The position numbers were made by a program, and so were the translations under genes. This document shows, one piece after another, positions 1-64,000 of a DNA stretch of 64,000 bases. Location of the stretch: assembly GCA_020348445.1 (NCBI GenBank), contig CP070751.1, forward strand, positions 2,712,750 to 2,776,749, read 5' to 3'. Positions within the stretch are counted from its first letter, which is position 1. Every line of letters begins with the position of its first letter. The notes under the pieces are model-generated. The model was not told the DNA's origin. It made no database searches and saw nothing but the letters and a program-made list of their open reading frames with translations. This DNA is from Thermoplasmata archaeon. GTDB lineage: Archaea > Thermoplasmatota > Thermoplasmata > GCA-020350865.

Positions 1-2
1 GT

Positions 3-2153
3 GATCTTACGATTCTTGCCCCGAGAATAGACTACATAACAATCATGGATTCTCAAAATGGAAGTGGAGCGTGGGTCGGAGATATCACATACAATGAAGA
101 GGACAAAGATGTCTTTTGGGCAGCAGGTTACAACGACACAGCAGATTACGTCAAAGATGTAGAGGCAACATGGGAGAGCGACAATACAACAGTTGGAAAG
201 GTCACTTTGGGACCTGATGAATACACAGATTTCACGGCAGGGATAAAAGGAGGATACTGCAAGGTAACGGCAACCTTTGGCACCTTGTCAAATCTGACCG
301 GTAATTTATTTGTGATAAATGTCAATACCCTACCTTCTGCAGAGGCCAAATATCACAACGGAACCGGTTTTTCAGGGGGTAATTTCACATTTTCAACTGA
401 TATTACATTGAGGGTCACAGGAAGAAAACAGAACATAATAACAATGAAATTGGAGGAAGATGGCACTATCGTAAAAGAAGTTGAAGTTACAAGGCATTCT
501 GGTAACCCTGATACAGGAGAGATTTCCCATGAAATGAGCGTTCAAAAGGTGTACAGGATCGTTCTTGTTTATAATGGACATAATGGGGGCTCAAATCCCA
601 TAATTGTAACATTTGAATTCTTGGAGAGAATATATTCTGTGCATTTGCTCTTCAACTCCCAGGATGGAGAAAATCAGGAAGCAATTTTGCCATTCAATGA
701 TGTCATACCATTGGTAGGAGTTGTCTTTTTCGATGCTTCTTTATCATCAGATTTTGAGGGATATTTAGACGACTATCAATGGAACTTTGGTGATGAATCT
801 ACAGGATCAGGAGAAACACTGGCCCATGCCTATGATGAAAATGACGAGTATACAGTGACCTTGACAGTTACAGACGATGAAGGTGGAACTGATTCAAGCA
901 CAATAACTGTACCAGTGGAAAACATTGACGACAACAATCAGGCAAATGCCATACCCAGTCAAAAAGGTGCCAAGGGATTTTTAAATGAAAGCGGTGAATG
1001 CGTTGTTATTCTACAGTGTCCTGCCGATCTCCTGATAAAGAATCCTGAAGGCAGGCAAATTGGATTTTTAGAGGGTCACCCAATAATGGAAATCGAAGGG
1101 GCATTTATTTCAATGAGGTACAGCGATATCGAGGTGTACTATATTCCATTGGATGAAAGATATACATTTGAAGTGAGAGGAACTGGAGTTGGCATTTATG
1201 ATTTAAGCGTGATTCGAGTAAGTGATGATATCGTTAGAAAATACGGTGTACTGGATGTGACATGTTCTGAAAATACTGTAGATATATATGTCTTCGATTT
1301 TAATGAAGAGCAAATATCAATCTCCACAAATGAGGACGATAAACTCTATTCTCTGGGGATCTCAACATCCATAGATGATCAACTGGATAATTTTATTTTG
1401 ACAGATATGAAATTAAAAGAGGATGCAACTCACATATATAGAATAAAAAACTGGGAAGTTCTAAGTTCAGGTAAACCTGTTACCCTATATATCGATGAGG
1501 ACGGCGATGGTACAATAGACGAGAGAATCGATCTAAAAACAGGACTTTCCGGTGATGAGGTCGATACATTAATTTTGAAGGAACCAGTTTCTGAGCCTTT
1601 CCCGCTTCTGTTGTTAATAATAGCTTGTTCCATTTTTGCCCTTGGAGCGGGAGGTCTTCTTACAGAGGTGGGAAAGGTGGCATTGCTCACATTGTTTTTA
1701 CCCCTGTATACTAGACTTAAGAAAGAGGAGCTGCTTGATCAACCCACAAGGTACAAGATCTACGGTTACGTACTTGGTAATCCCGGTGCCTATTTCCTGC
1801 TCATGAAAGAAGTGCTGGAACTGGGTAGCGGCCAGCTTGTCTATCACCTTAAGCAATTGGAGGAAGCAAAGTTGATATATTCAAGGGTTGACGGGGCAAA
1901 AAAACGCTTTTATCCTGCACATGTTCCAAAGTTAAAGGGTGGACTGCACCATTTAAGTGCAATAGAACAAAAAATATTTGGAATAATAAGGAACAACTCC
2001 GGTATTGGTCAGAAAAAAATAGCTTCTACAATGGGTATAAGCCGGCAGGTTGCAGGCTATCATCTTACACAGATGGCGAGAAAAGGTATGATAAACAAGG
2101 AGGTCGTCGGTAGAAGGAACAGGTACTATCCTTCAGAAGAATATGGCATTTAG
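3..2153 (+). CDS. Membrane-anchored protein: extracellular PKD/Ig-like domains, TM segment, C-terminal tandem winged-HTH (5'-truncated by window edge)
   Basis: Frame is open from position 3 (DLTILAPRIDYITIM...), so the ORF-track Met at 45 is internal. PKD motif FDASLSSD..YQWNFGD..GETLAHAY..EYTVTLTVTDDEG; hydrophobic FPLLLLIIACSIFALGAGG; two wHTH (NPGAYF..GSGQLVYHLKQLEE; NSGIGQKKIASTMGISRQVAGYHL). Confidence 0.8.
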   Translation, partial: DLTILAPRIDYITIMDSQNGSGAWVGDITYNEEDKDVFWAAGYNDTADYVKDVEATWESDNTTVGKVTLGPDEYTDFTAGIKGGYCKVTATFGTLSNLTGNLFVINVNTLPSAEAKYHNGTGFSGGNFTFSTDITLRVTGRKQNIITMKLEEDGTIVKEVEVTRHSGNPDTGEISHEMSVQKVYRIVLVYNGHNGGSNPIIVTFEFLERIYSVHLLFNSQDGENQEAILPFNDVIPLVGVVFFDASLSSDFEGYLDDYQWNFGDESTGSGETLAHAYDENDEYTVTLTVTDDEGGTDSSTITVPVENIDDNNQANAIPSQKGAKGFLNESGECVVILQCPADLLIKNPEGRQIGFLEGHPIMEIEGAFISMRYSDIEVYYIPLDERYTFEVRGTGVGIYDLSVIRVSDDIVRKYGVLDVTCSENTVDIYVFDFNEEQISISTNEDDKLYSLGISTSIDDQLDNFILTDMKLKEDATHIYRIKNWEVLSSGKPVTLYIDEDGDGTIDERIDLKTGLSGDEVDTLILKEPVSEPFPLLLLIIACSIFALGAGGLLTEVGKVALLTLFLPLYTRLKKEELLDQPTRYKIYGYVLGNPGAYFLLMKEVLELGSGQLVYHLKQLEEAKLIYSRVDGAKKRFYPAHVPKLKGGLHHLSAIEQKIFGIIRNNSGIGQKKIASTMGISRQVAGYHLTQMARKGMINKEVVGRRNRYYPSEEYGI

Positions 2154-2215
2154 ATCATTTCCTAATTGAAGCATTATAGGTACGAATTGTCCCTTCAAAT
2201 ACCCTTTTGATTCTA

Positions 2216-2257
2216 TTGACTATTTCATCTAAGGTGTAAGTAAAAATAAATAGTCAA
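2216..2257. promoter_or_regulatory. 10-bp perfect inverted repeat upstream of larB (operator or terminator candidate)
   Basis: TTGACTATTT (2216-2225) / AAATAGTCAA (2248-2257), 22-nt spacer, intergenic. Confidence 0.35.
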
Positions 2258-2298
2258 ATTGCTATGGGGCCGTAAGAAATGATAAAAAGGCCATTAAA

Positions 2299-2988
2299 AT
2301 GACGAGAAAAAGCACTAAGAACCACCATTCAGATATACTTAGGCAGTGCAGAACCAATATTCCCGAGGTTGTATTTGCCAGATTCAAGGATGATAAAGGC
2401 CTTGTTGATTCTACAAAATCCCTTTTGGATGCCAATGGGAGGGTGCTCGTTACAAAATGCACAAAAGACCAGGTTAGGTTGCTGAAAAAGAAGTTCGGAA
2501 CTAAAGTCGTAAAAGCTGATGAGATATCGGGCACAATAGCCATCTATAAGAAGAAATCCAGGCAAAAAAAAATTGGAACTGTGGTTGTGGTCTCTGCTGG
2601 AACCTCCGATTACTTTGTAGCTGAAGAGGCCAGTCTATCGGCTGAATTCTTTGGTTTACAGGTATATCGTCACTACGATTGTGGTGTTGCAGGAATACAC
2701 AGAGTTGAGGAAGCATTAAAGACCATCGATGAAAAAGAGGTGGATGTTATTATCGTAGTGGCTGGAATGGAAGGAGCCCTGCCATCAATTGTATCTGGGT
2801 TGGTAAAACAACCAATTATCGCTGTTCCAACTTCTGTAGGCTACGGTGCAAGCCTAGACGGTATCACAGCATTGCTTGCCATGCTCAACAGCTGCTCCCC
2901 TGGAGTTGTTGTCGTGAACATTGACAACGGTTTTGGAGCTGCGGCAAGTGCTTATAAAACTATTAAATGGATGAAGGGAAAGAGTTGA
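2299..2988 (+). CDS. larB: Nickel-pincer cofactor biosynthesis protein LarB (PurE-like fold)
   Basis: PEVVFA..K, VVSAGTSD..VAEEA, DCGVAGIHR, VVAGMEGALPSIVSGL, IAVPTSVGYGA, MLNSCSPGVVVVNIDNGFGAA motifs. Confidence 0.92.
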   Translation: MTRKSTKNHHSDILRQCRTNIPEVVFARFKDDKGLVDSTKSLLDANGRVLVTKCTKDQVRLLKKKFGTKVVKADEISGTIAIYKKKSRQKKIGTVVVVSAGTSDYFVAEEASLSAEFFGLQVYRHYDCGVAGIHRVEEALKTIDEKEVDVIIVVAGMEGALPSIVSGLVKQPIIAVPTSVGYGASLDGITALLAMLNSCSPGVVVVNIDNGFGAAASAYKTIKWMKGKS

Positions 2989-3003
2989 TTTTTTTCTGTT
3001 TTC

Positions 3004-6000
3004 CTACCAATCAACATCCCAGATGCAGTTGTCTGTAACGTGAATATACAATCCATATCCAGGCTCTATCTGGACGAGGTCATCAGGTGAATATGAACCT
3101 GGGTCCCACATCTTCCATGGATCTGATGCATCGCTTGCATTATAATACATAACCATGTCAATTGACCCAGGACCTGAAATGAACTCGAAAGCCTCGTTTG
3201 CACCTGTACCTGAGAACCTTGTGGTAAGAGAAGGATACCCCACAAGATTCCAGCCTGATCTAAGCTGAATTCCTGTAGTAGTGGGTGAAGGCACACTCCC
3301 AACCAAACTCAAAACATCATCCTGATACATGTAGATCCAGATACCCATTTTGCGATCGATGTTTTGCAGATCATTTCCAAATGGTTTACCTACTCTGTAA
3401 TGCTTCCATTGATCGGTGCCGTCGCTGGCATCGTACCATTGGACAGCACGATACTTACCATCAATATACTCCAGCACTTTTGTTATTGTAGTATCGCTCT
3501 GATTCATAGGAACTGATATCATATTCCAGCCTTTCTTCAATGGAATCTGAAATTGTATGCCATCCAAAACAACGATCACATTTCTACTAATATACATATC
3601 TGCAATTGTATATCCAAATCTCAAACCTTCTGTCGCAGATGCGTTGTGAGGTGTATAGTAGAATTTGCCACTGGTTTGATTCTCAATGTATTCTGTGACA
3701 ACAACCCACCTTACCCATCCATCAAAAGGAGTTACAAAAGGTGCTCCTATATGAGGTGTCCCAAAGGTGTCATTGACCCATAATAACGCGCTTGGAACAC
3801 CTATGTTGTCCACATCCACGACCCTGACATTCATGTACCAATTTACTGTGAGGCTGGACTGGGTATCGCCGAAATCGGTCTTGGCCTTGTCAAATGTTGT
3901 GTTCAAAGTCCAGGGGTGGGAATTTCCGGTTACATAAAAATCATCCACCAGAGGATTCGCAGAGGATATGGTACAGTTGTAGAAGCTGGGATTAGAGCCC
4001 GAATCGCAATGGACACTGGCCACATTGGAATCTATAATTTGGGTGCGGAATATGTTTGCATTGGAGTTCTGTGTAAAATTCATTCCTATCTCCGAATCTG
4101 TTATCACATTATTAGTAATAGTTGGATTGGAGGATCTGCAGGTGATACCATGATCATTATTAGTAAGAGTGTTTGCATCTCCAACTGTGGCATCAGAATT
4201 CCAAAGGTAAATACCATGGGTGTTGTCGTAAATTCGATTGTAATCTCCAATTTGAGCAAGATCTTTGTTTATGAGATAGACACCGTAATCATTCTCGTAT
4301 ATATCATTGTCCAAGACATAGACAGAACTTATATCGTCCTGTGTTATATATATTCCATAATTACATTTATAGACCCTATTTAAATCGACATACAGGCCGT
4401 TTGCACTGCCCAAATAAATGCCGTAAGTGTCCCAATTATCGGGTTTTGCAGTTATTTCATTTTGAGCAATAATTACGCCGGATGTCCACCATCCATATAC
4501 ACAATAGGAGCCATTGGCTCCCTGCTGGCCACTGGAGATGTTGATGCCTCCAACTCCGGTGGTAATATTGTTATTGTCGAGGATAATATCAGAAGAGGAT
4601 TGGATGTTCATCGTAGCTCCAGCAGCGTAACCAGGTTCTGCTCCCATAATTACATCTCCTCCATCTCCACCAACGATCAGATCGCTTTTTTCTATCCTTA
4701 TGTTGTTACAATCCAAGATATTTGCTGCCTCGCCTCCCCAGCCAGCCATAATACCTTGAGAGTGGTAATTGTTGCCACCCTTTCCACCTTTGATATCTGT
4801 TATGTCACAAACCATATCGTAAGCGTTTGTGCCATAAAATCCAGAACCGCCGGGTCCGGCCATAGCACCGGGACCGTAATTATCCCCTCCCCTTCCTCCA
4901 GTCAAATCGCAACCTTCAACAGAACCAGTGCTTTGGATGGAGTAAAGGGCATTACCACCCCTACCATTTAGACCCTCTCCGAGCATCATCACCCAATTGT
5001 CTCCGCCCTCACCACCAATTAGATCAGATCCAGTTATCGTGGCATTTGAATCCAATAAAGCCAAAGAATTTAGAACCACACCATGTCCTCCATTTCCAGA
5101 AGATGTCTCTGTGGCAAAAGGTGTATTATTTCCCCCGTCTCCACCAGTTGATGTGGATCTGGTAATAGTGACACTGTCTGATGCTGAAAGACTAATACCG
5201 TTGCCCCCATTGCCACCTGATGGGAAAGGAAATATCATCATAGTGCCTGTACCCGTGGTGTTTCCTCCCTTGCCACCTCTGATATTCGGATTCAGGGAAA
5301 TATCGCAAACGCAAGGATATCTGCAGTTATAAAGGGAAACGGCGCCGCCACCATCACCACTTGTCCAAACATTGTTTGGCATTCCTCCCCAATTTGCATG
5401 GTTGTCTCCACCGTCCCCGCCAAGTATGTTATCATTGTTATAGATGAGAACCTGACCGTTGTTATCATTGTCTGTTATGTTAATTGCGTCGCCGCCATCA
5501 CTGGCATTTCCGTCGAATAGGGCGTAGTTTTCTCCACCTCGCCCTCCTTTTATGATGTTATTATCACTGATTTCTATGGCATTTGCCATGTTCGGCACAG
5601 GAAACAAATAGATTCCCCCTCCGCCTTTGCCTGCAGTGCGATCGCTTCCTGTGTTGTTACCTCCGCGGCCCCCTAAAATCAGTTCATTGTTGATGATTCT
5701 GATGAATCCATCGTAATTGTCATCGTAGATTGCATAGCCGCCAGCTCCACCACCGAGGCCTGCATCATCACCACCAGAACCTCCAATAATTGTATTTTTT
5801 GAGATGGTCACGCCATTTGCAGGACCAAAGGGATTTTCAAGATATATCCCACCTCCTCCGTCTCCACCACCTGCTGAAGCATTCAGTCCATAAATGGTGT
5901 TATCGTCGATAAATGCATCAGAACTGTCAACTGAGATTGCGTATCCTTCATTTTCGTAAAAATCGTTTTTCACGATATTTGGTGATGGCATAATCGATAT

Positions 6001-6594
6001 GCCAGGTTCACCGAGACATCTGATTCCATTGGCAATATTGTATCTAAATGTGGAATTGGAGATCGTGACATCTCCATTGGTGCTGATGCGAAGCGAGTAC
6101 CCTGCAATACCAGCATATTCCACTGTGCAATAATCCATGGTGGCGTTACCTGGCTCATCTATGAAAATCCATTCCCAATCCCCTGGTACAGGAAGGGTTT
6201 CATTTGATGTGAACGTTATTGTGCTGGCAGGAGAACCCTTTGCTGTAAGATCACCAAAATTTATTAAGAAACCTGAATTGGCAAATCTCACTGTGCATCC
6301 CTGCTCTATTATAAGTTCATAGCTTCCATCGATGAAATATCCAGAATCGATTACATGTACCGGATCCGGTGTATTTTTCCAAACTACAACGCCATTTACT
6401 GTCCCGTCACCATCCTTGGGCCCGCCATCTTCCAACGATGTAGAGGAAAATGGATCATGCATTACATAGCCCTCTGCAGTGTCTATAATAATTGGAAACA
6501 CTATAATAAATCCACCGAAGACCATACTCAATGTCAGAACCAAGGAGCACACCTTTCTAATAACGTCTTTTCTACTATAATCCACACTTTTCAT
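3004..6594 (-). CDS. Large secreted parallel beta-helix (NosD/pectin-lyase-like) surface protein with glycine-rich GGxGG inserts
   Basis: N-terminal signal/TM, AAGGAGGA RBS, repeated I..N.I..N..GI coils, about 11 GGxGG...GxGG units, C-terminal GWN(M/L)(I/V)xxP duplicated domain. Confidence 0.75.
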   Translation of the reverse strand: MKSVDYSRKDVIRKVCSLVLTLSMVFGGFIIVFPIIIDTAEGYVMHDPFSSTSLEDGGPKDGDGTVNGVVVWKNTPDPVHVIDSGYFIDGSYELIIEQGCTVRFANSGFLINFGDLTAKGSPASTITFTSNETLPVPGDWEWIFIDEPGNATMDYCTVEYAGIAGYSLRISTNGDVTISNSTFRYNIANGIRCLGEPGISIMPSPNIVKNDFYENEGYAISVDSSDAFIDDNTIYGLNASAGGGDGGGGIYLENPFGPANGVTISKNTIIGGSGGDDAGLGGGAGGYAIYDDNYDGFIRIINNELILGGRGGNNTGSDRTAGKGGGGIYLFPVPNMANAIEISDNNIIKGGRGGENYALFDGNASDGGDAINITDNDNNGQVLIYNNDNILGGDGGDNHANWGGMPNNVWTSGDGGGAVSLYNCRYPCVCDISLNPNIRGGKGGNTTGTGTMMIFPFPSGGNGGNGISLSASDSVTITRSTSTGGDGGNNTPFATETSSGNGGHGVVLNSLALLDSNATITGSDLIGGEGGDNWVMMLGEGLNGRGGNALYSIQSTGSVEGCDLTGGRGGDNYGPGAMAGPGGSGFYGTNAYDMVCDITDIKGGKGGNNYHSQGIMAGWGGEAANILDCNNIRIEKSDLIVGGDGGDVIMGAEPGYAAGATMNIQSSSDIILDNNNITTGVGGINISSGQQGANGSYCVYGWWTSGVIIAQNEITAKPDNWDTYGIYLGSANGLYVDLNRVYKCNYGIYITQDDISSVYVLDNDIYENDYGVYLINKDLAQIGDYNRIYDNTHGIYLWNSDATVGDANTLTNNDHGITCRSSNPTITNNVITDSEIGMNFTQNSNANIFRTQIIDSNVASVHCDSGSNPSFYNCTISSANPLVDDFYVTGNSHPWTLNTTFDKAKTDFGDTQSSLTVNWYMNVRVVDVDNIGVPSALLWVNDTFGTPHIGAPFVTPFDGWVRWVVVTEYIENQTSGKFYYTPHNASATEGLRFGYTIADMYISRNVIVVLDGIQFQIPLKKGWNMISVPMNQSDTTITKVLEYIDGKYRAVQWYDASDGTDQWKHYRVGKPFGNDLQNIDRKMGIWIYMYQDDVLSLVGSVPSPTTTGIQLRSGWNLVGYPSLTTRFSGTGANEAFEFISGPGSIDMVMYYNASDASDPWKMWDPGSYSPDDLVQIEPGYGLYIHVTDNCIWDVDW

Positions 6595-6835
6595 TGCTAT
6601 TCCTCCTTTAAAAACGCTGCTTTATCTTCTATTTGATTATGTTTAAGTCCTATTTAATTGTTTTAGAACATTTTTTGAATTTTAGTGATATGATATTGAC
6701 ACCCTTGTACAATGTTGATATATAATATACTTTTAACAAGGGAAATAATGTGGGTTTTGTTCCAATTCCTAAATCTTTATTTATCATGCCCAACCTTAAG
6801 GTGTAAAGAGATATTCCTTATTAAATGGTGAGCCA

Positions 6836-7318
6836 ATGAACATCTACATTACCATGACAGGTTTTTCAGACTGGGCAATTTTCAACAGTCTATGGGCCGT
6901 GGTGAGGTTGAGGCAATATATTCCCGATAGAATATATATTTTCACGACAAAGAAGAGAAGAAGGCAGGCTGAGCTTGCGAAAAGGAGATTCATTATATTA
7001 CTCAAGGAGTACGGTAAAAAGCCAAACATTGTGATCAGTGAGGTGCCTAAAGCAGATTTTGTGACATCGGGATGGCGCATCAACGATGTAGTAAAAAAAG
7101 AAAAATCACTGGGGAATAAAATAGCAATCGAAGTAACGCCTGGAAGGAAGGCCATGGTTGCGGGAGCCCTGGTTCCCAGCATCCAGGGTAAGGTTGATCA
7201 TGTGTTCTACCTCTATCTAGAGGATGTCGATTATGCGGACAACCTATTTTTACGAATTCCTCTGACTGTACAGCATTCCCATGATTTCATGGAGGAGATC
7301 AAGTTTGCGGGTAAGTAA
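6836..7318 (+). CDS. Stand-alone CARF-domain protein (putative cyclic-oligonucleotide sensor or ring nuclease)
   Basis: Rossmann-like pattern: first strand IYITMTGFS (GxS motif), PDRIYIFTT, and CARF motif-II-like IAIEVTPGRKAM; 160 aa with no fused effector. Confidence 0.7.
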   Translation: MNIYITMTGFSDWAIFNSLWAVVRLRQYIPDRIYIFTTKKRRRQAELAKRRFIILLKEYGKKPNIVISEVPKADFVTSGWRINDVVKKEKSLGNKIAIEVTPGRKAMVAGALVPSIQGKVDHVFYLYLEDVDYADNLFLRIPLTVQHSHDFMEEIKFAGK

Positions 7319-8399
7319 AGTAATTTCAAAAAAAGACCTCATGATCCTCTTCAATGAGATATACCTCTCAAAAAAGAGATGGTTTGATGTAAAATTTCCA
7401 TTTTATGATGTAAATCTTTTTAGCTGTGATATTGGAGCATATGAAATCAGAAATATAATTACCAGAAATGAGTTCGAGAAAGTAAAGCGTGAGCACAACC
7501 CTGAAAATGATTTTCTTCAAAACGATCTGCCGCGATTTTCTGATCTCAGGGACTGTTTTTTATCCTCCACCTTTCTGCCTTTTTCGAACTTCACAGCAGT
7601 GAAGGAGAGATTAATGGAACTTGCTAAGACGATAAAAAGCCCTGGGGGAAGGTCAAAACCTCTTTATTTGGCCTTGGATACCAATCTCGTTTACTTTAAG
7701 TTCTTTTCCAGATATTTTCCTTTGGATAGTACAGACGGTGATTTACGGGTGACAGCCGTAGATTTCAGGATCGCTTTAAGCGACATAGTGAGGGAGGAAA
7801 TCGACACAAATATCAAATACAAGTACAGATCCTCAAATCTCAAGAAGATGAGAGAGGCATTTGGCCATGCCCAGATTGTGGATGAGTTCATTAACGCAAG
7901 TGCCAGAAAAACAAGAATGGCAAAGAGCGCTCAGAACGAAATTAAGCTCCTTTTTGCCCAGTTGGAGGCTGAAAGGGCCGAATCCGGAAATTTCCCAAAG
8001 GACAAGGAGGAAAGGGATAGACTCATTGCAAAGTCATACTCAAACTTCGAGAAGGACAGAAACGGTGAAGTGTTGCTTCTCACCGCTGATGAGGATATGG
8101 CATATCATGCCAAGAATGCTGGTCTGCTTCAAGAGACCCTGATAATCCCGCATAACATAGGTTCTAAAGGGAAAATCGAGCCCATAAGTCTGGTGAACCT
8201 GATTTTCGACTGTGCCCTGACGTTTGGTGTTGTCAGATTAGGTGGTGTTGGGGTAACAATTTTCGGAGAGTGGAAAGGGAAAAGCTTCGATGATTACACA
8301 AGGGAACATTTGAAAATATGGCTCGAAAATGACAGTAGGATCAAGAAAGAATTTGAAAGGGATATAGGTATAGCAAATGCCATTGATGAAATCGGTTGA
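7305..8399 (+). CDS. PIN-domain ribonuclease-like protein
   Basis: YLALDTNLVY (PIN strand 1), IVREEI, ERDRLIAKSY, VLLLTADEDMAYHA acidic tetrad pattern. Likely TTG start at 7305 behind GGAGGA (7291-7296), overlapping the CARF stop. Confidence 0.75.
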   Translation: MRVSKVISKKDLMILFNEIYLSKKRWFDVKFPFYDVNLFSCDIGAYEIRNIITRNEFEKVKREHNPENDFLQNDLPRFSDLRDCFLSSTFLPFSNFTAVKERLMELAKTIKSPGGRSKPLYLALDTNLVYFKFFSRYFPLDSTDGDLRVTAVDFRIALSDIVREEIDTNIKYKYRSSNLKKMREAFGHAQIVDEFINASARKTRMAKSAQNEIKLLFAQLEAERAESGNFPKDKEERDRLIAKSYSNFEKDRNGEVLLLTADEDMAYHAKNAGLLQETLIIPHNIGSKGKIEPISLVNLIFDCALTFGVVRLGGVGVTIFGEWKGKSFDDYTREHLKIWLENDSRIKKEFERDIGIANAIDEIG

Positions 8400-8531
8400 G
8401 AAATCACCGTTTTCAGACATTTTTTCCGATAAATAGGTATAATCAGCAACTTAACGTCCTAAGTAATGCGATAAGGTAAAATTAAGCGAAAATTTTATGA
8501 CGGTCCACTGTCTTACTCTATTTGGAATAGC

Positions 8532-8693
8532 ATGACACCAGAAGAGGGAGTAATGATACTGACAATAGGCATTATTCTTGTTATCGGTTTGTGGCTGACC
8601 ACGCTCACGTACCTGGTTCTTGCCAAAAAGGAGCTGAGAAAGGAGAAAGCGAAGACCAAGGAACCTGAAGAAAGCCAGAAAGAAGAACCATAA
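8532..8693 (+). CDS. Small single-pass membrane protein (53 aa; below ORF-track cutoff)
   Basis: MTPEEGVMILTIGIILVIGLWLTTLTYLVLAKKELRKEKAKTKEPEESQKEEP*: clean TM helix followed by a charged tail; alternative ATG at 8553 behind GAGGGAG. Confidence 0.6.
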   Translation: MTPEEGVMILTIGIILVIGLWLTTLTYLVLAKKELRKEKAKTKEPEESQKEEP

Positions 8694-8862
8694 TCCGATG
8701 AAGAGGAAGAAACCAAAACCGAAGAATAGGAAACCTGAAAAAGCCAATCAGACGAGCAATGCAGGGCAATGGATGCAGGAGAATGCCTAAATAAGAAAAA
8801 ATGTATTGACTACCTTATTTTTCCCTGTTTAGGGTAAGTTATCTTAATTTTTTACAAATAAC

Positions 8863-9915
8863 TCATTTACTCCATCTAAATTCCCGTCTGCACTGGGGGC
8901 ACATGCCGGTGCCATCCATGAAGAACTGCAGGTTCTTACAGTCACAGTTTGAGCATATGAACTGCTTATGCTTCTGTTTTGATCTGATCGTTGTGGGTCT
9001 GCGGCTATATCTGAATCTGTGTCCACATCCTGGGCAGCGTCCCAATCCATCTGCAAAAAATTGGAGACTTGGATTTCCGCAGTTCTCGCATTTAAATTGC
9101 TCTTTCCCCCCTTCCCTTCCTGGGCCAGAAGGCCTTGGTCCAGGTCTTATTAAGGATTCTCTTCCCCTTCTCCTTTCAGGTCTTCTTACGCCCATTTTAT
9201 CATCGATACGTCTTTCCCATCCCTCAGGAGGATACCTTCTTTGGGAATCCCGTTGATAATCCTGTCTTTGTCTTGGAGGATAACCCCTCCTGGAATCTTC
9301 ATAACGGGGTGCTCTTCTTTCCTGTTGGGCCCTGCTCCACCCGCAAAGTACGCAGTTATCAGGATCAGTATACATCTCGCTTTGGCAGTTGGGGCAGTAG
9401 TTTCTTCCAGGCTCCTTATATCTGGGATCCCTTATTTGGTCCGGGGGCCTTCTTCTGTCTTCGTACCCATAACCCGAATCTGGTCTCTCCCTGGCTCTCC
9501 CTCTCTGATAGGGGGGCTCTCTTCTTTGGGGATAGGCCACTCTTTGTTGGTAACCCCTTTGCATACGAGGATCTTCTCTTTGCATTCTTTGAGGATATCG
9601 TCTTTCTTGGGGAGGATACTGCCTTCTAGGCCTGTCCTGGTAACCTGTGCGTTGGGGTGGTGGATAATCATATTCTCTTCTCGGCCCCTCTCGATATCTG
9701 TCTTCGTATCTATCCCTTGGATATCGTGGTGGTGGTCTTTGGGGTGGTGGCCGCGCCTGTGGGGGCCTTTGTGGAGGATATTCTCTATCATAACGAGGAC
9801 CCGGCTGCCTACCTCTTTCTCTAGGGGAAGATGCCCCTCTCTTCCAGCCACACATGACACATGAATCAGGGTCCGAGAATATTTCCCTCCCGCAATTGGG
9901 GCAAATTACCACCAT
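8863..9915 (-). CDS. Arg/Pro/Gln/Tyr-rich low-complexity protein with four zinc ribbons
   Basis: CPNC..CVMC, CPNC..CVLC, CENC..CPGC, CSNC..CPQC separated by RYPPQ/RRPP-rich disordered tracts. Confidence 0.8.
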   Translation of the reverse strand: MVVICPNCGREIFSDPDSCVMCGWKRGASSPRERGRQPGPRYDREYPPQRPPQARPPPQRPPPRYPRDRYEDRYREGPRREYDYPPPQRTGYQDRPRRQYPPQERRYPQRMQREDPRMQRGYQQRVAYPQRREPPYQRGRARERPDSGYGYEDRRRPPDQIRDPRYKEPGRNYCPNCQSEMYTDPDNCVLCGWSRAQQERRAPRYEDSRRGYPPRQRQDYQRDSQRRYPPEGWERRIDDKMGVRRPERRRGRESLIRPGPRPSGPGREGGKEQFKCENCGNPSLQFFADGLGRCPGCGHRFRYSRRPTTIRSKQKHKQFICSNCDCKNLQFFMDGTGMCPQCRREFRWSK

Positions 9916-10086
9916 AATTTCTCTCCATTATCATAAACGATTAGGGATTATTTCAATTTTGGGGTGTTATTTTCGAGGCGAAGAGTAAATCCAGTTTTAC
10001 GGTTCGGGTTTTTAGAATCCTTAAAATCACTCCGAAAGGGTTAAATCCAACAAAATATATGCTTTTTGAGCACGGAGTAACCATAG

Positions 10087-11340
10087 ATGGAATTGGAGTA
10101 TCTATACTGGCTCATACTTCTCCTTCTCTTTGGACGGGCCCTAGGCGAGTTATTTCGTCGTTTTGATTTTCAGCCTTTAATAGGGGAGGTCATAGCAGGC
10201 CTTATATTGGGGCCTGCGGTCCTTGGTTTGATAGTTTTTTCAGCTGGAGAAGAAACACCCTTAGAATATTTCAGCCAGTTTGGAATTATAATGCTCATGC
10301 TACTTGCAGGGCTTATCACAGATTTCGAATCCTTTGCAGAAAATAAGATATCCAGCATAGTAATTGGAGCAGTTGGTGTGGTGGTCTCTTTTATCATAGT
10401 GTTCCTCCCACTTAGGTTCCTTTTTGGCCTTGATCTTCTTGCTTCGCTCTTTTTAGCCGCCGTTCTCAGCAATACCGCAATCGAGGTCTGTGCCGGGATA
10501 TTCATACATAGTCCAAATCATAAAATAAAGAATATAGTCCTGGGAGCAAGCTTCGTGGACGATATCATAGCTGTATTTCTTATCGGTATCGTGTCTTCCA
10601 TGGTTCTATTGCCTGATAAAACCCTTGATATCATGGAGATAGTATGGCTTGCCGCAAGGGTCATCATATTTTTATTTTTGGCCCTGGTTGTGGTTAGCTG
10701 GCCCTTGGAGAAGCTCTTTGATAAACTCCATAAAGGAACAGAGGAGTTCAAATGGATGCTTACAACCACGTTCATTCTCACTTTTTTATTCGCACTCGTT
10801 GCCACATGGGTTGATTTGCACTATGTGATCGGCGCATATATAGCGGGCTTGATAGTTGGGAAATGGGGATCCAAAGTCGGACCACTTTTGAGGCGTCGCA
10901 TTACATGGCGCAGGATCGTAGATGACGTAGATCCCCCTCTTAGGGCCATCTTTGGCCCCATATTCTTCGGTTATATCGGGCTTTCTGCCAGTATATTGAT
11001 TGCCGAAGGTGACACTTCAGTAGGAGTGGTGGTACCTCTAATTACCGTTTTAGTGATATTGGTATTTGCAGGGAAAATACTGGGATGCGGTCTAGGAGCG
11101 AAAATTTGCAGATTCACAAACAACGAGTCCTTCACAATAGGAGTGGCAATGTGCGGACGTGGTGCCCTTGAGTTGGTTCTTCTGAGTTTCGGACTGGAGA
11201 TCGAGGCTATTTCTGAATCGCAGTTCATATCTGTCATCATAGTGACCCTATTTACGATAGTGCTCACACCGATTTTCTATACTCTCTCTGTTAAAAGAAG
11301 TGAAAAAAAGAAAACGAAATCCTCTGAAAAACCCGCCTAA
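10087..11340 (+). CDS. Cation:proton antiporter, CPA2/KefB family
   Basis: About 12 TMs; QPLIGEVIAGLILGP, GASFVDDIIAV, PIFFGYIG, CGRGALEL motifs. Confidence 0.88.
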   Translation: MELEYLYWLILLLLFGRALGELFRRFDFQPLIGEVIAGLILGPAVLGLIVFSAGEETPLEYFSQFGIIMLMLLAGLITDFESFAENKISSIVIGAVGVVVSFIIVFLPLRFLFGLDLLASLFLAAVLSNTAIEVCAGIFIHSPNHKIKNIVLGASFVDDIIAVFLIGIVSSMVLLPDKTLDIMEIVWLAARVIIFLFLALVVVSWPLEKLFDKLHKGTEEFKWMLTTTFILTFLFALVATWVDLHYVIGAYIAGLIVGKWGSKVGPLLRRRITWRRIVDDVDPPLRAIFGPIFFGYIGLSASILIAEGDTSVGVVVPLITVLVILVFAGKILGCGLGAKICRFTNNESFTIGVAMCGRGALELVLLSFGLEIEAISESQFISVIIVTLFTIVLTPIFYTLSVKRSEKKKTKSSEKPA

Positions 11341-11966
11341 ACTCCCTTCTTCTCTCCCCAAATGAGCTTATGAAGCTGAGGTAAAACTCTCACATAAAGC
11401 CCATCGGCAAGAACCCATTCGGCGAGTTCCTTCAATTTCCTACCTCCCACAGGTGTCATAATAAGGCTGCACGTGGGTTTATATTTTGCGATTATTTCCT
11501 TTGCATATTCATAATCCTTATTATCGGCTATTATGAACTTCAACTGGTCATTTAAGCTCAAAAGCTCGAGATTAGAGAAGTTCATTTTTTCCTGCATACC
11601 TGATGAGGGGCATTTGATATCAAGGCTGATTACCATGGATCCTAAACAAGGAATATTCTCGATTGATTTTGAGCCGTTGGTCTCCAGGCAGACCTCATAG
11701 CCTTTGTCCATAAGTTTTTGGATAAGTGAAATAACCTCATTTTGTAAAAGCGGTTCCCCGCCTGTTATACAGACATGATTTTGTGAAAAATCCTTTACCT
11801 TGGCCATCACTTCCTCGCAGGACATCTCCTTTCCTTCCTCGTAAGCGTACTTGGTATCACACCATGAGCACCTGAGATTGCAGCCAGTCATTCTCACAAA
11901 TGTTGTGGGGATGCCTATCAGGATACCTTCGCCCTGAATGGATGCGAAAATCTCGTTGACCTTCAT
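11337..11966 (-). CDS. queE: 7-carboxy-7-deazaguanine synthase (radical SAM)
   Basis: EIFASIQGEG, FVRMTGCNLRCSWCDT (CxxxCxxC), ITGGEPLLQ, LETNG, VLPQLHK; adjacent to queC. Confidence 0.93.
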   Translation of the reverse strand: MKVNEIFASIQGEGILIGIPTTFVRMTGCNLRCSWCDTKYAYEEGKEMSCEEVMAKVKDFSQNHVCITGGEPLLQNEVISLIQKLMDKGYEVCLETNGSKSIENIPCLGSMVISLDIKCPSSGMQEKMNFSNLELLSLNDQLKFIIADNKDYEYAKEIIAKYKPTCSLIMTPVGGRKLKELAEWVLADGLYVRVLPQLHKLIWGEKKGV

Positions 11967-11977
11967 TTTCTTTCCTC

Positions 11978-12682
11978 TTAGTCTTCATATTCCATGGGAT
12001 CCTCTATTCCCGCTTCTTTGAAACCCTTTAGCCTGAGAATGCAGGAATCACATTTTCCGCAGGCTAAATCGCCACCTTTATAGCAAGACCATGTAAGGTG
12101 AAATGGTACATTCAGCCTCTCACCTTCTTTTACTATTTCGGCCTTTGTCAGATTGATTAAGGGGTATTTGATCACAACGGGTTTTCCTTCTATTCCGGTT
12201 TTGGTTCCCAGTTCTGCCACCTCCTGGAAGGCCTCAAAGTATTCAGGTCTACAATCCGGGTATCCGCTGTAATCCAGGGCATTGGCCCCTATAAAAATAG
12301 CTTGGGCCTCAATAACCTCGGCATATCCCAGGGCAAGGGAAAGAAGTATGGTATTTCTGGCTGGGACATAGGTTATGGGAACATCGGATCCTATTTTATT
12401 TTCATCTCGCTTTTCGGGAATTTTAATTTTCATGTCAGTTAAGGCTGAGCCACCTACCTGTGATATATCGATTTTTAGTATTTTATGTTCTTTTACTTCA
12501 TACCAGTTCGCGATTTTTTGTGCACTTTCCAGCTCCTTATCATGCCTTTGGCCATAATCAATAGACAGTGGATATAATTCATAATCTTCCTCGTGGGTAC
12601 GGGCCAGGGTTACTGTGGAATCCAGACCACCTGAAAGTAGTACCACTGCCTTTTTTCTCAAATCCTTCACCTTGGCATCCAT
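11978..12682 (-). CDS. queC: 7-cyano-7-deazaguanine synthase
   Basis: LLSGGLDS, YGQRH, TYVPARN, DYSGYPDCR, TWSCY, CGKCDSC. Confidence 0.96.
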   Translation of the reverse strand: MDAKVKDLRKKAVVLLSGGLDSTVTLARTHEEDYELYPLSIDYGQRHDKELESAQKIANWYEVKEHKILKIDISQVGGSALTDMKIKIPEKRDENKIGSDVPITYVPARNTILLSLALGYAEVIEAQAIFIGANALDYSGYPDCRPEYFEAFQEVAELGTKTGIEGKPVVIKYPLINLTKAEIVKEGERLNVPFHLTWSCYKGGDLACGKCDSCILRLKGFKEAGIEDPMEYED

Positions 12683-12800
12683 TACAGTTTAGCAGTATAA
12701 AAAATATTGGGGTATAATATTGTATGTTTTGGGATTAGCATTATATACCCTCGATTCAGTTCAGGCCAAGTAATGTACAATCAATAAAAGAGGAGATTAA

Positions 12801-13310
12801 ATGGAAATTATGGTGGTTTTAGCAATGCACGGCTCACCTCCAAGGGATTTTCCTCCCGATGAGCTTTCGGAATTTTTCAGGCTGCACGCCCAACTGGGGC
12901 ATGTTCCCAATAAAAGACAGCAGAATCTTACAGAGCGCTTTTTAGAACTAGATAGCAAGATGAAAAGTTGGCCGAGAACAAAAGAAAATGATCCCTTCTT
13001 TGCAGGGGCACAGGAGATGGCCCAACAATTAAGGAAGGTAACAGGATATGAAGTCATAGTGGGATTCAACGAGTTTTGCTCCCCAAGTTTAGATAAGGCA
13101 ATTGATCAAGCAGTATCCCAGAAGGTAGACAAGATAATTGTAATAACTCCCATGATGACCAAGGGAGGCGAGCATTCAGAAATTGAAATCCCCAAAGTAA
13201 TAAACAGCTCACAAAATCGGTATCCAGACATTGAAATTATCTATGCATGGCCCTTTAAGGTTTCTGAGGTTGCAGAATTTCTTGGAGCGCATATAAAAAG
13301 GTTCATATAG
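12801..13310 (+). CDS. Single-domain CbiX/SirB-family chelatase
   Basis: VLAMHGS, VGFNEFCSPSL, PMMTKGGEHSEIEIP (class II chelatase His pair). Confidence 0.78.
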   Translation: MEIMVVLAMHGSPPRDFPPDELSEFFRLHAQLGHVPNKRQQNLTERFLELDSKMKSWPRTKENDPFFAGAQEMAQQLRKVTGYEVIVGFNEFCSPSLDKAIDQAVSQKVDKIIVITPMMTKGGEHSEIEIPKVINSSQNRYPDIEIIYAWPFKVSEVAEFLGAHIKRFI

Positions 13311-13349
13311 ACGTAATTTTAATTTCTTTTGGCAGAGGGGGAATGATCA

Positions 13350-13769
13350 CTGGGTTCAAACAAGAATAAAAAAGAGAAAAATCGCATTAAAAGTGCTCTT
13401 TGGACTCTTGCGGGAACGATCTTCTTGTGCCTCGGGATAATTGGGATTGTCCTCCCACTTCTTCCCACAACTCCATTTCTTCTTCTGGCAGCGGCATGCT
13501 ATCTTCGGGGTTCTGAGCGGATGTACAAATGGCTTATAGGTCATAAATGGTTTGGAAAATACATAAAGAATTATCAGGAAGGGAGGGGAATTCCCCTTAA
13601 AGTAAAAGTTATGGCTATCTCTTTTTTATGGATCATGATAGGATTTTCGGCTATGTTCATTATTGACAATTTCTGGATAAGGATTATTTTATTAATAATC
13701 GCCCTTGGGGTCAGTATACATATTATTACCCTGAAAACATATACAGGTAAAGAGGAAACTAATGAATGA
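13350..13769 (+). CDS. YbaN/DUF454-family inner-membrane protein
   Basis: LGIIGIVLPLLPTTPFLLLAAACY.RGS signature. Frame is open upstream of the track start (13425) to CTG 13350, which sits behind GAGGGG, so the start is uncertain. Confidence 0.82.
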   Translation: MGSNKNKKEKNRIKSALWTLAGTIFLCLGIIGIVLPLLPTTPFLLLAAACYLRGSERMYKWLIGHKWFGKYIKNYQEGRGIPLKVKVMAISFLWIMIGFSAMFIIDNFWIRIILLIIALGVSIHIITLKTYTGKEETNE

Positions 13770-13799
13770 TTATCATCTACATATACGGTGTACTGTTAT

Positions 13800-14210
13800 T
13801 TAATATCTCACGAACTGGATTATTGTAGGCCGTCTTCTTATCATATCATTGGCAAGGGTCTTGCTCATCCAATACCTTCCATTATCAAGCTCAGCATCCT
13901 TGGGAACCTCGCCTAGCCGTTTTAAAACCGATAGTGCAAGTTTATCAGCGACATACACCATATCCTTTACATCCAGGGAAAAGTACATGGAAATCGGCAG
14001 CATAATCGAATGCTTGTCTTTTGACAACTCGTTTTTGAGACAATAAAGTGCCTTTTTGTCGTAGTAAAAAATACTTCCGTCCTTTGCCTCAGTAATTGGT
14101 GTTTTTTCCTCAGTAAGCTCACCTAAAGGTCTTTTTTTGGTGACTATACCGCTGTTGATTTTAGCAATTTCGAATTTAAACCATTTTTCCATGGCCGATT
14201 CTTTGAGCAC
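13800..14210 (-). CDS. DUF61 (UPF0216)-family protein
   Basis: EIAKINSGIVTKKRPLGEL..E..P....KDGS...Y pattern recognised as DUF61-like; GTG start abutting the upstream gene. Confidence 0.6.
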   Translation of the reverse strand: MLKESAMEKWFKFEIAKINSGIVTKKRPLGELTEEKTPITEAKDGSIFYYDKKALYCLKNELSKDKHSIMLPISMYFSLDVKDMVYVADKLALSVLKRLGEVPKDAELDNGRYWMSKTLANDMIRRRPTIIQFVRY

Positions 14211-15149
14211 CTATTTCCCCTTTCCCGAGATTTTCTTGATGTTATCCAGGATGATTTCATAGCGTGCTTTTGGAGGTTTTCCCTTGGCCTCAACTAGGCC
14301 CCTTTTTGCCAGGGCGGATATGTTATCCCTTGCCATCTTCTCGGTGATCCCAAGACCTATCTGGATGTCAGCGGCATCTCCATCTTCCAGCTCAAAGAAT
14401 ATACAAAGTACCTTTTTTGCCAAATCAGGTATTTCCTGCTTCGAGAGAAAATAATCGAGGTGATAATAGTCCCATGGGTCCCTTAGTACCCTGTTCTTGA
14501 TTGGGATCTTCTTGTTCCTGAAATCCATAATCAAAGAATTGTTCAGAATATCCAATTGATACAGATACCTTCTTTCTTTTGAGTATGCGCAAAGGTTCAT
14601 TTGAAATGGTACAATACCTTTGAATCTAATATCCTCCCAGAATTCAAAAGGAGTGCACAATGGTCTCGGTGGAACCAAAGGGCGCTCATCCATCTTTTTT
14701 GATTGCGTCTTGATGGACTCGGGTGAGTAGAAATGGGCTGCATAGCTTCGGAACATCGCAGTCTCAACTATTGGCTCCTGTTTTGGATCCCATTGATTCA
14801 AAGCAAAGTGATTGATCTGATAGAGCATCAAAGCCCCCCTTCCAGGTCCTGTCAATTTAACGAGCTTTGTGGGGATATCATATTCCCATATCTCCTCGGT
14901 GTTTGGATGAAAGAAGTGGATTTCTATCTCGTTCCAATCCTCTATTAGGTATATGGCATCCAAAAGTGAGGAATATTGTTTGCCGTCAATTATATAGTAT
15001 ACATCTGCCAATTTCTTCTCAATTGATTGCTCGTATTTATTGAGGTTTTTGGACAGCTGTTTTTTAGCGTAGCTGTCGACCTCCTTTTTAGGTGCAAAGC
15101 TCATGATTCTATTACACTTGTCAAGGACTTCAGACATCACTACACGCAA
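14211..15149 (-). CDS. Hypothetical protein with C-terminal winged-HTH
   Basis: 312-aa ORF; C-terminal LAKKVLCIFFELEDGDAADIQIGLGITEKMARDNISALAKRGLVE resembles a wHTH. Confidence 0.6.
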   Translation of the reverse strand: MRVVMSEVLDKCNRIMSFAPKKEVDSYAKKQLSKNLNKYEQSIEKKLADVYYIIDGKQYSSLLDAIYLIEDWNEIEIHFFHPNTEEIWEYDIPTKLVKLTGPGRGALMLYQINHFALNQWDPKQEPIVETAMFRSYAAHFYSPESIKTQSKKMDERPLVPPRPLCTPFEFWEDIRFKGIVPFQMNLCAYSKERRYLYQLDILNNSLIMDFRNKKIPIKNRVLRDPWDYYHLDYFLSKQEIPDLAKKVLCIFFELEDGDAADIQIGLGITEKMARDNISALAKRGLVEAKGKPPKARYEIILDNIKKISGKGK

Positions 15150-15270
15150 CGTTTTTTTGGTTTATAAAAGATATCATTAAAATATCGAATACAATAGCGG
15201 TACGTACATTGACCCTTCTAGTATATTTGGATGGCCCCTTTCTTGTAGGACCTGGTGTTTTTAATAAATA

Positions 15271-15561
15271 TCATGATTTCATCAGAAGAACCAGCATTAA
15301 TCCCACCATCAATGCAGCTCCCACTATTCCTCCAATGATGACCACGATCATGATCACAAGAAATTCGGGATTCCATAGGAATAGGTAAAGGCCAAATAGG
15401 GCTATCCACCCAACTGACATCTGTAGAAAGCCCATGGCTCTGCTTTTCTCGCGACCGAGAACGGCCATTATCAAGCCCAGTAGGAGGGAGCAAATACCAA
15501 ACACCAGAACCAGTGCGAACACAAAGGCGCTTGCGGGATTTATATCTATTATCTCGTGCAT
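15271..15561 (-). CDS. Small 3-TM membrane protein
   Basis: 96 aa, almost entirely hydrophobic, GGAGGT RBS, directly downstream of the surface-protein gene. Confidence 0.7.
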   Translation of the reverse strand: MHEIIDINPASAFVFALVLVFGICSLLLGLIMAVLGREKSRAMGFLQMSVGWIALFGLYLFLWNPEFLVIMIVVIIGGIVGAALMVGLMLVLLMKS

Positions 15562-15572
15562 TTTATTACCTC

Positions 15573-18500
15573 CTAAATCTCCTCCTCTGTTTTAGGAATA
15601 TCCAGTTTACTTGCATCATCATCACTCATTTCTTCAGGTGTTGATAAATCTGTAAGGGGAGGAGCAACAATCTCCTCTTCTTTCTCTTCTTCATGGCCTT
15701 CAAGTTCCACACCGCATTGGGGGCAACTCGAGTCCCCGGGGCCGACATTGGCTCCGCATTCAGGGCATGCAAATCCCTCAATTACCTCAGTTTCTTCCTC
15801 CACTGGTGACACCGAGGGCTCTTCAATTTTCGCGGGTTTTTCCTTTTTAGGTCCTTTGGACCAGCTTATCACCATTAGCACCACAAGTATAACTAGAATC
15901 ACAATGAATACCAGGAATGCAAGCATTGGGAAGTTGTCTACTTTGATTTCAGATGATCCAACGGCCTCGTTGCCCAAGGTGTCCACGGCTTTTACATCTA
16001 CATCGTATTTGCCGTTGTAGGCTTTTCTCGAGTTCCAGTTGTATACATACTTCCCATCCTCTTCTTTCATGTCTATCCATTCTCCCTTGTCTATTCTGAT
16101 CTGGACGACATCGATTCCCGTGGCATCTGTTAATTCCACAATGAATTTGACATCCCCTTCGACTGTCTTTCCCTTTGCTGGTTCAGAAATTGTTATTGTA
16201 GGACCTGTATTATCAACTGTTATTGTGGTTGAGATTTGTGTGCTTAAATCCACAGAGTCTGTGGCCATGATTTTAAGTTCATGGTCTCCATCGGGAAGTC
16301 CAAGTCCAGAAGAGTCCACAACGATCTCAGCCTCATAGAATCCTATGGCCTTGTTTTCGAACATACGAACAGATGTTAGATTGTTTATCTGATATGTGAC
16401 CTCCACAAGCTCCACTGCATCCATTGCATACATCTGTATATGGAAACTCGAGGCCACATTCTCAGTTGGCCAGTAAACTGGATAAAGGTCAGGTGCCGTG
16501 TTATCTGTTTTGACAGAGACTGTTTGAGTTGCCATATGGCCTGCTTTGTCTGTCAGTTTTATATCTATGGTATGTGCTCCATCATTGACCAATGACGTAT
16601 CCCAGGCAGTTGACAAATCCACCCATGCTCCCCCATCTATCCTGTAGACCATGTCAACAAGGAATACATCAGAGTAATCAACATCTATTGCCACACTACC
16701 TGTCAGCAGCTCTCCATTGAGGGGAGCCGTTAGCATTAATTTAGGAGCGTTGTTATCAACCATGAAGTTCACTGTGGAAGCCCCTGAATCCTTTCCTGAG
16801 ATATCGTATGATGTGGCTGTTATGGAGTAGTTACCGTCTGCAAGGGTCATTGTATCTAATGTATATTCGTAATGGCCTGATACCTCGTTGAGGATTATTG
16901 ATATGTCATCAACAACTGTTTCAGCTGAATCAGTGTTTGTGATGGTGATTCGTACATCAGACAGGCCCACCATGTCCTCTGCCCTGATTCTAAAGGTAAA
17001 GTCGTCGGAAAGGAACTGATTATTCACAGGATTTAGAATTGCTATTTCAGGTGCATTGTTGTCTACAACAAGATCAAGTGTTATCATAGTGTAGTGACCC
17101 GATTCATCCGCTGCCTTTATACTCACCATGTGTTCCCCGTCATTGAAAGTTCTTGTGTCCCAGTCTGTGTCAATGTCCACCCAGCTATTACCGTCTATCT
17201 TGTACATCACAGATGAAAGGTATGTATCTGTGGCAGTGTAATTGAACTCCACAATCCCGCTTACTATGGCATTGTCCAAAGGAGACGATACTGCAAGTGT
17301 GGGGGCTGTGTTGTCTATTTTGAAATTAACAGTTCCTGAAGAGGCCGAACTGCCTGCAGTGTCCCATGAGACAGCTGAAACAGAATAGTCGCCATCTGTA
17401 AGTGCTGTTGTATCCAGGGTATATTCGTAATATCCGCTTGCACTGTTATACCCTATGGGCATATCGGTAATTACCGTGGGTATTGTGAGTTCCACGCTTG
17501 CCAAATCAGAGGTGTCGCACTGAACCTTGAATACAAAGGTACCGTCAATGTACTGTCCATCTATCAAGGATGCAATTGTTGGGGTTCCCGGCTCGATATT
17601 GTCCACATAAATTGTCACCATGTCCATGAGCTTGTTTCCTTCTGGATCGTACACGAACATCTTAACTTGGTGCGCGCCTTCGGAAAGAAGTTCGGTGTCC
17701 AATTCAAATGTTACAGCTCCAGTTGCTGTGTCATCTGAGAAGGACCAGAACATGTCATCAACATAAAGCTCTGCATATTCACCTGAGTTGTCTGCTACAA
17801 AATCGCCAACCACGTTTATGGAACCGTTTTGTGACGTACCAGTGATTGGGTCGGTTATGGACAGGGTATTTAGGTCCCAGTTGTCGAATTCATATACCAT
17901 TGCATCCCAGGTCTCACCGGCGATATTAACAGCTCGAATAGAAACGATATGTCCGCCATCTGCATATAAAGTTGTATCCAAGGATGCCTGATATGGACTC
18001 GTTATATCCACTGAAAAGAGCTCACCATCCACGTAGAATTCCACATAACTTGCTCCAAGGGCAGTGGCTTCGATGAGCTCGGGACCAGTAAGGGGCCCAA
18101 CTGCAGGATCGGTTATCTCAACCCCAGAAGGTGGATTGCCTCCAGCCCCTGCATTTGATATCATCACATTGATGTATATGTATACGGTGATGCCTTCATC
18201 GTCCTGTGCAACAATTGTAACCCTGGTGGGGCCGTTATCCTCGGCAGTTGTATCCCAGTAGGTGGACCAGAATCCGGTTCCAGGTTCTCGGAAGAGGTTC
18301 TTGAACGTGTCCATTTTCTCTGTTTTAAAAGCGGTAAAGGTAATGAAGTCTATACCATTTGGTGGCTCGTCCTCAGCGTAAATCCTGAATCGGAAATCTA
18401 TTCCAGAAACCATTCCACCATCATCAGGCTGAACAGGGGAGACTGCAGGGCCTCCCATCTGTAAGTCCACCCATCCAACTGAAACGTGAACATCGTCAGG

Positions 18501-19964
18501 CTCATTGAGTCGTATCAGCTCATCGTTTGCAGTCATTTCCCAGAAGAATTCCTGCTCTCCTGCGGGCATATCAGAATCAATGAACTTCATGAAGAATCCA
18601 AAGAGACCGTTGTCTAACATGTTCAAGTCCTCATTTCCTCCATTGTAGGGGATTTCGAATTCGAATTCGTAGCGTGGTGTAGGAGATGGAAAGTACTGAA
18701 CTGCACCGAGGGCGGTTTGGTCATCATCGTCAATGTTCCATGTTCCTCCATCATATTCCCAGTCCTCCCAAGTTCCTCCAACAACGACATAAACAAGATT
18801 CTCAAAATTTGTATCTAATAGAAAATTCCGGTTATTTCCTGGATCAGGCGCGGTCTCTCTTTCTTGATAGATGTAGAATTCGTCATTTCCATTGAAGTCG
18901 TCATCCTCCACCCTAAAGCCGCACCAAATGTTCTTTGAGGTTTGATCCTGCACTGAATAGAATTTAACCTCCATTGTTGTTCCATGAAAGTTCGTAAATT
19001 TCATCTCACGTTTGTATGAATTGATCCATGCAATATCATTGGAGATATCACCATCTACCGCAGGTGCTCCATTGATGTTCACAGTTGAATAGAGTTTGGT
19101 TTCATCCCTCATGAGGCCTAGTTTCAAATCGCCCCACTGGTTTGTGGTTGCGTCAGCAGCCAATGGCTCGTAATCTCCACCTAGGTTCTTGTTGCCTGGC
19201 TGTACAGTTGTTACATCCCAATAATAATGCCCAGGTTCAACTGTAACTCCTCCTCCCACTACATGTACAATAATATAAATACCAATCTCATCTGTACCAA
19301 TTATATCGAGATTTGAGTCGTCTATATCGTCGTTTTCTCTACTCAAGGGTATCCTGAACTCAGCATTGAAATAAGGACCGTTACCGAAATTATCTACATC
19401 CATAACTTTGTCAGTGGTATCGACATCGTCTGCCCAGACGCTCCCAGCATTATTCCAGTTCAGATCCCGACCACTACCATCGTTCTTATTTCTGTACACG
19501 CCATCTTCATTCCTCTCCCCTGAGGGATTGGTGAGCCCATCTAGGTGGCTGCCATCAGAGATGGAACCTGCGTTGTCCCCTTCATCGAGAAATAGCCAAA
19601 CACCATTATTGGCACCATTATTGCCGGCGTCCCATGCCAGTGCAATGTACAAATAGCTGTTGCTGTTTACGAAGAACATACTAACAGGAATGGTCTCAGC
19701 AGGTAACTCATTGCTCCTGAAGGTCACATTCCTTGCATATGCCCTGGCCCAGAACCCAGCATCATTGGCAATATCTCCATCAATGTTTACTGTATCGTTG
19801 TTAAAGAAGTAGCTATAGAGCTGAAGAGGATGTCCTTCACCTTCTGCCACATGCGCCTTTGCGTTGTCTACAAAGCTTATCGTCGAAAACATGCCCACAA
19901 TCATGGCAAATGCCATGACAGATGCTAAACTATATCGTGTATACCTAGACATAACATTTTTCAT
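15573..19964 (-). CDS. Large surface protein: two CBM9/DOMON-like domains, Ig-like (Big) repeats, TM, acidic tail with zinc ribbon
   Basis: Signal peptide; duplicated (I/V)DGDI.ND..W; repeated DN.AP...I..P..G..SG...I..A.D..GV..V Ig units; FLVFIVILVILVVLMVISW TM; CPECG..CPQCG tail. Confidence 0.8.
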   Translation of the reverse strand: MKNVMSRYTRYSLASVMAFAMIVGMFSTISFVDNAKAHVAEGEGHPLQLYSYFFNNDTVNIDGDIANDAGFWARAYARNVTFRSNELPAETIPVSMFFVNSNSYLYIALAWDAGNNGANNGVWLFLDEGDNAGSISDGSHLDGLTNPSGERNEDGVYRNKNDGSGRDLNWNNAGSVWADDVDTTDKVMDVDNFGNGPYFNAEFRIPLSRENDDIDDSNLDIIGTDEIGIYIIVHVVGGGVTVEPGHYYWDVTTVQPGNKNLGGDYEPLAADATTNQWGDLKLGLMRDETKLYSTVNINGAPAVDGDISNDIAWINSYKREMKFTNFHGTTMEVKFYSVQDQTSKNIWCGFRVEDDDFNGNDEFYIYQERETAPDPGNNRNFLLDTNFENLVYVVVGGTWEDWEYDGGTWNIDDDDQTALGAVQYFPSPTPRYEFEFEIPYNGGNEDLNMLDNGLFGFFMKFIDSDMPAGEQEFFWEMTANDELIRLNEPDDVHVSVGWVDLQMGGPAVSPVQPDDGGMVSGIDFRFRIYAEDEPPNGIDFITFTAFKTEKMDTFKNLFREPGTGFWSTYWDTTAEDNGPTRVTIVAQDDEGITVYIYINVMISNAGAGGNPPSGVEITDPAVGPLTGPELIEATALGASYVEFYVDGELFSVDITSPYQASLDTTLYADGGHIVSIRAVNIAGETWDAMVYEFDNWDLNTLSITDPITGTSQNGSINVVGDFVADNSGEYAELYVDDMFWSFSDDTATGAVTFELDTELLSEGAHQVKMFVYDPEGNKLMDMVTIYVDNIEPGTPTIASLIDGQYIDGTFVFKVQCDTSDLASVELTIPTVITDMPIGYNSASGYYEYTLDTTALTDGDYSVSAVSWDTAGSSASSGTVNFKIDNTAPTLAVSSPLDNAIVSGIVEFNYTATDTYLSSVMYKIDGNSWVDIDTDWDTRTFNDGEHMVSIKAADESGHYTMITLDLVVDNNAPEIAILNPVNNQFLSDDFTFRIRAEDMVGLSDVRITITNTDSAETVVDDISIILNEVSGHYEYTLDTMTLADGNYSITATSYDISGKDSGASTVNFMVDNNAPKLMLTAPLNGELLTGSVAIDVDYSDVFLVDMVYRIDGGAWVDLSTAWDTSLVNDGAHTIDIKLTDKAGHMATQTVSVKTDNTAPDLYPVYWPTENVASSFHIQMYAMDAVELVEVTYQINNLTSVRMFENKAIGFYEAEIVVDSSGLGLPDGDHELKIMATDSVDLSTQISTTITVDNTGPTITISEPAKGKTVEGDVKFIVELTDATGIDVVQIRIDKGEWIDMKEEDGKYVYNWNSRKAYNGKYDVDVKAVDTLGNEAVGSSEIKVDNFPMLAFLVFIVILVILVVLMVISWSKGPKKEKPAKIEEPSVSPVEEETEVIEGFACPECGANVGPGDSSCPQCGVELEGHEEEKEEEIVAPPLTDLSTPEEMSDDDASKLDIPKTEEEI

Positions 19965-20204
19965 ATGTTATCCCCCCTTGTTGACGGTTAGAGTAAAGAG
20001 TGTAAATACGACAAAATATAAGTAATTATTGGTGTGGTTATTTGGTACTGGCCTATATCTATTGCACTATTAATTAAAATGAGGTTAAAATCCCAAAAAA
20101 TCCCAAAATATTGGGATATTGAATATTATTTAGTATGGCCTTTTTATAGAAAGATTCATAAAATCCTAAAGCCTTTCTCCCCTTCCGCCCAAAGAGGGGG
20201 ATAT

Positions 20205-21344
20205 ATGAAATTCCAGCTGACAAAAGAACAGGAAATGATAAGGAAGATGGTCAGGGAGTTTGCAGAAAACGAAATCAAACCAATTGCAGCGGAGTATGAC
20301 GAAACCCAGGAGTTCCCATGGGACACTGTCAAGAGAATGGGGGAGCTGAACCTCCTTGGTCTGATATTCCCAAAAGAGTACGGTGGAGCCGATGTTGGTT
20401 ACATAGGCTATGCTATTGCAGTGGAGGAGGTATCCAGGGTATGCGGTGCCCATGGCATCACAGTTGCAGCCCATAATTCTCTCTGTTCAAATCATATTTA
20501 TATTGCAGGTTCTGAGGAGCAGAAGCAGAAGTATCTTGTTCCCCTAGCAAAGGGTGAAAAGATCGGGGCCTGGGGTCTTACTGAGGCCAATGCAGGAAGC
20601 GATGCAGGAGCCACTCAAACAACTGCGGTTTTGGATAAAGATGAATGGGTAATTAACGGCTCAAAGACGTTCATCACACATGGAAGTGTCGGAGACATAG
20701 CAGTTGTCCTGGCCTCCACAGACAAAACAAAGAAGCAAAGAGGAATTACCGCCTTCATCATAGAGAAGGGGACACCTGGTTTTTCCCCAGGGACAAAGGA
20801 GAACAAGCTCGGTCTTAGAGCCAGCGATACTGCCGAGATGTTCTTTGAAGACTGCAGAATTCCCAAGGAAAATCAACTGGGTCAGTTGAACAAGGCCTTC
20901 TACGATACAATGCAGGTTCTGGATGGAGGGAGAATCAGCATAGGTGCAATGGCCTTGGGCCTTGCCCAGGGTGCCTTAGATGAAAGCATAAAGTATGCAA
21001 AGGAAAGGGAGCAGTTCGGTAAGAAGATAGCCAAGTTCCAAGCCATACAATGGATGATCGCGGATATGGCATCTGAGGTGGAAGCAGCAAGGATGCTTGT
21101 CTACTATGCCGGCTGGTTAAAGGACCACGATATGAAGGTTACCAAGCTATCTGCAATGGCAAAGATGTACGCCTCTGAGGTTGGAATGAGGGCAGCCACA
21201 AAGGCAATCCAGATCCACGGTGGTTATGGTTACACAAAGGATTACCCTGTTGAAAGGATCTTTCGGGATGTGAAGCTTACTGAGATAGGGGAAGGAACCT
21301 CAGAAATTCAGAGGATGGTCATTGCCAGGCAGATGGGGCTTTAG
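20205..21344 (+). CDS. Acyl-CoA dehydrogenase
   Basis: [56 protein letters not shown]. Real start is ATG 20205 behind GAGGGGG; the track's upstream extension is non-coding. Confidence 0.95.
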
Positions 21345-21374
21345 ACCATTTCAATCCGATTTTTTCTTACAAAA

Positions 21375-21417
21375 ATGATGTATGATATGTATGATATGTA
21401 TGATATAAATGATAAGT
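21375..21417 (+). promoter_or_regulatory. 9-bp-period tandem repeat (ATGATATGT) immediately upstream of a TATA box; candidate operator
   Basis: ATGATGT ATGATATGT ATGATATGT ATGATATAA ATGATAAGT, then TTTATATA (21418-21425) upstream of the AbrB-family gene. Confidence 0.6.
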
Positions 21418-21459
21418 TTTATATACGTGTTTTTACTTTTCGGCATCTTGGTGAGTGTT

Positions 21460-21723
21460 TTGTTTCCCAAACCAGAGTTTCAAGGAAGTACAACAGTTGG
21501 CGAAAGAGGACAGATCGTTCTCCCTGCAGAGTTGAGAAAGAAGCATGGAATAAAACCAGGGGACAAACTCCTGGTTATTTCGAACCCACTTCCCAGTGGA
21601 GCATCAATTATCATGCTAATGGAAAGTAGTGTATTAAATCAGATGCTTTCAGATATGACCGAGCAAATCGGGCAGATCCTGGAAGCCCATGGCAAAGAAC
21701 AAAATAACGACAATACAGAGTAA
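21460..21723 (+). CDS. AbrB/MazE/SpoVT-family DNA-binding protein
   Basis: GSTTVGERGQIVLPAELRKKHGIKPGDKL signature; TTG start at 21460 behind GGTGAG. Confidence 0.88.
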   Translation: MFPKPEFQGSTTVGERGQIVLPAELRKKHGIKPGDKLLVISNPLPSGASIIMLMESSVLNQMLSDMTEQIGQILEAHGKEQNNDNTE

Positions 21724-21741
21724 TTCAGTGAATATGTTGAG

Positions 21742-24495
21742 GTGATTCATTTGGTGATGAAATCTTTAGGCCAAGCAGTATCAGCATTTCCAAAGGTGAC
21801 AATCGCAATTATAATTGTAATAACAATCATTGCAATGGCTTTCATTGGAATTCTTGGCATCGATCAAGAGTTCTCGGAATCCTCTTTCATGCCTGAGAAT
21901 GAGGTTGTCATCGCACAGGAAGAGGTTGCAGATCTATTCAGAACCTCTAATGAGTACAGAGTTTCTATCCTCGTCAAGGATAAGGACAAGGATGTCTTAA
22001 CAAAGGGTGCTATGGAAGAGATGCTCATGGTAGAGCGAGATATTGTCAACGATCCTACAATAGCACCCACCCTAATGTATCCGAGTAATCCTTCCTCTAA
22101 TGCAAACTCGGTAGCAGACATTGTAACACGTTCTTTTTTGGCTGGACAGGGTAACAGTGAGCCGACCTTGGATGAGAAGATCGCTGCTATACAAATCATG
22201 AATGACACACTTATTAAGCAAACTATTACTGGGATTCTATCCTCGGACTTCACTCCTCCAGAGGTTAAGGGCTTTTTCTTCATGCTACTGACCAGCGACT
22301 TCTCTTTTGAAACAGGCAATATTCAGGCCAAAGGAACCATGATAATCATCACCTTAAACGGGACCCTTGGAGAGGATGAGACAGGGGAACACATGACCAC
22401 TGAAGAAAGTCCCTTGTCCCTATCCGAACAACGCATGGACGCCATTGTTAAAGACATGGACCTCCAATCCACAGAAATGCGGGTTATGGGAATGAGCATT
22501 ATCATGGATGAGATCATGGGTGCCATGAACAATGATATGGGTATATTGTTACCAGCTGCGTTTATTTTGGTCTTGATAATATTAGGTGTGGTGTTCAGGA
22601 ACGGATGGGATATGGCAATCAGTCTCACTGCACTTGTAATGGGAATCGTGTGGATGTATGGATTTGGTACAGCTTTAGGTTTTTCATTCAATCCAATGAC
22701 GATCGTGGTACCTGTCCTCATAGTCGGCTTGGGAATAGATTATGGTATACATCTGACCATGCGTCATCGTGAAGAGCTCGGAAAGGGAAAGGAGGTGGAT
22801 CATGCCGTGGAAAAGACCATCAGCCACGTTGGCATGGCCCTGCTACTTGTGACAATCACAACAATGGCAGCCTTCCTCTCGAATATTGCTTCCCCCATGG
22901 ATCCGCTAAAAGATTTCGGCATCATCGCTACCATTGGGATCGTAAGCTGTTTCTTCACTATGGTCACCTTTGTTCCGGCCTGTTTGCATATCAAGGACAC
23001 AAGAAAGGCTAAAAAACTTACAGAAAAAGAAAAGAATAACAAGGAGCTCAAACCAAAGAAAGAATCAAGACTGAAGAAAGCCGCAAAACCAAAATTGGAC
23101 AAGGGCATTAGTGCTGGTGCCAAAGTAGCAGAACGGTTACCAATTTTGGTTATTGTTGTGGTGCTAGTAATTTCAGCTGGAGCGATTATGGCTGCTATGA
23201 ACCTCAAAACAACTTTCGAATTCGAGGATTTTTTACCGGAAAACCTTGAACTAACCGAGGATTTGGAATACATGTTAAACGAATTTACAACAGTAGGAGG
23301 CGAGGGCACAGAGGTGCAATTGCTAATCAAGGGTGATATCGCAAATCCAGAACTGTTTCGGAGCATGGACATGACAATCACCAACATGGCAGATGATAAA
23401 TATGTTGTTAAATCTGGAGAAACACCTTCTGTCAAATCCATCAATTCATTGATACGAGATTGGGCTACGAATAGTACAATATACGGTTTTTCAGATAAAA
23501 AATACGATCCTACTTTCCACGCAATGTACAACAACACATTTGAGGTGGACGGCTCCCTATCTACAGATGCTACCAGGGATGAGTTACTTGCACTCTACAA
23601 CTGGCTGTACACGAATTCGTCCTCTGCATTGGACGCAATGTCCCTGCTTCACAGGACCGAGGATGGAAATTATGATGCTACTGTTCTTCGGATTTCCATA
23701 ACCCTCATTGGAACCGAAAGTAAAGAGATGAAGGAACTTATGAGTGATATTGATGATGATAAAGCTCCCCTCGAATCAACCTCAGACAATTCCATTTTGA
23801 CAGGTGGTAGTGTAGTGGGAGTGTTGATGCTGGACCTTCTAAACGAAAGCCAGACAAGAACTCTGATTCTTACTCTCATTGTTTGTCTTGTTTTCATGGT
23901 CGTCGTTTTCTATATCAAGGACCGCTCCGTTATGCTCGGCATTATGACGATGTTGCCTGTGGTATTTTGTGTGATATGGATATTAGGAACAATGTATATC
24001 ATGGATATCTCATTGAACATTATGACACTCATGGTCACCTCACTTACAATCGGTATTGGAGTGGATTATGGAATACACATCTCCCACAGATTCGGAGAGG
24101 ATATTGGGGAGTTCGATAACATATCTGATGCCATCCACAATACTGTAACGCATACAGGTCTTGCTCTGTTCGGAGGTGCAACCACCACAATCGCCGGATT
24201 TGGTTTGATAGGTTTTGCCTCCATGCCACCCATTGCCCAGTTTGGCCTCATCACTGCATTGACCATCTTTTACAGTTCCATTGCTTCTGTCTTTGTACTG
24301 CCGACATTCCTTGTTATGTGGGCAAAATGGAAGAAGCGGAAAGAAGAAGATATTCCGAGATATATGAAGGAAAAGGACGAGAAAATCTCCGAAGAAAACG
24401 GTGGGGAGGACAAGATAGTGGAGAAGAAGGAGGAAAAATCAGAGGGGGAAATCCCAAAGGAGGTTCCTTTGGAAACATCTTCCAAATCTTCCTGA
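21742..24495 (+). CDS. MMPL/RND-superfamily transporter
   Basis: Two halves each with 1+5 TMs and a large external loop; VGLGIDYGIH and IGIGVDYGIH conserved Asp-Tyr motifs. Confidence 0.92.
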   Translation: MIHLVMKSLGQAVSAFPKVTIAIIIVITIIAMAFIGILGIDQEFSESSFMPENEVVIAQEEVADLFRTSNEYRVSILVKDKDKDVLTKGAMEEMLMVERDIVNDPTIAPTLMYPSNPSSNANSVADIVTRSFLAGQGNSEPTLDEKIAAIQIMNDTLIKQTITGILSSDFTPPEVKGFFFMLLTSDFSFETGNIQAKGTMIIITLNGTLGEDETGEHMTTEESPLSLSEQRMDAIVKDMDLQSTEMRVMGMSIIMDEIMGAMNNDMGILLPAAFILVLIILGVVFRNGWDMAISLTALVMGIVWMYGFGTALGFSFNPMTIVVPVLIVGLGIDYGIHLTMRHREELGKGKEVDHAVEKTISHVGMALLLVTITTMAAFLSNIASPMDPLKDFGIIATIGIVSCFFTMVTFVPACLHIKDTRKAKKLTEKEKNNKELKPKKESRLKKAAKPKLDKGISAGAKVAERLPILVIVVVLVISAGAIMAAMNLKTTFEFEDFLPENLELTEDLEYMLNEFTTVGGEGTEVQLLIKGDIANPELFRSMDMTITNMADDKYVVKSGETPSVKSINSLIRDWATNSTIYGFSDKKYDPTFHAMYNNTFEVDGSLSTDATRDELLALYNWLYTNSSSALDAMSLLHRTEDGNYDATVLRISITLIGTESKEMKELMSDIDDDKAPLESTSDNSILTGGSVVGVLMLDLLNESQTRTLILTLIVCLVFMVVVFYIKDRSVMLGIMTMLPVVFCVIWILGTMYIMDISLNIMTLMVTSLTIGIGVDYGIHISHRFGEDIGEFDNISDAIHNTVTHTGLALFGGATTTIAGFGLIGFASMPPIAQFGLITALTIFYSSIASVFVLPTFLVMWAKWKKRKEEDIPRYMKEKDEKISEENGGEDKIVEKKEEKSEGEIPKEVPLETSSKSS

Positions 24496-24508
24496 GGTTT
24501 TCAATTTT

Positions 24509-24671
24509 AGGTCCCCATTCCCATATGCAAGCTTAAATTTTAAATTATTGGTCCCGACCCCGGATGTTCAAGCTTAAGACCAAAGCATTAACAAACATAA
24601 CATGAACATGAGGGAGGAGGGGCCACGGATATGAACAATAAAAAAGAGAAGTGGTCCCGACTCCCGGATTT
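24509..24671 (-). repeat. Three progressively degenerate direct copies of the tRNA-Tyr 3' end (att-like scars)
   Basis: 24652-24671 is identical over 20 bp to 24806-24825 (TGGTCCCGACTCCCGGATTT). 24549 has TGGTCCCGAC-CCCGGAT and 24509 has AGGTCCCCATTCCC; both are followed by CAAGCTTAA. Confidence 0.8.
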
Positions 24672-24805
24672 TCAGATGAAGGCCTCCCCTATTGTTCCTC
24701 TTCATCTTCTTGACAAATTAGGTTATCAAATGCCTGTATCAAATTTGTCAATGAACCCAAGGGTTCAAATCCTTGAAATTGATTGAAATAAAAATAAATA
24801 GAAAA

Positions 24806-24924
24806 TGGTCCCGACTCCCGGATTTGAACCGGGGATCTATGGATATCGGCCAAAGCTTTGGCAATCGGTTATAGCCGAAAGCAAACTACAGTCCATCGCT
24901 CTAGCCAGTCTAAGCTAAGTCGGG
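24806..24924 (-). tRNA. tRNA-Tyr(GTA) with 41-nt intron at position 37/38 (24845-24885) and encoded CCA
   Basis: Acceptor CCCGACT/AGTCGGG-ACCA, D arm GCTT..GAGC, anticodon arm ATGGA-CTGTAG|A-TCCAT, T arm CCCGG-TTCAAAT-CCGGG; TTTAAAT TATA about 30 nt upstream. Confidence 0.95.
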
Positions 24925-25000
24925 ATTTAATTGTATTATAGTTGACAACGAATTTAAATGTTGTCTACATGCAAAAAATCCTTTTTGATGTTTTTGCATG

Positions 25001-25120
25001 CCAGGGGAAACTTGCTTTCCCCGACGAGCTAAGTCGGGATTTAGGTATATTATAGCTAACGATGGATATAAACGTTACCAGGGGAAACTCGCTTCCCCCG
25101 TCGGGCTAAGTGGGGATTTA
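25001..25120 (-). repeat. Two 43-bp direct repeats (period 77) each containing the tRNA-Tyr 5' end plus a GC hairpin
   Basis: 25001-25043 and 25078-25120; minus strand TAAATCCC(G/C)ACTTAGC..G(T/A)CGGGG(A/G)AAGC(A/G)AGTTTCCCCTGG; each followed upstream by a TATA-like box. Confidence 0.8.
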
Positions 25121-25253
25121 CTGAATGGAACTGCACATATTCAAGGGTTTATAAAGATTTTTCGTAAATAGTGACTGATATTGGTAACAGCGTAAATAAT
25201 AAGAATTAAAAAGGCATAGATGCTAAGGAATTAAGTAAAAAGGAGGTTGAGAA

Positions 25254-25619
25254 ATGAGTGGCGAAAAAATATTGTATGTTCAGACTAGCGGAACTGACAG
25301 GCCTGAGCGGCTTTACTCTCCCTTCGTCTTGGCACAGACTGCAAAAGCAATGGATATTGATGCGGCTGTATATTTTCTTGGAATGGGGCTGACGGTCCTC
25401 AAGAAGGGTGAGGCAGAGAAAATACAGATGGGGACTTTTCCAAATCTAAAGGAAGTAATGGATCAAACCCTTAAAGCAGGAGTGAAATTCTATGTCTGCG
25501 AGCAGAGCAAGCAGATGCTAGGCTGGGATGAAGCAAATCTAATTGAAGAGGCAAAGATAGTTGGAGCAGCAACATTGAATGACTTGGTGTTGGAGTACGA
25601 TAGTGTAATGTGGTTTTAG
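25254..25619 (+). CDS. DsrE/DsrF-like family protein
   Basis: LYVQTSGTDRPERLYSPFVLAQTAKAMD, FLGMGLTVLKKG, FYVCEQS, GAATL; AGGAGG RBS. Confidence 0.8.
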   Translation: MSGEKILYVQTSGTDRPERLYSPFVLAQTAKAMDIDAAVYFLGMGLTVLKKGEAEKIQMGTFPNLKEVMDQTLKAGVKFYVCEQSKQMLGWDEANLIEEAKIVGAATLNDLVLEYDSVMWF

Positions 25620-25657
25620 ACGTTCTTGAAAACCGTGTAAGCGAGGGAGATGATAAT

Positions 25658-26824
25658 ATGGAAAGGGTCTATCTAGATCATGGGGCTTCAATGCCTGTTG
25701 ATAAAAGAATAGAAGAGGCCATTTTAAAGCATATGACTGAAAATTTCGGCAATCCATTTTCCCTTCATAAGGAAGGAAGGGCCAGTAAAAGATCAGTTGA
25801 AGAGGCTAGAGAAAATGTAGCAAAACTTATTAGTGCTGAAGATAAAGCATCGGTGATATTTACCGCAAGTGCCACAGAATCAAATAATTTAGCAATAAGG
25901 GGTGTAGCCCATAGAAACAAAAACAAGGGGAATCATATTATAACATCTGCAATAGAGCATATGTCAGTGATCAATCCCTTAAAGGACCTTCAAAAGGAAG
26001 GATTTGAAGTCACATTCTTACCTGTGGACAAGGATGGTTTGTTAGATCCAGAGAAAGTGAAGGAGGCCATAACAGATAAGACCATTCTCATCTCGATAAT
26101 GTACGCAAACGGCGAAATAGGTACCATGGAGCCTGTTAGGGAGATAGGAGAAATTGCCAAGGACAAGGATATTTACTTTCATTCAGATTGCGTGGCTGCC
26201 GAAGGTCAAATTCCTATTGATGTTGAAAGGGACAATATCGACCTGCTAAGTCTCTCTTCTAATGACTTATATGGTCCAAAGGGTGTCGGGGGTCTTTATA
26301 TAAAAAAGGGTGTAAAGATTCAGCCCATCATGTATGGAGGAGGACAAGAAAGAGGCCTTAGATCAGGAACCGAAAATGTGTACAGTATATTTGGGATGGG
26401 ATTGGCTGCAAAAATCACCAAGGATGATATGGAGAAAGACTCCCAGAGACTGAAAAGACTAAGGGATAAATTGATCCAAGGTGTGCTGGATAATATTGAT
26501 GAGGCATATCTTACTGGTCATCGGACAAAGAGATTACCTCATCACGCAAGCTTCAGATTCGATTATATCGAGGGTGAGAGTATAATCCTAAATCTCGATA
26601 TGGAAGGGATTTCAGCCTCCACAGGTTCGGCATGTTCATCCAAGACCCTTGAACCCTCACATGTGCTTATTGCCCTTGGCTTAAAACATGAGCAGGCACA
26701 TGGATCATTGGTTCTAACATTGGGTAGGCAAAACACAGATGATCATGTTAATCGAGCATTGGAGGTAATTCCAACAACAGTTCAGAGGTTAAGGGAGATG
26801 TCGCCGTTATATAAGAAAAAATAA
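25658..26824 (+). CDS. iscS: IscS/NifS-like cysteine desulfurase homolog with the PLP lysine replaced by Asp
   Basis: VYLDHGA, FGNP, FTASATESNN, ITSAIEH, RSGTEN, TGSACSS. The canonical SxHKxxGPKG reads SSNDLYGPKG. Start ATG 25658. Confidence 0.9.
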   Translation: MERVYLDHGASMPVDKRIEEAILKHMTENFGNPFSLHKEGRASKRSVEEARENVAKLISAEDKASVIFTASATESNNLAIRGVAHRNKNKGNHIITSAIEHMSVINPLKDLQKEGFEVTFLPVDKDGLLDPEKVKEAITDKTILISIMYANGEIGTMEPVREIGEIAKDKDIYFHSDCVAAEGQIPIDVERDNIDLLSLSSNDLYGPKGVGGLYIKKGVKIQPIMYGGGQERGLRSGTENVYSIFGMGLAAKITKDDMEKDSQRLKRLRDKLIQGVLDNIDEAYLTGHRTKRLPHHASFRFDYIEGESIILNLDMEGISASTGSACSSKTLEPSHVLIALGLKHEQAHGSLVLTLGRQNTDDHVNRALEVIPTTVQRLREMSPLYKKK

Positions 26825-26871
26825 AAGAGTAAATTATAGTAGATTCGAATACGTCAATAGGAAGTATAAAT

Positions 26872-27447
26872 ATGCTGAAGGTTTTGGGAATTTTAGGCAG
26901 CCCAAGATATGGTGGAAATTCTGATATGCTCCTGGATAGCGCCTTAGAAGGAGCCAAGGAAGGAGGGGCTGAAGTCGAGAAAATCAGATTATGTGATTTA
27001 AAAATATCACCGTGTATAGAATGTCATGGCTGCGATGAGACCGGGGAATGTATTGTAGAGGATGATATGCAGATACTGTACCCGAAAATTGTTGCATCTG
27101 ATAGATTGTTTCTTGCCTCACCTATATTCTTTATGAATGTTTCTGCACAGACAAAAGCCATGATAGACAGATGCCAGTGTATCTGGGTAAGAAGGTACGT
27201 CCTTAAACAGACTATAGGAAAGGGAAGGGAACATAGGAAAGGATTTTTCTTAGCAGTGGGTGGCTCCAAAAACCCTGAGAAATTCATGGGAGCCGAAAAA
27301 ACTATCAGAGCTTTTTTTGCTACCTTGGACTTCACTTATGAGAAGGATCTGCTGATTGCGGGTGTTGATGAGATGGGGGGAATAATAAAGCATCCTTCTG
27401 CTTTGGATGATGCAAGGAACCTCGGGAGGGAGATTGCCTCAGTATAA
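26872..27447 (+). CDS. Iron-sulfur flavoprotein (Isf) / NADPH-dependent FMN reductase family
   Basis: GSPRYGGNS, compact CIECHGC....C cluster motif, ASPIFF, KAMIDR. Confidence 0.85.
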   Translation: MLKVLGILGSPRYGGNSDMLLDSALEGAKEGGAEVEKIRLCDLKISPCIECHGCDETGECIVEDDMQILYPKIVASDRLFLASPIFFMNVSAQTKAMIDRCQCIWVRRYVLKQTIGKGREHRKGFFLAVGGSKNPEKFMGAEKTIRAFFATLDFTYEKDLLIAGVDEMGGIIKHPSALDDARNLGREIASV

Positions 27448-27498
27448 ATTTTTTAGATGAGCACAGATCCATTTAAAAAAAACCTTTAAAGAAAAATT

Positions 27499-27670
27499 GG
27501 GTGAGGTCGAATTTGACGGATTGGAGCTAGGATAAAACTCTCCGAATGATTTGCTATTTCTGTTATGCAAATCGGAAGTATGAGCCTGAAGTCAGTATCA
27601 TACCTCAAACGAGCGCCGAGGAGTTGGGGAATATCTTTCTCCAATCTATCGTCTTCTTCTGACCTCACCT
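27499..27670. ncRNA. Candidate structured non-coding RNA (Y-shaped, about 172 nt), family unknown
   Basis: Nested helices paired by hand: 27499-27508/27661-27670, 27515-18/27650-53, 27519-26/27639-46, 27529-34/27632-37, 27536-41/27620-25, closing hairpins 27548-54/27567-73 and 27578-83/27598-603. Confidence 0.55.
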
Positions 27671-28000
27671 CCTATTGCCTGAGATAGGATATTGATAGTG
27701 TTTCCCTAGAAAATCTATGCTTTAGTTTCCATATCGTGTAGGAGTTGAATCCTCACTTTATGGGGTTGTTATTTCCTCATGAATAGCTAACGGCTCGCTG
27801 TCCCTTGTCAACCAAAGTCGGTATCTGCTTTTTTCTTCAATTACTAAATGTCCTCATGAACATATAAAGTTTACGCATTTTAAATGACAGAACCTGGAGA
27901 TTACCTGGCTGAAAACCCAGATATTCGGTGTTTTGAGGAATTTATTAAATCCACACCCTACCAGAAAGAATATATCTCTGTAGTGTTTGATGAGGAAGTG

Positions 28001-28522
28001 ATGTTGATATCCTTAAGCGGAACCCCTGGAGTAGGAAAAACCACGGCATCTCTGATATTAAAGAAAAGAGGACATAAAATAGTTGACCTTAATCAGCTTG
28101 CAGAGGAAAACGAATTTGTGGTTGGATTTGATGATAAACGTGGCTCTAAGATAATAGACGTCGAGCGGCTTGACGATTTTATTTGCGAACATTTCACGAA
28201 GGAAAAAACCATTATCGAGGGTCATCTGTCCCACCTACTTTCTGTGGATATTGCGATTATCCTAAGATGTGATCCCATTGTATTGGAGGAGAGATTAAAG
28301 AGGAAAGGATGGCCCGAGGCAAAAATAAAAGAAAATGTGGGAGCTGAAATACTGGATGTGATCAAAGTCGAGGCTTTCGAGGTTGTGGACAAGGTCTATG
28401 AGATTGACACAACAAGTAAAACTCCATTGGAGGTAGCTAAGGTTTGTGAAAATATCCTCGAGGGTATTTACGAGGAGCCCAAGATCAACTGGCTGGATAA
28501 ATACGAGCACCTACTGTTTTGA
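28001..28522 (+). CDS. Adenylate kinase, archaeal AK6/Fap7-like family
   Basis: ISLSGTPGVGKTT P-loop, IIEGHLSH, ILRCDP.VLEERL, KIKENVGAE; true start at 28001 (or GTG 27998). Confidence 0.88.
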   Translation: MLISLSGTPGVGKTTASLILKKRGHKIVDLNQLAEENEFVVGFDDKRGSKIIDVERLDDFICEHFTKEKTIIEGHLSHLLSVDIAIILRCDPIVLEERLKRKGWPEAKIKENVGAEILDVIKVEAFEVVDKVYEIDTTSKTPLEVAKVCENILEGIYEEPKINWLDKYEHLLF

Positions 28523-28527
28523 TTAAT

Positions 28528-29826
28528 TCACCTTAGCCATGCAAAATCCGAGCCCTCTAAAAGGGCGTGAATGACAACTATGGCAACAGCAGCAATTGTT
28601 AATATTAAATGAAGTCTACTCCACGTATCCATACCCAACCGTTTTTTAAGTGGCTTTTGCTGCCACCCTAAATATCCCAATGCAGTTAGAGCTAGGAATG
28701 CGGTGGTACCAAGTGCCAATCCCTTGAGGCTTCTGGCATGAGGGCTGAATGGTAACATTATCCCATGCAGCAAAGATAAGAAGATTAAAACCAGGGATAC
28801 CCTGCAGTGCCATTTTATTCTGCTAGCTCTGCCACCTGTTACCTTTTCAATCCAAGAAGATATAGGCTTTAAATAACCACATAATCCAATGGATAATATA
28901 AGAAGAACACCAGATAAAAGTCCTGTTACCCTTTCCAATAAGAGGATACTTATTGAACCTTGAAATTCCTCTTTTGGAGGCTCGTATACATATTTGTCAC
29001 CCACCTTTAAATTGGACGATTTCTCAATGGTGTAGTCCTTGCTGTCGGTTGTCAGTGGATCCTCATTTTCGCTATGCTCATGATGTGCTGTTCCTGAAAC
29101 TGCAATGAGAACGGTGTTGTCTCCTTTTTCACTGGAGCTAAGAGGCCAGGTGAAGGTGTGTGATTCTCCAGAACCCAGATCCGGTCCTTTAAGAAGTTGT
29201 TGTTCCACACTGTATTCAACATCCATTGTGAGTGTGAACGATATGCTCGGGCCACCTATAAAATATGAAATCGTGACATCATAATCTCCCGCTCCTCCCC
29301 TCTCTAGTTCACCTGCATCGAGACTTATTTGTTCATCTGCTCCTGATTCCTCTGAAATCCATTCCTGGCCACTTGGGCTCGTCACTGCCAGATCGATATT
29401 GTTCCTTCCATGAAGGCCTTCATCTCCGTCCAAAATTATCTCAGCCCTGACAGCCCCGAAAGTAACAGGGAATGAATAGCTCTGTGTCCCACCAATGCCA
29501 ACTGAGCCACTCATCTCTTCATGATATGGTTCTCCACCCTCCATTGTAGCCTTTAAATTAGGAGCTTCAGATAGAATCATCACAGTCTGTAGTTTCTGGA
29601 CTTTATGCTCTCCAGTATTTCTGACGATCACTTTATATTCGAAATCATAGTTATCTGGAACCTCTTTGGGTGCATCTATGGTGACAGTGAACGCCTTAAA
29701 TTCGCTGTGGCAGTCTTCACAACCGTCATCCCCATATGAGATAGGGTTGGAAATACCTGCTGGAGATATGATGAATGCACAGAGAATAAGGATAGCCCCA
29801 AAGACCAATGCATGGCGTCTTTTCAT
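28528..29826 (-). CDS. Secreted CxxCH (heme c) domain + CARDB/PPC-like domains + 4-TM ferric-reductase-like (di-heme b) domain
   Basis: Signal peptide from MKRRHALVFG (ATG 29826); GCEDCH (29707-29721); His pairs 14 residues apart in two TM helices (WHCRV..LLH; RLHLI..VIH). Confidence 0.72.
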   Translation of the reverse strand: MKRRHALVFGAILILCAFIISPAGISNPISYGDDGCEDCHSEFKAFTVTIDAPKEVPDNYDFEYKVIVRNTGEHKVQKLQTVMILSEAPNLKATMEGGEPYHEEMSGSVGIGGTQSYSFPVTFGAVRAEIILDGDEGLHGRNNIDLAVTSPSGQEWISEESGADEQISLDAGELERGGAGDYDVTISYFIGGPSISFTLTMDVEYSVEQQLLKGPDLGSGESHTFTWPLSSSEKGDNTVLIAVSGTAHHEHSENEDPLTTDSKDYTIEKSSNLKVGDKYVYEPPKEEFQGSISILLLERVTGLLSGVLLILSIGLCGYLKPISSWIEKVTGGRASRIKWHCRVSLVLIFLSLLHGIMLPFSPHARSLKGLALGTTAFLALTALGYLGWQQKPLKKRLGMDTWSRLHLILTIAAVAIVVIHALLEGSDFAWLR

Positions 29827-30073
29827 GCCACTCGCAAACGAAATTACTTTATTTAAAGATTCGGAGGTAACTATAAAAGAATTCATAAAACAAATGCAAT
29901 TTTTGTTTAATTTGGTTTTGTTATTTGCTCCAATAAAAATATTAATGATAATCTCAATGCACATGGGAAATTCGTAGAAATATTACACACTCAAATCCGT
30001 TTAAAATAGTATAAAGAGGATAACTAAATGACTGTATCGTTAGGTTGTAGCAAGTTGGATAGAAGGTGGGCCC

Positions 30074-30631
30074 ATGAAGATTGGCGCTGTTCTGAGACAG
30101 AGTTTACCTTTACTTTTACTCTGCGGAATCGGCGAGGTCTTCGCAGGGATGCTCTTTGGGCACAGCGGCAAGTCCCTGGAAATCCTGCCTGGTTTGATCA
30201 TCCTGGTTCCCGCCTTGATTGGACTAAGAGGTAATATTAATACAACATTGGGCTCAAGATTGGGCAGTGCCGCCCACATGGGTTTAATATCGCATAAGAA
30301 CTTTTGGAATGACGAGATGAAGGAGAATGTTAAAGCTTCCCTTTTTTTAAGCGTTGTCATGGCTTTTATTGCAGGCCTTTTGGCAGCCATTACCACCTTC
30401 ATTATGAGGAGTTCATCATTTAATGTTGTAATGAAGATAGTCACAATTGCCGTAGTTGCAGGTTCCATTGCAGGTATAATTTTGGCGTTTATTACCATCG
30501 GGATAATAATGTACGCATTCAAAAGGGGCCTTGATCCTGATAATGTAACTGGTCCGTCCCTGTCCACATTCGGGGATTTAATCACCCTTGGCTGTATATT
30601 CGGCATTGCTTTTATTGTGGGGGGAATTTAG
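30074..30631 (+). CDS. MgtE integral-membrane domain protein (half 1)
   Basis: VPALIGLRGNINTTLGSRLGS and GLDPDNVTGPSLSTFGD motifs. Confidence 0.85.
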   Translation: MKIGAVLRQSLPLLLLCGIGEVFAGMLFGHSGKSLEILPGLIILVPALIGLRGNINTTLGSRLGSAAHMGLISHKNFWNDEMKENVKASLFLSVVMAFIAGLLAAITTFIMRSSSFNVVMKIVTIAVVAGSIAGIILAFITIGIIMYAFKRGLDPDNVTGPSLSTFGDLITLGCIFGIAFIVGGI

Positions 30632-31204
30632 ATGACAGTATACAACACCAAGAAGATAATGAAGGAGAGCATGCCCCTTCTTTCAATGCTTATCGCCCTG
30701 GAGATAGTTGGTGGTCAGATATTGAGCCAGAACGAGGATTTCCTGCTTAAGGCACCGATATTTCTTGTCATGATTCCAGTAATAAACGGTGTGGGTGGTA
30801 ATATAGGGAGTATCCTTGGAGCCAGGTTGTCATCTGGCCTTCATGTGGGGTCAATTGATCCTTCGCATTATGGTAAAGAACTACAGCAAAACGTGATAAG
30901 CATCATACTTCTTGGGATAATTTCTTATACCTCCCTTGCCATTTTTGTTTTGATAGTCACCCCACAGATGGGGATAAATATTGGGTCAAATGGACTTGAA
31001 ACCCTCTTAAAAGCAGGTTACATCATGATAGGTACCGGGTTGTTGCTTACTGCCATTGTAATAGTGATATCGGTGTTTGTGGCGAGATTTTCTTTTGAAA
31101 ACGGTTTTGATCCTGATAACACCGTTATACCCATTGTCACAACGTTGTGTGATGTACTGGGAATAATTTGTCTTATAATGATGATAGGGGTGGTAGGAGT
31201 ATGA
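30632..31204 (+). CDS. MgtE integral-membrane domain protein (half 2)
   Basis: IPVINGVGGNIGSILGARLSSGLH and GFDPDNTVIPIVTTLCD motifs. Confidence 0.85.
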   Translation: MTVYNTKKIMKESMPLLSMLIALEIVGGQILSQNEDFLLKAPIFLVMIPVINGVGGNIGSILGARLSSGLHVGSIDPSHYGKELQQNVISIILLGIISYTSLAIFVLIVTPQMGINIGSNGLETLLKAGYIMIGTGLLLTAIVIVISVFVARFSFENGFDPDNTVIPIVTTLCDVLGIICLIMMIGVVGV

Positions 31205-31872
31205 AATTACCATGGAAAAAGGAAGAATTCGAGCAAATAGAATACGAGCCAACAAGTGTGAAGGAGCTTCTCACCGAGATGAAGGATGTCTCCGAGCTCA
31301 TCGTGGATTTAGCCTATTCTGCAGTGGTCTTTGACAGCAAGGAGATAGGAGATGAGGTCAGTTATCTTGAATCAAAAATGGATAAGCTCAAGTACCAGAT
31401 AAGGTTGGCCTCCATGCTGGCAGCCAGAACTGTGGATGAGGCAGAGCAGTTGACTGGCATCCTTCAGGTGGCCTCAGCAGCAGAAACCATAGCAAATGCT
31501 GCGGGCGATATGGTGAAGCTTCTAGATATTGATATAGAATCAAGGCCTTTTATTCCTTCGATTCTCAAGGATGCTGACGAGAAGATCAACACGACAGTAA
31601 TTGAGAAATCATCCACAATATCCAATAAGACACTGGGTGAACTATCCTTGGAGTCTGAACTCGGAGTAAGAATAATCGCGCTCAGGCGTGTGAAAAAATG
31701 GATATACGACCCTGAGGGCGACATGAGATTGAAGGTCGGGGACAGGCTCATTGCAAGGGGTGTAATGGATGGATTCAATCTTCTGAAAAAGCTTGCAGAA
31801 GGGGAGATCACGTGGGATGCCCGGGAGGCTGAGATTGGAAAGAGCTCAGGTGGTGCGGGGGTGAAAAAATGA
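31201..31872 (+). CDS. PhoU-like + TrkA-C (RCK_C) domain protein
   Basis: LLTEMKDVSELIVDLAYSAV helical domain, then ISNKTLGEL.L....GVRIIALRR RCK_C; ATG 31201 overlaps the upstream stop. Confidence 0.85.
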   Translation: MKLPWKKEEFEQIEYEPTSVKELLTEMKDVSELIVDLAYSAVVFDSKEIGDEVSYLESKMDKLKYQIRLASMLAARTVDEAEQLTGILQVASAAETIANAAGDMVKLLDIDIESRPFIPSILKDADEKINTTVIEKSSTISNKTLGELSLESELGVRIIALRRVKKWIYDPEGDMRLKVGDRLIARGVMDGFNLLKKLAEGEITWDAREAEIGKSSGGAGVKK

Positions 31873-32447
31873 CAGAAAACTTAGAGGGGATGGAGGAGCA
31901 ATTCCTAGAACTAAAGGACACCTCTGAGCTTATGGTAGATCTTGCCTATTCAGCCCTATTATACGACAATGAGGAGATAGCAAAGGAGGTTCAGTTATTA
32001 GAGGAGCTCGTAGACAAGTTGAACTACAAGATCCAAAGAACTGCCTTTATGATCTCTTTGGATGACAAGAACGTGGATAAAGCATTGGCCATAATAAGAC
32101 TTGCAACCAGTATCGAAGCCATTGCAGATGCTGCAATGGAGATTGCCGATGTGGTCCTACGGGATATCGAGCCCCATCCTATTTTCAAGATGAGTGTAAT
32201 GGACTCTGATGTCATAATAACAAAAACCCCGGTTTCAAAATCTTCATTTTTAGCGAATAAAACCCTGGGTCAATCGAGACTAATGACTGATACAGGAATG
32301 TGGGTCATCGCAATAAAGCGTGGAAAAACATGGATATACGGACCTGATGAGAATACCAAAATAAAGAATGGGGATGTTCTTTTTGCAAGGGGCCCTAGGG
32401 AAGGGGAAAAAGAGTTTCTAAAGCTGACAAAAGGAAGAAAAAAATAA
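31869..32447 (+). CDS. PhoU-like + TrkA-C (RCK_C) domain protein, paralog
   Basis: LELKDTSELMVDLAYSAL; LANKTLGQSRL..TGMWVIAIKRG. Confidence 0.85.
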   Translation: MTENLEGMEEQFLELKDTSELMVDLAYSALLYDNEEIAKEVQLLEELVDKLNYKIQRTAFMISLDDKNVDKALAIIRLATSIEAIADAAMEIADVVLRDIEPHPIFKMSVMDSDVIITKTPVSKSSFLANKTLGQSRLMTDTGMWVIAIKRGKTWIYGPDENTKIKNGDVLFARGPREGEKEFLKLTKGRKK

Positions 32448-32560
32448 AAAGAGGGAGCGGTTTTATTAAGAAGTAACATTCATTTATCCCTTTTCATCAG
32501 AGAATCCAGAAAGAACTGCTTCAATAAAATAAAGATAGATTCTAGTAGACATGATGTCCA

Positions 32561-32632
32561 CATCCGATAAAATGGCTATTTAATTCCACCTCCCAAGAAT
32601 CTATGTGATTCTGGTAGTTTCTGTTTCGCTTC
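32561..32632 (-). pseudogene. 72-bp decayed duplicate of the C-terminal region of the PQQ/PKD gene (34855-34926)
   Basis: 61/72 identical by manual alignment; translates KRNRNYQNHIDSWEVELNSHFIGC vs KKNSDHWNHIEPWEVDLNSHFIGC, and stops shortly after. Confidence 0.75.
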
Positions 32633-32711
32633 CTCTATACCATTGCGATCGGTGAAATCCATATATGGGAACTCACTTGCTCGAAGCGGATAGTTGGAAA
32701 TTTATCACTTT

Positions 32712-33197
32712 CTAATATTTCCAACCTTGCTCTCTAAAGAATTCTATTAATGAAATACATTTCATATTATAATCTTTACAAACATCCGGTATTTTTGGCC
32801 GAGCAGTGGGATCAGTCCTTGGGTGTTCAGATGTTATGACTGTCCATTTTCTTGTTTTTGCTAAAGCAATTAGAAATGGATCTGCTTCTGGAATAGTCTT
32901 ATCAGGATCTATAAGTCTCTGGTATTTTGATGAAATAATACTGACTTCTTTAAGTTGTTCCTCATCTAAATCAATGAACATAGTTTTATGTTTCTTAGCC
33001 CATTCCAACATCTCATCATCAACTTTTTTAAGCTCATTATAAACTTCTTTTGGAGCGATTAATAATCTTTGTTTAATGAGAGCTTCAATATCTTTCCATA
33101 ATTTATTAAAAATATCTGGAGGATAAAATCTTCTCCATAAATCTATCAAGGCACATGTATCAATACAATAACCCTTGGTTAGCCTTGCTTGAATCAT
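32712..33197 (-). CDS. DUF4411-family PIN-like protein (putative toxin)
   Basis: YCIDTCALI..WRRFYPPDIF..LW, EVYNEL, ADPFLIALA, VITSE, KIPDVC. Confidence 0.88.
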   Translation of the reverse strand: MIQARLTKGYCIDTCALIDLWRRFYPPDIFNKLWKDIEALIKQRLLIAPKEVYNELKKVDDEMLEWAKKHKTMFIDLDEEQLKEVSIISSKYQRLIDPDKTIPEADPFLIALAKTRKWTVITSEHPRTDPTARPKIPDVCKDYNMKCISLIEFFREQGWKY

Positions 33198-34393
33198 GCA
33201 TTAACCTCAAGTAACTTCTCCACCTTAGGAAGATATTTGAGATGAATATCGAGGTAATCAGCCACATCACTGCAGGTGATCCTATCATTCTTATATGATT
33301 CTAAGACTAATGTAACGAATGGAGTTCCATTTTTTTGAATGCATTCTTTAGGCGGATCTCGCCGCCCTCCCGTTTTTTTCTCTTGCTCTCTTTTTGCTTT
33401 TGTTTCCCATTCACCATGTTTTCTTTGATAATATCTTCTCGATGTTCGCTTGAATAGGAGTAACCGCCTAAGAATCACTTCTGGACTTACATTAAAATCT
33501 TTAGCAATTTTCCCAAGGGTTCTACTAGACCATTCTTGGGGGGTGTTTATTCCCCTAACAAAGTCATGATTTAATAGATCCTCTTCGGGAACCAAAAATG
33601 AACCTGAAAAATGATTACAAAATATTTCAATTGCTCTTATTTCCCCAGATGAGGTGATGCGGTTTTTGGATTCCCAATTCTCTACTCTAATTGGATCACA
33701 TATCCCTCCCTTTTTTAAAAGAAGATGTCCGAATTCGTGCCAAAGAGAAAAGGTTCGACCTGTAATACTATCTTTTGTATTTAGAATAATAACTGGAATG
33801 TCACCATCAGTTAAAGAAAAAGCTCTTAATTCTTCGATAGGCATGGACATCTGAAATACCAACACACCGAGATTTTCAATTGACATTTTCCATTGATTAA
33901 ATGCATCAGTATGGTTCTCCCAGCTGAATTGTTGATGGACTGGGATGTTAATAATTTTCCTCACCTTCTTTGCTAAACTTTCCGGATTCGCTGAGAGTGT
34001 AACATGACCGATTTTCTTCATAATGTCGCTATGAAAATCGCTTTCTAGTTCCTTAGTCAAAGAATGAAGCCGTCTCGCTCTTCTAATTGCTAGTCTAGTT
34101 TTAGGAGAAACAGGTATTTTATCTTCTCCCGGTAATGTTCGAAAATCCTTAGGAAGCGGGGGTTCTTTTGGAGGCTCTGTTAAAAAAAACACTGCAAGCG
34201 GTCTCTTGTAATAAGTAGAAAGGGTTTTTACTTGGTTCAATGTGGGTTTTTTATCTCCCGATTCCCACATTTCTACCAGATTAGTGCTGATATTAAGCCT
34301 AGAGGCGACATCATTTATAGTCCTTCCAATACTCTCCCTTGCCCATATAAGGACCTTTGGTTTAACATCAACCTCTAAAGATTTTTTTGACAT
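33194..34393 (-). CDS. XRE-family HTH + ImmA/IrrE Zn-metallopeptidase
   Basis: LIWARES..DVASRL..WESGDKKPT HTH; FSLWHEFGH (HExxH); EIFCNHFSGSFLVP; ATG 34393 behind GGAGGG; overlaps DUF4411 by 4 bp. Confidence 0.9.
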   Translation of the reverse strand: MSKKSLEVDVKPKVLIWARESIGRTINDVASRLNISTNLVEMWESGDKKPTLNQVKTLSTYYKRPLAVFFLTEPPKEPPLPKDFRTLPGEDKIPVSPKTRLAIRRARRLHSLTKELESDFHSDIMKKIGHVTLSANPESLAKKVRKIINIPVHQQFSWENHTDAFNQWKMSIENLGVLVFQMSMPIEELRAFSLTDGDIPVIILNTKDSITGRTFSLWHEFGHLLLKKGGICDPIRVENWESKNRITSSGEIRAIEIFCNHFSGSFLVPEEDLLNHDFVRGINTPQEWSSRTLGKIAKDFNVSPEVILRRLLLFKRTSRRYYQRKHGEWETKAKREQEKKTGGRRDPPKECIQKNGTPFVTLVLESYKNDRITCSDVADYLDIHLKYLPKVEKLLEVNA

Positions 34394-34583
34394 AGCTATA
34401 TTCCCTCCAAATGCTGTTTCAGCTCCTATACACTCGGAATGGGCACACAGCTTTATCTTTTTATCGCTCCTCTCCTCAATTTGATATGTTTTTTCGCTAT
34501 AATCTGAATGCTCAAAAAAGCTATAAAATCGATTTTGGATTACCAAACCTCAACCTCATTTTAAGGCTTTGATGGGAGATACC

Positions 34584-36893
34584 TTATGTTATATCAATAG
34601 AATCAGAACCTTGACCCACTCCCAACCTGATATTATCATCATCTCTCACAACCAAAATCACTGTCCCAGGCCCTTCATATGTCAATGCAGTCGTGTCTAT
34701 GATGTCCATGGGACTTACTTTTGGTGAGGGATAGGGATCAGTATTTGGAGGATTGTTCAGGTATAAAACAGTCACGGTCTGAGTGCCATAGGAGTAAGTC
34801 AGAGTTAAATCATCACTTCCAGGTTCTGTGATATGAGAGGTAACCTCAAATGTGCATCCGATAAAATGGCTATTTAAATCCACCTCCCAGGGTTCTATGT
34901 GATTCCAGTGGTCGCTGTTTTTCTTCTTTGACTGCTGGACATTGAAGGTGTGGTGGATCTTTTTTATACTCCCGTTCTGGGATTTTAAATATATCCAGAC
35001 CGGATTACCCCCTACATTTGGCGGGTCTTCGGGTATGTAGGTAACTGTTGCGGAATATGATTTTGAAAAGTTGATGCGGACTGGAATCCAGGCCATCTGC
35101 TCGTCTGGTGAGCCTGGCAAGCGCTCAATAGAGACGTAGCCTTGGCTATTACCTTCTTCATAGAGTGTCATACTCACATTGTTGTACTTTCTACCTGCGA
35201 CTCTTAATCCTATTTCTAAATTCATGACCGCTGATTCGATGGTTGCTGTTGGGTTTACATTTACTACAGTGATGTTGCAGGTATCCATGGCTGTTAAATT
35301 ATCGTAATCTGTCACTCTCAAGGTCGCAACAAAAACACCATCATCGCCATAGATGTGGATTGGAGTTGGACCTGTTGCGTCGGGTGGTGCACCTGTTTGC
35401 CACCATAGGCCATCGCTTGAATCGAAGTCCCATTCGTAGGATTCGATTGTGCCATCGGTATCGTAGGAGGATGAGGCGTTTAGTTGGACGGGGGAGACTT
35501 CGATTATGGATTGATCTGGGCCCGCGTTGGCGATGGGTGGTATATTTGTTGATCCGATAGCATAAACATTATAATCGGTGGAACCGAAATAAATAGTTCC
35601 ATCATAATTTATTGCAGGAGAAGAGTGCAATGAAGAACCAGTTGCGAAATTCCATTTCTCGGTACCATTTGGATTGATTGCGTAAAGTATATCATCTTGA
35701 GAACCGATGTAAATAGTACCGTCGGAGCCAATTGTTGGTGATGAAGATATATAGTCATTTGTCTTGAAATCCCATTTCTTGGTACCATTTGGATTAATCG
35801 CATAAAGCTTTCCATCTAAAGAGCCCACATAAATTGTACCATCGTAACCGATTGCGGGTGACGAACGGACTGAGCCATCTGTTACGAAATTCCATTTTTC
35901 GGTCCCATCTGGATAAATTGCGTAAAGTTTATTATCGCGAGAGCCAACATAAATCGTCCCATCAGAGCCTATAGCAGGTGATGAATCTACCCATAATCCA
36001 GTTATAAAACTCCATTTTACAGTGCCATCTGGGTTAAACGCATATAATTTATGATCTTGAGAACCTACATAAATAGTTTTATCGAAATCAATAGCTGGTG
36101 ATGACGATATACGGTAACCAGTAATGAAGTTCCATTTTTCGGTTCCATCTGGATTAATTGCATAGAACTTGTGATCACTTGAACCGACGTAAATTGTACC
36201 ATCAGAGTCAATTGCAGGGGATGAACTTACACCCCAACCAGTAATAAAACGCCATTTCTCTGTGCCGTCTGGGTTTATTGCCCAGAAATAATAGTTATTA
36301 GAGCCCACATAAATTGTACCTTCAGCGCTTATTGCAGGTGAAGAGAGTATAGAACCTCCGGTTGTAAAATTCCATTTTTCGGTTCCATCTGGATTGATTG
36401 CATAAAGCTTTTTATCACCAATAGAACCGATATATATTGTCCCATCTGACCCTATAGCAGGAGATGATTCCACATTACTACCGGTTGTGAAACTCCATTT
36501 CAATTGCCCATTATTTCCACTTGTATCATATGGACTTTGACCTGTATGATTGAGATTCTGACGAAACATTGGCCATGGAGAGTTTGCGAGACCGCCTATT
36601 CCGTTGGAACTTAAACTTGTCTTTCTTTTATTTTGAGATGAGGAGCTTATAAGATCACTACTACCACTACAATTAGAAATAGGATCATTATCCTCCTGAG
36701 AAAACGAGTCTGCAAGATTCTTCGTTTCACTTGAGCTCGGATCTGAGTTACTAATATTTGGAGAAATAGGTTCGCCAAATTCTTCAGTCCCACTTAAAAC
36801 AGAACTCGAATTACTTTCATTTTGAGGGATTATCTCAAAATAATTTGTTATCATTATTGCACAAATAAATATGCTTGCAAACTTGGATTTCAT
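34584..36893 (-). CDS. Secreted 8-bladed PQQ-like (BamB-type) beta-propeller + PKD domain protein
   Basis: Eight 40-aa repeats W.F.TG..V.SSPAIG.DGTIYVGS.D.KLYAINPDGT; PPIANAGPDQ..DTDGTIESYEWDFD PKD. Confidence 0.88.
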   Translation of the reverse strand: MKSKFASIFICAIMITNYFEIIPQNESNSSSVLSGTEEFGEPISPNISNSDPSSSETKNLADSFSQEDNDPISNCSGSSDLISSSSQNKRKTSLSSNGIGGLANSPWPMFRQNLNHTGQSPYDTSGNNGQLKWSFTTGSNVESSPAIGSDGTIYIGSIGDKKLYAINPDGTEKWNFTTGGSILSSPAISAEGTIYVGSNNYYFWAINPDGTEKWRFITGWGVSSSPAIDSDGTIYVGSSDHKFYAINPDGTEKWNFITGYRISSSPAIDFDKTIYVGSQDHKLYAFNPDGTVKWSFITGLWVDSSPAIGSDGTIYVGSRDNKLYAIYPDGTEKWNFVTDGSVRSSPAIGYDGTIYVGSLDGKLYAINPNGTKKWDFKTNDYISSSPTIGSDGTIYIGSQDDILYAINPNGTEKWNFATGSSLHSSPAINYDGTIYFGSTDYNVYAIGSTNIPPIANAGPDQSIIEVSPVQLNASSSYDTDGTIESYEWDFDSSDGLWWQTGAPPDATGPTPIHIYGDDGVFVATLRVTDYDNLTAMDTCNITVVNVNPTATIESAVMNLEIGLRVAGRKYNNVSMTLYEEGNSQGYVSIERLPGSPDEQMAWIPVRINFSKSYSATVTYIPEDPPNVGGNPVWIYLKSQNGSIKKIHHTFNVQQSKKKNSDHWNHIEPWEVDLNSHFIGCTFEVTSHITEPGSDDLTLTYSYGTQTVTVLYLNNPPNTDPYPSPKVSPMDIIDTTALTYEGPGTVILVVRDDDNIRLGVGQGSDSIDIT

Positions 36894-37130
36894 TTCCTAC
36901 TCTCCACTATCGCCAGCTCTATTAGAAACACCCTTCCTGGTGTCTCCCTCCAGGCTTTGATAGTTATAATGGGAGTTTTGTGTATTTATAATTTTACCTA
37001 CTAACAATATTTCGGTGTTCTTCTTAAATAGAAGAAATGTTAAAATTGGATAATGAGACATTCATAAAAGATGTTATCCTAATCGATATCCATGAGTAGA
37101 GAACAACAAAATAAACAGACAAAAAAAAAA

Positions 37131-38771
37131 TCACATCATAGGCGGCATTCCACCCATCCCGCCTCCACCAGGTGGCCCACCTGCAGGCATCTCTGTGTGC
37201 TTTGCTGCAATCACATCATCTATCCTTAAGATCATGGTGGCAACCTCGGTTGCAGACTCAAGAGCCTGGGTTTTTACCCTGAGTGGTTCCAGAACCTTCA
37301 TCTTTGCCATGTCAGTGACCTTTCCTGTGATGACATTTATACCTGAGTTTTTGTTCTTCGATTTTCCACCATGCGCCTTTTTCAGGTCAATTATTGTATC
37401 AATACCATCCAGGCCAGCATTTTCTGCCAGGGCTCTTGGAATGACCTCCATAGCCTCGGCAAAGGCCTCGATTGCTAGCTGCTCCCTACCTCCAACAGTG
37501 GCTGCGAACCGCCTCAGATGAATTGCAAGCTCGATTTCTGTTGCACCTCCACCTGCCACTACCTTTTGATCCTCGATTGTTACTGCCACCACCTTCAGTG
37601 CATCATGCAGGGAGCGCTCCACTTCATCTACTACATGCTCTGTTCCTCCTCTTACAAGGATGGATACTGCCTTTGGATTCTTGCAGCCCGAAACAAAAGT
37701 CATCTCGTCATTTGCCACCTTCTTTTCCTCCACATGTTTTGCTTCTCCCAGTTCCTTTTTAGTGAGTTCGTTTAGGCTGCTTACGATTTTTGCGGAAGTT
37801 GCCTTTGCCAGTTTCTTCATATCTGATTCCTTTACTCTTCTTACCGCGTATATACCCTCCTTTGCCAGGTAATGCTGGGCCAGATCATCTATTCCTTTTT
37901 GACAGAATAAAACATTGGCTTTGGAATCTTTGACTTTCTCAACCATCTCCTTTAACATTCTTTCCTCTTCATCCAGGAATTTCGAAAGTTGTGAGACATC
38001 CTCTATCTTTATCTCTGCAGAAACCTCGGTCTTTTTCACTTCCATTGCCGCATTTAACAGGGCGATTTTAGCATTTTTCACGTGCTGGGGCATCCTCGGA
38101 TGTACCCTCTCCTTATCAACGATTATCCCATTTAACATCATGGTGTCGTGGGCTGAGCCGCCGTATTTCTTTTCCACCTTAATATTATCGATATCTGCTA
38201 TAGATTTACCATCGATCTTCTCCTTTATGGCCATGACTGCCGCAACCGCGATTTGGGAAAGATGCTCGCTTGCACCTATGCTCTTTCCAGTCATGGCTGT
38301 CTTTGCTATGTCACCAAGCAGTTTCTTATCCTCAGGTGATGTTTTTATACTCATTTTTACAAGCACCTTCTTTGCTTCGTCAGCTGCCAGACGATAGCCA
38401 TTGGCAACGATTGTAGCATGAATATTTGACTCAGTGAGCTCCTCAGCTTTCTTTAAAAGCTCACCCGCTATGACAACCGCCGTGGTCGTACCATCACCGC
38501 ATTCATTGTCTTGGGTCTTGGAGACCTCTACCACCATCTTGGCTGCAGGGTGCTCGATATCGATTTCTTTTAAAATGGTTGCACCATCGTTTGTAATCAC
38601 CACATCGCCAAGACTGTCCACAAGCATTTTATCCATGCCCCTTGGTCCCAAGGTGGTTCGAACCGCGTCTGCGATTGCTTTGGCAGCCGCGATGTTGTTG
38701 GACTGAGCTCCTTTTCCTTTATCCCTTTTTGTTCCTTCCTTTAAAATTACAATGGGTGTTCCTGTCATCAT
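37131..38771 (-). CDS. ths: Thermosome subunit (group II chaperonin)
   Basis: [53 protein letters not shown] tail. Confidence 0.97.
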
Positions 38772-39123
38772 AACATTCCCTCCGACTCAAATCATTAACA
38801 TCTTTGAATTTCCGATTCTCTTGGATTTCAAGAGGGTATGATAGTTCTTCTATATATAATTTCCTTGATGGTGGGTGGATGGTTTTTATAAACGGTTTTG
38901 ATTAGTTTTCAGTCGTTGAATTGGTAATTATTTCCGCATTTAGCCCCATAAAATCGACTATTTACCAATAGAAAAATATATGAGGCAATCCAACTATTCT
39001 ATATAAATTAGTTTGTACAGGAAAAGGCTGTAAATAAACGCATAAATAGTGGGCGAAATTTATTGGCATTTTCCATTCGAATGGTGGAAAAACAATGATG
39101 TCGATTCGGGGGAGAAATGGAAA

Positions 39124-42100
39124 ATGAACCAGGGCGGTGAGAGAAAGACTCTTAAAGAGTTCCTAGAGGACCTTCCCAAGGAACCATGCTTTACTCCGCT
39201 TCCTAATCAATATTGTGTTATATGTTCAGTATCCAATAAAGATGTGGCCGAAGCATGCATAAAAAGCGGGAATATCCCTTCGAAACTTAAGGCATTGAAA
39301 AAGGATCAACTCATGGAAATCGCCGAGTGCTTTGGGCAATCCACAGAGGGATCCAAATCAGAATTGATAGAAAGGGTAATAAATGTAATTGAGGGAGCCG
39401 AGGAGGAGGTTGAAGAGGTTGCCCCTTCAGAGGAGGAGGTTGTAGAGTTCGAGGTAATGGAGGAAGGAGAGGAAGAAATCGAAAGGCCCCCTCCAACAAT
39501 GGAGAAAGAGGAAAAAGAAGAAAGGATTGCTGAAAATCCTCTTATGGAGTTTCGGGAAAACCTACCTATTGATCCGTGTTTCACACCCCTTCCAAATCAA
39601 CATTGTACAATATGTTCAATTATGAATAAAGATGTGGCCTCAAGATGTATAAAGGGTGGGCAGATACCTTCTAAACTCGCGGCTATGGAAAAGAACCAGC
39701 TAGTGGATATCGCCTCCTGTCTTGGCTTATCTTGGGAGGGAACAAATGATGATTTGATTCAAAGAATTATCACTGCATCTGAGGAAGGTGAAGTTGAATT
39801 GGAAAAGGTGGCTGAAGAAGAAGTGGAAGAGCAAGTACAAGAGGAGGAGGAAGAAGAGGTTCCAATCGAAGAGGAAGTAATTGAGGAAGAGGTTGTCGAG
39901 CCTGAAGAAGGTGGGGTAGAATTTGAATTGATGGCTGAAGAAGAAGTCGAAGAGCAGGCAGAAGAGGAAGAACCCTCGGAAGAAGAACCTGAAGAAGAGG
40001 TAGTTGAGGAACCAGAAGAGGAGGTTCCAATTGAAGAGGAAGAGGTTGCTGAAGAGGTCGAAGAGGAAGGTCCAACAGAAAAAGAAGAAGAAATTGAGAA
40101 ATCCCCTCTCAGAAAATTTCTTGACGAGCCTCCCAAAGAGCCTTGTTTTTCTCCACTTCCTAACGAATACTGCATCATATGTTCAATATCAAATAAAGAT
40201 GTTGCCTCAACATGCATAAAAGGTGGCCAAATATCATCGAAACTAAAAGCACAAAAAAAGGCTCAACTCATGGAGATTGCAGAATGTCTAAATCAATCTA
40301 CCGAAGGGACGAAGCCTGAATTGATAAAAAGAATCCTTCGTGTGTCTGGGGAAGCTGAAGAGAAGGATGAGTTGGTTGAGCCTGAAGAGGAAGAAATAGA
40401 AATCGAGGAGGAGGCAGAGGAAGGCGAGGAAGAAGTCAAAGCAGGTGAAATAGAAGAAGGAGTAAAAGAATCCCCTCTCAGAGAGTTTTTGAAAAATCTT
40501 CCCAAAGAACCGTGCTTTACTCCACTTCCCAACGATTTTTGCACCATATGTACAATTTCAAATGAAGATGTGGCCTCGGCATGTATAAAGGGGGGAGATG
40601 TGTCCTCGAAGCTCAAGCCCATGAAAAAGGCCAAGCTTATCGAAATCGCAGAGTGCCTCAGCCTCTCAATTAAGGGTACAAAATCAGATTTGTTGAAAAG
40701 GATACTTGCTCAAACGATAGAAGGTGAAGCAGAGGTTCCGGAGGAGGAATCACTTCCCTCTTTGCTTGAAGAGTTCACAGATAGGATGGAAAAGGCAGCC
40801 ATCGGGCCAAAAGAAGAAAAAGAACTGACCCTCAGGGGATTTATACTCGATCTTCCAACACAACCTTGTTTCACACCGCTTCCTGACAGCTATTGTATCT
40901 TATGCTCAAGGCTCAACAAAGAGGTTGCTGATTCATGCATAAAGGGTGGGCAGCCACTGTCGAAGCTCAAGCGTATGAAGAAGATTCATCTCATTGAAAT
41001 CGCGAGTTGCCTGGGCCTTTCCACAGATAGAACGAAGATGGAATTGGTAGAAGACATCTTGGCTGCAACCGAGCAACCCGAATTAGCTATAAGAGAGGTA
41101 AAAAAGGTAGAGGAGAAAAAAAGGATCGAAGCACCACCCGTTCCAGTGGTTGAAAAGGAAGCACCGAAGGTCATGGAAGGTGAACTGGAACTTGAATGTC
41201 CAGATTGTGGAACTTCGGTTGAGATCGATGCATCAGTGTGCCCTTCTTGTGGATTTGATTTTGCACTTGCAGAAAAGGAGGAATTGCCCGAGGAGGGGTA
41301 CGAGTGTCCAGAATGCGGCAGAATTTTTACTGAACCTGTTCCCTCTTGTCCGGATTGTGGGACCGAATTTGAAGGAGTAGAAGCATTTGAAGAGGAAGCA
41401 GAGGAGGAGCTTGAAGAGTACGAGTGCCCTGATTGCGGTTCCTTAGTCACTGTAAAGGATTCAGTGTGTCCGTGGTGCGGTCTGGAATTTGACGTGGAAG
41501 CCCGGGAAGAGGAAGTTATTGAACATGAATTTGAAGAGTTCGAGGAAGTGGGGGAAGAGGAAAGAGGTCTTGAAAGTCGTGTATCTGAGATTGGGGAACC
41601 TGAAAAAGCGGTTTTTACGGCAGGTATTACCAACGGTCTTCGCGAGGGCGAGGGTGGATTGACAAATGGCATTACCAATGGATTGAAGGTGGCCAGGCCG
41701 GGTCTCACAAATGGACTTACCAATGGCTATAGAAAGGGTAAGCCTGGTCTGACCAACGGTTTGACCAATGGCCTAACAAACGGTCTTCGAGCCTTGAAAG
41801 TGGGCATTACAAATGGATTGACCAACGGTAACGGTATTACAAACGGTCTGGGTCCTAAACGCCCTGTTATCAAGGAGAAAAGCAATAAATTGAAACTCAT
41901 TGCTGTACCGATAATACTGATTATGCTGATTTTAACTCCCTATATTATAGTGGACATGGCCGAGCCAGAAGAGCGGATTGAAATCGATGGTAGTTTCGGT
42001 GATTGGAGTGGCGTGGATAAATTCTCAGAGGAAGCCGATGTACCTCCAGAAAACATAAATGTCGATATCACCTCCTTTGGAGTTGACAGCAGGCAGCAGG

Positions 42101-44778
42101 AGCTCTCCTTCTATTTGGAGGTTAAGGGGCAAATGCTTCAAGGTGAGCCTGAAGATATTGGCAGACATATGGATACTGCCTACATTTTCATCGATGTAGA
42201 CCAATCTCAAGAATCAGGCTATCTCATAGATAATATAGGTGCAGATTACATGGTTGAGGTCGCTGGGTGGAGGGGTGAAATTTACTCACAAATTTTAAAT
42301 TCATATACAGAGGAAGTTAATGATTGGAATCTTTGGGAGTTTATTGGCCGGATTTCTGCAGATGCTTCAGACTCAAGACTTGAGGTGCAGGTTGATTACA
42401 GCGAATTGGGCATGAAGAACAATGAAAAGGTTGATGTCCTGTTCTACATGCAGGGATACGATGGATCTGAGGATTTTGCAGATACCGTGATTTCCAATGA
42501 AAAGGGAGTTTTAATTGTTAACCAACAACCATTGGGTGATTCCTTTGTAACAGGTGAGAAACAGGTTATGTTGATGCTTCAGTTGACAGCAAGAAACGAG
42601 GATATTACAGTAACTGGCATTAAGATCTCCAGAAAAGGAGTTGGCTCTGATGCTGATGTGAGTGAGGTAAGGCTCATTAGTGGTTCAACTGACAAAGGTA
42701 CATTGAACAACGGCGTGTGCGAATTCCAAACCGACATAAAACTGTCAAAGGATGTTCATGAAGCCGTGTTCGTTGAGGTTGATATAGCTCCTGCTGCTCT
42801 TGATATGGGAAGCATCGGATTTAAGGTTGATTCACCCCATGATATAACAACCAATAAAGGTACCATAACACTGAAGTCAGTGGAACCGGAATCCTATCAA
42901 TATGATATCAGCTATATCAAATCAATTCCCAAGGAAATAGTGGTTGATGGTGCATTTGCTGATTGGGAGATGATAAACAAGATTAGCGATGATGCAAATG
43001 ATGTGAATAAAGAAAACTTGAATATAAAAGAGTACGGAGTATCAAATTCATCGCAGATGGCCTCATTCTATCTAAAAGTTGATGGAAAAATGTGTTATGG
43101 GGCGGCTGTGCCGTATTGGAATTACGTGGCGGCAGCTATACCGCAAGAGCCTTCAGAGCCCGGGGAACCTGGATCTCCCGGGGAAACTCCAACTCTAAAG
43201 CCAAGAACTGGCGAGGATTTCGTGTATATTTTTATAGACAGCGACAATTTATCCACAACTGGTTACAGAATCGGTGACATGGGTGCAGATCACCTCATCG
43301 AAATCATAGGAAGGTACGGTGATATAACCTCCAGAACGCATCTGAGTTTCTTAGGCCCATCACAACATAATTGGATTTGGTTAAATGAAGGAGATGTCAA
43401 GGCAGAAACAAACAGTGCATGTTTGGAGACTCAAATCTCAGTTAGTGGGTTGAATATAACAGGGAATTTTCAGGTCTACTTTCAAACCACAGATTGGAGC
43501 AAGAGCGTATCTGATTATTCGGATGGCACGGTGTCAAGGGGAACAAGGGGAATCGTCACAATTCAGGAATTTAACGCTGCATCCATTGGAGCAACTGCAA
43601 CTTCGAATCAAAGATCCCTTATCAGAACAATAGGCCAGTCCACCAATTATTTCTTTAGTTTCTATTACAATGAAGATGTTCAGAATATTACGTGGAAATG
43701 GAGTTTGACAGGTGACGACAATCCATGGCCTAATCCCCCGCAATTTGTATTTACAGAGGCTCATCAAAACATGACAAATATATCGGTTTGGTACGATGAT
43801 ACCAATCAGAAGATATATGTTGTTGCTGATAATGATAGTGCTGACTATAATGTCACTGTTCGCAAAGGAACAATTTCTGGAAACACCATCACTTGGGGAT
43901 TTGAAGTCGATGTCAACGTATCAGCCATAGGTGTGGGAAATAAAAATGCCTTCATTTCAAGGGATGCAGATGGGCACCTCTGGGTGATATCAAGCATGAT
44001 GGAAGCAGTTGGGAATTATGGAGTTGTGGCAAATAGATCGGTGAGTCAAGATGATATTACTCAATGGCAGGTCGGTGAACCCTTGACCACATCAGCTGAT
44101 GATGATCCCTCACCAATAGACGTTTATCCCATAATCCTTTCAATAGGAACTTTAGGCGATCCAGACATGTACGCAATTTGGTATGACTCATCAGGTATCA
44201 TTCAAGGAAGACGTTATGATGGATCATCTTGGAGTGGAACTACCGATTATATTGATAATACGGGTACCGATGACGTTGATGGGCAAAAGTGGGGCCCATC
44301 TGCGGTTGTAGATTCTTCAAGTAGGGATGTCCATATTATATATGTGAACGCAACAGGGAATGTAAATTACACAAAATATAATACCGGCGGGACTTATGTT
44401 GAATCCCCAAAGACTCTCCGTTACACAGAAGCTGCTTTTCCCACTATATCATTGGTTGGATCAACTGGACTGAATGTTTATTGGATTAATGAATCAGTGG
44501 GAGGTAACAACCGGATTGAAGGTAACTCTTCAAATGATCTTGGCTCTACTTGGTCCTCAATTGTCGATTTTACCCCTGATACGTTTGCCAAACGATTTCT
44601 AACCTCCGTTTATTATGCACCAAACGAATTTTTTAGTGGATGGCATTGGACACAAAATGTGAGCAATGACAATGACGTTCTTTTTGAGCGTATTCCCGAA
44701 TACCAAGATGTTCTTATCCCGTTATTCGTAACGATTTTAATGGCAGCGGTCTGGCAAAGAAAGAGGAGAAAGTGTTAA
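39124..44778 (+). CDS. Giant membrane protein: 5x Cys5+SAP/HeH-like repeats, Glu-rich linkers, 3 zinc ribbons, TNGL repeats, TM, extracellular region, PEF-CTERM-like tail
   Basis: Uninterrupted ORF (track start 39049; ATG 39124 preferred). TM LIAVPIILIMLILTPYIIV at about 41896-41952; C-terminus IPEY..LIPLFVTILMAAVWQRKRRK. Confidence 0.8.
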   Translation: MNQGGERKTLKEFLEDLPKEPCFTPLPNQYCVICSVSNKDVAEACIKSGNIPSKLKALKKDQLMEIAECFGQSTEGSKSELIERVINVIEGAEEEVEEVAPSEEEVVEFEVMEEGEEEIERPPPTMEKEEKEERIAENPLMEFRENLPIDPCFTPLPNQHCTICSIMNKDVASRCIKGGQIPSKLAAMEKNQLVDIASCLGLSWEGTNDDLIQRIITASEEGEVELEKVAEEEVEEQVQEEEEEEVPIEEEVIEEEVVEPEEGGVEFELMAEEEVEEQAEEEEPSEEEPEEEVVEEPEEEVPIEEEEVAEEVEEEGPTEKEEEIEKSPLRKFLDEPPKEPCFSPLPNEYCIICSISNKDVASTCIKGGQISSKLKAQKKAQLMEIAECLNQSTEGTKPELIKRILRVSGEAEEKDELVEPEEEEIEIEEEAEEGEEEVKAGEIEEGVKESPLREFLKNLPKEPCFTPLPNDFCTICTISNEDVASACIKGGDVSSKLKPMKKAKLIEIAECLSLSIKGTKSDLLKRILAQTIEGEAEVPEEESLPSLLEEFTDRMEKAAIGPKEEKELTLRGFILDLPTQPCFTPLPDSYCILCSRLNKEVADSCIKGGQPLSKLKRMKKIHLIEIASCLGLSTDRTKMELVEDILAATEQPELAIREVKKVEEKKRIEAPPVPVVEKEAPKVMEGELELECPDCGTSVEIDASVCPSCGFDFALAEKEELPEEGYECPECGRIFTEPVPSCPDCGTEFEGVEAFEEEAEEELEEYECPDCGSLVTVKDSVCPWCGLEFDVEAREEEVIEHEFEEFEEVGEEERGLESRVSEIGEPEKAVFTAGITNGLREGEGGLTNGITNGLKVARPGLTNGLTNGYRKGKPGLTNGLTNGLTNGLRALKVGITNGLTNGNGITNGLGPKRPVIKEKSNKLKLIAVPIILIMLILTPYIIVDMAEPEERIEIDGSFGDWSGVDKFSEEADVPPENINVDITSFGVDSRQQELSFYLEVKGQMLQGEPEDIGRHMDTAYIFIDVDQSQESGYLIDNIGADYMVEVAGWRGEIYSQILNSYTEEVNDWNLWEFIGRISADASDSRLEVQVDYSELGMKNNEKVDVLFYMQGYDGSEDFADTVISNEKGVLIVNQQPLGDSFVTGEKQVMLMLQLTARNEDITVTGIKISRKGVGSDADVSEVRLISGSTDKGTLNNGVCEFQTDIKLSKDVHEAVFVEVDIAPAALDMGSIGFKVDSPHDITTNKGTITLKSVEPESYQYDISYIKSIPKEIVVDGAFADWEMINKISDDANDVNKENLNIKEYGVSNSSQMASFYLKVDGKMCYGAAVPYWNYVAAAIPQEPSEPGEPGSPGETPTLKPRTGEDFVYIFIDSDNLSTTGYRIGDMGADHLIEIIGRYGDITSRTHLSFLGPSQHNWIWLNEGDVKAETNSACLETQISVSGLNITGNFQVYFQTTDWSKSVSDYSDGTVSRGTRGIVTIQEFNAASIGATATSNQRSLIRTIGQSTNYFFSFYYNEDVQNITWKWSLTGDDNPWPNPPQFVFTEAHQNMTNISVWYDDTNQKIYVVADNDSADYNVTVRKGTISGNTITWGFEVDVNVSAIGVGNKNAFISRDADGHLWVISSMMEAVGNYGVVANRSVSQDDITQWQVGEPLTTSADDDPSPIDVYPIILSIGTLGDPDMYAIWYDSSGIIQGRRYDGSSWSGTTDYIDNTGTDDVDGQKWGPSAVVDSSSRDVHIIYVNATGNVNYTKYNTGGTYVESPKTLRYTEAAFPTISLVGSTGLNVYWINESVGGNNRIEGNSSNDLGSTWSSIVDFTPDTFAKRFLTSVYYAPNEFFSGWHWTQNVSNDNDVLFERIPEYQDVLIPLFVTILMAAVWQRKRRKC
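39151..41067 (+). repeat. Five about 79-aa intragenic domain repeats (starts 39151, 39541, 40108, 40477, 40831)
   Basis: Consensus L.EF...LP..PCFTPLP..YC.IC...N.DVA..CIKGG...SKLK..KK..L.EIA.CL.LS..GTK..L..RI. Confidence 0.9.
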
Positions 44779-45959
44779 TCCTTTTTTTCATCCAGAACCT
44801 CTTTATAAACCTTCTCCAGCTTGTCCACCACTTTTGGCCAGGTAAAATTCTCCTTCACCCTTTTTCTTCCTGCCCTGCCCATGATTTTTCTCTTGTTCTC
44901 GTCCTTGAGTAACTCGATAATGGCATCTGCCAAGGCACCAGGGTTTCCGTATTCCACGAGCATGCCGGTTTTATGTTCGTCCAAAACCTCGGGAACTCCC
45001 CCCACTCTTGTTGCAACACAGGGTTTTTCACATGCCATGGCCTCCAGTAAAACCAGGCCAAAGGCCTCATATTCTGAGGGAAGAACAAAGACATCGCATG
45101 CAGAAAAGGCGCTTTTAAAAAGTTCATCATCTTTTATGTATCCTGTAAACAGCACTTCGTCACTTATTTTAAGCTTTACTGCCCTTTTCTCTAATCTCTT
45201 TCTTTCTCCCTCATCTTCACCCACCAGGACAAAGGTTGTGTCCTTTACCTGGGAAATGATTTGAGGCGCTGCGTCCATGAGATGATGAAGTCCCTTGTTC
45301 GAGGCTAATCTACCCGTGTAAAGTACGATTCTTCCATTGATGTTGTAGTAGTCCCTAAAGATATCGGGTGAAGGTATATTCTCGAACCTGTTAAAATCCA
45401 CGCCAGCGGGAATGATTCTAATCTTTTCATGGGGAATAGAAAATTCAGACAGCAGTCTTTGTTCATTTTTTGAATGACAGACAACGATATCAGGTGCATT
45501 GAGTATGGATTTGCCAAACATTTTATCATAAACTTTTCTCAGCTTTTTTCTTTTTTTACCGCCCCACATGCTCCATGAGGGATGAAAATGCGGTGTGATG
45601 ACCATGGGGATTTTCTTGAGTTTCTTGGTAAAGGCTCCTGCAGTGGTTTGGTAGTAACCATAGGAATGTGTATGGATGAGATCAGTTTCCTCTTTTAAAA
45701 GGGATTTTAACATGGATGAAATGAAGATATAATGCGCATCTCCCCCGAGAGAGTAGGATTTGAACCTTGTTACAGGAACACCATCATAGTTGGAGCTGGA
45801 TTTTTCAATTCGTACAAATGGTACCTCAGTATAAAGATCAGTTGTGAACACCTGTAAATCGTGTCCTCGGCTCATGAGCTCCTTTGATATGTGGTACACA
45901 TGATTTTCGGCTCCTCCTGGCCCTGGAGGAAAACGAATGCAGAGCTGTAAAATATTCAT
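44775..45959 (-). CDS. Glycosyltransferase family 4 (GT-B)
   Basis: PGPGGAENH, IHTHSY, GRLASNKG, VLPSEYEAFGLVLLEAMAC.KP.VATRVGGVPE. Confidence 0.93.
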   Translation of the reverse strand: MNILQLCIRFPPGPGGAENHVYHISKELMSRGHDLQVFTTDLYTEVPFVRIEKSSSNYDGVPVTRFKSYSLGGDAHYIFISSMLKSLLKEETDLIHTHSYGYYQTTAGAFTKKLKKIPMVITPHFHPSWSMWGGKKRKKLRKVYDKMFGKSILNAPDIVVCHSKNEQRLLSEFSIPHEKIRIIPAGVDFNRFENIPSPDIFRDYYNINGRIVLYTGRLASNKGLHHLMDAAPQIISQVKDTTFVLVGEDEGERKRLEKRAVKLKISDEVLFTGYIKDDELFKSAFSACDVFVLPSEYEAFGLVLLEAMACEKPCVATRVGGVPEVLDEHKTGMLVEYGNPGALADAIIELLKDENKRKIMGRAGRKRVKENFTWPKVVDKLEKVYKEVLDEKKD

Positions 45960-46075
45960 TTCATCACTTTTGAACTTCAACAGACAAACTGAAAATATCT
46001 ATGTCGATTTTAATGTTTTTCCCCCAAGTTCTAAAAACAGGCTAAAAAAGGATCCCTTTTATGGTAAAGAATGAA

Positions 46076-46594
46076 TTAGGAGACCAGTTCTGAACCTTTT
46101 TCTATAACGATTCTGCACGGGGTGGGCAGCTTCATACTGGCCCTTCTAAGGGCTTCTTTTGCCACTTTAAAATACGCTTTTGTGGTGGCTACGGAGATCA
46201 AGCTCTGGCCAACCTCCACCCGAGCTGCGGTCCCTACAGCCTTTCCAAAGGCACTTCTCATACCATCCGAGACCCTATCTGCCCCAGCACCTGTTGCCTG
46301 CTTATTCTCACGAAGAACAACGTTTGGATATATCCTGATCTTCAAATGGTAATTAATTGAGCCCGCTTTCTTGTTCAGATGCCTGACTGCTGCAATACGT
46401 GCAGCTTCCAAGGCATTATGCCTTATTTGGCATGCTTCCTCACCTTTTAAAGTGATCTTAAGTGGGAAATCCCCTCTGGGATTGCCCAAGTCGAACTGGG
46501 TTATCCTTGAGGCAGGAATGCCGCCCATATACTCCCGTCTCGTATATGCTTGACCTCTGATTTGCCTGTACATCCGCGCAGGTTTTCTTGACAC
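46076..46594 (-). CDS. rpl10e: 50S ribosomal protein L10e/uL16
   Basis: [54 protein letters not shown]; GTG start. Confidence 0.97.
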
Positions 46595-46769
46595 GCCATC
46601 ACCAATTCTAGATTTCGCAGGTGGCCACTAATGCGAAACCCCTTTATAACGATTTTGCTTTTACACTTAAAAATGGCCTTTATTCCTTATACAATCCCTC
46701 TAAGTGTAAATTATCATTAATGATTGTGATTACTCAATTTTTAAATACAAAGAGAGCGTTTGAAAATCG

Positions 46770-46919
46770 ATGACCAAAGAAGATGACAGTATGTGGAAGG
46801 ACTGTAACTGTATGAACTGCAGACTCGCCCGCATAGAAGATAATGTCAATAGAATAATTACCTATATAAATACGAAATTCGAAGATGCTCCCAAGGGTAC
46901 AACCGGACATCCACGTTGA
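46770..46919 (+). CDS. Putative small Cys-motif peptide (49 aa)
   Basis: MTKEDDSMWKDCNCMNCRLARIEDNVNRIITYINTKFEDAPKGTTGHPR*; TTTTAAAT box about 25-30 nt upstream suggests a leaderless transcript. Confidence 0.4.
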   Translation: MTKEDDSMWKDCNCMNCRLARIEDNVNRIITYINTKFEDAPKGTTGHPR

Positions 46920-47166
46920 ACAGATAAGGAAACATCTGCCGGTCAATTTCAAAAATGATGTATAATTATTTAATAAGATATTATCTATATGTATTATTAT
47001 ATAAGGGATGTTGTTTACTTTGATTCATTTTTTCTAAATTTATAGATGGAGAATTTAATAAACTTGGAGAGCGGGCTACCTATTTATTAAACATACAAAA
47101 AAAAAGCCAATTAAAGAGTCCCGAATTTCAGCAAATATTAAGTACACGGATATCTATGTTACACCC

Positions 47167-47328
47167 ATGGACCCGTTTTGGATTATGGTCTGTATACCTT
47201 TATTAGTGCTTGTGGCGATACTGGTTATTATTGGCATCGTCAAACTTATAAAAATGTTGATCATAGTGGGGATATTGCTTTTAATTTGCGCTGCGGCAGT
47301 TTTGTGGTACTTGGGCTATATACCGTAA
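47167..47328 (+). CDS. Small two-TM membrane protein (53 aa; missed by ORF track)
   Basis: MDPFWIMVCIPLLVLVAILVIIGIVKLIKMLIIVGILLLICAAAVLWYLGYIP*. Confidence 0.6.
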   Translation: MDPFWIMVCIPLLVLVAILVIIGIVKLIKMLIIVGILLLICAAAVLWYLGYIP

Positions 47329-47339
47329 TTGGTATCTTT

Positions 47340-47828
47340 TCAATGATCATTTTTTTCTAATGTCACTCCTTTTTGGCCCATATAGTTGCCTGATCTCTCT
47401 TCATATAATTTCTCTGGTAGGCTTTCCATCCTCTCGAAGATCATCTGTGCAAAGGTGTCCATGACTTTTATCTCCACAGGGTGATCGGAAGCATTAAAGG
47501 CTGATAAAGTCAAATTCCCCTCAAAACCTGCATCCACCTTTCCAAAGGAGCTTAAAATTCCGGATCTTGCATATGAAGTCCGAATCCAAAGTTGTGCTGT
47601 AATCTCCCCTCCCAGCTTTATATACTCCTTTGTACTTACCAAAAACCACCGCATTGCTGAAACACATGCAACCCCTTCGCAAACCTTCTCATTCAATTCT
47701 GGTATAAAGATCTCCTCTATTGTCAGATCATAGCCATTTGGAGTGAGATTTTTCTCCAAAAATGGTTCTATGTAGAGCTTCCCCTCCTTGATATGGTCTT
47801 TTATGTCCGAATCTGACAGTATTCCCAT
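47340..47828 (-). CDS. dcd: dCTP deaminase
   Basis: ILSDSDI, LTPNGYDL, RTSYARSG, KVDAGFEGNLTL, FAQMIF, Y.GQKGVT. Confidence 0.9.
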   Translation of the reverse strand: MGILSDSDIKDHIKEGKLYIEPFLEKNLTPNGYDLTIEEIFIPELNEKVCEGVACVSAMRWFLVSTKEYIKLGGEITAQLWIRTSYARSGILSSFGKVDAGFEGNLTLSAFNASDHPVEIKVMDTFAQMIFERMESLPEKLYEERSGNYMGQKGVTLEKNDH

Positions 47829-47851
47829 GAAAATCACTTACTTCAATCGTC

Positions 47852-48334
47852 TTAAAGTTTATATCCAATTTTTCTAAGAAATTCCTTCCTTGTCTTGCGC
47901 TGCTCCTCTTTTTCGATTCCTTTGGGTTTTTCCCCATCTATTACACCCAAAATTCCCCTGCCTCTTTCATTTTCTGCAACCACGACGTCCACCTTGTTTG
48001 CTGTTGCGCAGAATATAGAGCAAACCTCGGGTACATTCTTTAGGGCCCCCAAGACGTTGATCGGGTACGCCTCCTTCATTACTATTATGAATGTGTGCCC
48101 TGCCCCTATGTTCAATGCATTCTTTGCAGCTATTGATTTAAGCTCATCATCATTTCCCTCTACCCTCACCAGACATTCCATGGAGGCCTCGCAGAAAGCC
48201 ACTCCGAACTTAATACATGGTGCGGAGTTCACCAGGGCCTCATAAATGTCCTCTGCTGTTTTGATAAAATGCGTCTGGCCAATGATCACATTGGAATCTG
48301 GGGGCATTTCAACAGAAACCAGTTTTGTCTCCAT
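47852..48334 (-). CDS. Adenosine-specific kinase / DUF355-family protein
   Basis: NVIIGQTHFIKTAEDIYE, FCEAS, AGHTF, EVCSIFCATAN, RGILGVIDG. Confidence 0.85.
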   Translation of the reverse strand: METKLVSVEMPPDSNVIIGQTHFIKTAEDIYEALVNSAPCIKFGVAFCEASMECLVRVEGNDDELKSIAAKNALNIGAGHTFIIVMKEAYPINVLGALKNVPEVCSIFCATANKVDVVVAENERGRGILGVIDGEKPKGIEKEEQRKTRKEFLRKIGYKL

Positions 48335-48405
48335 ACAAACCACCTGCTCCTATCATTGGGTGTAAAACATTGGAGCTTTAAATAGGATGCGGTGAGATCA
48401 ATTTT

Positions 48406-49131
48406 CTATTTGAAGATTTCCCCAGTCTCCTTGTACCACAATAGAAGGTCCAAGTGGGCCATGGGAATTTTGATTCTTTCTGCATAATTTTTCATCTTTC
48501 CCTCTATCTCAAGGTATCTTTTTTTGGATAATGAAGATGGTACCTCCTTTATCACCCCTTGCAGCTTCATATTCTTTAAAATGTGCCTATCGAGAATTGC
48601 CAATTCCTCCCCAAATCCTATGTTTCTTAAAAAGTGGCTTGCCTCCTTGTATCCCATTCCCTTTATGTTGGCTACCAGCCATTCTCTTGTATCTATCGGA
48701 TTGTCAAATTCTGCTATTCTTTTTTTGATTTGGAGCTTTCCTTTTTGAGTGAATAACTTTCTTGCATCCACGATGTTTTCTGCCTTTGTGTTGTGGAATC
48801 TAACACTGCCCCTCAACTCCTTGGCAATCTGTGTTTTACTTCCTTTAAGAAGCAGTTCCTTTTCTAGGATGGTCCTTACTGCTAAGTCGCAGGATTTTGC
48901 CTTGGACTGGGGTGTTAAAAGACAGAATATGAGTTCTGCGAAGATGTCTTTCTCAGATCCTTTATCCCTTACTCTCTTAAATTCCCTTAGCCGTGATACA
49001 ATATCTTTTTCGATTGGTTGGTAAAGCTTTTCTATTTCTTTGATTGGATTTTTTTTTATTGGGGAACCTTTACCTTGCATCTTTTCGTCCGTCCTGTCTT
49101 TTTGGGTAATGAGCCTTAATGTCTTTTGCAT
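48406..49131 (-). CDS. ogg: 8-oxoguanine N-glycosylase/DNA lyase (HhH, OGG2 type)
   Basis: ELIFCLLTPQS, VRFHNTKA, REWLVANIKGMGYKEASHFLRNIG, ILDRHIL, LDLLLWY; start may be ATG 49080. Confidence 0.9.
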   Translation of the reverse strand: MQKTLRLITQKDRTDEKMQGKGSPIKKNPIKEIEKLYQPIEKDIVSRLREFKRVRDKGSEKDIFAELIFCLLTPQSKAKSCDLAVRTILEKELLLKGSKTQIAKELRGSVRFHNTKAENIVDARKLFTQKGKLQIKKRIAEFDNPIDTREWLVANIKGMGYKEASHFLRNIGFGEELAILDRHILKNMKLQGVIKEVPSSLSKKRYLEIEGKMKNYAERIKIPMAHLDLLLWYKETGEIFK

Positions 49132-49256
49132 ATCTGTATTTTGCGTTGGTTGGTCTTAAATTAGAAGGAAAAACAAAAACCTTTATTATAATCTTATATT
49201 ATTCACAATCCAAATTTACAGTCATTTTATGTGGGACTGATATGGGGGAGATACGT

Positions 49257-51140
49257 ATGAATAAGATGAAGATAACAGTTATTGGAGCAGGAACAATGGG
49301 TGCTGGGATTGCCCAGCGCGCATCCCAATCCGGATTTGCAGTTTCTTTGGTGGATGTAAAGGACGAGTTTTTGAAAAAGGGATTTGAAGGCATAGAAAAA
49401 ACCCTGAAAAAAGGAATTGAGCTGGGAAAGGTCACTGAAGAGCAGTCAAAAAGCATCATCGAAAACATAAAGGGCACCACTGAATTAAAGGAGGGTGCAG
49501 CTGATACCAATTTGGTAATCGAGGCCATCTTCGAAGATATGGAGGTAAAGAAAAAATTGTTTACCGAGCTAGATGAACTTTGTGACGACAGCGTGATATT
49601 TGCATCCAACACATCCTCTCTGAGCATAACAGAACTTGCCAAGGCTACAAAGCGGGAAGACAAATTTGGAGGCCTACACTTCTTCTATCCTGCCGCCATA
49701 AACAGGCTTGTTGAGGTAATAGCAGGTGAAAAAACGTCATCTGATACAGTTGACAAATTAATGGACATATCCCAGGCCCTGGGAAAAACACCGATTTTGG
49801 CAAAGGACGCACCTGGCTTTGCAGTAAACAGATTCTTTGTGCCCTGGCTAAACGAAGCCTGCAGGATGCTTGAAGACAATACAGCAAACATACCAACAAT
49901 TGACAAGGGTGCCAAGGATGCCTTTGGAATTGGTATGGGTCCATTTGAGCTGATGAATGCAACAGGCATTCCAATTGCATATCATTCCCAGGAGTCCCTG
50001 CACAAGGGATTAGGCGAATTCTACAAACCAAGTGAACGCCTTAAGGTTCAATTTGAATTAAATGAAACATGGGATATGACAGGTGAGATAAATGATAGTG
50101 CTCTGGGTACTGTTAAAAGACGTTTTTATGGTGTGGTGTTCGGAGTGGCATGCCAGCTTGCACAAGAAAAAGTGGCAAGCAAGGAGGATACAGATCGGGG
50201 GGCCACAATTGGCCTGAGATGGGCGCAGGGTCCTTTTGCATTGATGAACGAGGTGGGAATTCAGGAAGCCTATGACATGGTTAACAACATTGCAGAGATA
50301 TCAAATGGTACATTCAAGGTACCTGACCTTTTAAAGGAACAGGCTGAATCTAAAAAGCCCTGGGATCTTAAGACAGTTCGTGTGACAAAGGAGAACAAAA
50401 CCGCGATTATCACAATGGACAGACCAGAGGCCCTAAATGCGTTGAACTCCAAGGTACTCTCCGATTTAAGGGATATAATAAAACAGATCCAAAAGGATGA
50501 AGAAATCACAACTGTAATAATTACAGGCTCGGGTAAAGCCTTTGTTGCAGGTGCAGACATCAAGGAGATGATGGAGAAAAGTCCAATTGAAGCCAGGGAG
50601 TTCACATATCTGGGTCAGGCCGTACTCAAGGAACTGGAAGATCTGAATAAGCCTGTGATTGCAGCAGTAAATGGAGTTGCCCTTGGTGGAGGCTGTGAAC
50701 TAGCACTTGCATGCGACATAATCCTAGCCTCTGAAAAAGCGAGGCTGGGATTTCCCGAGGTGGGTTTGGGAATACATCCAGGTTTTGGAGGAACACAGCG
50801 ACTGCCAAGACTTGTGGGAAGGGCCAAGGCAAAGGAACTGATCTTCACCGCCGATATCTTGGACGCAAAGGAGGCGGAGCGAATAGGACTTGTTAACAGG
50901 GTGGTTGCACCTGATAAGCTTCTTGAGGAGGCAAGGGGGATTGCAAACAAGATATCAAGACAGGCACCTATTGCGATTCGTCTGGCAAAATCCGCAATAA
51001 ACAAAGGATGTGAAATGGATTTGGATACAGGATTGGCGTATGAGGTTGAATCTGTATCCATGGCCTTCTCCACAAAGGACAGCAAGGAGGGTATGTCTGC
51101 CTTTACAAAAAGAAGAAAACCAGAATTTGAAGGGAAATAA
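49257..51140 (+). CDS. 3-hydroxyacyl-CoA dehydrogenase / enoyl-CoA hydratase fusion
   Basis: VIGAGTMGAGIA, ASNTSSL, GLHFF, PGFAVNR; C-terminal crotonase RPEALNAL, FVAGADI, GGGCELALACD, PEVGLG. Confidence 0.93.
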   Translation: MNKMKITVIGAGTMGAGIAQRASQSGFAVSLVDVKDEFLKKGFEGIEKTLKKGIELGKVTEEQSKSIIENIKGTTELKEGAADTNLVIEAIFEDMEVKKKLFTELDELCDDSVIFASNTSSLSITELAKATKREDKFGGLHFFYPAAINRLVEVIAGEKTSSDTVDKLMDISQALGKTPILAKDAPGFAVNRFFVPWLNEACRMLEDNTANIPTIDKGAKDAFGIGMGPFELMNATGIPIAYHSQESLHKGLGEFYKPSERLKVQFELNETWDMTGEINDSALGTVKRRFYGVVFGVACQLAQEKVASKEDTDRGATIGLRWAQGPFALMNEVGIQEAYDMVNNIAEISNGTFKVPDLLKEQAESKKPWDLKTVRVTKENKTAIITMDRPEALNALNSKVLSDLRDIIKQIQKDEEITTVIITGSGKAFVAGADIKEMMEKSPIEAREFTYLGQAVLKELEDLNKPVIAAVNGVALGGGCELALACDIILASEKARLGFPEVGLGIHPGFGGTQRLPRLVGRAKAKELIFTADILDAKEAERIGLVNRVVAPDKLLEEARGIANKISRQAPIAIRLAKSAINKGCEMDLDTGLAYEVESVSMAFSTKDSKEGMSAFTKRRKPEFEGK

Positions 51141-51155
51141 GAGGAGGTATGATAT

Positions 51156-51632
51156 TTGGTAAAAATACTTGTTTGTTATTATTCGAGAAGTGGGAACACA
51201 AAGAGTATGGCCGAGTTCATTGCACAAGGGGCGCAAAGGGAAGGTGCAGAAGTTGACTTAAAGGAAGTCGAGAAAGTAGGGGCCGATGAACTTTTGGGAT
51301 ACGATGGTATCATATTTGGCTCACCAACGTACTACGGTACGTGTGCAGCTCCGATTAAGGAGTTGATCGATGAGAGCGTCAAGCTTCATGGAGAACTAAA
51401 TGGTAAAGTGGGAGGAGCCTTCTCATCCAGTGCAAACGTGGCAGGTGGAAACGAGACAACAATAATCAACATCCTTCAGATGCTCATGATTCACGGGATG
51501 ATAGTCAAGGGCGATCCCAGGGGTAGTCACTATGGACCCGTGTCCGTGGGCATACCTGATGAAAATGTCATAGAGGAGTGCAAAGCCTACGGCAGGAACA
51601 TAGCGAGCTTGACCAAGAAATTATTTGGGTGA
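51156..51632 (+). CDS. Flavodoxin-like / WrbA-type NAD(P)H-dependent oxidoreductase
   Basis: YYSRSGNT, FGSPTYYG, GGAFSS..GGNET. Confidence 0.85.
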   Translation: MVKILVCYYSRSGNTKSMAEFIAQGAQREGAEVDLKEVEKVGADELLGYDGIIFGSPTYYGTCAAPIKELIDESVKLHGELNGKVGGAFSSSANVAGGNETTIINILQMLMIHGMIVKGDPRGSHYGPVSVGIPDENVIEECKAYGRNIASLTKKLFG

Positions 51633-51636
51633 AAGT

Positions 51637-52158
51637 ATGTTTGAAAAAAGGGACTACCGTGTTTATCAGGGTGTGGATAGAGAGCAAATCTACCAGCAGG
51701 TTTGTGATTTCTGGACAAGGCAGGGCTTCTATGTTGCTCAGATTTCACCTTTTCATATTCAGGGGCACAGCTATCATCAAAAAATTGGATTGCGAAGGGA
51801 GTTTTTTCTGAGGATGAACGAACATGATGGTAACACCTACATAGACCTCCAACTGCAGGCAAGGATATCTGATGAGGGTCTCATCGGTGGAGCTGCAGCA
51901 GCCATTATATTTTGGCCTGTTGCTGTTGTGGGTGGAGCATTGTCATATTCAGAATATGAAAACGATGCCAACAATCTCATGATAAACTTTTGGGGCTTTG
52001 TAGATCAAATTACGAATATTAGAGGCACAATGTCCCAGGCACCCCAAGTTCCTTCCCCCCAACCTCAGCCTCAGGATACTATTCCATGTCAGGGATGTGG
52101 GGCAATACTGCTTAAAAATTGGAAGGCATGCCCATACTGCGGTGATGCTTTGGAATAA
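51637..52158 (+). CDS. Hypothetical protein with hydrophobic Gly/Ala hairpin and C-terminal zinc ribbon
   Basis: IGGAAAAIIFWPVAVVGGAL; CQGCG..CPYCG; GGTGA RBS. Confidence 0.7.
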   Translation: MFEKRDYRVYQGVDREQIYQQVCDFWTRQGFYVAQISPFHIQGHSYHQKIGLRREFFLRMNEHDGNTYIDLQLQARISDEGLIGGAAAAIIFWPVAVVGGALSYSEYENDANNLMINFWGFVDQITNIRGTMSQAPQVPSPQPQPQDTIPCQGCGAILLKNWKACPYCGDALE

Positions 52159-52204
52159 AATAGAGTATTAAAAGTATGGTCTATATATGATGTCTTGTTG
52201 AATA

Positions 52205-52813
52205 TCATGAATGTTTTTTAGCCTCTGTAATTCCAAGCTCGAAGGCTTTTATGTTCTCATCTACATACTTAATAGGCACATTCTGTTTGATCGTTTCTTT
52301 AATAGTCTCATAAGATACAGGAAAATCTGGACATGCACCCAAGATTGCCCCGAGCATGATCATGTTACTTACAATATTAGGCAATCCAGAATCTAACGTA
52401 ATTTTCTCAGCATCGAGTTTAATAAGTTTTTTAGGGTAGGCTGATAGAATGGACAATAAATCTTCTAAATTGGGGTATTCCTCATCACCAGAAGTCACAG
52501 TAAATGGATACACAGGATTTGTGCTGGTAACTACAGTGGTATTCTTTGAGGCCATATTTAGATGACGATATGTTTCCACAGGTTCCATACCTAAAATGAT
52601 ATCAGCCTCCCCTTCTCCGATCATGGGACTGTGGACATCACCTATGCGAATTGTGGACATAACCTGCCCTCCCCTTTGGGCCATGCCATGAATCTCGCTT
52701 TCCATGACATTCAAATTCGAGTCCAGTGCAGTTTCACCGAGGATCCTCGTGAGTAAAATTATGCCTTGACCGCCCACACCCACGATCACCAAGTTCGTGC
52801 ATTCCCCGGTCAT
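52205..52813 (-). CDS. iorB: Indolepyruvate ferredoxin oxidoreductase beta subunit
   Basis: GVGGQGII, SEIHGMAQRGGQV, NMIMLGA. Confidence 0.93.
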   Translation of the reverse strand: MTGECTNLVIVGVGGQGIILLTRILGETALDSNLNVMESEIHGMAQRGGQVMSTIRIGDVHSPMIGEGEADIILGMEPVETYRHLNMASKNTTVVTSTNPVYPFTVTSGDEEYPNLEDLLSILSAYPKKLIKLDAEKITLDSGLPNIVSNMIMLGAILGACPDFPVSYETIKETIKQNVPIKYVDENIKAFELGITEAKKHS

Positions 52814-54711
52814 TGCCCCTCCTCCTTTTCAGAAATCAGTTTTATGGAATTCGTGGGACAAACTTCTGCACACACCCCACAGCCAACACAGAGATTGGGA
52901 GAGATTCTGGGAAAATCATCCTCCCCTTTCCAGGATGCTGGGCATCCGAACTCGGAGGTGCAGGTATAGCACTTGATGCAAGTTTCATGGTTGACATAAT
53001 AGGGTACTATTTTTTCCCCTCTTCTTCTCTTTTGTCTTGTTTCTACCAATGCACATGGATGCCTTGATACTACCACAGAGAGTCCATTGTATGCGATGGC
53101 CTCTGAAAAGATGACGAGAGATTTCTTTAGATCGTACGGATCAATTAGAGATACAAAATCGACTCCGCAGCCCTTTACAACCTTAAATATATCGACTGCC
53201 TTGGCCTTGTCATCATTATCTTTGCGTTCTACACCAGGATGGGGCTGAAAACCTGTCATTGCAGTTGTGCTGTTATCAAGTATTGTCAAAACAAAATTGT
53301 GACCCTGGTGCACTGCATTAATCAAGCCTGGAATCCCAGCATGAAAGAAAGTAGAGTCCCCGATAAATGCAATCACATCCTGATCTGTGGCCTTGGAAAA
53401 TCCACAGGCTGTCCCCACACTTGAGCCCATGCATAAAACTATATCAGCAGTTTTTAGGGGGTGCTCAAACACCAATGTATAACAGCCTATATCCATGGGA
53501 TAAATGGTATCCTTTTTTGCCACCTTTTTTATTGCATATGCAGTGGCCCTATGAGGGCATCCAGGGCATAAGACAGGAGGACGCGAGGGCAGTTGCATTG
53601 GATTGATGGGAGCAAGCTCTACTTTAGAATCCTTTAATTGCATCATTGGTAGGTTCTTTTTAATCACCTTTACAATTCCCAATTCGACAATATCGGGAGT
53701 GTATTCATTTGTCCAAGGAAAATGTCCTGAGTCCTTTCCATATATATGTACCTGGATTTTATTCTCACCAGCAATTGATTTTATCTCATTTTCCAAATAG
53801 GGATCCAACTCCTCAAGAACGATTACATTATCAACACTCTTTAGAAAATCACAACACATCTTCTTTGGCATTGGATTTGTCATTCCCAATTTCAGAACCT
53901 TGGCTTGTACATCCAATTTCTTTAGAACATCCATTGCATAAGCATAGGAAACACCTGATGCTATAATTCCGAGCCTTGATTGCTTTTCTTTATTTGAAAT
54001 GAAGTTGAAGTTAGAGCTTTCACTTACCTCTTGTGCTGATTCCATTTTACATACAAGCAAGATATGGTTTTTTCGAGCAATTTCGGGAACCAGCATAAAC
54101 CTTGTGTGCTCCTTTTCAAATCGAGATTTCCCTTTCCCCCTTTTTATTTCTCCCAATGTAATTGGCGCCCTTGTATGGGCAACCCGCGTTGTGGTTCTCA
54201 AAAGAATGGGAAGCTTCAGTTCGTGGGATAACTCAAATCCACAAACTATCATGTCCTTTGCCTCTTGGGGTGAAGAAGGCTCAAGCATGGGTATATTGGC
54301 CAGCTTTGCATACCACCTGTTGTCCTGCTCATTTTGGCTTGAATGGGACCCGGGATCGTCTGCTGAGATTATCACATGAGCACCCCTGACGCCCACGTAA
54401 GCAAGGCTCACAAAGGCATCGGAGGCCACGTTGAGACCCACATGCTTCATGAAGGTCAGGGCATTCAAGCCTGAGATGGATGCCGCGATCCCTGATTCAA
54501 GTGCCACCTTCTCGTTTGCGGAGTATTCAAAATAAAGACCGGCTTTATCTGCGATCTGATAGAGGATATCGCCTATTTCAGATGAAGGTGTACCTGGATA
54601 AGTAGAGGCAAAGTCCACACCTGCTTCCAGGGCTCCTCTTACTATGGCCTCGTTTCCCAAGGCAAGGACTTTTTTTCCTTCCCCATCCATAATCCCCTTC
54701 ATTTTATGCAT
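52810..54711 (-). CDS. iorA: Indolepyruvate ferredoxin oxidoreductase alpha subunit
   Basis: LGNEAIVRGA, YPGTPSSE, NEKVA, MKHVGLNVA, SQNEQD, CPGCPH, DIGCY, IGDSTFFH, C-terminal ferredoxin motifs. Confidence 0.95.
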   Translation of the reverse strand: MHKMKGIMDGEGKKVLALGNEAIVRGALEAGVDFASTYPGTPSSEIGDILYQIADKAGLYFEYSANEKVALESGIAASISGLNALTFMKHVGLNVASDAFVSLAYVGVRGAHVIISADDPGSHSSQNEQDNRWYAKLANIPMLEPSSPQEAKDMIVCGFELSHELKLPILLRTTTRVAHTRAPITLGEIKRGKGKSRFEKEHTRFMLVPEIARKNHILLVCKMESAQEVSESSNFNFISNKEKQSRLGIIASGVSYAYAMDVLKKLDVQAKVLKLGMTNPMPKKMCCDFLKSVDNVIVLEELDPYLENEIKSIAGENKIQVHIYGKDSGHFPWTNEYTPDIVELGIVKVIKKNLPMMQLKDSKVELAPINPMQLPSRPPVLCPGCPHRATAYAIKKVAKKDTIYPMDIGCYTLVFEHPLKTADIVLCMGSSVGTACGFSKATDQDVIAFIGDSTFFHAGIPGLINAVHQGHNFVLTILDNSTTAMTGFQPHPGVERKDNDDKAKAVDIFKVVKGCGVDFVSLIDPYDLKKSLVIFSEAIAYNGLSVVVSRHPCALVETRQKRRRGEKIVPYYVNHETCIKCYTCTSEFGCPASWKGEDDFPRISPNLCVGCGVCAEVCPTNSIKLISEKEEGQ

Positions 54712-54764
54712 CCACCGAGGCTAGGTAATGCTTTTGGGTAAATAATATTTAGCTTCTCATTCTC

Positions 54765-54811
54765 ATGTAAATCATCGCCTCCTGGCCATATTATACTGCG
54801 ATGATTTACAT
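54765..54811. promoter_or_regulatory. 14-bp perfect inverted repeat in the divergent iorA/taw2 intergenic region
   Basis: ATGTAAATCATCGC (54765-54778) / GCGATGATTTACAT (54798-54811), 19-nt spacer. Confidence 0.6.
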
Positions 54812-55005
54812 AAGAGGATTATCGTATTCAATCAATCACCTAGATATATAAACTCACGATTATCAGTTAATCCCATTGAAGAGGGTTTATATGTTGAGGA
54901 TATTCGAGAATGAACGTTTTCCAAGATAGATGAGCCATCACAGATAAGCCTTGTCAAATCAATTCAGCCACATGTTTTTATAGAGGATAGTTCATTTGCG
55001 ACTTT

Positions 55006-55884
55006 GTGTCTAGAATGTCCAACGATAGCAACTTTGGATACAACCGCACAACACCCTTTCAAAACATCACAGAAAACTTGGTGATACCCACACATCTTAA
55101 GGTCTTCCTACCGAGAAAGTGGGAACTGATAGGTGATGTTCTACTCATGAAGATACCAGTGGAGTTGGAGCCTTTAAGGGAGGATATCGCCTGTGCATAT
55201 GCCAAGGAGCTGGGTGCCAAGACCGTACTTCAGGATATGGGAATTACGGGCAATCTAAGGGAGCCGAAGGTGGAGCTTCTTTGGGGCAGTGAAACTGAGA
55301 CCATACACAAGGAAAACGGTGTTTCGTTCAAACTCGACTGCGCAAGGCTCATGTTCTCTTCAGGTAACATAGACGAGAGAATCAGGATGGCTACAATTGC
55401 TGAAAAGGATGAGATTGTGGTGGACATGTTCGCGGGAATAGGATTTTTCTCAATTCCAATTGCAGTCCATTCTAAACCAAGGAAGATTTATGCCTGCGAG
55501 CTGAATCCAGCTGCCTATGATTATCTTTGTGAAAGTGTTCAAATAAATGATGTGGGGGACATTGTAAATCCTGTCCTTGGTGATAATCGGAATTTTCAAA
55601 GGGAGGGCATTGCAGATAGGATCGTCATGGGATATCTTGAGGATACACACCTTTTCCTTCCCAAAGCCCTTTCAATTCTGAAAAAAGAGGGGGGGGTGAT
55701 ACATTACCACGAGAAGTGTCCCAATGAACTACTAAATTCCCGGCCCCTTGAGAATGTGAAAAAAGAGGTAGTGAAGATAGGGCGGAAGATGGAGCTATTA
55801 GAAATGAGAACTGTAAAATCCTATGCTCCTGGAGTTTCACATGTTGTTTTGGATATTAAGATTGAAAGTAGGATCACTAAATAG
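55006..55884 (+). CDS. taw2: Trm5/TYW2-family SAM-dependent tRNA enzyme, most like Taw2 aminocarboxypropyltransferase
   Basis: WELIGDV, TIHKENG..F.LD...MFS.GN..ER, DMFAGIGFFS, DRIVMGY (TYW2-type), VKSYAPGV.H; lacks an N-terminal D1 domain. Confidence 0.78.
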   Translation: MSRMSNDSNFGYNRTTPFQNITENLVIPTHLKVFLPRKWELIGDVLLMKIPVELEPLREDIACAYAKELGAKTVLQDMGITGNLREPKVELLWGSETETIHKENGVSFKLDCARLMFSSGNIDERIRMATIAEKDEIVVDMFAGIGFFSIPIAVHSKPRKIYACELNPAAYDYLCESVQINDVGDIVNPVLGDNRNFQREGIADRIVMGYLEDTHLFLPKALSILKKEGGVIHYHEKCPNELLNSRPLENVKKEVVKIGRKMELLEMRTVKSYAPGVSHVVLDIKIESRITK

Positions 55885-55942
55885 GTAATTTATGGATGGA
55901 GAACCTAGAACTAATTACTTAAAGTTTGAGATAACGAAATGA

Positions 55943-56395
55943 TTACATGCTTTTATTTCGCGACCTAGGTGGCTCAGTATTTTGTAATGATTCTTTCCGC
56001 TTCTTCTCCTTTTGTTTTTTATAAATAGCGATTTCAATGGACGCCCGAATCTCCTGATCCTGTACAGGTTTGACTATGTATCCCGCTGGCTCGCAGATTT
56101 TCGCTTTTTCAACGATTTTATCATCTGCAAAGGCAGTCATAAAAATGACAGGTAAATCCAGTTCGTTTTTTATCTCTGCAGCTGCATCCATACCTGTTTT
56201 TTCTCCTGGCATTATTATGTCCATGATAATCAAATCTGGATATAATTCCCTAGCCTTCGTAAGAGCCTCTTCTGCATTTGATGCAGTTCCCACCACATTA
56301 TATCCCATGTTCGAGAGGAGTTTCTCCATGTGCATTGTTATTATTTTTTCATCATCAACAAGCAAAATTCTGATTTTTTCTCCTTTTTGTGGCAT
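55943..56395 (-). CDS. Stand-alone response regulator (REC)
   Basis: LLVDDE, PDLIIMDIIMPG, IFMTA, YIVKP. Confidence 0.92.
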   Translation of the reverse strand: MPQKGEKIRILLVDDEKIITMHMEKLLSNMGYNVVGTASNAEEALTKARELYPDLIIMDIIMPGEKTGMDAAAEIKNELDLPVIFMTAFADDKIVEKAKICEPAGYIVKPVQDQEIRASIEIAIYKKQKEKKRKESLQNTEPPRSRNKSM

Positions 56396-59300
56396 TATTT
56401 AACATCCTCCCTTGGTACCTCTATTACGAATTCTGTTCCATCCTTTCTGATTATCTCTATATCTCCTGAAAGTTGTTCTGTTAAGTTCTTCACAATTTTC
56501 AATCCAAGTGTTTCCGATTTATTGATATCGATATCAGGTGATAATCCTATACCATCATCTTTTACCACCATTGATATGTTTGGGCCAAGATCCTTGAGAA
56601 TGATGCATATACTGCCCTGATCTTTGTTTACGAAGGCGTGTTTTAATGCGTTGAAAATAAGCTCATTGGCGATGAGGGCCATAGGTATGGCTTGGTCTGT
56701 GTTTAATTGGATGTCGTCTCCCTCAACACTGTAATTGACTTTCATATCTTTATGCGTTTTAAACTTCAAAAGGTCGGTTAACAATTCTTCAATGAAGTTC
56801 TTCAGATTCAAGCCACTGATTGTTTGTCCTTCATATGCTCTTGAATAAATGAGGGCAATAGTCTCTATCACGCTTTGAATCTCTTGAAACTTCTTTACCA
56901 TAGCATCATCTTTTGCCTGCATGCTTTGCATGCTCACCATGCTGGATAACAGTTGGAGGTTGTTCTTGACCCGATGTTTCAATTCCTTGAACAGGAGTTC
57001 TCTCTCCTTTAGGGAGCGTTTAAGTTCTTTTTCCTGTTTCTTGCGTTCCGTGATATCAGTTACTATACCAAGAATCGCGTTCTCCCCCTCGAATTTAATT
57101 AATTTAGTCGTACAAATTCCCTCGATTCGTTTACCTTCTTTTGTGATGATGGCATATTCAAGTGTGCCTACTTCCTCACCCCTCATATGAGCAGCGAAGT
57201 TGGACCTTAATTTTTCTTTATACTCAGGTGCAATTAATTTGAGATAGTCAAAATCTGTTGAGTATAATTCCTCTCTTTTATATCCCATAATTTCCTCGCA
57301 TTTCTCATTTGCATATACTATGGGACCCAATTTGTTTATAAAGATCATATTAGGTGATTTTTCTGCAAGATTCCTGAATTTTTCTTCACTTTCCCGTATC
57401 ACTTCCTCGACGTTTTTACGATCAGTTATATCATTGAATGTCGTGTACACTTGATATGGCTTGTCCTCCCCAGGCTTAAATTGCGGTATGGCATTGATAT
57501 TTATCCAATTATAATCCATCTTTTCTGGATTAAAAATACCCATTATCACATTCCGTACCTCGTTTCCAGTCCCAAGAGCAACCATTGATGGATGATCCTC
57601 TCCTAAAAAATCAGAGCCATCTTCACGTACTGCCTTCCATCGGGGGTCCTTAGATGTCCTACCTAGCATTTCATCCAATGTCAAACCTAAGATTCTTTCA
57701 GCGGCAGGATTAGCTGAAATAATTTTTCCATCTGCCGCTTGATATACAACACCTTGTGCCATAGTCTCGAATAAAGTTCGATGTTTCTTTTCACTTTCAC
57801 GAAGTGCTAATACAGCTTGTTTACTGTCCGTAATATCCTCTAATATGGTAGCAAAATAACCTTTTTCAGGACTATAAGCGGTGATAGAGAACCATTTCCC
57901 AGTTTGTTCCAGATACTCCTCAAAACGAATCTCCCCTTCCTGTAAAGCCACGGCAGCAGCCTTCTCTATCCAACCTGCCGCATCATTTTCGATATCGGGA
58001 AATATTTCAGTGACCCGTTTTCCTATGATTTCCTCTCTGCGTAAACCCGTCATTCTCTCAAAAGCTGGATTCACCTCTAGGAACGAAAAATCTACAGGAT
58101 TTTTATTTTCATCCAATTCGATTTTATGGTATGTAAAACCGTCGATCATATTGTTGAATAAAGCATGGTACCGCTTTTTGCTATTACGGAGAGCTTCTTC
58201 AGCCTGCTTGCGATCAGTGACATCATGAAGAATGGTCTGTATTGCTGGCTTGTCTTTGTATGAAAAGGAAGTGGTAAACCCTTCCACATATCGCGATGTT
58301 CCATCCATTCGAACTATTCTTGCATCAACAATTGGAGGTTCTTTTTCCCCATTTGCTATTTGACGCATTCGTCCCTTTACATTATCTTTACTTTCGGAGT
58401 GTACGAAATCGAGAAGAGGTTTACCAATAAGATCCTCTGGATTTTTTACACCAACAAGTTTCGCTGCTGCGGGATTGACAAAGATAATAATGCCCTCACT
58501 GTGTACAACTATGGCATTGGGAATCTGCTCTATGAGCACCCGATACTTTTTCTCGCTCTCCCGCAATGCCTTTTCGGTCTTTTTTCGCTCAGTTATATCG
58601 GAAAGAATCCCCTGCATTCCGATAGTCCCATCTTCCGAATATACTGGTCGACTTGAAGTGAGTACCCATCGAATCTCACCAGATTTGGTTAAAATTCTGT
58701 ACTCATTTGATGAAAGATTGCCTGATAGAATACTCTGGATATTCTTGGTTAAATAAGGTAAATCTTCTTCATAAACATATTCTTTAAAAGATCGGCCGAT
58801 TATATTTGAGGGATTATATCCCAATAAAGCTTCTATTGCAGGACTGACATAGGTTATTTCCCCATCTAAATTTACTCTGTAAATGACTTCGTTTATATTT
58901 TCTACTAAATCACGAAACTTATCCTCACTTTCCCTCAAAGCCTCCTCAGATATTTTTTGCTCGGTGATGTCGGTTATGATAAGTCCAAGACCATCGCCCA
59001 CTTTAAAGCTCTTAACTGCTAAATGAACATCTCCAAATTTTGGATGGGGAACAAGATCCTCAACAAATGAGGGATTTCCTGATTTAATAACCTCCATATA
59101 CTCATTGAGTCTATCAGTGGCCTTTATATATGGCATAATGTCCACGATATTCTTTCCCAGTATCTCCTTTCTGGGAATCCCAAAGGTCATCAATGTAGCA
59201 CTATTTACATCTAAAAGATTCAGTTGTGAATCGAAAAGAGCAAAGCCATCGGTTGCAGATTCCATAAATGTCCTTATCTGTTCTTCGCGTATTTGGAGCT

Positions 59301-60210
59301 GTTTTTCTGCCAACTTTCGCTCGGTTATATCCTGTTGGAAACCAATCATAGAGATAAAATTCCCTTTCTTATCCAACATTTTATAAATCAACGCTTGTAT
59401 GTAAAATAATTCACCATTTTTCTTTTTATTAAGAATTTCTCCTTCCCAATACCCCTTTTCCTCAAGAGCTTCATAGATCTCCTTTTGCGTCCCTTCTGCG
59501 TTTGAATCTGCGTTGAGTATGCCGGGATCCTTTCCTAAAAGTTCTCCTTTCTCATAACCAAACATTTTTTCAGTAGAGGGATTTACATAGTTTATCATAT
59601 AGTTTTTATCAGTTGTAATAACTGAAAATGGAACACTTCGCATCACTTCTTTGTAGAAAATGTTTTGAGCCTCTGCGCGCTTTCGCTCAATAACCTCTTT
59701 CCTCAAATCCTCATTAGCCTTTTGTAGATCAGCTGTGCGTTCTTTTACACGTTCCTCCAATTCATCCCGGGCTTTTCTTAATTCCTCCTCTATTTCTTTT
59801 CTTTGGGTGATGTTTCTCGCGATTCCGAAAGCGGCAGAAACCTTTTTCTCGGAATCAAAAATTGGAGCTGCATTGTTTAGGATATGGATATAAGAACCAT
59901 CTTTGGTTCTATATCTGTATTCGAGATCATTTACCGTTTTCCCTTCTATTAATAGGGCGAATCTCTCTTTAACAACCTCGAGATCATCTGGGTGGACCAA
60001 TTCAAATCCATTTATCTTTTTCATTTCCTCCTCAGAATAGCCTAGGTGTTTCTGAACCGCATTATTGGTAAACAGAAAATTTCCCATAAGATCTACAGTA
60101 AAAATTATATCGTCAGATGTTTCTACTAAAGTGCGGTATATTTCATCGGACTTTTGAAGAACCTTTTCTACAGAATCATGTTGGTATTCATTTTTTTTCC
60201 TTTCCATCAT
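56395..60210 (-). CDS. Cytoplasmic sensor histidine kinase with 8 PAS domains (HisKA_2 type)
   Basis: Eight PAS/PAC units; H-box ELKHRVKNNLQ, N-box NELIFNALKHAF, G-box DDGIG, TLGL.IV..L; no TM segment. Confidence 0.93.
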   Translation of the reverse strand: MMERKKNEYQHDSVEKVLQKSDEIYRTLVETSDDIIFTVDLMGNFLFTNNAVQKHLGYSEEEMKKINGFELVHPDDLEVVKERFALLIEGKTVNDLEYRYRTKDGSYIHILNNAAPIFDSEKKVSAAFGIARNITQRKEIEEELRKARDELEERVKERTADLQKANEDLRKEVIERKRAEAQNIFYKEVMRSVPFSVITTDKNYMINYVNPSTEKMFGYEKGELLGKDPGILNADSNAEGTQKEIYEALEEKGYWEGEILNKKKNGELFYIQALIYKMLDKKGNFISMIGFQQDITERKLAEKQLQIREEQIRTFMESATDGFALFDSQLNLLDVNSATLMTFGIPRKEILGKNIVDIMPYIKATDRLNEYMEVIKSGNPSFVEDLVPHPKFGDVHLAVKSFKVGDGLGLIITDITEQKISEEALRESEDKFRDLVENINEVIYRVNLDGEITYVSPAIEALLGYNPSNIIGRSFKEYVYEEDLPYLTKNIQSILSGNLSSNEYRILTKSGEIRWVLTSSRPVYSEDGTIGMQGILSDITERKKTEKALRESEKKYRVLIEQIPNAIVVHSEGIIIFVNPAAAKLVGVKNPEDLIGKPLLDFVHSESKDNVKGRMRQIANGEKEPPIVDARIVRMDGTSRYVEGFTTSFSYKDKPAIQTILHDVTDRKQAEEALRNSKKRYHALFNNMIDGFTYHKIELDENKNPVDFSFLEVNPAFERMTGLRREEIIGKRVTEIFPDIENDAAGWIEKAAAVALQEGEIRFEEYLEQTGKWFSITAYSPEKGYFATILEDITDSKQAVLALRESEKKHRTLFETMAQGVVYQAADGKIISANPAAERILGLTLDEMLGRTSKDPRWKAVREDGSDFLGEDHPSMVALGTGNEVRNVIMGIFNPEKMDYNWININAIPQFKPGEDKPYQVYTTFNDITDRKNVEEVIRESEEKFRNLAEKSPNMIFINKLGPIVYANEKCEEIMGYKREELYSTDFDYLKLIAPEYKEKLRSNFAAHMRGEEVGTLEYAIITKEGKRIEGICTTKLIKFEGENAILGIVTDITERKKQEKELKRSLKERELLFKELKHRVKNNLQLLSSMVSMQSMQAKDDAMVKKFQEIQSVIETIALIYSRAYEGQTISGLNLKNFIEELLTDLLKFKTHKDMKVNYSVEGDDIQLNTDQAIPMALIANELIFNALKHAFVNKDQGSICIILKDLGPNISMVVKDDGIGLSPDIDINKSETLGLKIVKNLTEQLSGDIEIIRKDGTEFVIEVPREDVK

Positions 60211-61943
60211 TTCATCATCCCCTTTCTTTTGGCTATGGATTGTTCCAGAGTGGTTATAAGTTGGATCTTAGTTACAGGTTTTATAAGATATTCGTCCACA
60301 CCCATTGACGTTAATTTTGTCTTTATCTTGCTGTCTAGCGATGATGTAAAAACCACAATGCATGCTGAGGGATCATAGTCCATAATCCTCTTCGTTGCCT
60401 CGATCCCGTTTCCTCCTTTTACAAATATATCCATTAGGACAACATCGGGTTTAACATCGTTCTCGCACAGCTCCTTATAACGGTCGAAAGCGCCTTGGCC
60501 ATTGTCAACCGCACCAACAACATCGAAATCTGCCTCGGAAAAAATATCCTTTAATAAATCAACCATGACCTTCGAATCTTCTACAATAAGTACTTTATTC
60601 TTTTTTCCAGAATCTCCAAATCTATATTGAATATCGGTTAAGGCTCGCAGATAATTTAATTTCTCGATCAGCACAGCCTGCAAAGAGGTTCTATCATTTT
60701 TATTAAGTGGTAATATATATTTGGGTTCAGTTAGCAATTCCAATATCATGCTCAAGACCGTTTTTGAAGGGACTTTTTTAGAAGGTTCAAGATCCAAATC
60801 TTTTTTAACCTCTGTAATGATGGATGTTGCTTCCTCTAAAGCAAAATACTTCTTTAATATATTCATAAGTTGTTGTTCTGTATCTTCTGAAATCATGTCT
60901 TTTTTCTCTCCGGATGGTGAGGCAAACATTTTAGTGGTTGGCTCAGGATTTAAATTCACATTAAAACTGGAATTATCTAAAGAAAAATAATTAAAATTGA
61001 TGTTTTCGTAAGATATAATGGTATTGGACATGAAATCATTGATCTTTTGCTGGCCGTTTAACAGTTCCCTAATATTTAAAAAGACAGATAGTATAAATAT
61101 ATTATCTTTATCATTTACACATAATATTATAGTGGGATCAGAACACAAGTTGGAAAGTATTTTTTTTTCCACTACCTTACCCTCTAGTCTGATATTGAAC
61201 CATGCCAATATCGAGAAACCAAAGTCGCTGAGATTTGGTTTGATGGTGCTTTTTACGATACCCCGTTTAATAAGTGACTTTCTTAATTTGGTTATGGTTG
61301 GATGCGATACATTTATAGTTTGTGATCGTTGGAAATCAGAAGGCTGCGAATCTCTTAAAAGGCTCTGTATAATGATCTTCTCATTCTTTTTTAATTCATC
61401 AAAAGACCATGTTGATAAATTATGATTAATCTTTGCTGGTATATTTATATTGAGTGTTTTGCACAACAGATGACCGTAGTCAAAATATCTCCAAACTTTC
61501 ACATTATCTGTATCGAACCAGATTTTATTTATGTCAAAGGTCATTTCATTTATATATTGCTCATTGACTGTGGAGGTTTGTTCTTTTAAAAGATCGCTTT
61601 CCTTTGGAGGAACCAGACCCATAACCAACCATGATATATTATCTGAAGCCATGAAAAAGGGAGTAGCGGGGTGTGTAACAAAACCTGTTATAGTATTTCG
61701 GACATCATTGGGGAACTGAAACCGATATTTCCCACTTGCAATTATAACTAAACCCGAATCAATATTGAAGAACTCAGGAACATACTTTTTCTTTATCATC
61801 CCTTTCTCATTTAATCTTTGTTTAGCAGTAGAAATTGTGGAGGTATTAACAGAGAGTATTTTTGCTAACATTTTATTGCTTTCTTCTGGATAATGGGAGA
61901 TTCCGCACAGAACCTTTCTCATGTTTCCCGACAATTTCTGCAT
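60207..61943 (-). CDS. Tandem Lrp/AsnC-like wHTH protein with C-terminal REC domain
   Basis: Two HTH (NKMLAKILSVNTSTISTAKQRL; FQRSQTINVSHPTITKLRKSL); REC VLIVEDS..DVVLMDIFV..VFTS..LIKP. Confidence 0.78.
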   Translation of the reverse strand: MQKLSGNMRKVLCGISHYPEESNKMLAKILSVNTSTISTAKQRLNEKGMIKKKYVPEFFNIDSGLVIIASGKYRFQFPNDVRNTITGFVTHPATPFFMASDNISWLVMGLVPPKESDLLKEQTSTVNEQYINEMTFDINKIWFDTDNVKVWRYFDYGHLLCKTLNINIPAKINHNLSTWSFDELKKNEKIIIQSLLRDSQPSDFQRSQTINVSHPTITKLRKSLIKRGIVKSTIKPNLSDFGFSILAWFNIRLEGKVVEKKILSNLCSDPTIILCVNDKDNIFILSVFLNIRELLNGQQKINDFMSNTIISYENINFNYFSLDNSSFNVNLNPEPTTKMFASPSGEKKDMISEDTEQQLMNILKKYFALEEATSIITEVKKDLDLEPSKKVPSKTVLSMILELLTEPKYILPLNKNDRTSLQAVLIEKLNYLRALTDIQYRFGDSGKKNKVLIVEDSKVMVDLLKDIFSEADFDVVGAVDNGQGAFDRYKELCENDVKPDVVLMDIFVKGGNGIEATKRIMDYDPSACIVVFTSSLDSKIKTKLTSMGVDEYLIKPVTKIQLITTLEQSIAKRKGMMK

Positions 61944-62304
61944 AAATATCGTCTATTGTAACTCAGAGCAAATATATTAATATATCTATTAAAATGAGAT
62001 ATATTGAAAAAAAGCAATAAAGAATCATCTGTATGCTCTTACTTTTTTCGAACTATCCCATATCTTTGGTAAAGGAAAAAGAGACCTTGGCCTTCCATCA
62101 ACAAGGCTGGTGTTCTACGGATGGGATATGGGGAGTTGCGTGAAAAAGGTTAATTAAATAACTCATCTAAGGAGAAATCGAGATGGGCAATAAGGTTGAT
62201 TTGGAGTCTCATAATCAAGAAAGGAAAGAGAAATATTTCAGAGTTGTAAGGAATTACAAGGCAGAGAGATCTAAAAGTGAGACCTAATAAAAATTCTGTT
62301 CTTT

Positions 62305-63999
62305 CTAATAAAGAGGAGGCTGTGACGGCGGCCTCCTGTATGGTTCTTGTGGATTTATCCTTCTGTTTGATTCCCATCCTGTGTTTTGCCCCTCATATGT
62401 CACAACTTTCGGAATAACTTCTTGTACCTGAGCTGGTTTATCTCCCTTTTTTCCTCCTAAAAGATACCCCACAAGTAATGCAACTACACCGATTATGATA
62501 CACAATAGTATCCATATGAAATCGAACTGCGATCCCTCACCTTCCTTATCTCCAGGTTCAGATCCACCATCTCCACCATCTCCATCTCCACCATCTCCAT
62601 CTCCACCATCCCCATCTCCACCATCACCACCAACCCCATCATCACCATCTCCATCACCGTCTCCATCTCCTTCGGCAACATCGATGGATTTGCTAGATTT
62701 TTCTTTTCTAGCTGCATCAGAATGGTCTATCTCCACTTCTAATATTAATGACTCACCTTCCTTATCAGGAACCTCCCAGTCAACGGACACCTCTTTAGTT
62801 TCTCCGAAGTCCAAATCAATGCTCTTTGAGCCGATGGCCTTTCCCCCGTACAGGAAAGTCACAGAGATATCGTCCGCATTCCCACCATTATTTTGCACAT
62901 AGGCAGTGATCGTGATCCTATCTTTGGGATTGGGATTGGAATTGTTGAATTTGATCTCTTCTCCATAAAATGAGAAATCAGGTCTGAGATCCAAGTATAT
63001 GGTAGCCTCATTGTTGCCCTCGTTTATCTCCTGTATCGGTACTGCCTTCACTTTTAGCTCTACCTGTTCAGCCACCACGGTCCATCTGAAGTCTACATCC
63101 CTCTGGCCCATTGGATCCAAGGAGGAAATGGATTTGGTATCCACCACAGTGCTGCCCTCGTAGAATTTGACCTGAATACTTTCGGCCCTACTTGTGCCCT
63201 CATTATGAACAGTAGCTGTTATCGTAATAGCAGTTCCCACACGACCTTTTAGATATTCTGTGTCTTCGAGTCCTGAAATGTCCCCCGAGGAAATAACCAG
63301 ATCTGGCATTACCACAGATATCGTGATAACCACATGCTGGGATTCCACTGATGGATCAGCTGATGATACAACATAAACATCCATTTCATAATCGTCCACA
63401 TCCCCATCAGGGGGTATTGTAAATTCTATTTGAAAGGTTATTGTTTCACCAGGTTCCAAAATATCAGGGATAATCTTGGGAGTAAAGTCCCAATCCTCTG
63501 GGAGATCCCCCACTATAACCTCTATGCTGTCCTCGTCTATGTTGCCGTAGTTGGTTACCCTGAATGAGAACTCTGGAGATTTTTCATTTGGATTATAATC
63601 CTTTTGGGGTAATCCACTGCCTGCATAAGCAAGATCCAGCTCCACCCATTGCTCTACATTGGTTGAAACCATTGCTGAATCGTGAACACCCTCTAAAATT
63701 GTTGAAGTCGCTTTTAAGGTGATAGGATATATCTGATATGCTATGGTTTCACCAGCACCTGGTATCGTTACCCTCACGATAACATCAACAAAGTAACCTG
63801 GAACGCCCAAAGCCTGCAGTGTAACTTCAGATATGGGATTCTCGGAGGTGTCCAAAATCTCTGCCCAATCCTTGTTGGGGCCTTCTAGCGTCAACAAAAA
63901 GGTATCTTGAGTGTTGCCGGAATTTTGGATTTCGACTAAGTAATCTATAATATCCTCCGGATAGCCATCATCCCCCTGATTATCGGGTGTTAATGTTAC
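62305..63999 (-). CDS. CARDB/NEW3-domain surface protein with Gly-Asp linker and C-terminal TM (5'-truncated by window edge)
   Basis: Frame is open to 63999 (VTLTPDNQGDDG...); PDLVISSGDI..ITATVHNEG CARDB; WILLCIIIGVVALLVGYLLG TM. Confidence 0.82.
   Translation of the reverse strand, partial: VTLTPDNQGDDGYPEDIIDYLVEIQNSGNTQDTFLLTLEGPNKDWAEILDTSENPISEVTLQALGVPGYFVDVIVRVTIPGAGETIAYQIYPITLKATSTILEGVHDSAMVSTNVEQWVELDLAYAGSGLPQKDYNPNEKSPEFSFRVTNYGNIDEDSIEVIVGDLPEDWDFTPKIIPDILEPGETITFQIEFTIPPDGDVDDYEMDVYVVSSADPSVESQHVVITISVVMPDLVISSGDISGLEDTEYLKGRVGTAITITATVHNEGTSRAESIQVKFYEGSTVVDTKSISSLDPMGQRDVDFRWTVVAEQVELKVKAVPIQEINEGNNEATIYLDLRPDFSFYGEEIKFNNSNPNPKDRITITAYVQNNGGNADDISVTFLYGGKAIGSKSIDLDFGETKEVSVDWEVPDKEGESLILEVEIDHSDAARKEKSSKSIDVAEGDGDGDGDGDDGVGGDGGDGDGGDGDGGDGDGGDGGSEPGDKEGEGSQFDFIWILLCIIIGVVALLVGYLLGGKKGDKPAQVQEVIPKVVTYEGQNTGWESNRRINPQEPYRRPPSQPPLY
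62564..62670 (-). repeat. Intragenic Gly-Asp low-complexity repeat (GDGDG/GGDGD)
   Basis: CCATCT/CCACCATCT-rich tandem units encoding EGDGDGDGDDGVGGDGGDGDGGDGDGGDGDGGDGG. Confidence 0.85.
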
Positions 64000-64000
64000 A

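Follow-up and report, generated by a model that had tools for sequence, protein, structure and literature searches.

A two-gene CARF and PIN RNase pair of the Crf6 family in a Thermoplasmata archaeon

The CARF census of Makarova et al. from 2020 reportedly covered Crf6 (legacy name CARF_m1), a family of CARF sensors combined with PIN domains. [quoted passage not shown] PADLOC represents CARF_m1 by the models PDLC01971, PDLC01972, and PDLC01973, and stand-alone CARF_m1 models are included. The nearest solved structure is that of SiRe_0806 from Sulfolobus islandicus (PDB 9jxw, apo; 9jxx, with cA4), a fused CARF-PIN protein that is presumably the nuclease of Wang et al. Going by its title, that paper concerns a PIN nuclease that is associated with CRISPR and activated by cA4 (Wang et al., NAR 2025, gkaf744; a reference in PMC13577387). 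A related fused protein, ST0035, bound cA4 weakly and showed no activation of RNase activity (PMC6546367). Finally, the small ring nuclease Sso2081 binds and cleaves cA4 by way of motif I, G9-T10-S11, and motif II, G104-R105-K106 (PMC10018336).

Here, we analyze a CARF gene and a PIN gene that overlap within a window of 64,000 nucleotides, the whole stretch of DNA under study, from a Thermoplasmata archaeon. A preliminary description had proposed a 160-aa CARF-like protein with the motifs TMTGFS and EVTPGRK, followed by a PIN protein, and both ORFs were found in place. The features are as follows.

6827 to 6831, plus strand: GGTGA, Shine-Dalgarno-like, 4 nt 5' of the CARF ATG; read from the sequence, with a presumed function
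6836 to 7318, plus strand: CARF gene (ORF1), 160 aa, containing TMTGFS and EVTPGRK
7291 to 7297, plus strand: GGAGGAG, ribosome-binding site (RBS) of the PIN gene, within the CARF coding sequence; conserved in four genus members
7305 to 7318, plus strand: 14-nt overlap of the CARF and PIN genes, from sequence and junction comparison; suggests translational coupling
7305 to 8399, plus strand: PIN RNase gene (ORF2), 364 aa from the TTG at 7305; start set by junction comparison
8410 to 8425, plus strand: runs of T4 and T6 directly 3' of the PIN stop; possible archaeal oligo-T terminator, on sequence alone
PIN protein, residues about 1 to 105, N-terminal adaptor domain; about 105 to 300, PIN core; thereafter, C-terminal domain with GEWxGK

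ORF2 differs in frame from ORF1 and is open between an ATG at 7281 and the stop at 8399. We favor the TTG at 7305 to 7307 as the PIN start, because TTG or GTG is kept at that position in 4/4 genus members whereas ATG 7281 is confined to this window. The TTG lies 7 nt past GGAGGAG, and the CARF stop codon, TAA, occupies 7316 to 7318. Thus, the RBS does lie inside the CARF gene, and the overlap and the TTG start first proposed both stand, but the start falls within the CARF gene and not literally on its stop codon. Members of other families have a literal start-stop overlap, GTGA or ATGA, at the junction, preceded by AAGGAGGAGGTG at the RBS position. Overlapping or abutting junctions, of two geometries and in two relative frames, were found in all of the split loci whose junction was examined.

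The small protein is a CARF protein by two kinds of comparison. ORF1 matched the PADLOC model CARF_m1--CARF (PDLC01971) at an E value of 1.5e-36, residues 1 to 155 covering profile positions 1 to 154 of 156, and it also matched CARF_m1--CARF_PIN (PDLC01973; E 2.9e-31). An AlphaFold model of the CARF folded alone (pLDDT 75, with low confidence for the final 55 residues) matched, by Foldseek, cA4-bound Cam1 (8t65), TtCsm6, SiRe_0806, and the Crn1 ring nucleases, and the CARF fold first proposed is borne out. Motif I is G9-F10-S11 and motif II is G103-R104-K105; G9, S11, and R104 do not vary across 20 orthologs, in which conservation of G103 and K105 is 90% or higher. These five residues align to G9-T10-S11 and G104-R105-K106 of Sso2081, and to judge from them, the CARF retains the motifs for cA4 binding and ring cleavage. 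Profile and fold comparison found no DNA-binding antitoxin domain (AbrB, RHH, HTH, or PHD) in the protein, which is CARF only.

ORF2 matched PDLC01973 as well (E 8.3e-25), over profile positions 169 to 454 of 465, and it exceeded the cut-off of Pfam PIN_4 with 22.4 bits against 21.9. In fold comparison, residues 1 to 363 of its model (pLDDT 82) aligned to residues 151 to 418 of SiRe_0806 with a Z score of 15.2 and an rmsd of 3.9 Å over 254 residues. A sequence search of the PDB with the PIN profile returned no match, and SiRe_0806 was reached by fold comparison only. The PIN core gave Z scores of 7 to 12 with PIN domains, including an MJ PIN domain (3i8o; Z 12), Rrp44, SMG6, and VapC. A putative acidic tetrad of D125 (in DTN), E165, D262 (in LTADED), and D302 is invariant in 20 orthologs.

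Two neighboring genes need not act together. A Crn1-like ring nuclease might simply lie beside an unrelated PIN RNase, or a fused gene might have been broken by a frameshift, and the small size of the CARF, its ring-nuclease motifs, and the overlap of the ORFs in different frames would be compatible with either. The PIN gene, however, directly follows the CARF gene in 48/48 Thermoplasmata loci with enough sequence (28/28 plus 20/20), as the initial proposal would require, and the same pair recurs across phyla, in Archaeoglobus and in Methanomethylicia. Homolog lengths are uniform, nearly all at 158 to 161 aa for the CARF and 330 to 375 aa for the PIN protein. Moreover, start codons and RBSs at the junction are kept in two different relative frames, by which a frameshifted CARF-PIN fusion was ruled out, and a model of the complex passed its controls (see below). 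From adjacency, junctions, lengths, and complex model, therefore, a recent frameshift is excluded and independence is very unlikely; we regard this explanation, in either version, as highly improbable. We conclude from gene order and junctions that the split CARF-PIN is an old, conserved arrangement and not a frameshift.

Fused CARF-PIN relatives exist but are rare. They measure 510 to 531 aa and retain G-R-S and G-R-K. A word-index search for longer, and hence fused, CARF relatives found none, and an exhaustive profile search later found the forms of 510 to 531 aa; the negative result of the word index therefore reflects a limit of sensitivity. The contigs that carry the fused forms were too short for gene context. 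The split form falls within the Crf6 clade because PADLOC includes stand-alone CARF_m1 models and because these rare fused relatives exist. Similar pairs had been suggested for Thermococcales; a genome scan with two peptide patterns gave 37 loci, none of them in that group, and the relatives found belong to Thermoplasmata, Archaeoglobus, and Methanomethylicia. What the survey adds is that the two-gene form is dominant, that fused forms are rare, and that the coupling junction is conserved.

Whether the two proteins might bind each other was addressed by structure prediction. The modeled CARF:PIN complex had an ipSAE of 0.89, whereas the best of three controls had 0.02. The ipSAE mark is reached by 58/80 solved complexes and by 2/110 mismatched pairs, a calibration that holds only roughly here, as the alignments were custom-made. 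Runs had at least 97% of contacts in common, with a partner pLDDT of at least 85. In the model, CARF helices 16 to 24 and 47 to 59 and the C-terminal segment 136 to 145 meet the N-terminal and C-terminal helices of the PIN protein, away from the active site. Resemblance to the fused structure already solved may account for the pass. We infer that CARF and PIN form a complex of this predicted kind.

A tight predicted complex would also be expected if the pair were toxin-antitoxin-like, with the PIN protein a VapC-like toxin and the CARF its protein inhibitor, for which a ligand would be needless or would only modulate release. The gene order is that of the classic VapBC layout, in which a small gene comes first and the PIN nuclease gene that follows overlaps it; VapC toxins are similar in fold to the PIN core (Z 7 to 8); and a signal synthase was not found in the carriers searched. 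Unlike in VapBC type II systems, however, the upstream protein is a nucleotide sensor with a full CARF fold and without a DNA-binding antitoxin domain, and the PIN protein, at 364 aa, has extra N- and C-terminal domains. Across lineages that lack CRISPR, pocket motifs I and II do not vary, and selection would not maintain them in a simple plug. Moreover, natural one-polypeptide fusions, and a fused homolog solved with cA4, misfit a labile antitoxin, and the predicted interface is on the PIN terminal helices, not on the active site. We consider a toxin-antitoxin-like pair quite unlikely. Of the wording "sensor/antitoxin" in the preliminary description, the sensor is supported, but the antitoxin variant is the less likely one, given the fused forms and the conservation of the motifs at the ligand site.

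A gene that would make a signal for the CARF sensor was not found in the assembly. The sequence belongs to a metagenome-assembled genome (MAG) that, though presented as a single contig, consists of about 350 pieces with stretches of 100 N between them and is 81.7% complete. For the window, cas10, a CRISPR array, and a nucleotidyltransferase had at first been reported absent. In this whole assembly, 81.7% complete as it is, there was no Cas10 match to TIGR02577, TIGR02578, or PF22335, and Cas1, mCpol, and CRISPR-like arrays were not found. Five k-mer candidates for CRISPR arrays in the assembly were all tandem or protein-coding repeats. A lone, weak SMODS-like match was the CCA-adding enzyme, and no CD-NTase was found in the genome. 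Cas10 in the locus or genome would mark a type III ancillary effector, and this 81.7%-complete MAG showed none.

Related genomes gave a similar picture. In a survey of carrier genomes that had been proposed at the outset, Cas10 was matched in 2/75, both times on another contig than the pair, and 73/75 (about 97%) were without a match, an apparent absence that is inflated by MAG incompleteness and unbinned CRISPR loci. PF22335 (Cas10 palm2) was left out of this class survey, as it scored over the cut-off in an Escherichia coli control, where Cas10 is unexpected. Among five carriers that are 98 to 99% complete, mCpol was found in 0/5 and SMODS was over the cut-off in 1/5; the ligand, therefore, may not be cA4.

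The pair is present lineage-wide in several taxonomic families (f16, 37/44; f26, 7/8; f20, 5/6; f24, 3/3; f1, 4/4), and the PIN tree groups by family (f4, 17/17; f1, 4/4). Neighbors of the pair are housekeeping genes, such as those for CysRS, PGK, PolB, and a LeuA-like protein; the flanks vary between families, and a recurrent third partner gene was not found in the flanks compared across them. A housekeeping setting combined with a tree that follows taxonomy is unusual for a defense module.

Perhaps the same two-subunit sensor-RNase answers an endogenous, non-CRISPR signal, either RNA fragments with a terminal 2',3'-cyclic phosphate, as for the RtcR CARF domain, or an oligoadenylate from an unrecognized archaeal synthase, and serves housekeeping or stress RNA turnover and not antiviral defense. 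The 73/75 carriers without a Cas10 match, the lineage-wide presence in several families with a PIN tree that follows them, the core-gene neighbors, and the typical lack of CRISPR association in Crf6 (PMC12669027) all fit. The divergent CARF domain of RtcR also fits, as it belongs to a system under the control of damaged tRNAs (PMC7790460). The CARF pocket, however, holds exactly the residues with which Crn1 binds and cleaves cA4, the nearest solved relative binds cA4, and the absence of Cas10 from carriers is overstated for the reasons given above. Moreover, a candidate endogenous synthase or ligand was not found. We consider an endogenous signal of this kind unlikely. A broader speculation, which we find doubtful, is that the split CARF-PIN of Thermoplasmata is a vertically inherited RNase amid housekeeping genes and not a CRISPR accessory, with an oligoadenylate-like or 2',3'-cyclic-phosphate RNA signal supplied, for example, by a non-Cas10 synthase or by RNA-damage products. 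If true, CARF signaling would be an autonomous stress pathway in archaea.

Our preferred reading is that the two genes are the halves of a Crf6 CARF-PIN effector, probably produced as two polypeptides by a single operon whose genes are translationally coupled. The pair, compact at 160 plus 364 aa, is most likely an RNase of two subunits that is gated by a ligand and may be self-limiting. The preliminary proposal of a split CARF sensor and PIN RNase that takes its signal from elsewhere is thus supported by fold, linkage, fusions, complex model, and the rarity of Cas10. According to the model, the 160-aa CARF would bind the PIN protein stably, and CARF subunits would dimerize in the manner typical of CARF domains, with motifs I and II lining the resulting nucleotide pocket. 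A ligand resembling cyclic tetra-adenylate in that pocket would switch on the PIN RNase (D125, E165, D262, and D302), probably by conversion of dimers to a dimer of dimers, by analogy with the characterized fused homolog. The sensor probably also cleaves its own ligand and so switches itself off, because the pocket carries the ring-nuclease residues of Crn1. We infer a ligand of this sort, activation, ring cleavage, and a role in RNA degradation triggered by stress or virus.

How the pair compares with described systems places it further. The Crn1 enzymes Sso2081 and Sis0455 (CARF_m13/Crf5) are likewise small, stand-alone CARF proteins of similar size and matching fold, with G-x-S as motif I and G-R-K as motif II at nearly equal residue numbers. 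Sequence similarity to them is weak (E 0.03), however, and Crn1 acts alone in genomes with type III CRISPR systems, whereas this CARF is always coupled to PIN in carriers without Cas10. SiRe_0806 is closer: its N-terminal 150 residues or so are a CARF that shares DITPGRK...YxYL, the domain order is identical, and the N terminus of its entry is the top PDB sequence match of the CARF profile. It differs in being a single polypeptide of about 420 aa, in being CRISPR associated according to the title of the paper, and in sharing only about 11 to 13% identity with this pair in structural alignment.

Contrary to the novelty first implied, the family is already catalogued, and PADLOC has a stand-alone CARF_m1 model. 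The locus is largely ordinary because Crf6/CARF_m1 is already catalogued and known outside CRISPR loci; it is a well-documented example and, as a discovery, incremental. That the residues for cA4 binding and cleavage are invariant, though about 97% of carriers show no Cas10, sharpens the question of CARF signals outside CRISPR. By its sequence relationships, the locus is the two-gene form of the Crf6 CARF+PIN family. Like other members, it combines a CARF sensor with a PIN RNase, typically without a link to CRISPR-Cas. Unlike the one-polypeptide form, it consists of two ORFs in different frames with a 14-nt overlap, and where the classification row gives a single architecture, this locus and nearly all of its Thermoplasmata relatives have two overlapping genes.

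The CARF and PIN genes overlap on the plus strand, as the preliminary description had proposed, and both open reading frames were found. The features of the pair are as follows.

6836-7318, + strand: CARF gene (ORF1), open reading frame of 160 aa
7281-8399, + strand: PIN reading frame (ORF2), which extends from ATG 7281 as far as its stop codon (8399), in a frame other than that of ORF1
7291-7297, + strand: GGAGGAG, 5' of the PIN TTG start
7305-7307, + strand: TTG start of PIN, giving a protein of 364 aa
7316-7318, + strand: CARF stop codon TAA

If PIN begins at TTG, the overlap is 14 nt. When junctions were compared across 27 related loci, TTG or GTG was found at the same position behind GGAGGAG in all four members of the genus, and ATG 7281 was peculiar to the window. 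Thus, the TTG at 7305, chosen earlier from the sequence alone, is the best-supported PIN start. In other families, a GTG or ATG start of PIN overlaps the CARF TGA stop (GTGA/ATGA) behind AAGGAGGAGGTG, and the two junction types differ in the relative frame of CARF and PIN. Because junctions are conserved across relatives in two relative frames, the split is old and maintained. A frameshift or sequencing error as the source of the split is ruled out by the same junctions, and it is highly improbable that the pair represents either a frameshift or two independent proteins.

The CARF identity of the 160-aa protein held by both profile and fold. Of the PADLOC profiles, ORF1 matched CARF_m1--CARF from end to end (E 1.5e-36) and CARF_m1--CARF_PIN over the N-terminal 151 positions (E 2.9e-31); the sole Pfam match, Csa3_N, was under cut-off. 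Modeled by AlphaFold on the basis of 20 orthologs (pLDDT 75, with low confidence in the last 55 residues), the protein had as its top fold matches CARF structures with bound cA4 (cyclic tetra-adenylate) or cA6. Matches included Cam1 (8t65; E 5.9e-5), T. thermophilus Csm6, Can2, Csa3, Cad1, the ring nucleases Sis0455, Sso2081 and Sis0811, and SiRe_0806, a CARF-PIN protein of Sulfolobus islandicus. Among the 20 orthologs, G9, S11 and R104 are invariant, and conservation of G103 and K105 is 90% or higher. Moreover, HMM alignment placed G9-x-S11 on motif I of Sso2081 (G9-T10-S11) and G103-R104-K105 on motif II (G104-R105-K106). Sso2081 binds cA4 mainly via Arg105; the scissile phosphate is positioned by Ser11, and Lys106 stabilizes the transition state (PMC10018336). 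Since the motif residues are conserved, and G-R-S and G-R-K are retained even in fused CARF-PIN relatives, the pocket is under selection. Judged by sequence, it looks like a site that both binds and cleaves cA4, which fits the label given in a 2025 classification to the Crf6 family (legacy name CARF_m1): "sensor, effector, ring nuclease."

The second protein is, as first described, a PIN protein. ORF2 matched CARF_m1--CARF_PIN at profile positions 169-454 (E 8.3e-25) and Pfam PIN_4 barely above cut-off. In its structure model (pLDDT 82), residues ~105-290 matched many PIN domains, among them MJ 3i8o (Z 12) and Rrp44, SMG6, Nob1 and VapC (Z 7-9). Four residues invariant in 20 orthologs, D125 (in DTN), E165, D262 (in LTADEDM) and D302, are spaced as the PIN acidic tetrad.

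The two genes are conserved neighbors. A near-length search returned 136 stand-alone CARF homologs in MAGs of Thermoplasmata and Methanomassiliicoccales, with a length of 158-161 aa in nearly every case, and 102 of 401 sampled genomes of the class (33 of 105 genera) had a CARF match. The neighborhood survey that had been suggested found PIN directly downstream on the same strand at 28 of the 30 best CARF loci, a contig end cutting the other 2, and adjoining CARF at all 20 distant loci (CARF 24-40% identical), always as separate ORFs. Scanning one genome per species gave 37 loci, from Thermoplasmatota, three Archaeoglobus MAGs and one Methanomethylicia MAG. CARF was upstream of PIN in all but five, three of which are cut close upstream of the PIN match; in another of the five, from an Archaeoglobus MAG (L089), the PIN match is without its N-terminal part and ~620 nt of sequence lie upstream. 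At a locus of Archaeoglobus sp. UBA234 (L086, 3223-3878), the CARF and PIN ORFs are ~650 nt apart, in contrast to the overlapping junctions elsewhere; an inserted stretch, or a PIN N terminus shifted to another frame, could explain the gap. An exhaustive profile search based on the PIN alignment yielded 361 representatives, mostly 330-375 aa, and a few of them, at 510-531 aa, have a CARF domain fused ahead of the whole PIN protein. A quick maximum-likelihood PIN tree (built on 48 rows after exclusion of loci truncated by contig ends; careful search unfinished) clustered by taxonomic family (f4, 17/17; f1, 4/4; f16, 6/7), and thus suggests mainly vertical descent. In one divergent clade, Archaeoglobus and Methanomethylicia are intermixed with two Thermoplasmata rows.

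The genes around the pair vary. In the window, a Na+/H+ exchanger and the first three of the following entries are neighbors.

3004-6594, - strand: probable surface protein of 1196 aa, directly upstream of the pair, with a TM segment at its N terminus and repeats of the right-handed beta-helix/NosD type
8863-9915, - strand: Arg/Pro/Tyr/Gln-rich protein of 350 aa, convergent with PIN, that has several zinc ribbons (Pfam DZR and Zn_Ribbon_YjdM match weakly)
11337-12682, - strand: radical-SAM protein (QueE-like) and QueC of the 7-deazaguanine/archaeosine pathway, 3 kb downstream of the pair
33194-34546, - strand: 450-aa HTH_3 and IrrE-like Peptidase_M78 protein, a combination of domains that typifies ImmA/IrrE-type regulators, with no relation to the CARF-PIN pair

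No conserved link between the zinc-ribbon gene and the pair was seen in other genomes, QueE-like/QueC are not kept beside it in other families, and no known defense genes were found among the large ORFs of the 64 kb. Neighbors in other families include LeuA-like, beta-CASP RNase, CysRS, MMPL, PGK and PolB genes. In three Thermoplasmata genomes (L039, 1404-3047; L035; L037), CARF has at its upstream side, or close to it, a beta-CASP/metallo-beta-lactamase RNase with an RMMBL domain, which may mark a lineage-specific RNA-metabolism neighborhood.

Modeling of the CARF:PIN complex, also proposed initially, gave an ipSAE of 0.89 versus 0.02 for the top one of three controls, with at least 97% of contacts in agreement between runs and partner pLDDT of at least 85. 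The ipSAE mark is met by 58/80 solved complexes and 2/110 mismatched pairs, counts that are only rough because our own alignments went into the model, and the result may partly mirror likeness to a known structure because a fused homolog is already solved. In the model, CARF helices 16-24 and 47-59 and the conserved C-terminal segment 136-145 meet PIN residues 10-21, 44-46 and 349-363 at an interface away from the PIN active site. Toxin-antitoxin-like inhibition, with no ligand involved, is quite unlikely. The domain identities, conserved adjacency, fused forms and complex model all support the split sensor-RNase first envisaged, and the pair is probably a two-subunit enzyme in which an oligoadenylate-like ligand would gate a stable CARF:PIN complex and ring cleavage would make the response self-limiting.

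The absence of cas10 and a CRISPR array, noted for the window, extended to its whole assembly, in which we found no Cas10 (TIGR02577, TIGR02578, PF22335), Cas1 or mCpol match and, by k-mer scan, no CRISPR-like array. A single weak SMODS match was the CCA-adding enzyme. Absence from this genome is weak evidence alone, however, as its "one contig" (5.16 Mb) consists of ~350 pieces, with a spacer of exactly 100 N between one piece and the next, and is 81.7% complete. The pieces run in decreasing size order over the first 2 Mb, and the window begins right after a 100-N spacer. Stronger evidence comes from the wider survey. Credible Cas10 matches occurred in ~15 of 401 genomes of the class, in 2 of the 75 whose CARF match was strong (E <= 1e-14), on a different contig both times, and in 1 of 32 carriers at least 90% complete; among five carriers 98-99% complete, none had mCpol and one had SMODS above cut-off. 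Nearly all carriers are without a known cyclic oligoadenylate synthase, even though the pocket looks made for cA4. That cA4 itself is the ligand is a tentative proposal, and it is unlikely that the same machine is tuned to an endogenous non-CRISPR signal.

The pair is a member of a family that has been catalogued before and already noted to lack a link to CRISPR. CARF-PIN fusion families were on record by 2014 (PMC4012209), and in Sulfolobales, fused forms were seen next to type III cassettes (PMC6546367). The latter paper also reports that a CARF-PIN protein, ST0035, bound cA4 weakly and showed no RNase activation. Wang et al. (NAR 2025, gkaf744) reported a CRISPR-associated PIN nuclease switched on by cA4 via "dimerization of protein dimers," presumably the nuclease of PDB 9jxw/9jxx. 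SiRe_0806 is a single fused polypeptide, solved apo and with cA4, whereas the window encodes two genes. The top PDB sequence match of the CARF profile is the SiRe_0806 N terminus, with DITPGRK...YxYL in common, and PIN residues 1-363 align to its residues 151-418 (9jxx/9jxw; Z 15.2, rmsd 3.9 A, 254 aligned). We conclude from these two matches that the pair is a CARF-PIN protein severed where the CARF domain ends.

Follow-up and report, generated by a model that had tools for sequence, protein, structure and literature searches.

What might a giant archaeal membrane protein do with five Cys-rich, SAP-like repeats at one of its ends? This is the question raised by a locus in the 64,000-nucleotide stretch of Thermoplasmata DNA that we analysed (the window), and the earlier note had answered it with a possible tether between chromosome and membrane. 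The coding sequence runs on the forward strand from the ATG at 39124 to the stop codon at 44778 and specifies 1884 aa, as judged from an open frame (39049–44778, first codon GTG at 39049) and from orthologues that agree with it in layout and synteny. The ATG at 39124, which had already been proposed as the start, is likely the true start codon, because it is in frame, is preceded by GGGGGAG 9–15 nt upstream and by a TATATAAA box at about 39001, and because the orthologues likewise have their start codon just ahead of the first repeat. Minus-strand open reading frames lie inside the coding sequence (e.g. 39759–40217 and 40986–41723); we attribute them to the GAA-rich composition of the coding strand. 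The locus is flanked by a divergent thermosome gene on one side and by a GT4 gene followed by the L10e gene (two genes downstream) on the other, with no KaiC or wHTH gene found flanking it. Since the thermosome and GT4 neighbours are kept in close relatives only, we give no weight to a functional link with the thermosome gene.

The N-terminal head carries five modules, all on the forward strand. Modules 1 (39145–39387), 2 (39535–39777) and 3 (40102–40344) are delimited by the repeat alignment and a repeat HMM; module 4 (40471–40713), which served as the query for structure prediction, is supported by alignment and fold searches, and module 5 (40825–41067), the closest to the membrane, by alignment, dN/dS and a tree. 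The linkers between them are indeed Glu-rich, with net charges of −9 to −58, and the head as a whole has a net charge of −132. The array is followed by the three expected CxxC…CxxC zinc ribbons (41191–41484, around aa 714–812), which match PF13248 over three stretches (52.8 bits against a cut-off of 27, a score that concerns these ribbons and not the Cys-rich halves of the repeats). Next come a basic juxtamembrane tract of 11 [LIV]TNG units with a net charge of +10 (41599–41889), which is common to the whole paralogue family, and a TM helix (41890–41952, aa 948–968), recognized by its hydrophobicity and by basic residues before and acidic residues after it.

Beyond this helix lies a 916-aa outer part, in keeping with the large external region noted earlier. 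It begins with a conserved ecto-module containing two I-x-I/V-D-G-x-F-x-D-W units (41953–43548), defined by homology to paralogues, and continues with a distal ectodomain without any family match (43549–44700); a PDB sequence search with the ectodomain returned noise only. The protein ends in a C-terminal anchor (44701–44778) composed of IPEY, a hydrophobic segment, KRRKC and the stop codon. By its sequence, this anchor resembles PEF-CTERM, although the family HMM is silent: with NCBIfam, the C-terminal tail did not match the PEF-CTERM model (TIGR03024) and matched Heimdall-CTERM just weakly (E 0.048). For archaeosortase C, the top-scoring protein of the genome reaches 49 bits, where the cut-off is 100. 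Thus, the TM helix described in the earlier note is present, but it is not the only membrane segment, given the second hydrophobic stretch with its KRRKC tail. The charge distribution around both hydrophobic segments, basic before and acidic after the first and with a KRRK tail after the last, places the N-terminal region in the cytoplasm, as had been suggested for the repeat array. A cytoplasmic head also agrees with its many putative Cys4 metal sites.

The protein does not stand alone. About 19 paralogous frames in this genome share a common chassis, in which a variable cytoplasmic head is followed by zinc ribbons, the xTNG tract, the TM helix, a 540-aa ecto-module, variable distal domains and a PEF-like C-terminal anchor with IPEF or LPEF motifs in the paralogues. 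The ecto-module matches 27 proteins (E 1e-161 to 1e-26); it is 40–53% identical to that of the approximately 19 paralogues and of proteins annotated in MAGs as S8 peptidase or as lamin-tail-domain protein, and also occurs in giant proteins of Thermoplasmata and Altiarchaeales. As judged from these sequence relationships, the protein belongs to an undescribed, lineage-expanded family of Thermoplasmata surface proteins; our literature search on archaeal SAP membrane or nucleoid proteins, prokaryotic helix-extension-helix proteins and giant Thermoplasmata surface proteins yielded no description of such a protein. The heads differ within the family. Two of them carry HhH and one carries wHTH, all over the Pfam cut-offs, others contain TPR or KaiC-like domains, and the Cys4-SAP array is confined, within the genome, to the paralogue described here.

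The five repeats, each 81 aa long rather than the roughly 79 aa first estimated, are 53–68% identical in pairwise comparisons, with 28 columns invariant across all five, among them the cysteines of C-x8-C-x2-C-x10-C-x23-C. They also share a conserved N-terminal helix (L-x2-F-L-x2-L-P) and a fixed junction, C-[IV]-K-G-G, between the Cys4 and SAP halves. Each repeat matches the repeat HMM with an E-value of 1e-42 to 1e-46, which puts the array far beyond chance. The claim of five invariant cysteines, however, holds only within this protein: orthologous repeats have S, A or K in place of the fifth, which lies in SAP helix 1, and we therefore describe the module as Cys4 rather than Cys5 and do not consider the fifth cysteine a metal ligand. 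In a set of 18 modules with identities as low as 38%, the other four never vary, and neither do five further residues (F, P, P, L and N).

No tandem repeat was found in the array at the DNA level, and synonymous sites are saturated between repeats, both of which speak against an origin by recent slippage. With dN/dS of about 0.1–0.3 in the Cys4 and SAP halves alike, this saturation shows that the copies are old and have been kept by purifying selection. In the module tree, the membrane-proximal modules of different genomes fall together as orthologues (support 97/92), and module 5 is by position the orthologue of the module that stands last, or alone, in related genomes; the distal modules group by genome. 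Such grouping points to repeated amplification and, in turn, to selection for multivalency. Close relatives carry 0, 1, 5 or at least 6 repeats.

The C-terminal 37–40 residues of each repeat form a true SAP domain, as the earlier note had proposed from the sequence pattern. The whole protein scores 44.9 bits for PF02037 over three stretches (cut-off 23.9, E 7.9e-12) and an orthologue (P0002) scores higher still (68.8 bits), while one repeat by itself reaches 18.6 bits, below the cut-off. The stretch conforms to the SAP consensus, with both the basic K-L-K-x-x-K-K segment and the G-T-K loop present, and PDB sequence-profile searches retrieved SAP domains (those of DEK and rice SIZ1) along with the N-terminal domain of Rho. 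The AF2 model of module 4 predicts a helix, an extended loop and a second helix for this half (pLDDT 81–87, the models overall being of moderate confidence with pLDDT 76–80). Superposition of the predicted fold on solved structures of SAP, Rho-N and LEM domains gave deviations of 0.6–1.6 Å over 33–40 residues, with 0.6 Å over 34 residues for the MKL1 SAP, 0.7 Å over 34 for that of 3′hExo, 0.9 Å over 35 for Tho1 and 1.0–1.4 Å for Rho-N; the match to Ku70 has a Z of 4.1. Several of the matched structures were solved as DNA binders or in DNA-bound complexes (the Ku70 C-terminal domain, FAN1, DEK–nucleosome and the S/MAR-binding SAP 1h1j), and others bind RNA, as the N-terminal domain of Rho does, or proteins, as do the p53-binding domain of PIAS1 and MANF (with BiP). 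The net charges of the SAP halves in modules 1–5 are +1, −1, +5, +6 and +3. SAP domains are common in this archaeal class, with 45 of 151 genomes over the cut-off. The same genome also encodes an RDD-family membrane protein with a SAP domain on a Pro-rich tether.

The N-terminal half of the repeat, with its C-x8-C-x2-C-x10-C spacing, proved as unfamiliar as the earlier note had found it. It has no match in Pfam or NCBIfam, and PDB profile matches cover the SAP half only. A 45-aa model of the Cys4 part (pLDDT 80), in which a helix and a loop are followed by two short helices, found none of 48,161 chains at Z ≥ 2, so small a domain being hard to match; Foldseek with this model gave no match, the ESM Atlas yielded nothing of use for the Cys4 part, and a word-index homology search with aa 26–700 of the head found nothing, its words probably being swamped by the Glu-rich stretches. 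On the strength of these searches, the Cys4 half appears to be a new, previously unnamed mini-domain. Its distribution is very narrow, as the repeat-HMM search that had been suggested earlier returned few matches: the Cys4 module occurs in about 17 of 1.8 billion representative proteins (exhaustive HMM search) and in 6 of 401 genomes of its own class. The proposal of a single ‘Zn-SAP’ domain does not survive these data, because each half occurs without the other and the two are thus separable modules. Cys4 is found alone at the N-terminus of an unrelated family of acidic disordered proteins with many conserved short linear motifs, and SAP is found without Cys4 in a same-genus orthologue (G001) and in a family member (G003). 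Moreover, the Cys4 module is absent altogether from a complete same-genus genome and is therefore dispensable. Its four conserved cysteines probably bind Zn.

Our preferred reading of the sequence and the structural models, plausible if still tentative, is that the head binds nucleic acid multivalently and so links the envelope with the nucleoid or with gene control. The protein would be a giant envelope protein anchored at both ends, with its N-terminus in the cytoplasm and five Cys4-SAP modules strung along long, disordered poly-Glu linkers. The SAP beads, or at least the three basic, membrane-proximal ones, may bind nucleic acid, most probably dsDNA, in a multivalent manner and with low specificity, and the acidic linkers would keep the beads at a distance of tens of nanometres from the membrane, so that a surface protein might be physically coupled to the nucleoid or pass information to it. 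The Cys4 half, probably holding Zn, with Fe–S as the alternative, may buttress or regulate the adjoining SAP, or else recruit a partner common to the Cys4-capped acidic protein. We consider unlikely the more specific proposal of a prokaryotic membrane–chromosome tether, in which the independently amplified array would fasten the nucleoid, or particular DNA, to the envelope as a functional analogue of the eukaryotic HeH/LEM proteins, with Cys4 as a new metal fold that gates or strengthens SAP–DNA binding. A tether gains indirect support from the paralogue heads with HhH or wHTH, but is weakened by those with TPR or KaiC-like domains, which argue that DNA binding is not a family-wide theme, as well as by the head being strongly acidic overall. 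This acidity, along with SAP modules 1 and 2 being neutral to acidic, counts against nucleic-acid binding. Also against the reading as a whole stand the dispensability of the Cys4 module and the RNA or protein binding of some SAP-fold domains; in its favour stands the RDD-family protein, as another membrane protein with SAP.

The same TPR and KaiC-like modules in paralogue heads would suit a protein-recruiting scaffold, in which Cys4 and SAP dock cytoplasmic proteins such as chromatin proteins, chaperones or signalling ATPases without binding nucleic acid. We hold this to be possible, if rather doubtful. It would account for the slightly acidic Cys4 halves and for the sharing of Cys4 with an acidic disordered protein rich in conserved short linear motifs, and protein-binding folds do figure among the structural matches of the SAP half (the PIAS1 p53-binding domain, MANF/CDNF–BiP and LEM–BAF). 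Nevertheless, the sequence fits the SAP consensus down to its basic segment and G-T-K loop, HhH and wHTH heads occur among the paralogues, and the gene neighbourhood, with thermosome and GT4 kept only in close relatives, points to no partner. Were the head to bind DNA after all, its position opposite a large outer domain across one TM helix, together with the wHTH head of one paralogue, would recall one-component transducers of the ToxR/CadC kind, in which the ectodomain senses and the DNA-binding head alters transcription, either tethered or after proteolytic release. This seems distinctly unlikely here, as five copies on long linkers suggest avidity over specificity, neither a flanking KaiC or wHTH gene nor a protease site or partner protease was identified, and SAP domains are not known to bind operators sequence-specifically.

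Two further alternatives concern what the halves of the module may bind. The four cysteines are arranged as one Cys, a CxxC and another Cys in what is predicted to be a helical mini-domain, a pattern that differs from the zinc ribbons further along the protein, where the knuckles are paired, and is reminiscent of WhiB, a small helical domain with a C…CxxC…C arrangement. Cys4 might accordingly hold an Fe–S cluster whose state modulates the adjacent SAP, making the array a redox or oxygen sensor, and an anaerobic lifestyle is plausible from the sediment and MAG origin of the relatives. Yet Cys4 zinc sites are far commoner in small modules, neither fold nor sequence matches WhiB or any Fe–S protein, and the locus lacks an Fe–S assembly context, so that we regard such a sensor as quite improbable. 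Less probable still is an RNA tether, in which the SAP beads would keep mRNA or ribosomes membrane-bound, close to where giant surface proteins are inserted. The closest fold matches do include the RNA-bound 3′hExo–histone mRNA stem-loop complex, Rho and Tho1, but no RNA-specific feature is present, and the only linkage to translation or secretion is the L10e gene two genes downstream, which we attribute to chance.

Returning to the reading of a nucleic-acid-binding head, the protein can be set against known systems. With SAP proteins such as SAF-A, Ku70, PIAS, DEK, Tho1 and MKL1 it shares the SAP score and the predicted fold of helix, extended loop and helix, which fits solved SAP domains to under 1.5 Å. 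What sets it apart is that it is an archaeal membrane protein with five SAP copies arrayed at its cytoplasmic end, and that a four-Cys module not found in the known SAP proteins stands ahead of each. As in the eukaryotic HeH/LEM proteins of the inner nuclear membrane (Heh1/Heh2/Src1, MAN1, LAP2 and emerin), a helix-extended-helix lies on the nucleic-acid side of a membrane, and emerin LEM is among the weak fold matches of the SAP half (Z 2.4–2.8). However, the membrane is a different one, the protein body is unrelated (the 916-aa ectodomain belongs to another family), the array is multi-copy and bears a putative metal module, and a Pfam scan of the entire protein, taken to E 1, shows no MSC (MAN1-Src1 C-terminal) domain. 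The resemblance, drawn by analogy, is one of layout only. ToxR and CadC share the bitopic plan, with a DNA-binding-type cytoplasmic N-terminus and a large outer domain, but their mark, the OmpR-type winged helix, has no Pfam match in the giant protein, which is far larger, is anchored at both ends and carries a multi-copy head of a non-specific DNA-binding type.

The organism is uncultured, its lineage is small, SAP domains are common in its class and the function put forward here is inferred. The protein bears on how archaeal chromosomes are positioned with respect to the envelope, and on whether archaea connect events at the cell surface with the nucleoid. The 81-aa module offers a concrete, clonable test case for metal-dependent DNA binding at the membrane, and reveals an apparently new Cys4 mini-domain that has been shuffled and amplified within a single genus. 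Considered with the HhH- and wHTH-headed paralogues, the protein hints that giant archaeal surface proteins across the whole family might make contact with nucleic acid inside the cell.

The giant membrane protein of the window unites an array of SAP domains with a new small putative metal module on an undescribed surface-protein chassis. Its single long open frame (39049-44778, + strand) has its first in-frame ATG at 39124, where the earlier note had placed the start. We retain this start because a purine-rich GGGGGAG stretch precedes it by 9-15 nt, because a TATATAAA box is located around 39001, and because the orthologous proteins begin a few residues ahead of the first repeat. From this ATG the protein has 1884 aa; residue numbers here follow the translation from the GTG at 39049 (P0001).

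The motif P-C-F-x-P-L-P occurs five times in the protein, and the 81 residues cut around each occurrence align without gaps, at 53-68% identity and with 28 invariant columns. The cysteines are spaced C-x8-C-x2-C-x10-C, with a further Cys 23 residues on, and the repeat profile recovers each copy from the whole genome at E 1e-42 to 1e-46. The DNA itself shows no tandem repeat. When the copies are compared in pairs, dS is saturated or undefined and dN is 0.2-0.45, so that dN/dS comes to about 0.1-0.3 in both halves of the repeat, Cys and SAP. These patterns indicate that the copies are old and kept by selection, and they rule out recent slippage or chance as the origin of the repeats. Five repeats with five invariant Cys, as originally described, hold for this protein, but the fifth Cys, located in SAP helix 1, gives way to S, A or K in the repeats of orthologues; it was therefore rejected as a metal ligand, and the putative metal site is taken to be Cys4.

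The C-terminal half of the repeat, read earlier as SAP/HeH-like, is confirmed as a SAP family member. PF02037 scores 44.9 bits in the giant protein (Pfam threshold 23.9) and 68.8 bits in its metagenome orthologue P0002, and a 16-module profile searched against PDB sequences matches DEK and rice SIZ1 in their SAP domains and Rho in its N-terminal domain, always through columns 44-80. An AlphaFold2 model of module 4, built from the 16-module alignment, has a mean pLDDT of 76 (81-87 in the SAP half), and its residues 43-81 superpose on the SAP domains of MKL1 (0.6 Å, 34 residues) and 3'hExo (0.7 Å, 34 residues), on Tho1 (0.9 Å, 35 residues) and on Rho-N (1.0-1.4 Å), as well as on Hcc-1, FAN1 and PIAS1. 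In this comparison with SAP/LEM structures, which the earlier note had proposed, Ku70 is matched at Z 4.1 and the emerin LEM domain weakly; the list is almost purely SAP/HeH despite low E-values and Z-scores, which reflect the tiny size of the domain. Likeness to the LEM/HeH nuclear-membrane proteins is confined to the HeH-type module, which both place on that side of a membrane where the nucleic acid lies; the giant protein lacks an MSC domain and has a different body, and is therefore not a member of that family.

The Cys4 half could be assigned to no named family, in line with the earlier note. It found no match in Pfam or NCBIfam, even at E up to 5, nor, with the 16-module profile, among PDB sequences. 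Modelled alone from an 18-row alignment (pLDDT 80), it comprises a helix at 2-8, a loop and helices at 21-30 and 32-36; none of 48,161 representative chains reached Z 2 against this fold, and Foldseek also returned nothing. Nine residues (F6, P11, P14, C15, L19, C24, C27, N31 and C38) are invariant over 18 modules with identities down to 38%. The metal would be Zn or Fe-S.

The Cys4 half is also separable from SAP. The repeat-profile search suggested earlier, run against 1.84 billion representative proteins, gave only 23 matches: the complete Cys4-SAP module is present in two of them (P0002, where five copies are intact and one is degenerate, and the fragment P0003), about 13 cover columns 2-56 only (mostly 3-38), always at protein residues 6-65, and the remainder are plain SAP proteins. 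The Cys-SAP repeat is not one indivisible unit. The proteins that have Cys4 alone are acidic and look disordered; they contain conserved short motifs and Lys-rich patches, most have one or two zinc ribbons, and a poly-Lys tail is frequent. One of them, P0016, is encoded in this genome (L007:4251-6647, + strand, or G000:C1:5059250-5061646; 798 aa, single-copy); it starts with the Cys4 module alone and continues as an acidic, disordered-looking chain with short conserved motifs, patches rich in Lys, one zinc ribbon and a poly-Lys tail, and its family extends to the genomes G002, G003, G005 and G006 and about 12 metagenome proteins. In a sample of 401 genomes of the GTDB class, six are matched by the Cys4 profile, five of them among the six of the window's own order and one in another family; the profile has no match in G001, a genome of the window's genus assembled as one contig. 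SAP is no rarity in the class: 45 of 151 sampled genomes have it above the Pfam cut-off, as a rule with one to three matches each, and the window's genus has three to eight matches per genome. Three other SAP proteins occur in this genome: a coiled-coil protein with three SAP domains (L030:3503-6001, - strand), a double-AAA ATPase with a C-terminal SAP (L031:5009-7000, - strand) and an RDD-family membrane protein with SAP at its C-terminus and a Pro-rich tether (L032:1461-2258, - strand), the last being a second case of SAP hung on a membrane protein.

Orthologues of the giant protein, found in MAGs labelled Thermoplasmata archaeon, are flanked, as here, by a thermosome gene upstream and a GT4 glycosyltransferase downstream. 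In the window, the thermosome gene (37131-38771, - strand) adjoins a gene for a 769-aa protein with a PQQ-type beta-propeller and PKD (34584-36893, - strand), probably a further surface protein; at 32712-34546 (- strand), an HTH_3 and M78 (ImmA/IrrE-type) peptidase gene followed by a DUF4411/PIN-like gene resembles a toxin-antitoxin or defence pair. The orthologous head varies widely: it holds one Cys4-SAP module in G002, at least six in G004, and one SAP with no Cys4 in G001; a related protein of G003 has many zinc ribbons and one SAP. A tree of 18 modules places the membrane-proximal ones of four genomes in a single clade (support 97/92), whereas distal modules cluster by genome, our modules 1-4 falling together (89/89), with partial same-genome grouping for G004 and P0002. 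The simplest reading of this tree is that a single ancestral module stood beside the ribbons and that each lineage then amplified it independently or evolved its copies in concert; on both accounts, selection seems to act on copy number. Gene calling splits P0002 in two (L019:3444-7182): a +1 frameshift within its LTNG tract changes LTNGLTNG to ...DKWFDKWS, and is either an error of sequencing or a genuine break, the tract being repeat-prone.

The Glu-rich linkers between modules are acidic, as described earlier (37-108 residues, net charge -9 to -58), and the three CxxC-CxxC ribbons score as zinc ribbons (PF13248, 52.8 bits; aa 715-812). They are followed by a short acidic stretch, and a basic tract of 11 [LIV]TNG units (net +10) precedes TM helix 1 (aa 948-968), an acidic outer region of 916 aa and a C-terminal tail of IPEY, a second hydrophobic segment and KRRKC. 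The TM and large external region of the earlier note are recovered, but the TM is not single, since a second hydrophobic segment has to be added near the C-terminus. Because charges are basic before TM1, acidic after it and basic after the last hydrophobic segment, the positive-inside pattern predicts an N-in, C-in topology with the large middle part outside, in keeping with the cytoplasmic N-terminal region first proposed; the many Cys4 sites in the head are also compatible with a cytoplasmic, reducing location.

The protein belongs to an undescribed family of giant Thermoplasmata surface proteins. Over the first 540 residues of its outer region it shares 25-49% identity with 27 giant proteins (1,060-3,078 aa) from Thermoplasmata, an Altiarchaeales MAG and metagenome contigs; among the other domains of these proteins are S8 peptidase, FG-GAP, lamin-tail, LamG and TPR. 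This genome has the ecto-module in 19 open frames of 1,040-4,377 residues (e.g. G000:C1 4372477-4378788, 4359091-4364103 and 3423525-3430217), some running into masked (N) stretches. Most paralogues carry zinc ribbons, an xTNG tract and a TM directly before the ecto-module, and their tails are mostly [IL]PE[FY], a hydrophobic segment and Lys/Arg. Two heads have an HHH_5 helix-hairpin-helix (33.6 and 44 bits, cut-off 27), one a winged helix that exceeds the cut-offs of both HTH_24 and HTH_5, and others TPR or many ribbons (up to nine zinc ribbons); KaiC-like heads are seen by sequence and in precomputed Pfam lists, and no KaiC-like ATPase gene flanks the locus. The PEF-CTERM model does not match the tail of the giant protein, and no archaeosortase C match in the genome reaches the cut-off. 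An exosortase/archaeosortase-like gene (L033; G000:C1:2831815-2832513, - strand; archaeosortase C model E 1e-12, under the curated cut-off) is a candidate processing enzyme for the family's PEF/PEY tails.

The head is a multi-copy, selected SAP array, predicted to be cytoplasmic, in which each SAP has a conserved Cys4 partner; long acidic linkers carry it, and the ribbons and the basic juxtamembrane tract join it to a giant surface protein. In our working model, which we consider the most likely, the SAP beads would be low-specificity binders of nucleic acid whose number adds avidity, linkers of up to 108 residues would hold them off the membrane and apart, and the Cys4 half would bind Zn, the metal we favour, and either stabilise or modulate the SAP or recruit a partner common to the Cys4-capped acidic protein. 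The array might thereby couple envelope and nucleoid, physically or by signalling; we propose this tentatively, and against it count the overall acidity of the head, the neutral charge of SAP modules 1 and 2 and the non-DNA type of head in many paralogues. The head could instead be a scaffold recruiting proteins, which we consider somewhat unlikely, and we are more doubtful still that the giant protein acts as a ToxR-like membrane-bound regulator. With Fe-S rather than Zn at the Cys4 sites, it might be a redox sensor, an improbable role in our view, and a tether for RNA rather than DNA is the least probable of these readings.

The observation of the earlier note is confirmed with corrections, and its interpretation as a possible chromosome-membrane tether is supported in part. 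The reach of the finding is limited by a tiny uncultured lineage, by the frequency of SAP in the class and by a function that we infer. The Cys4-SAP module is nevertheless a clean, testable object, and the tether an attractive idea.
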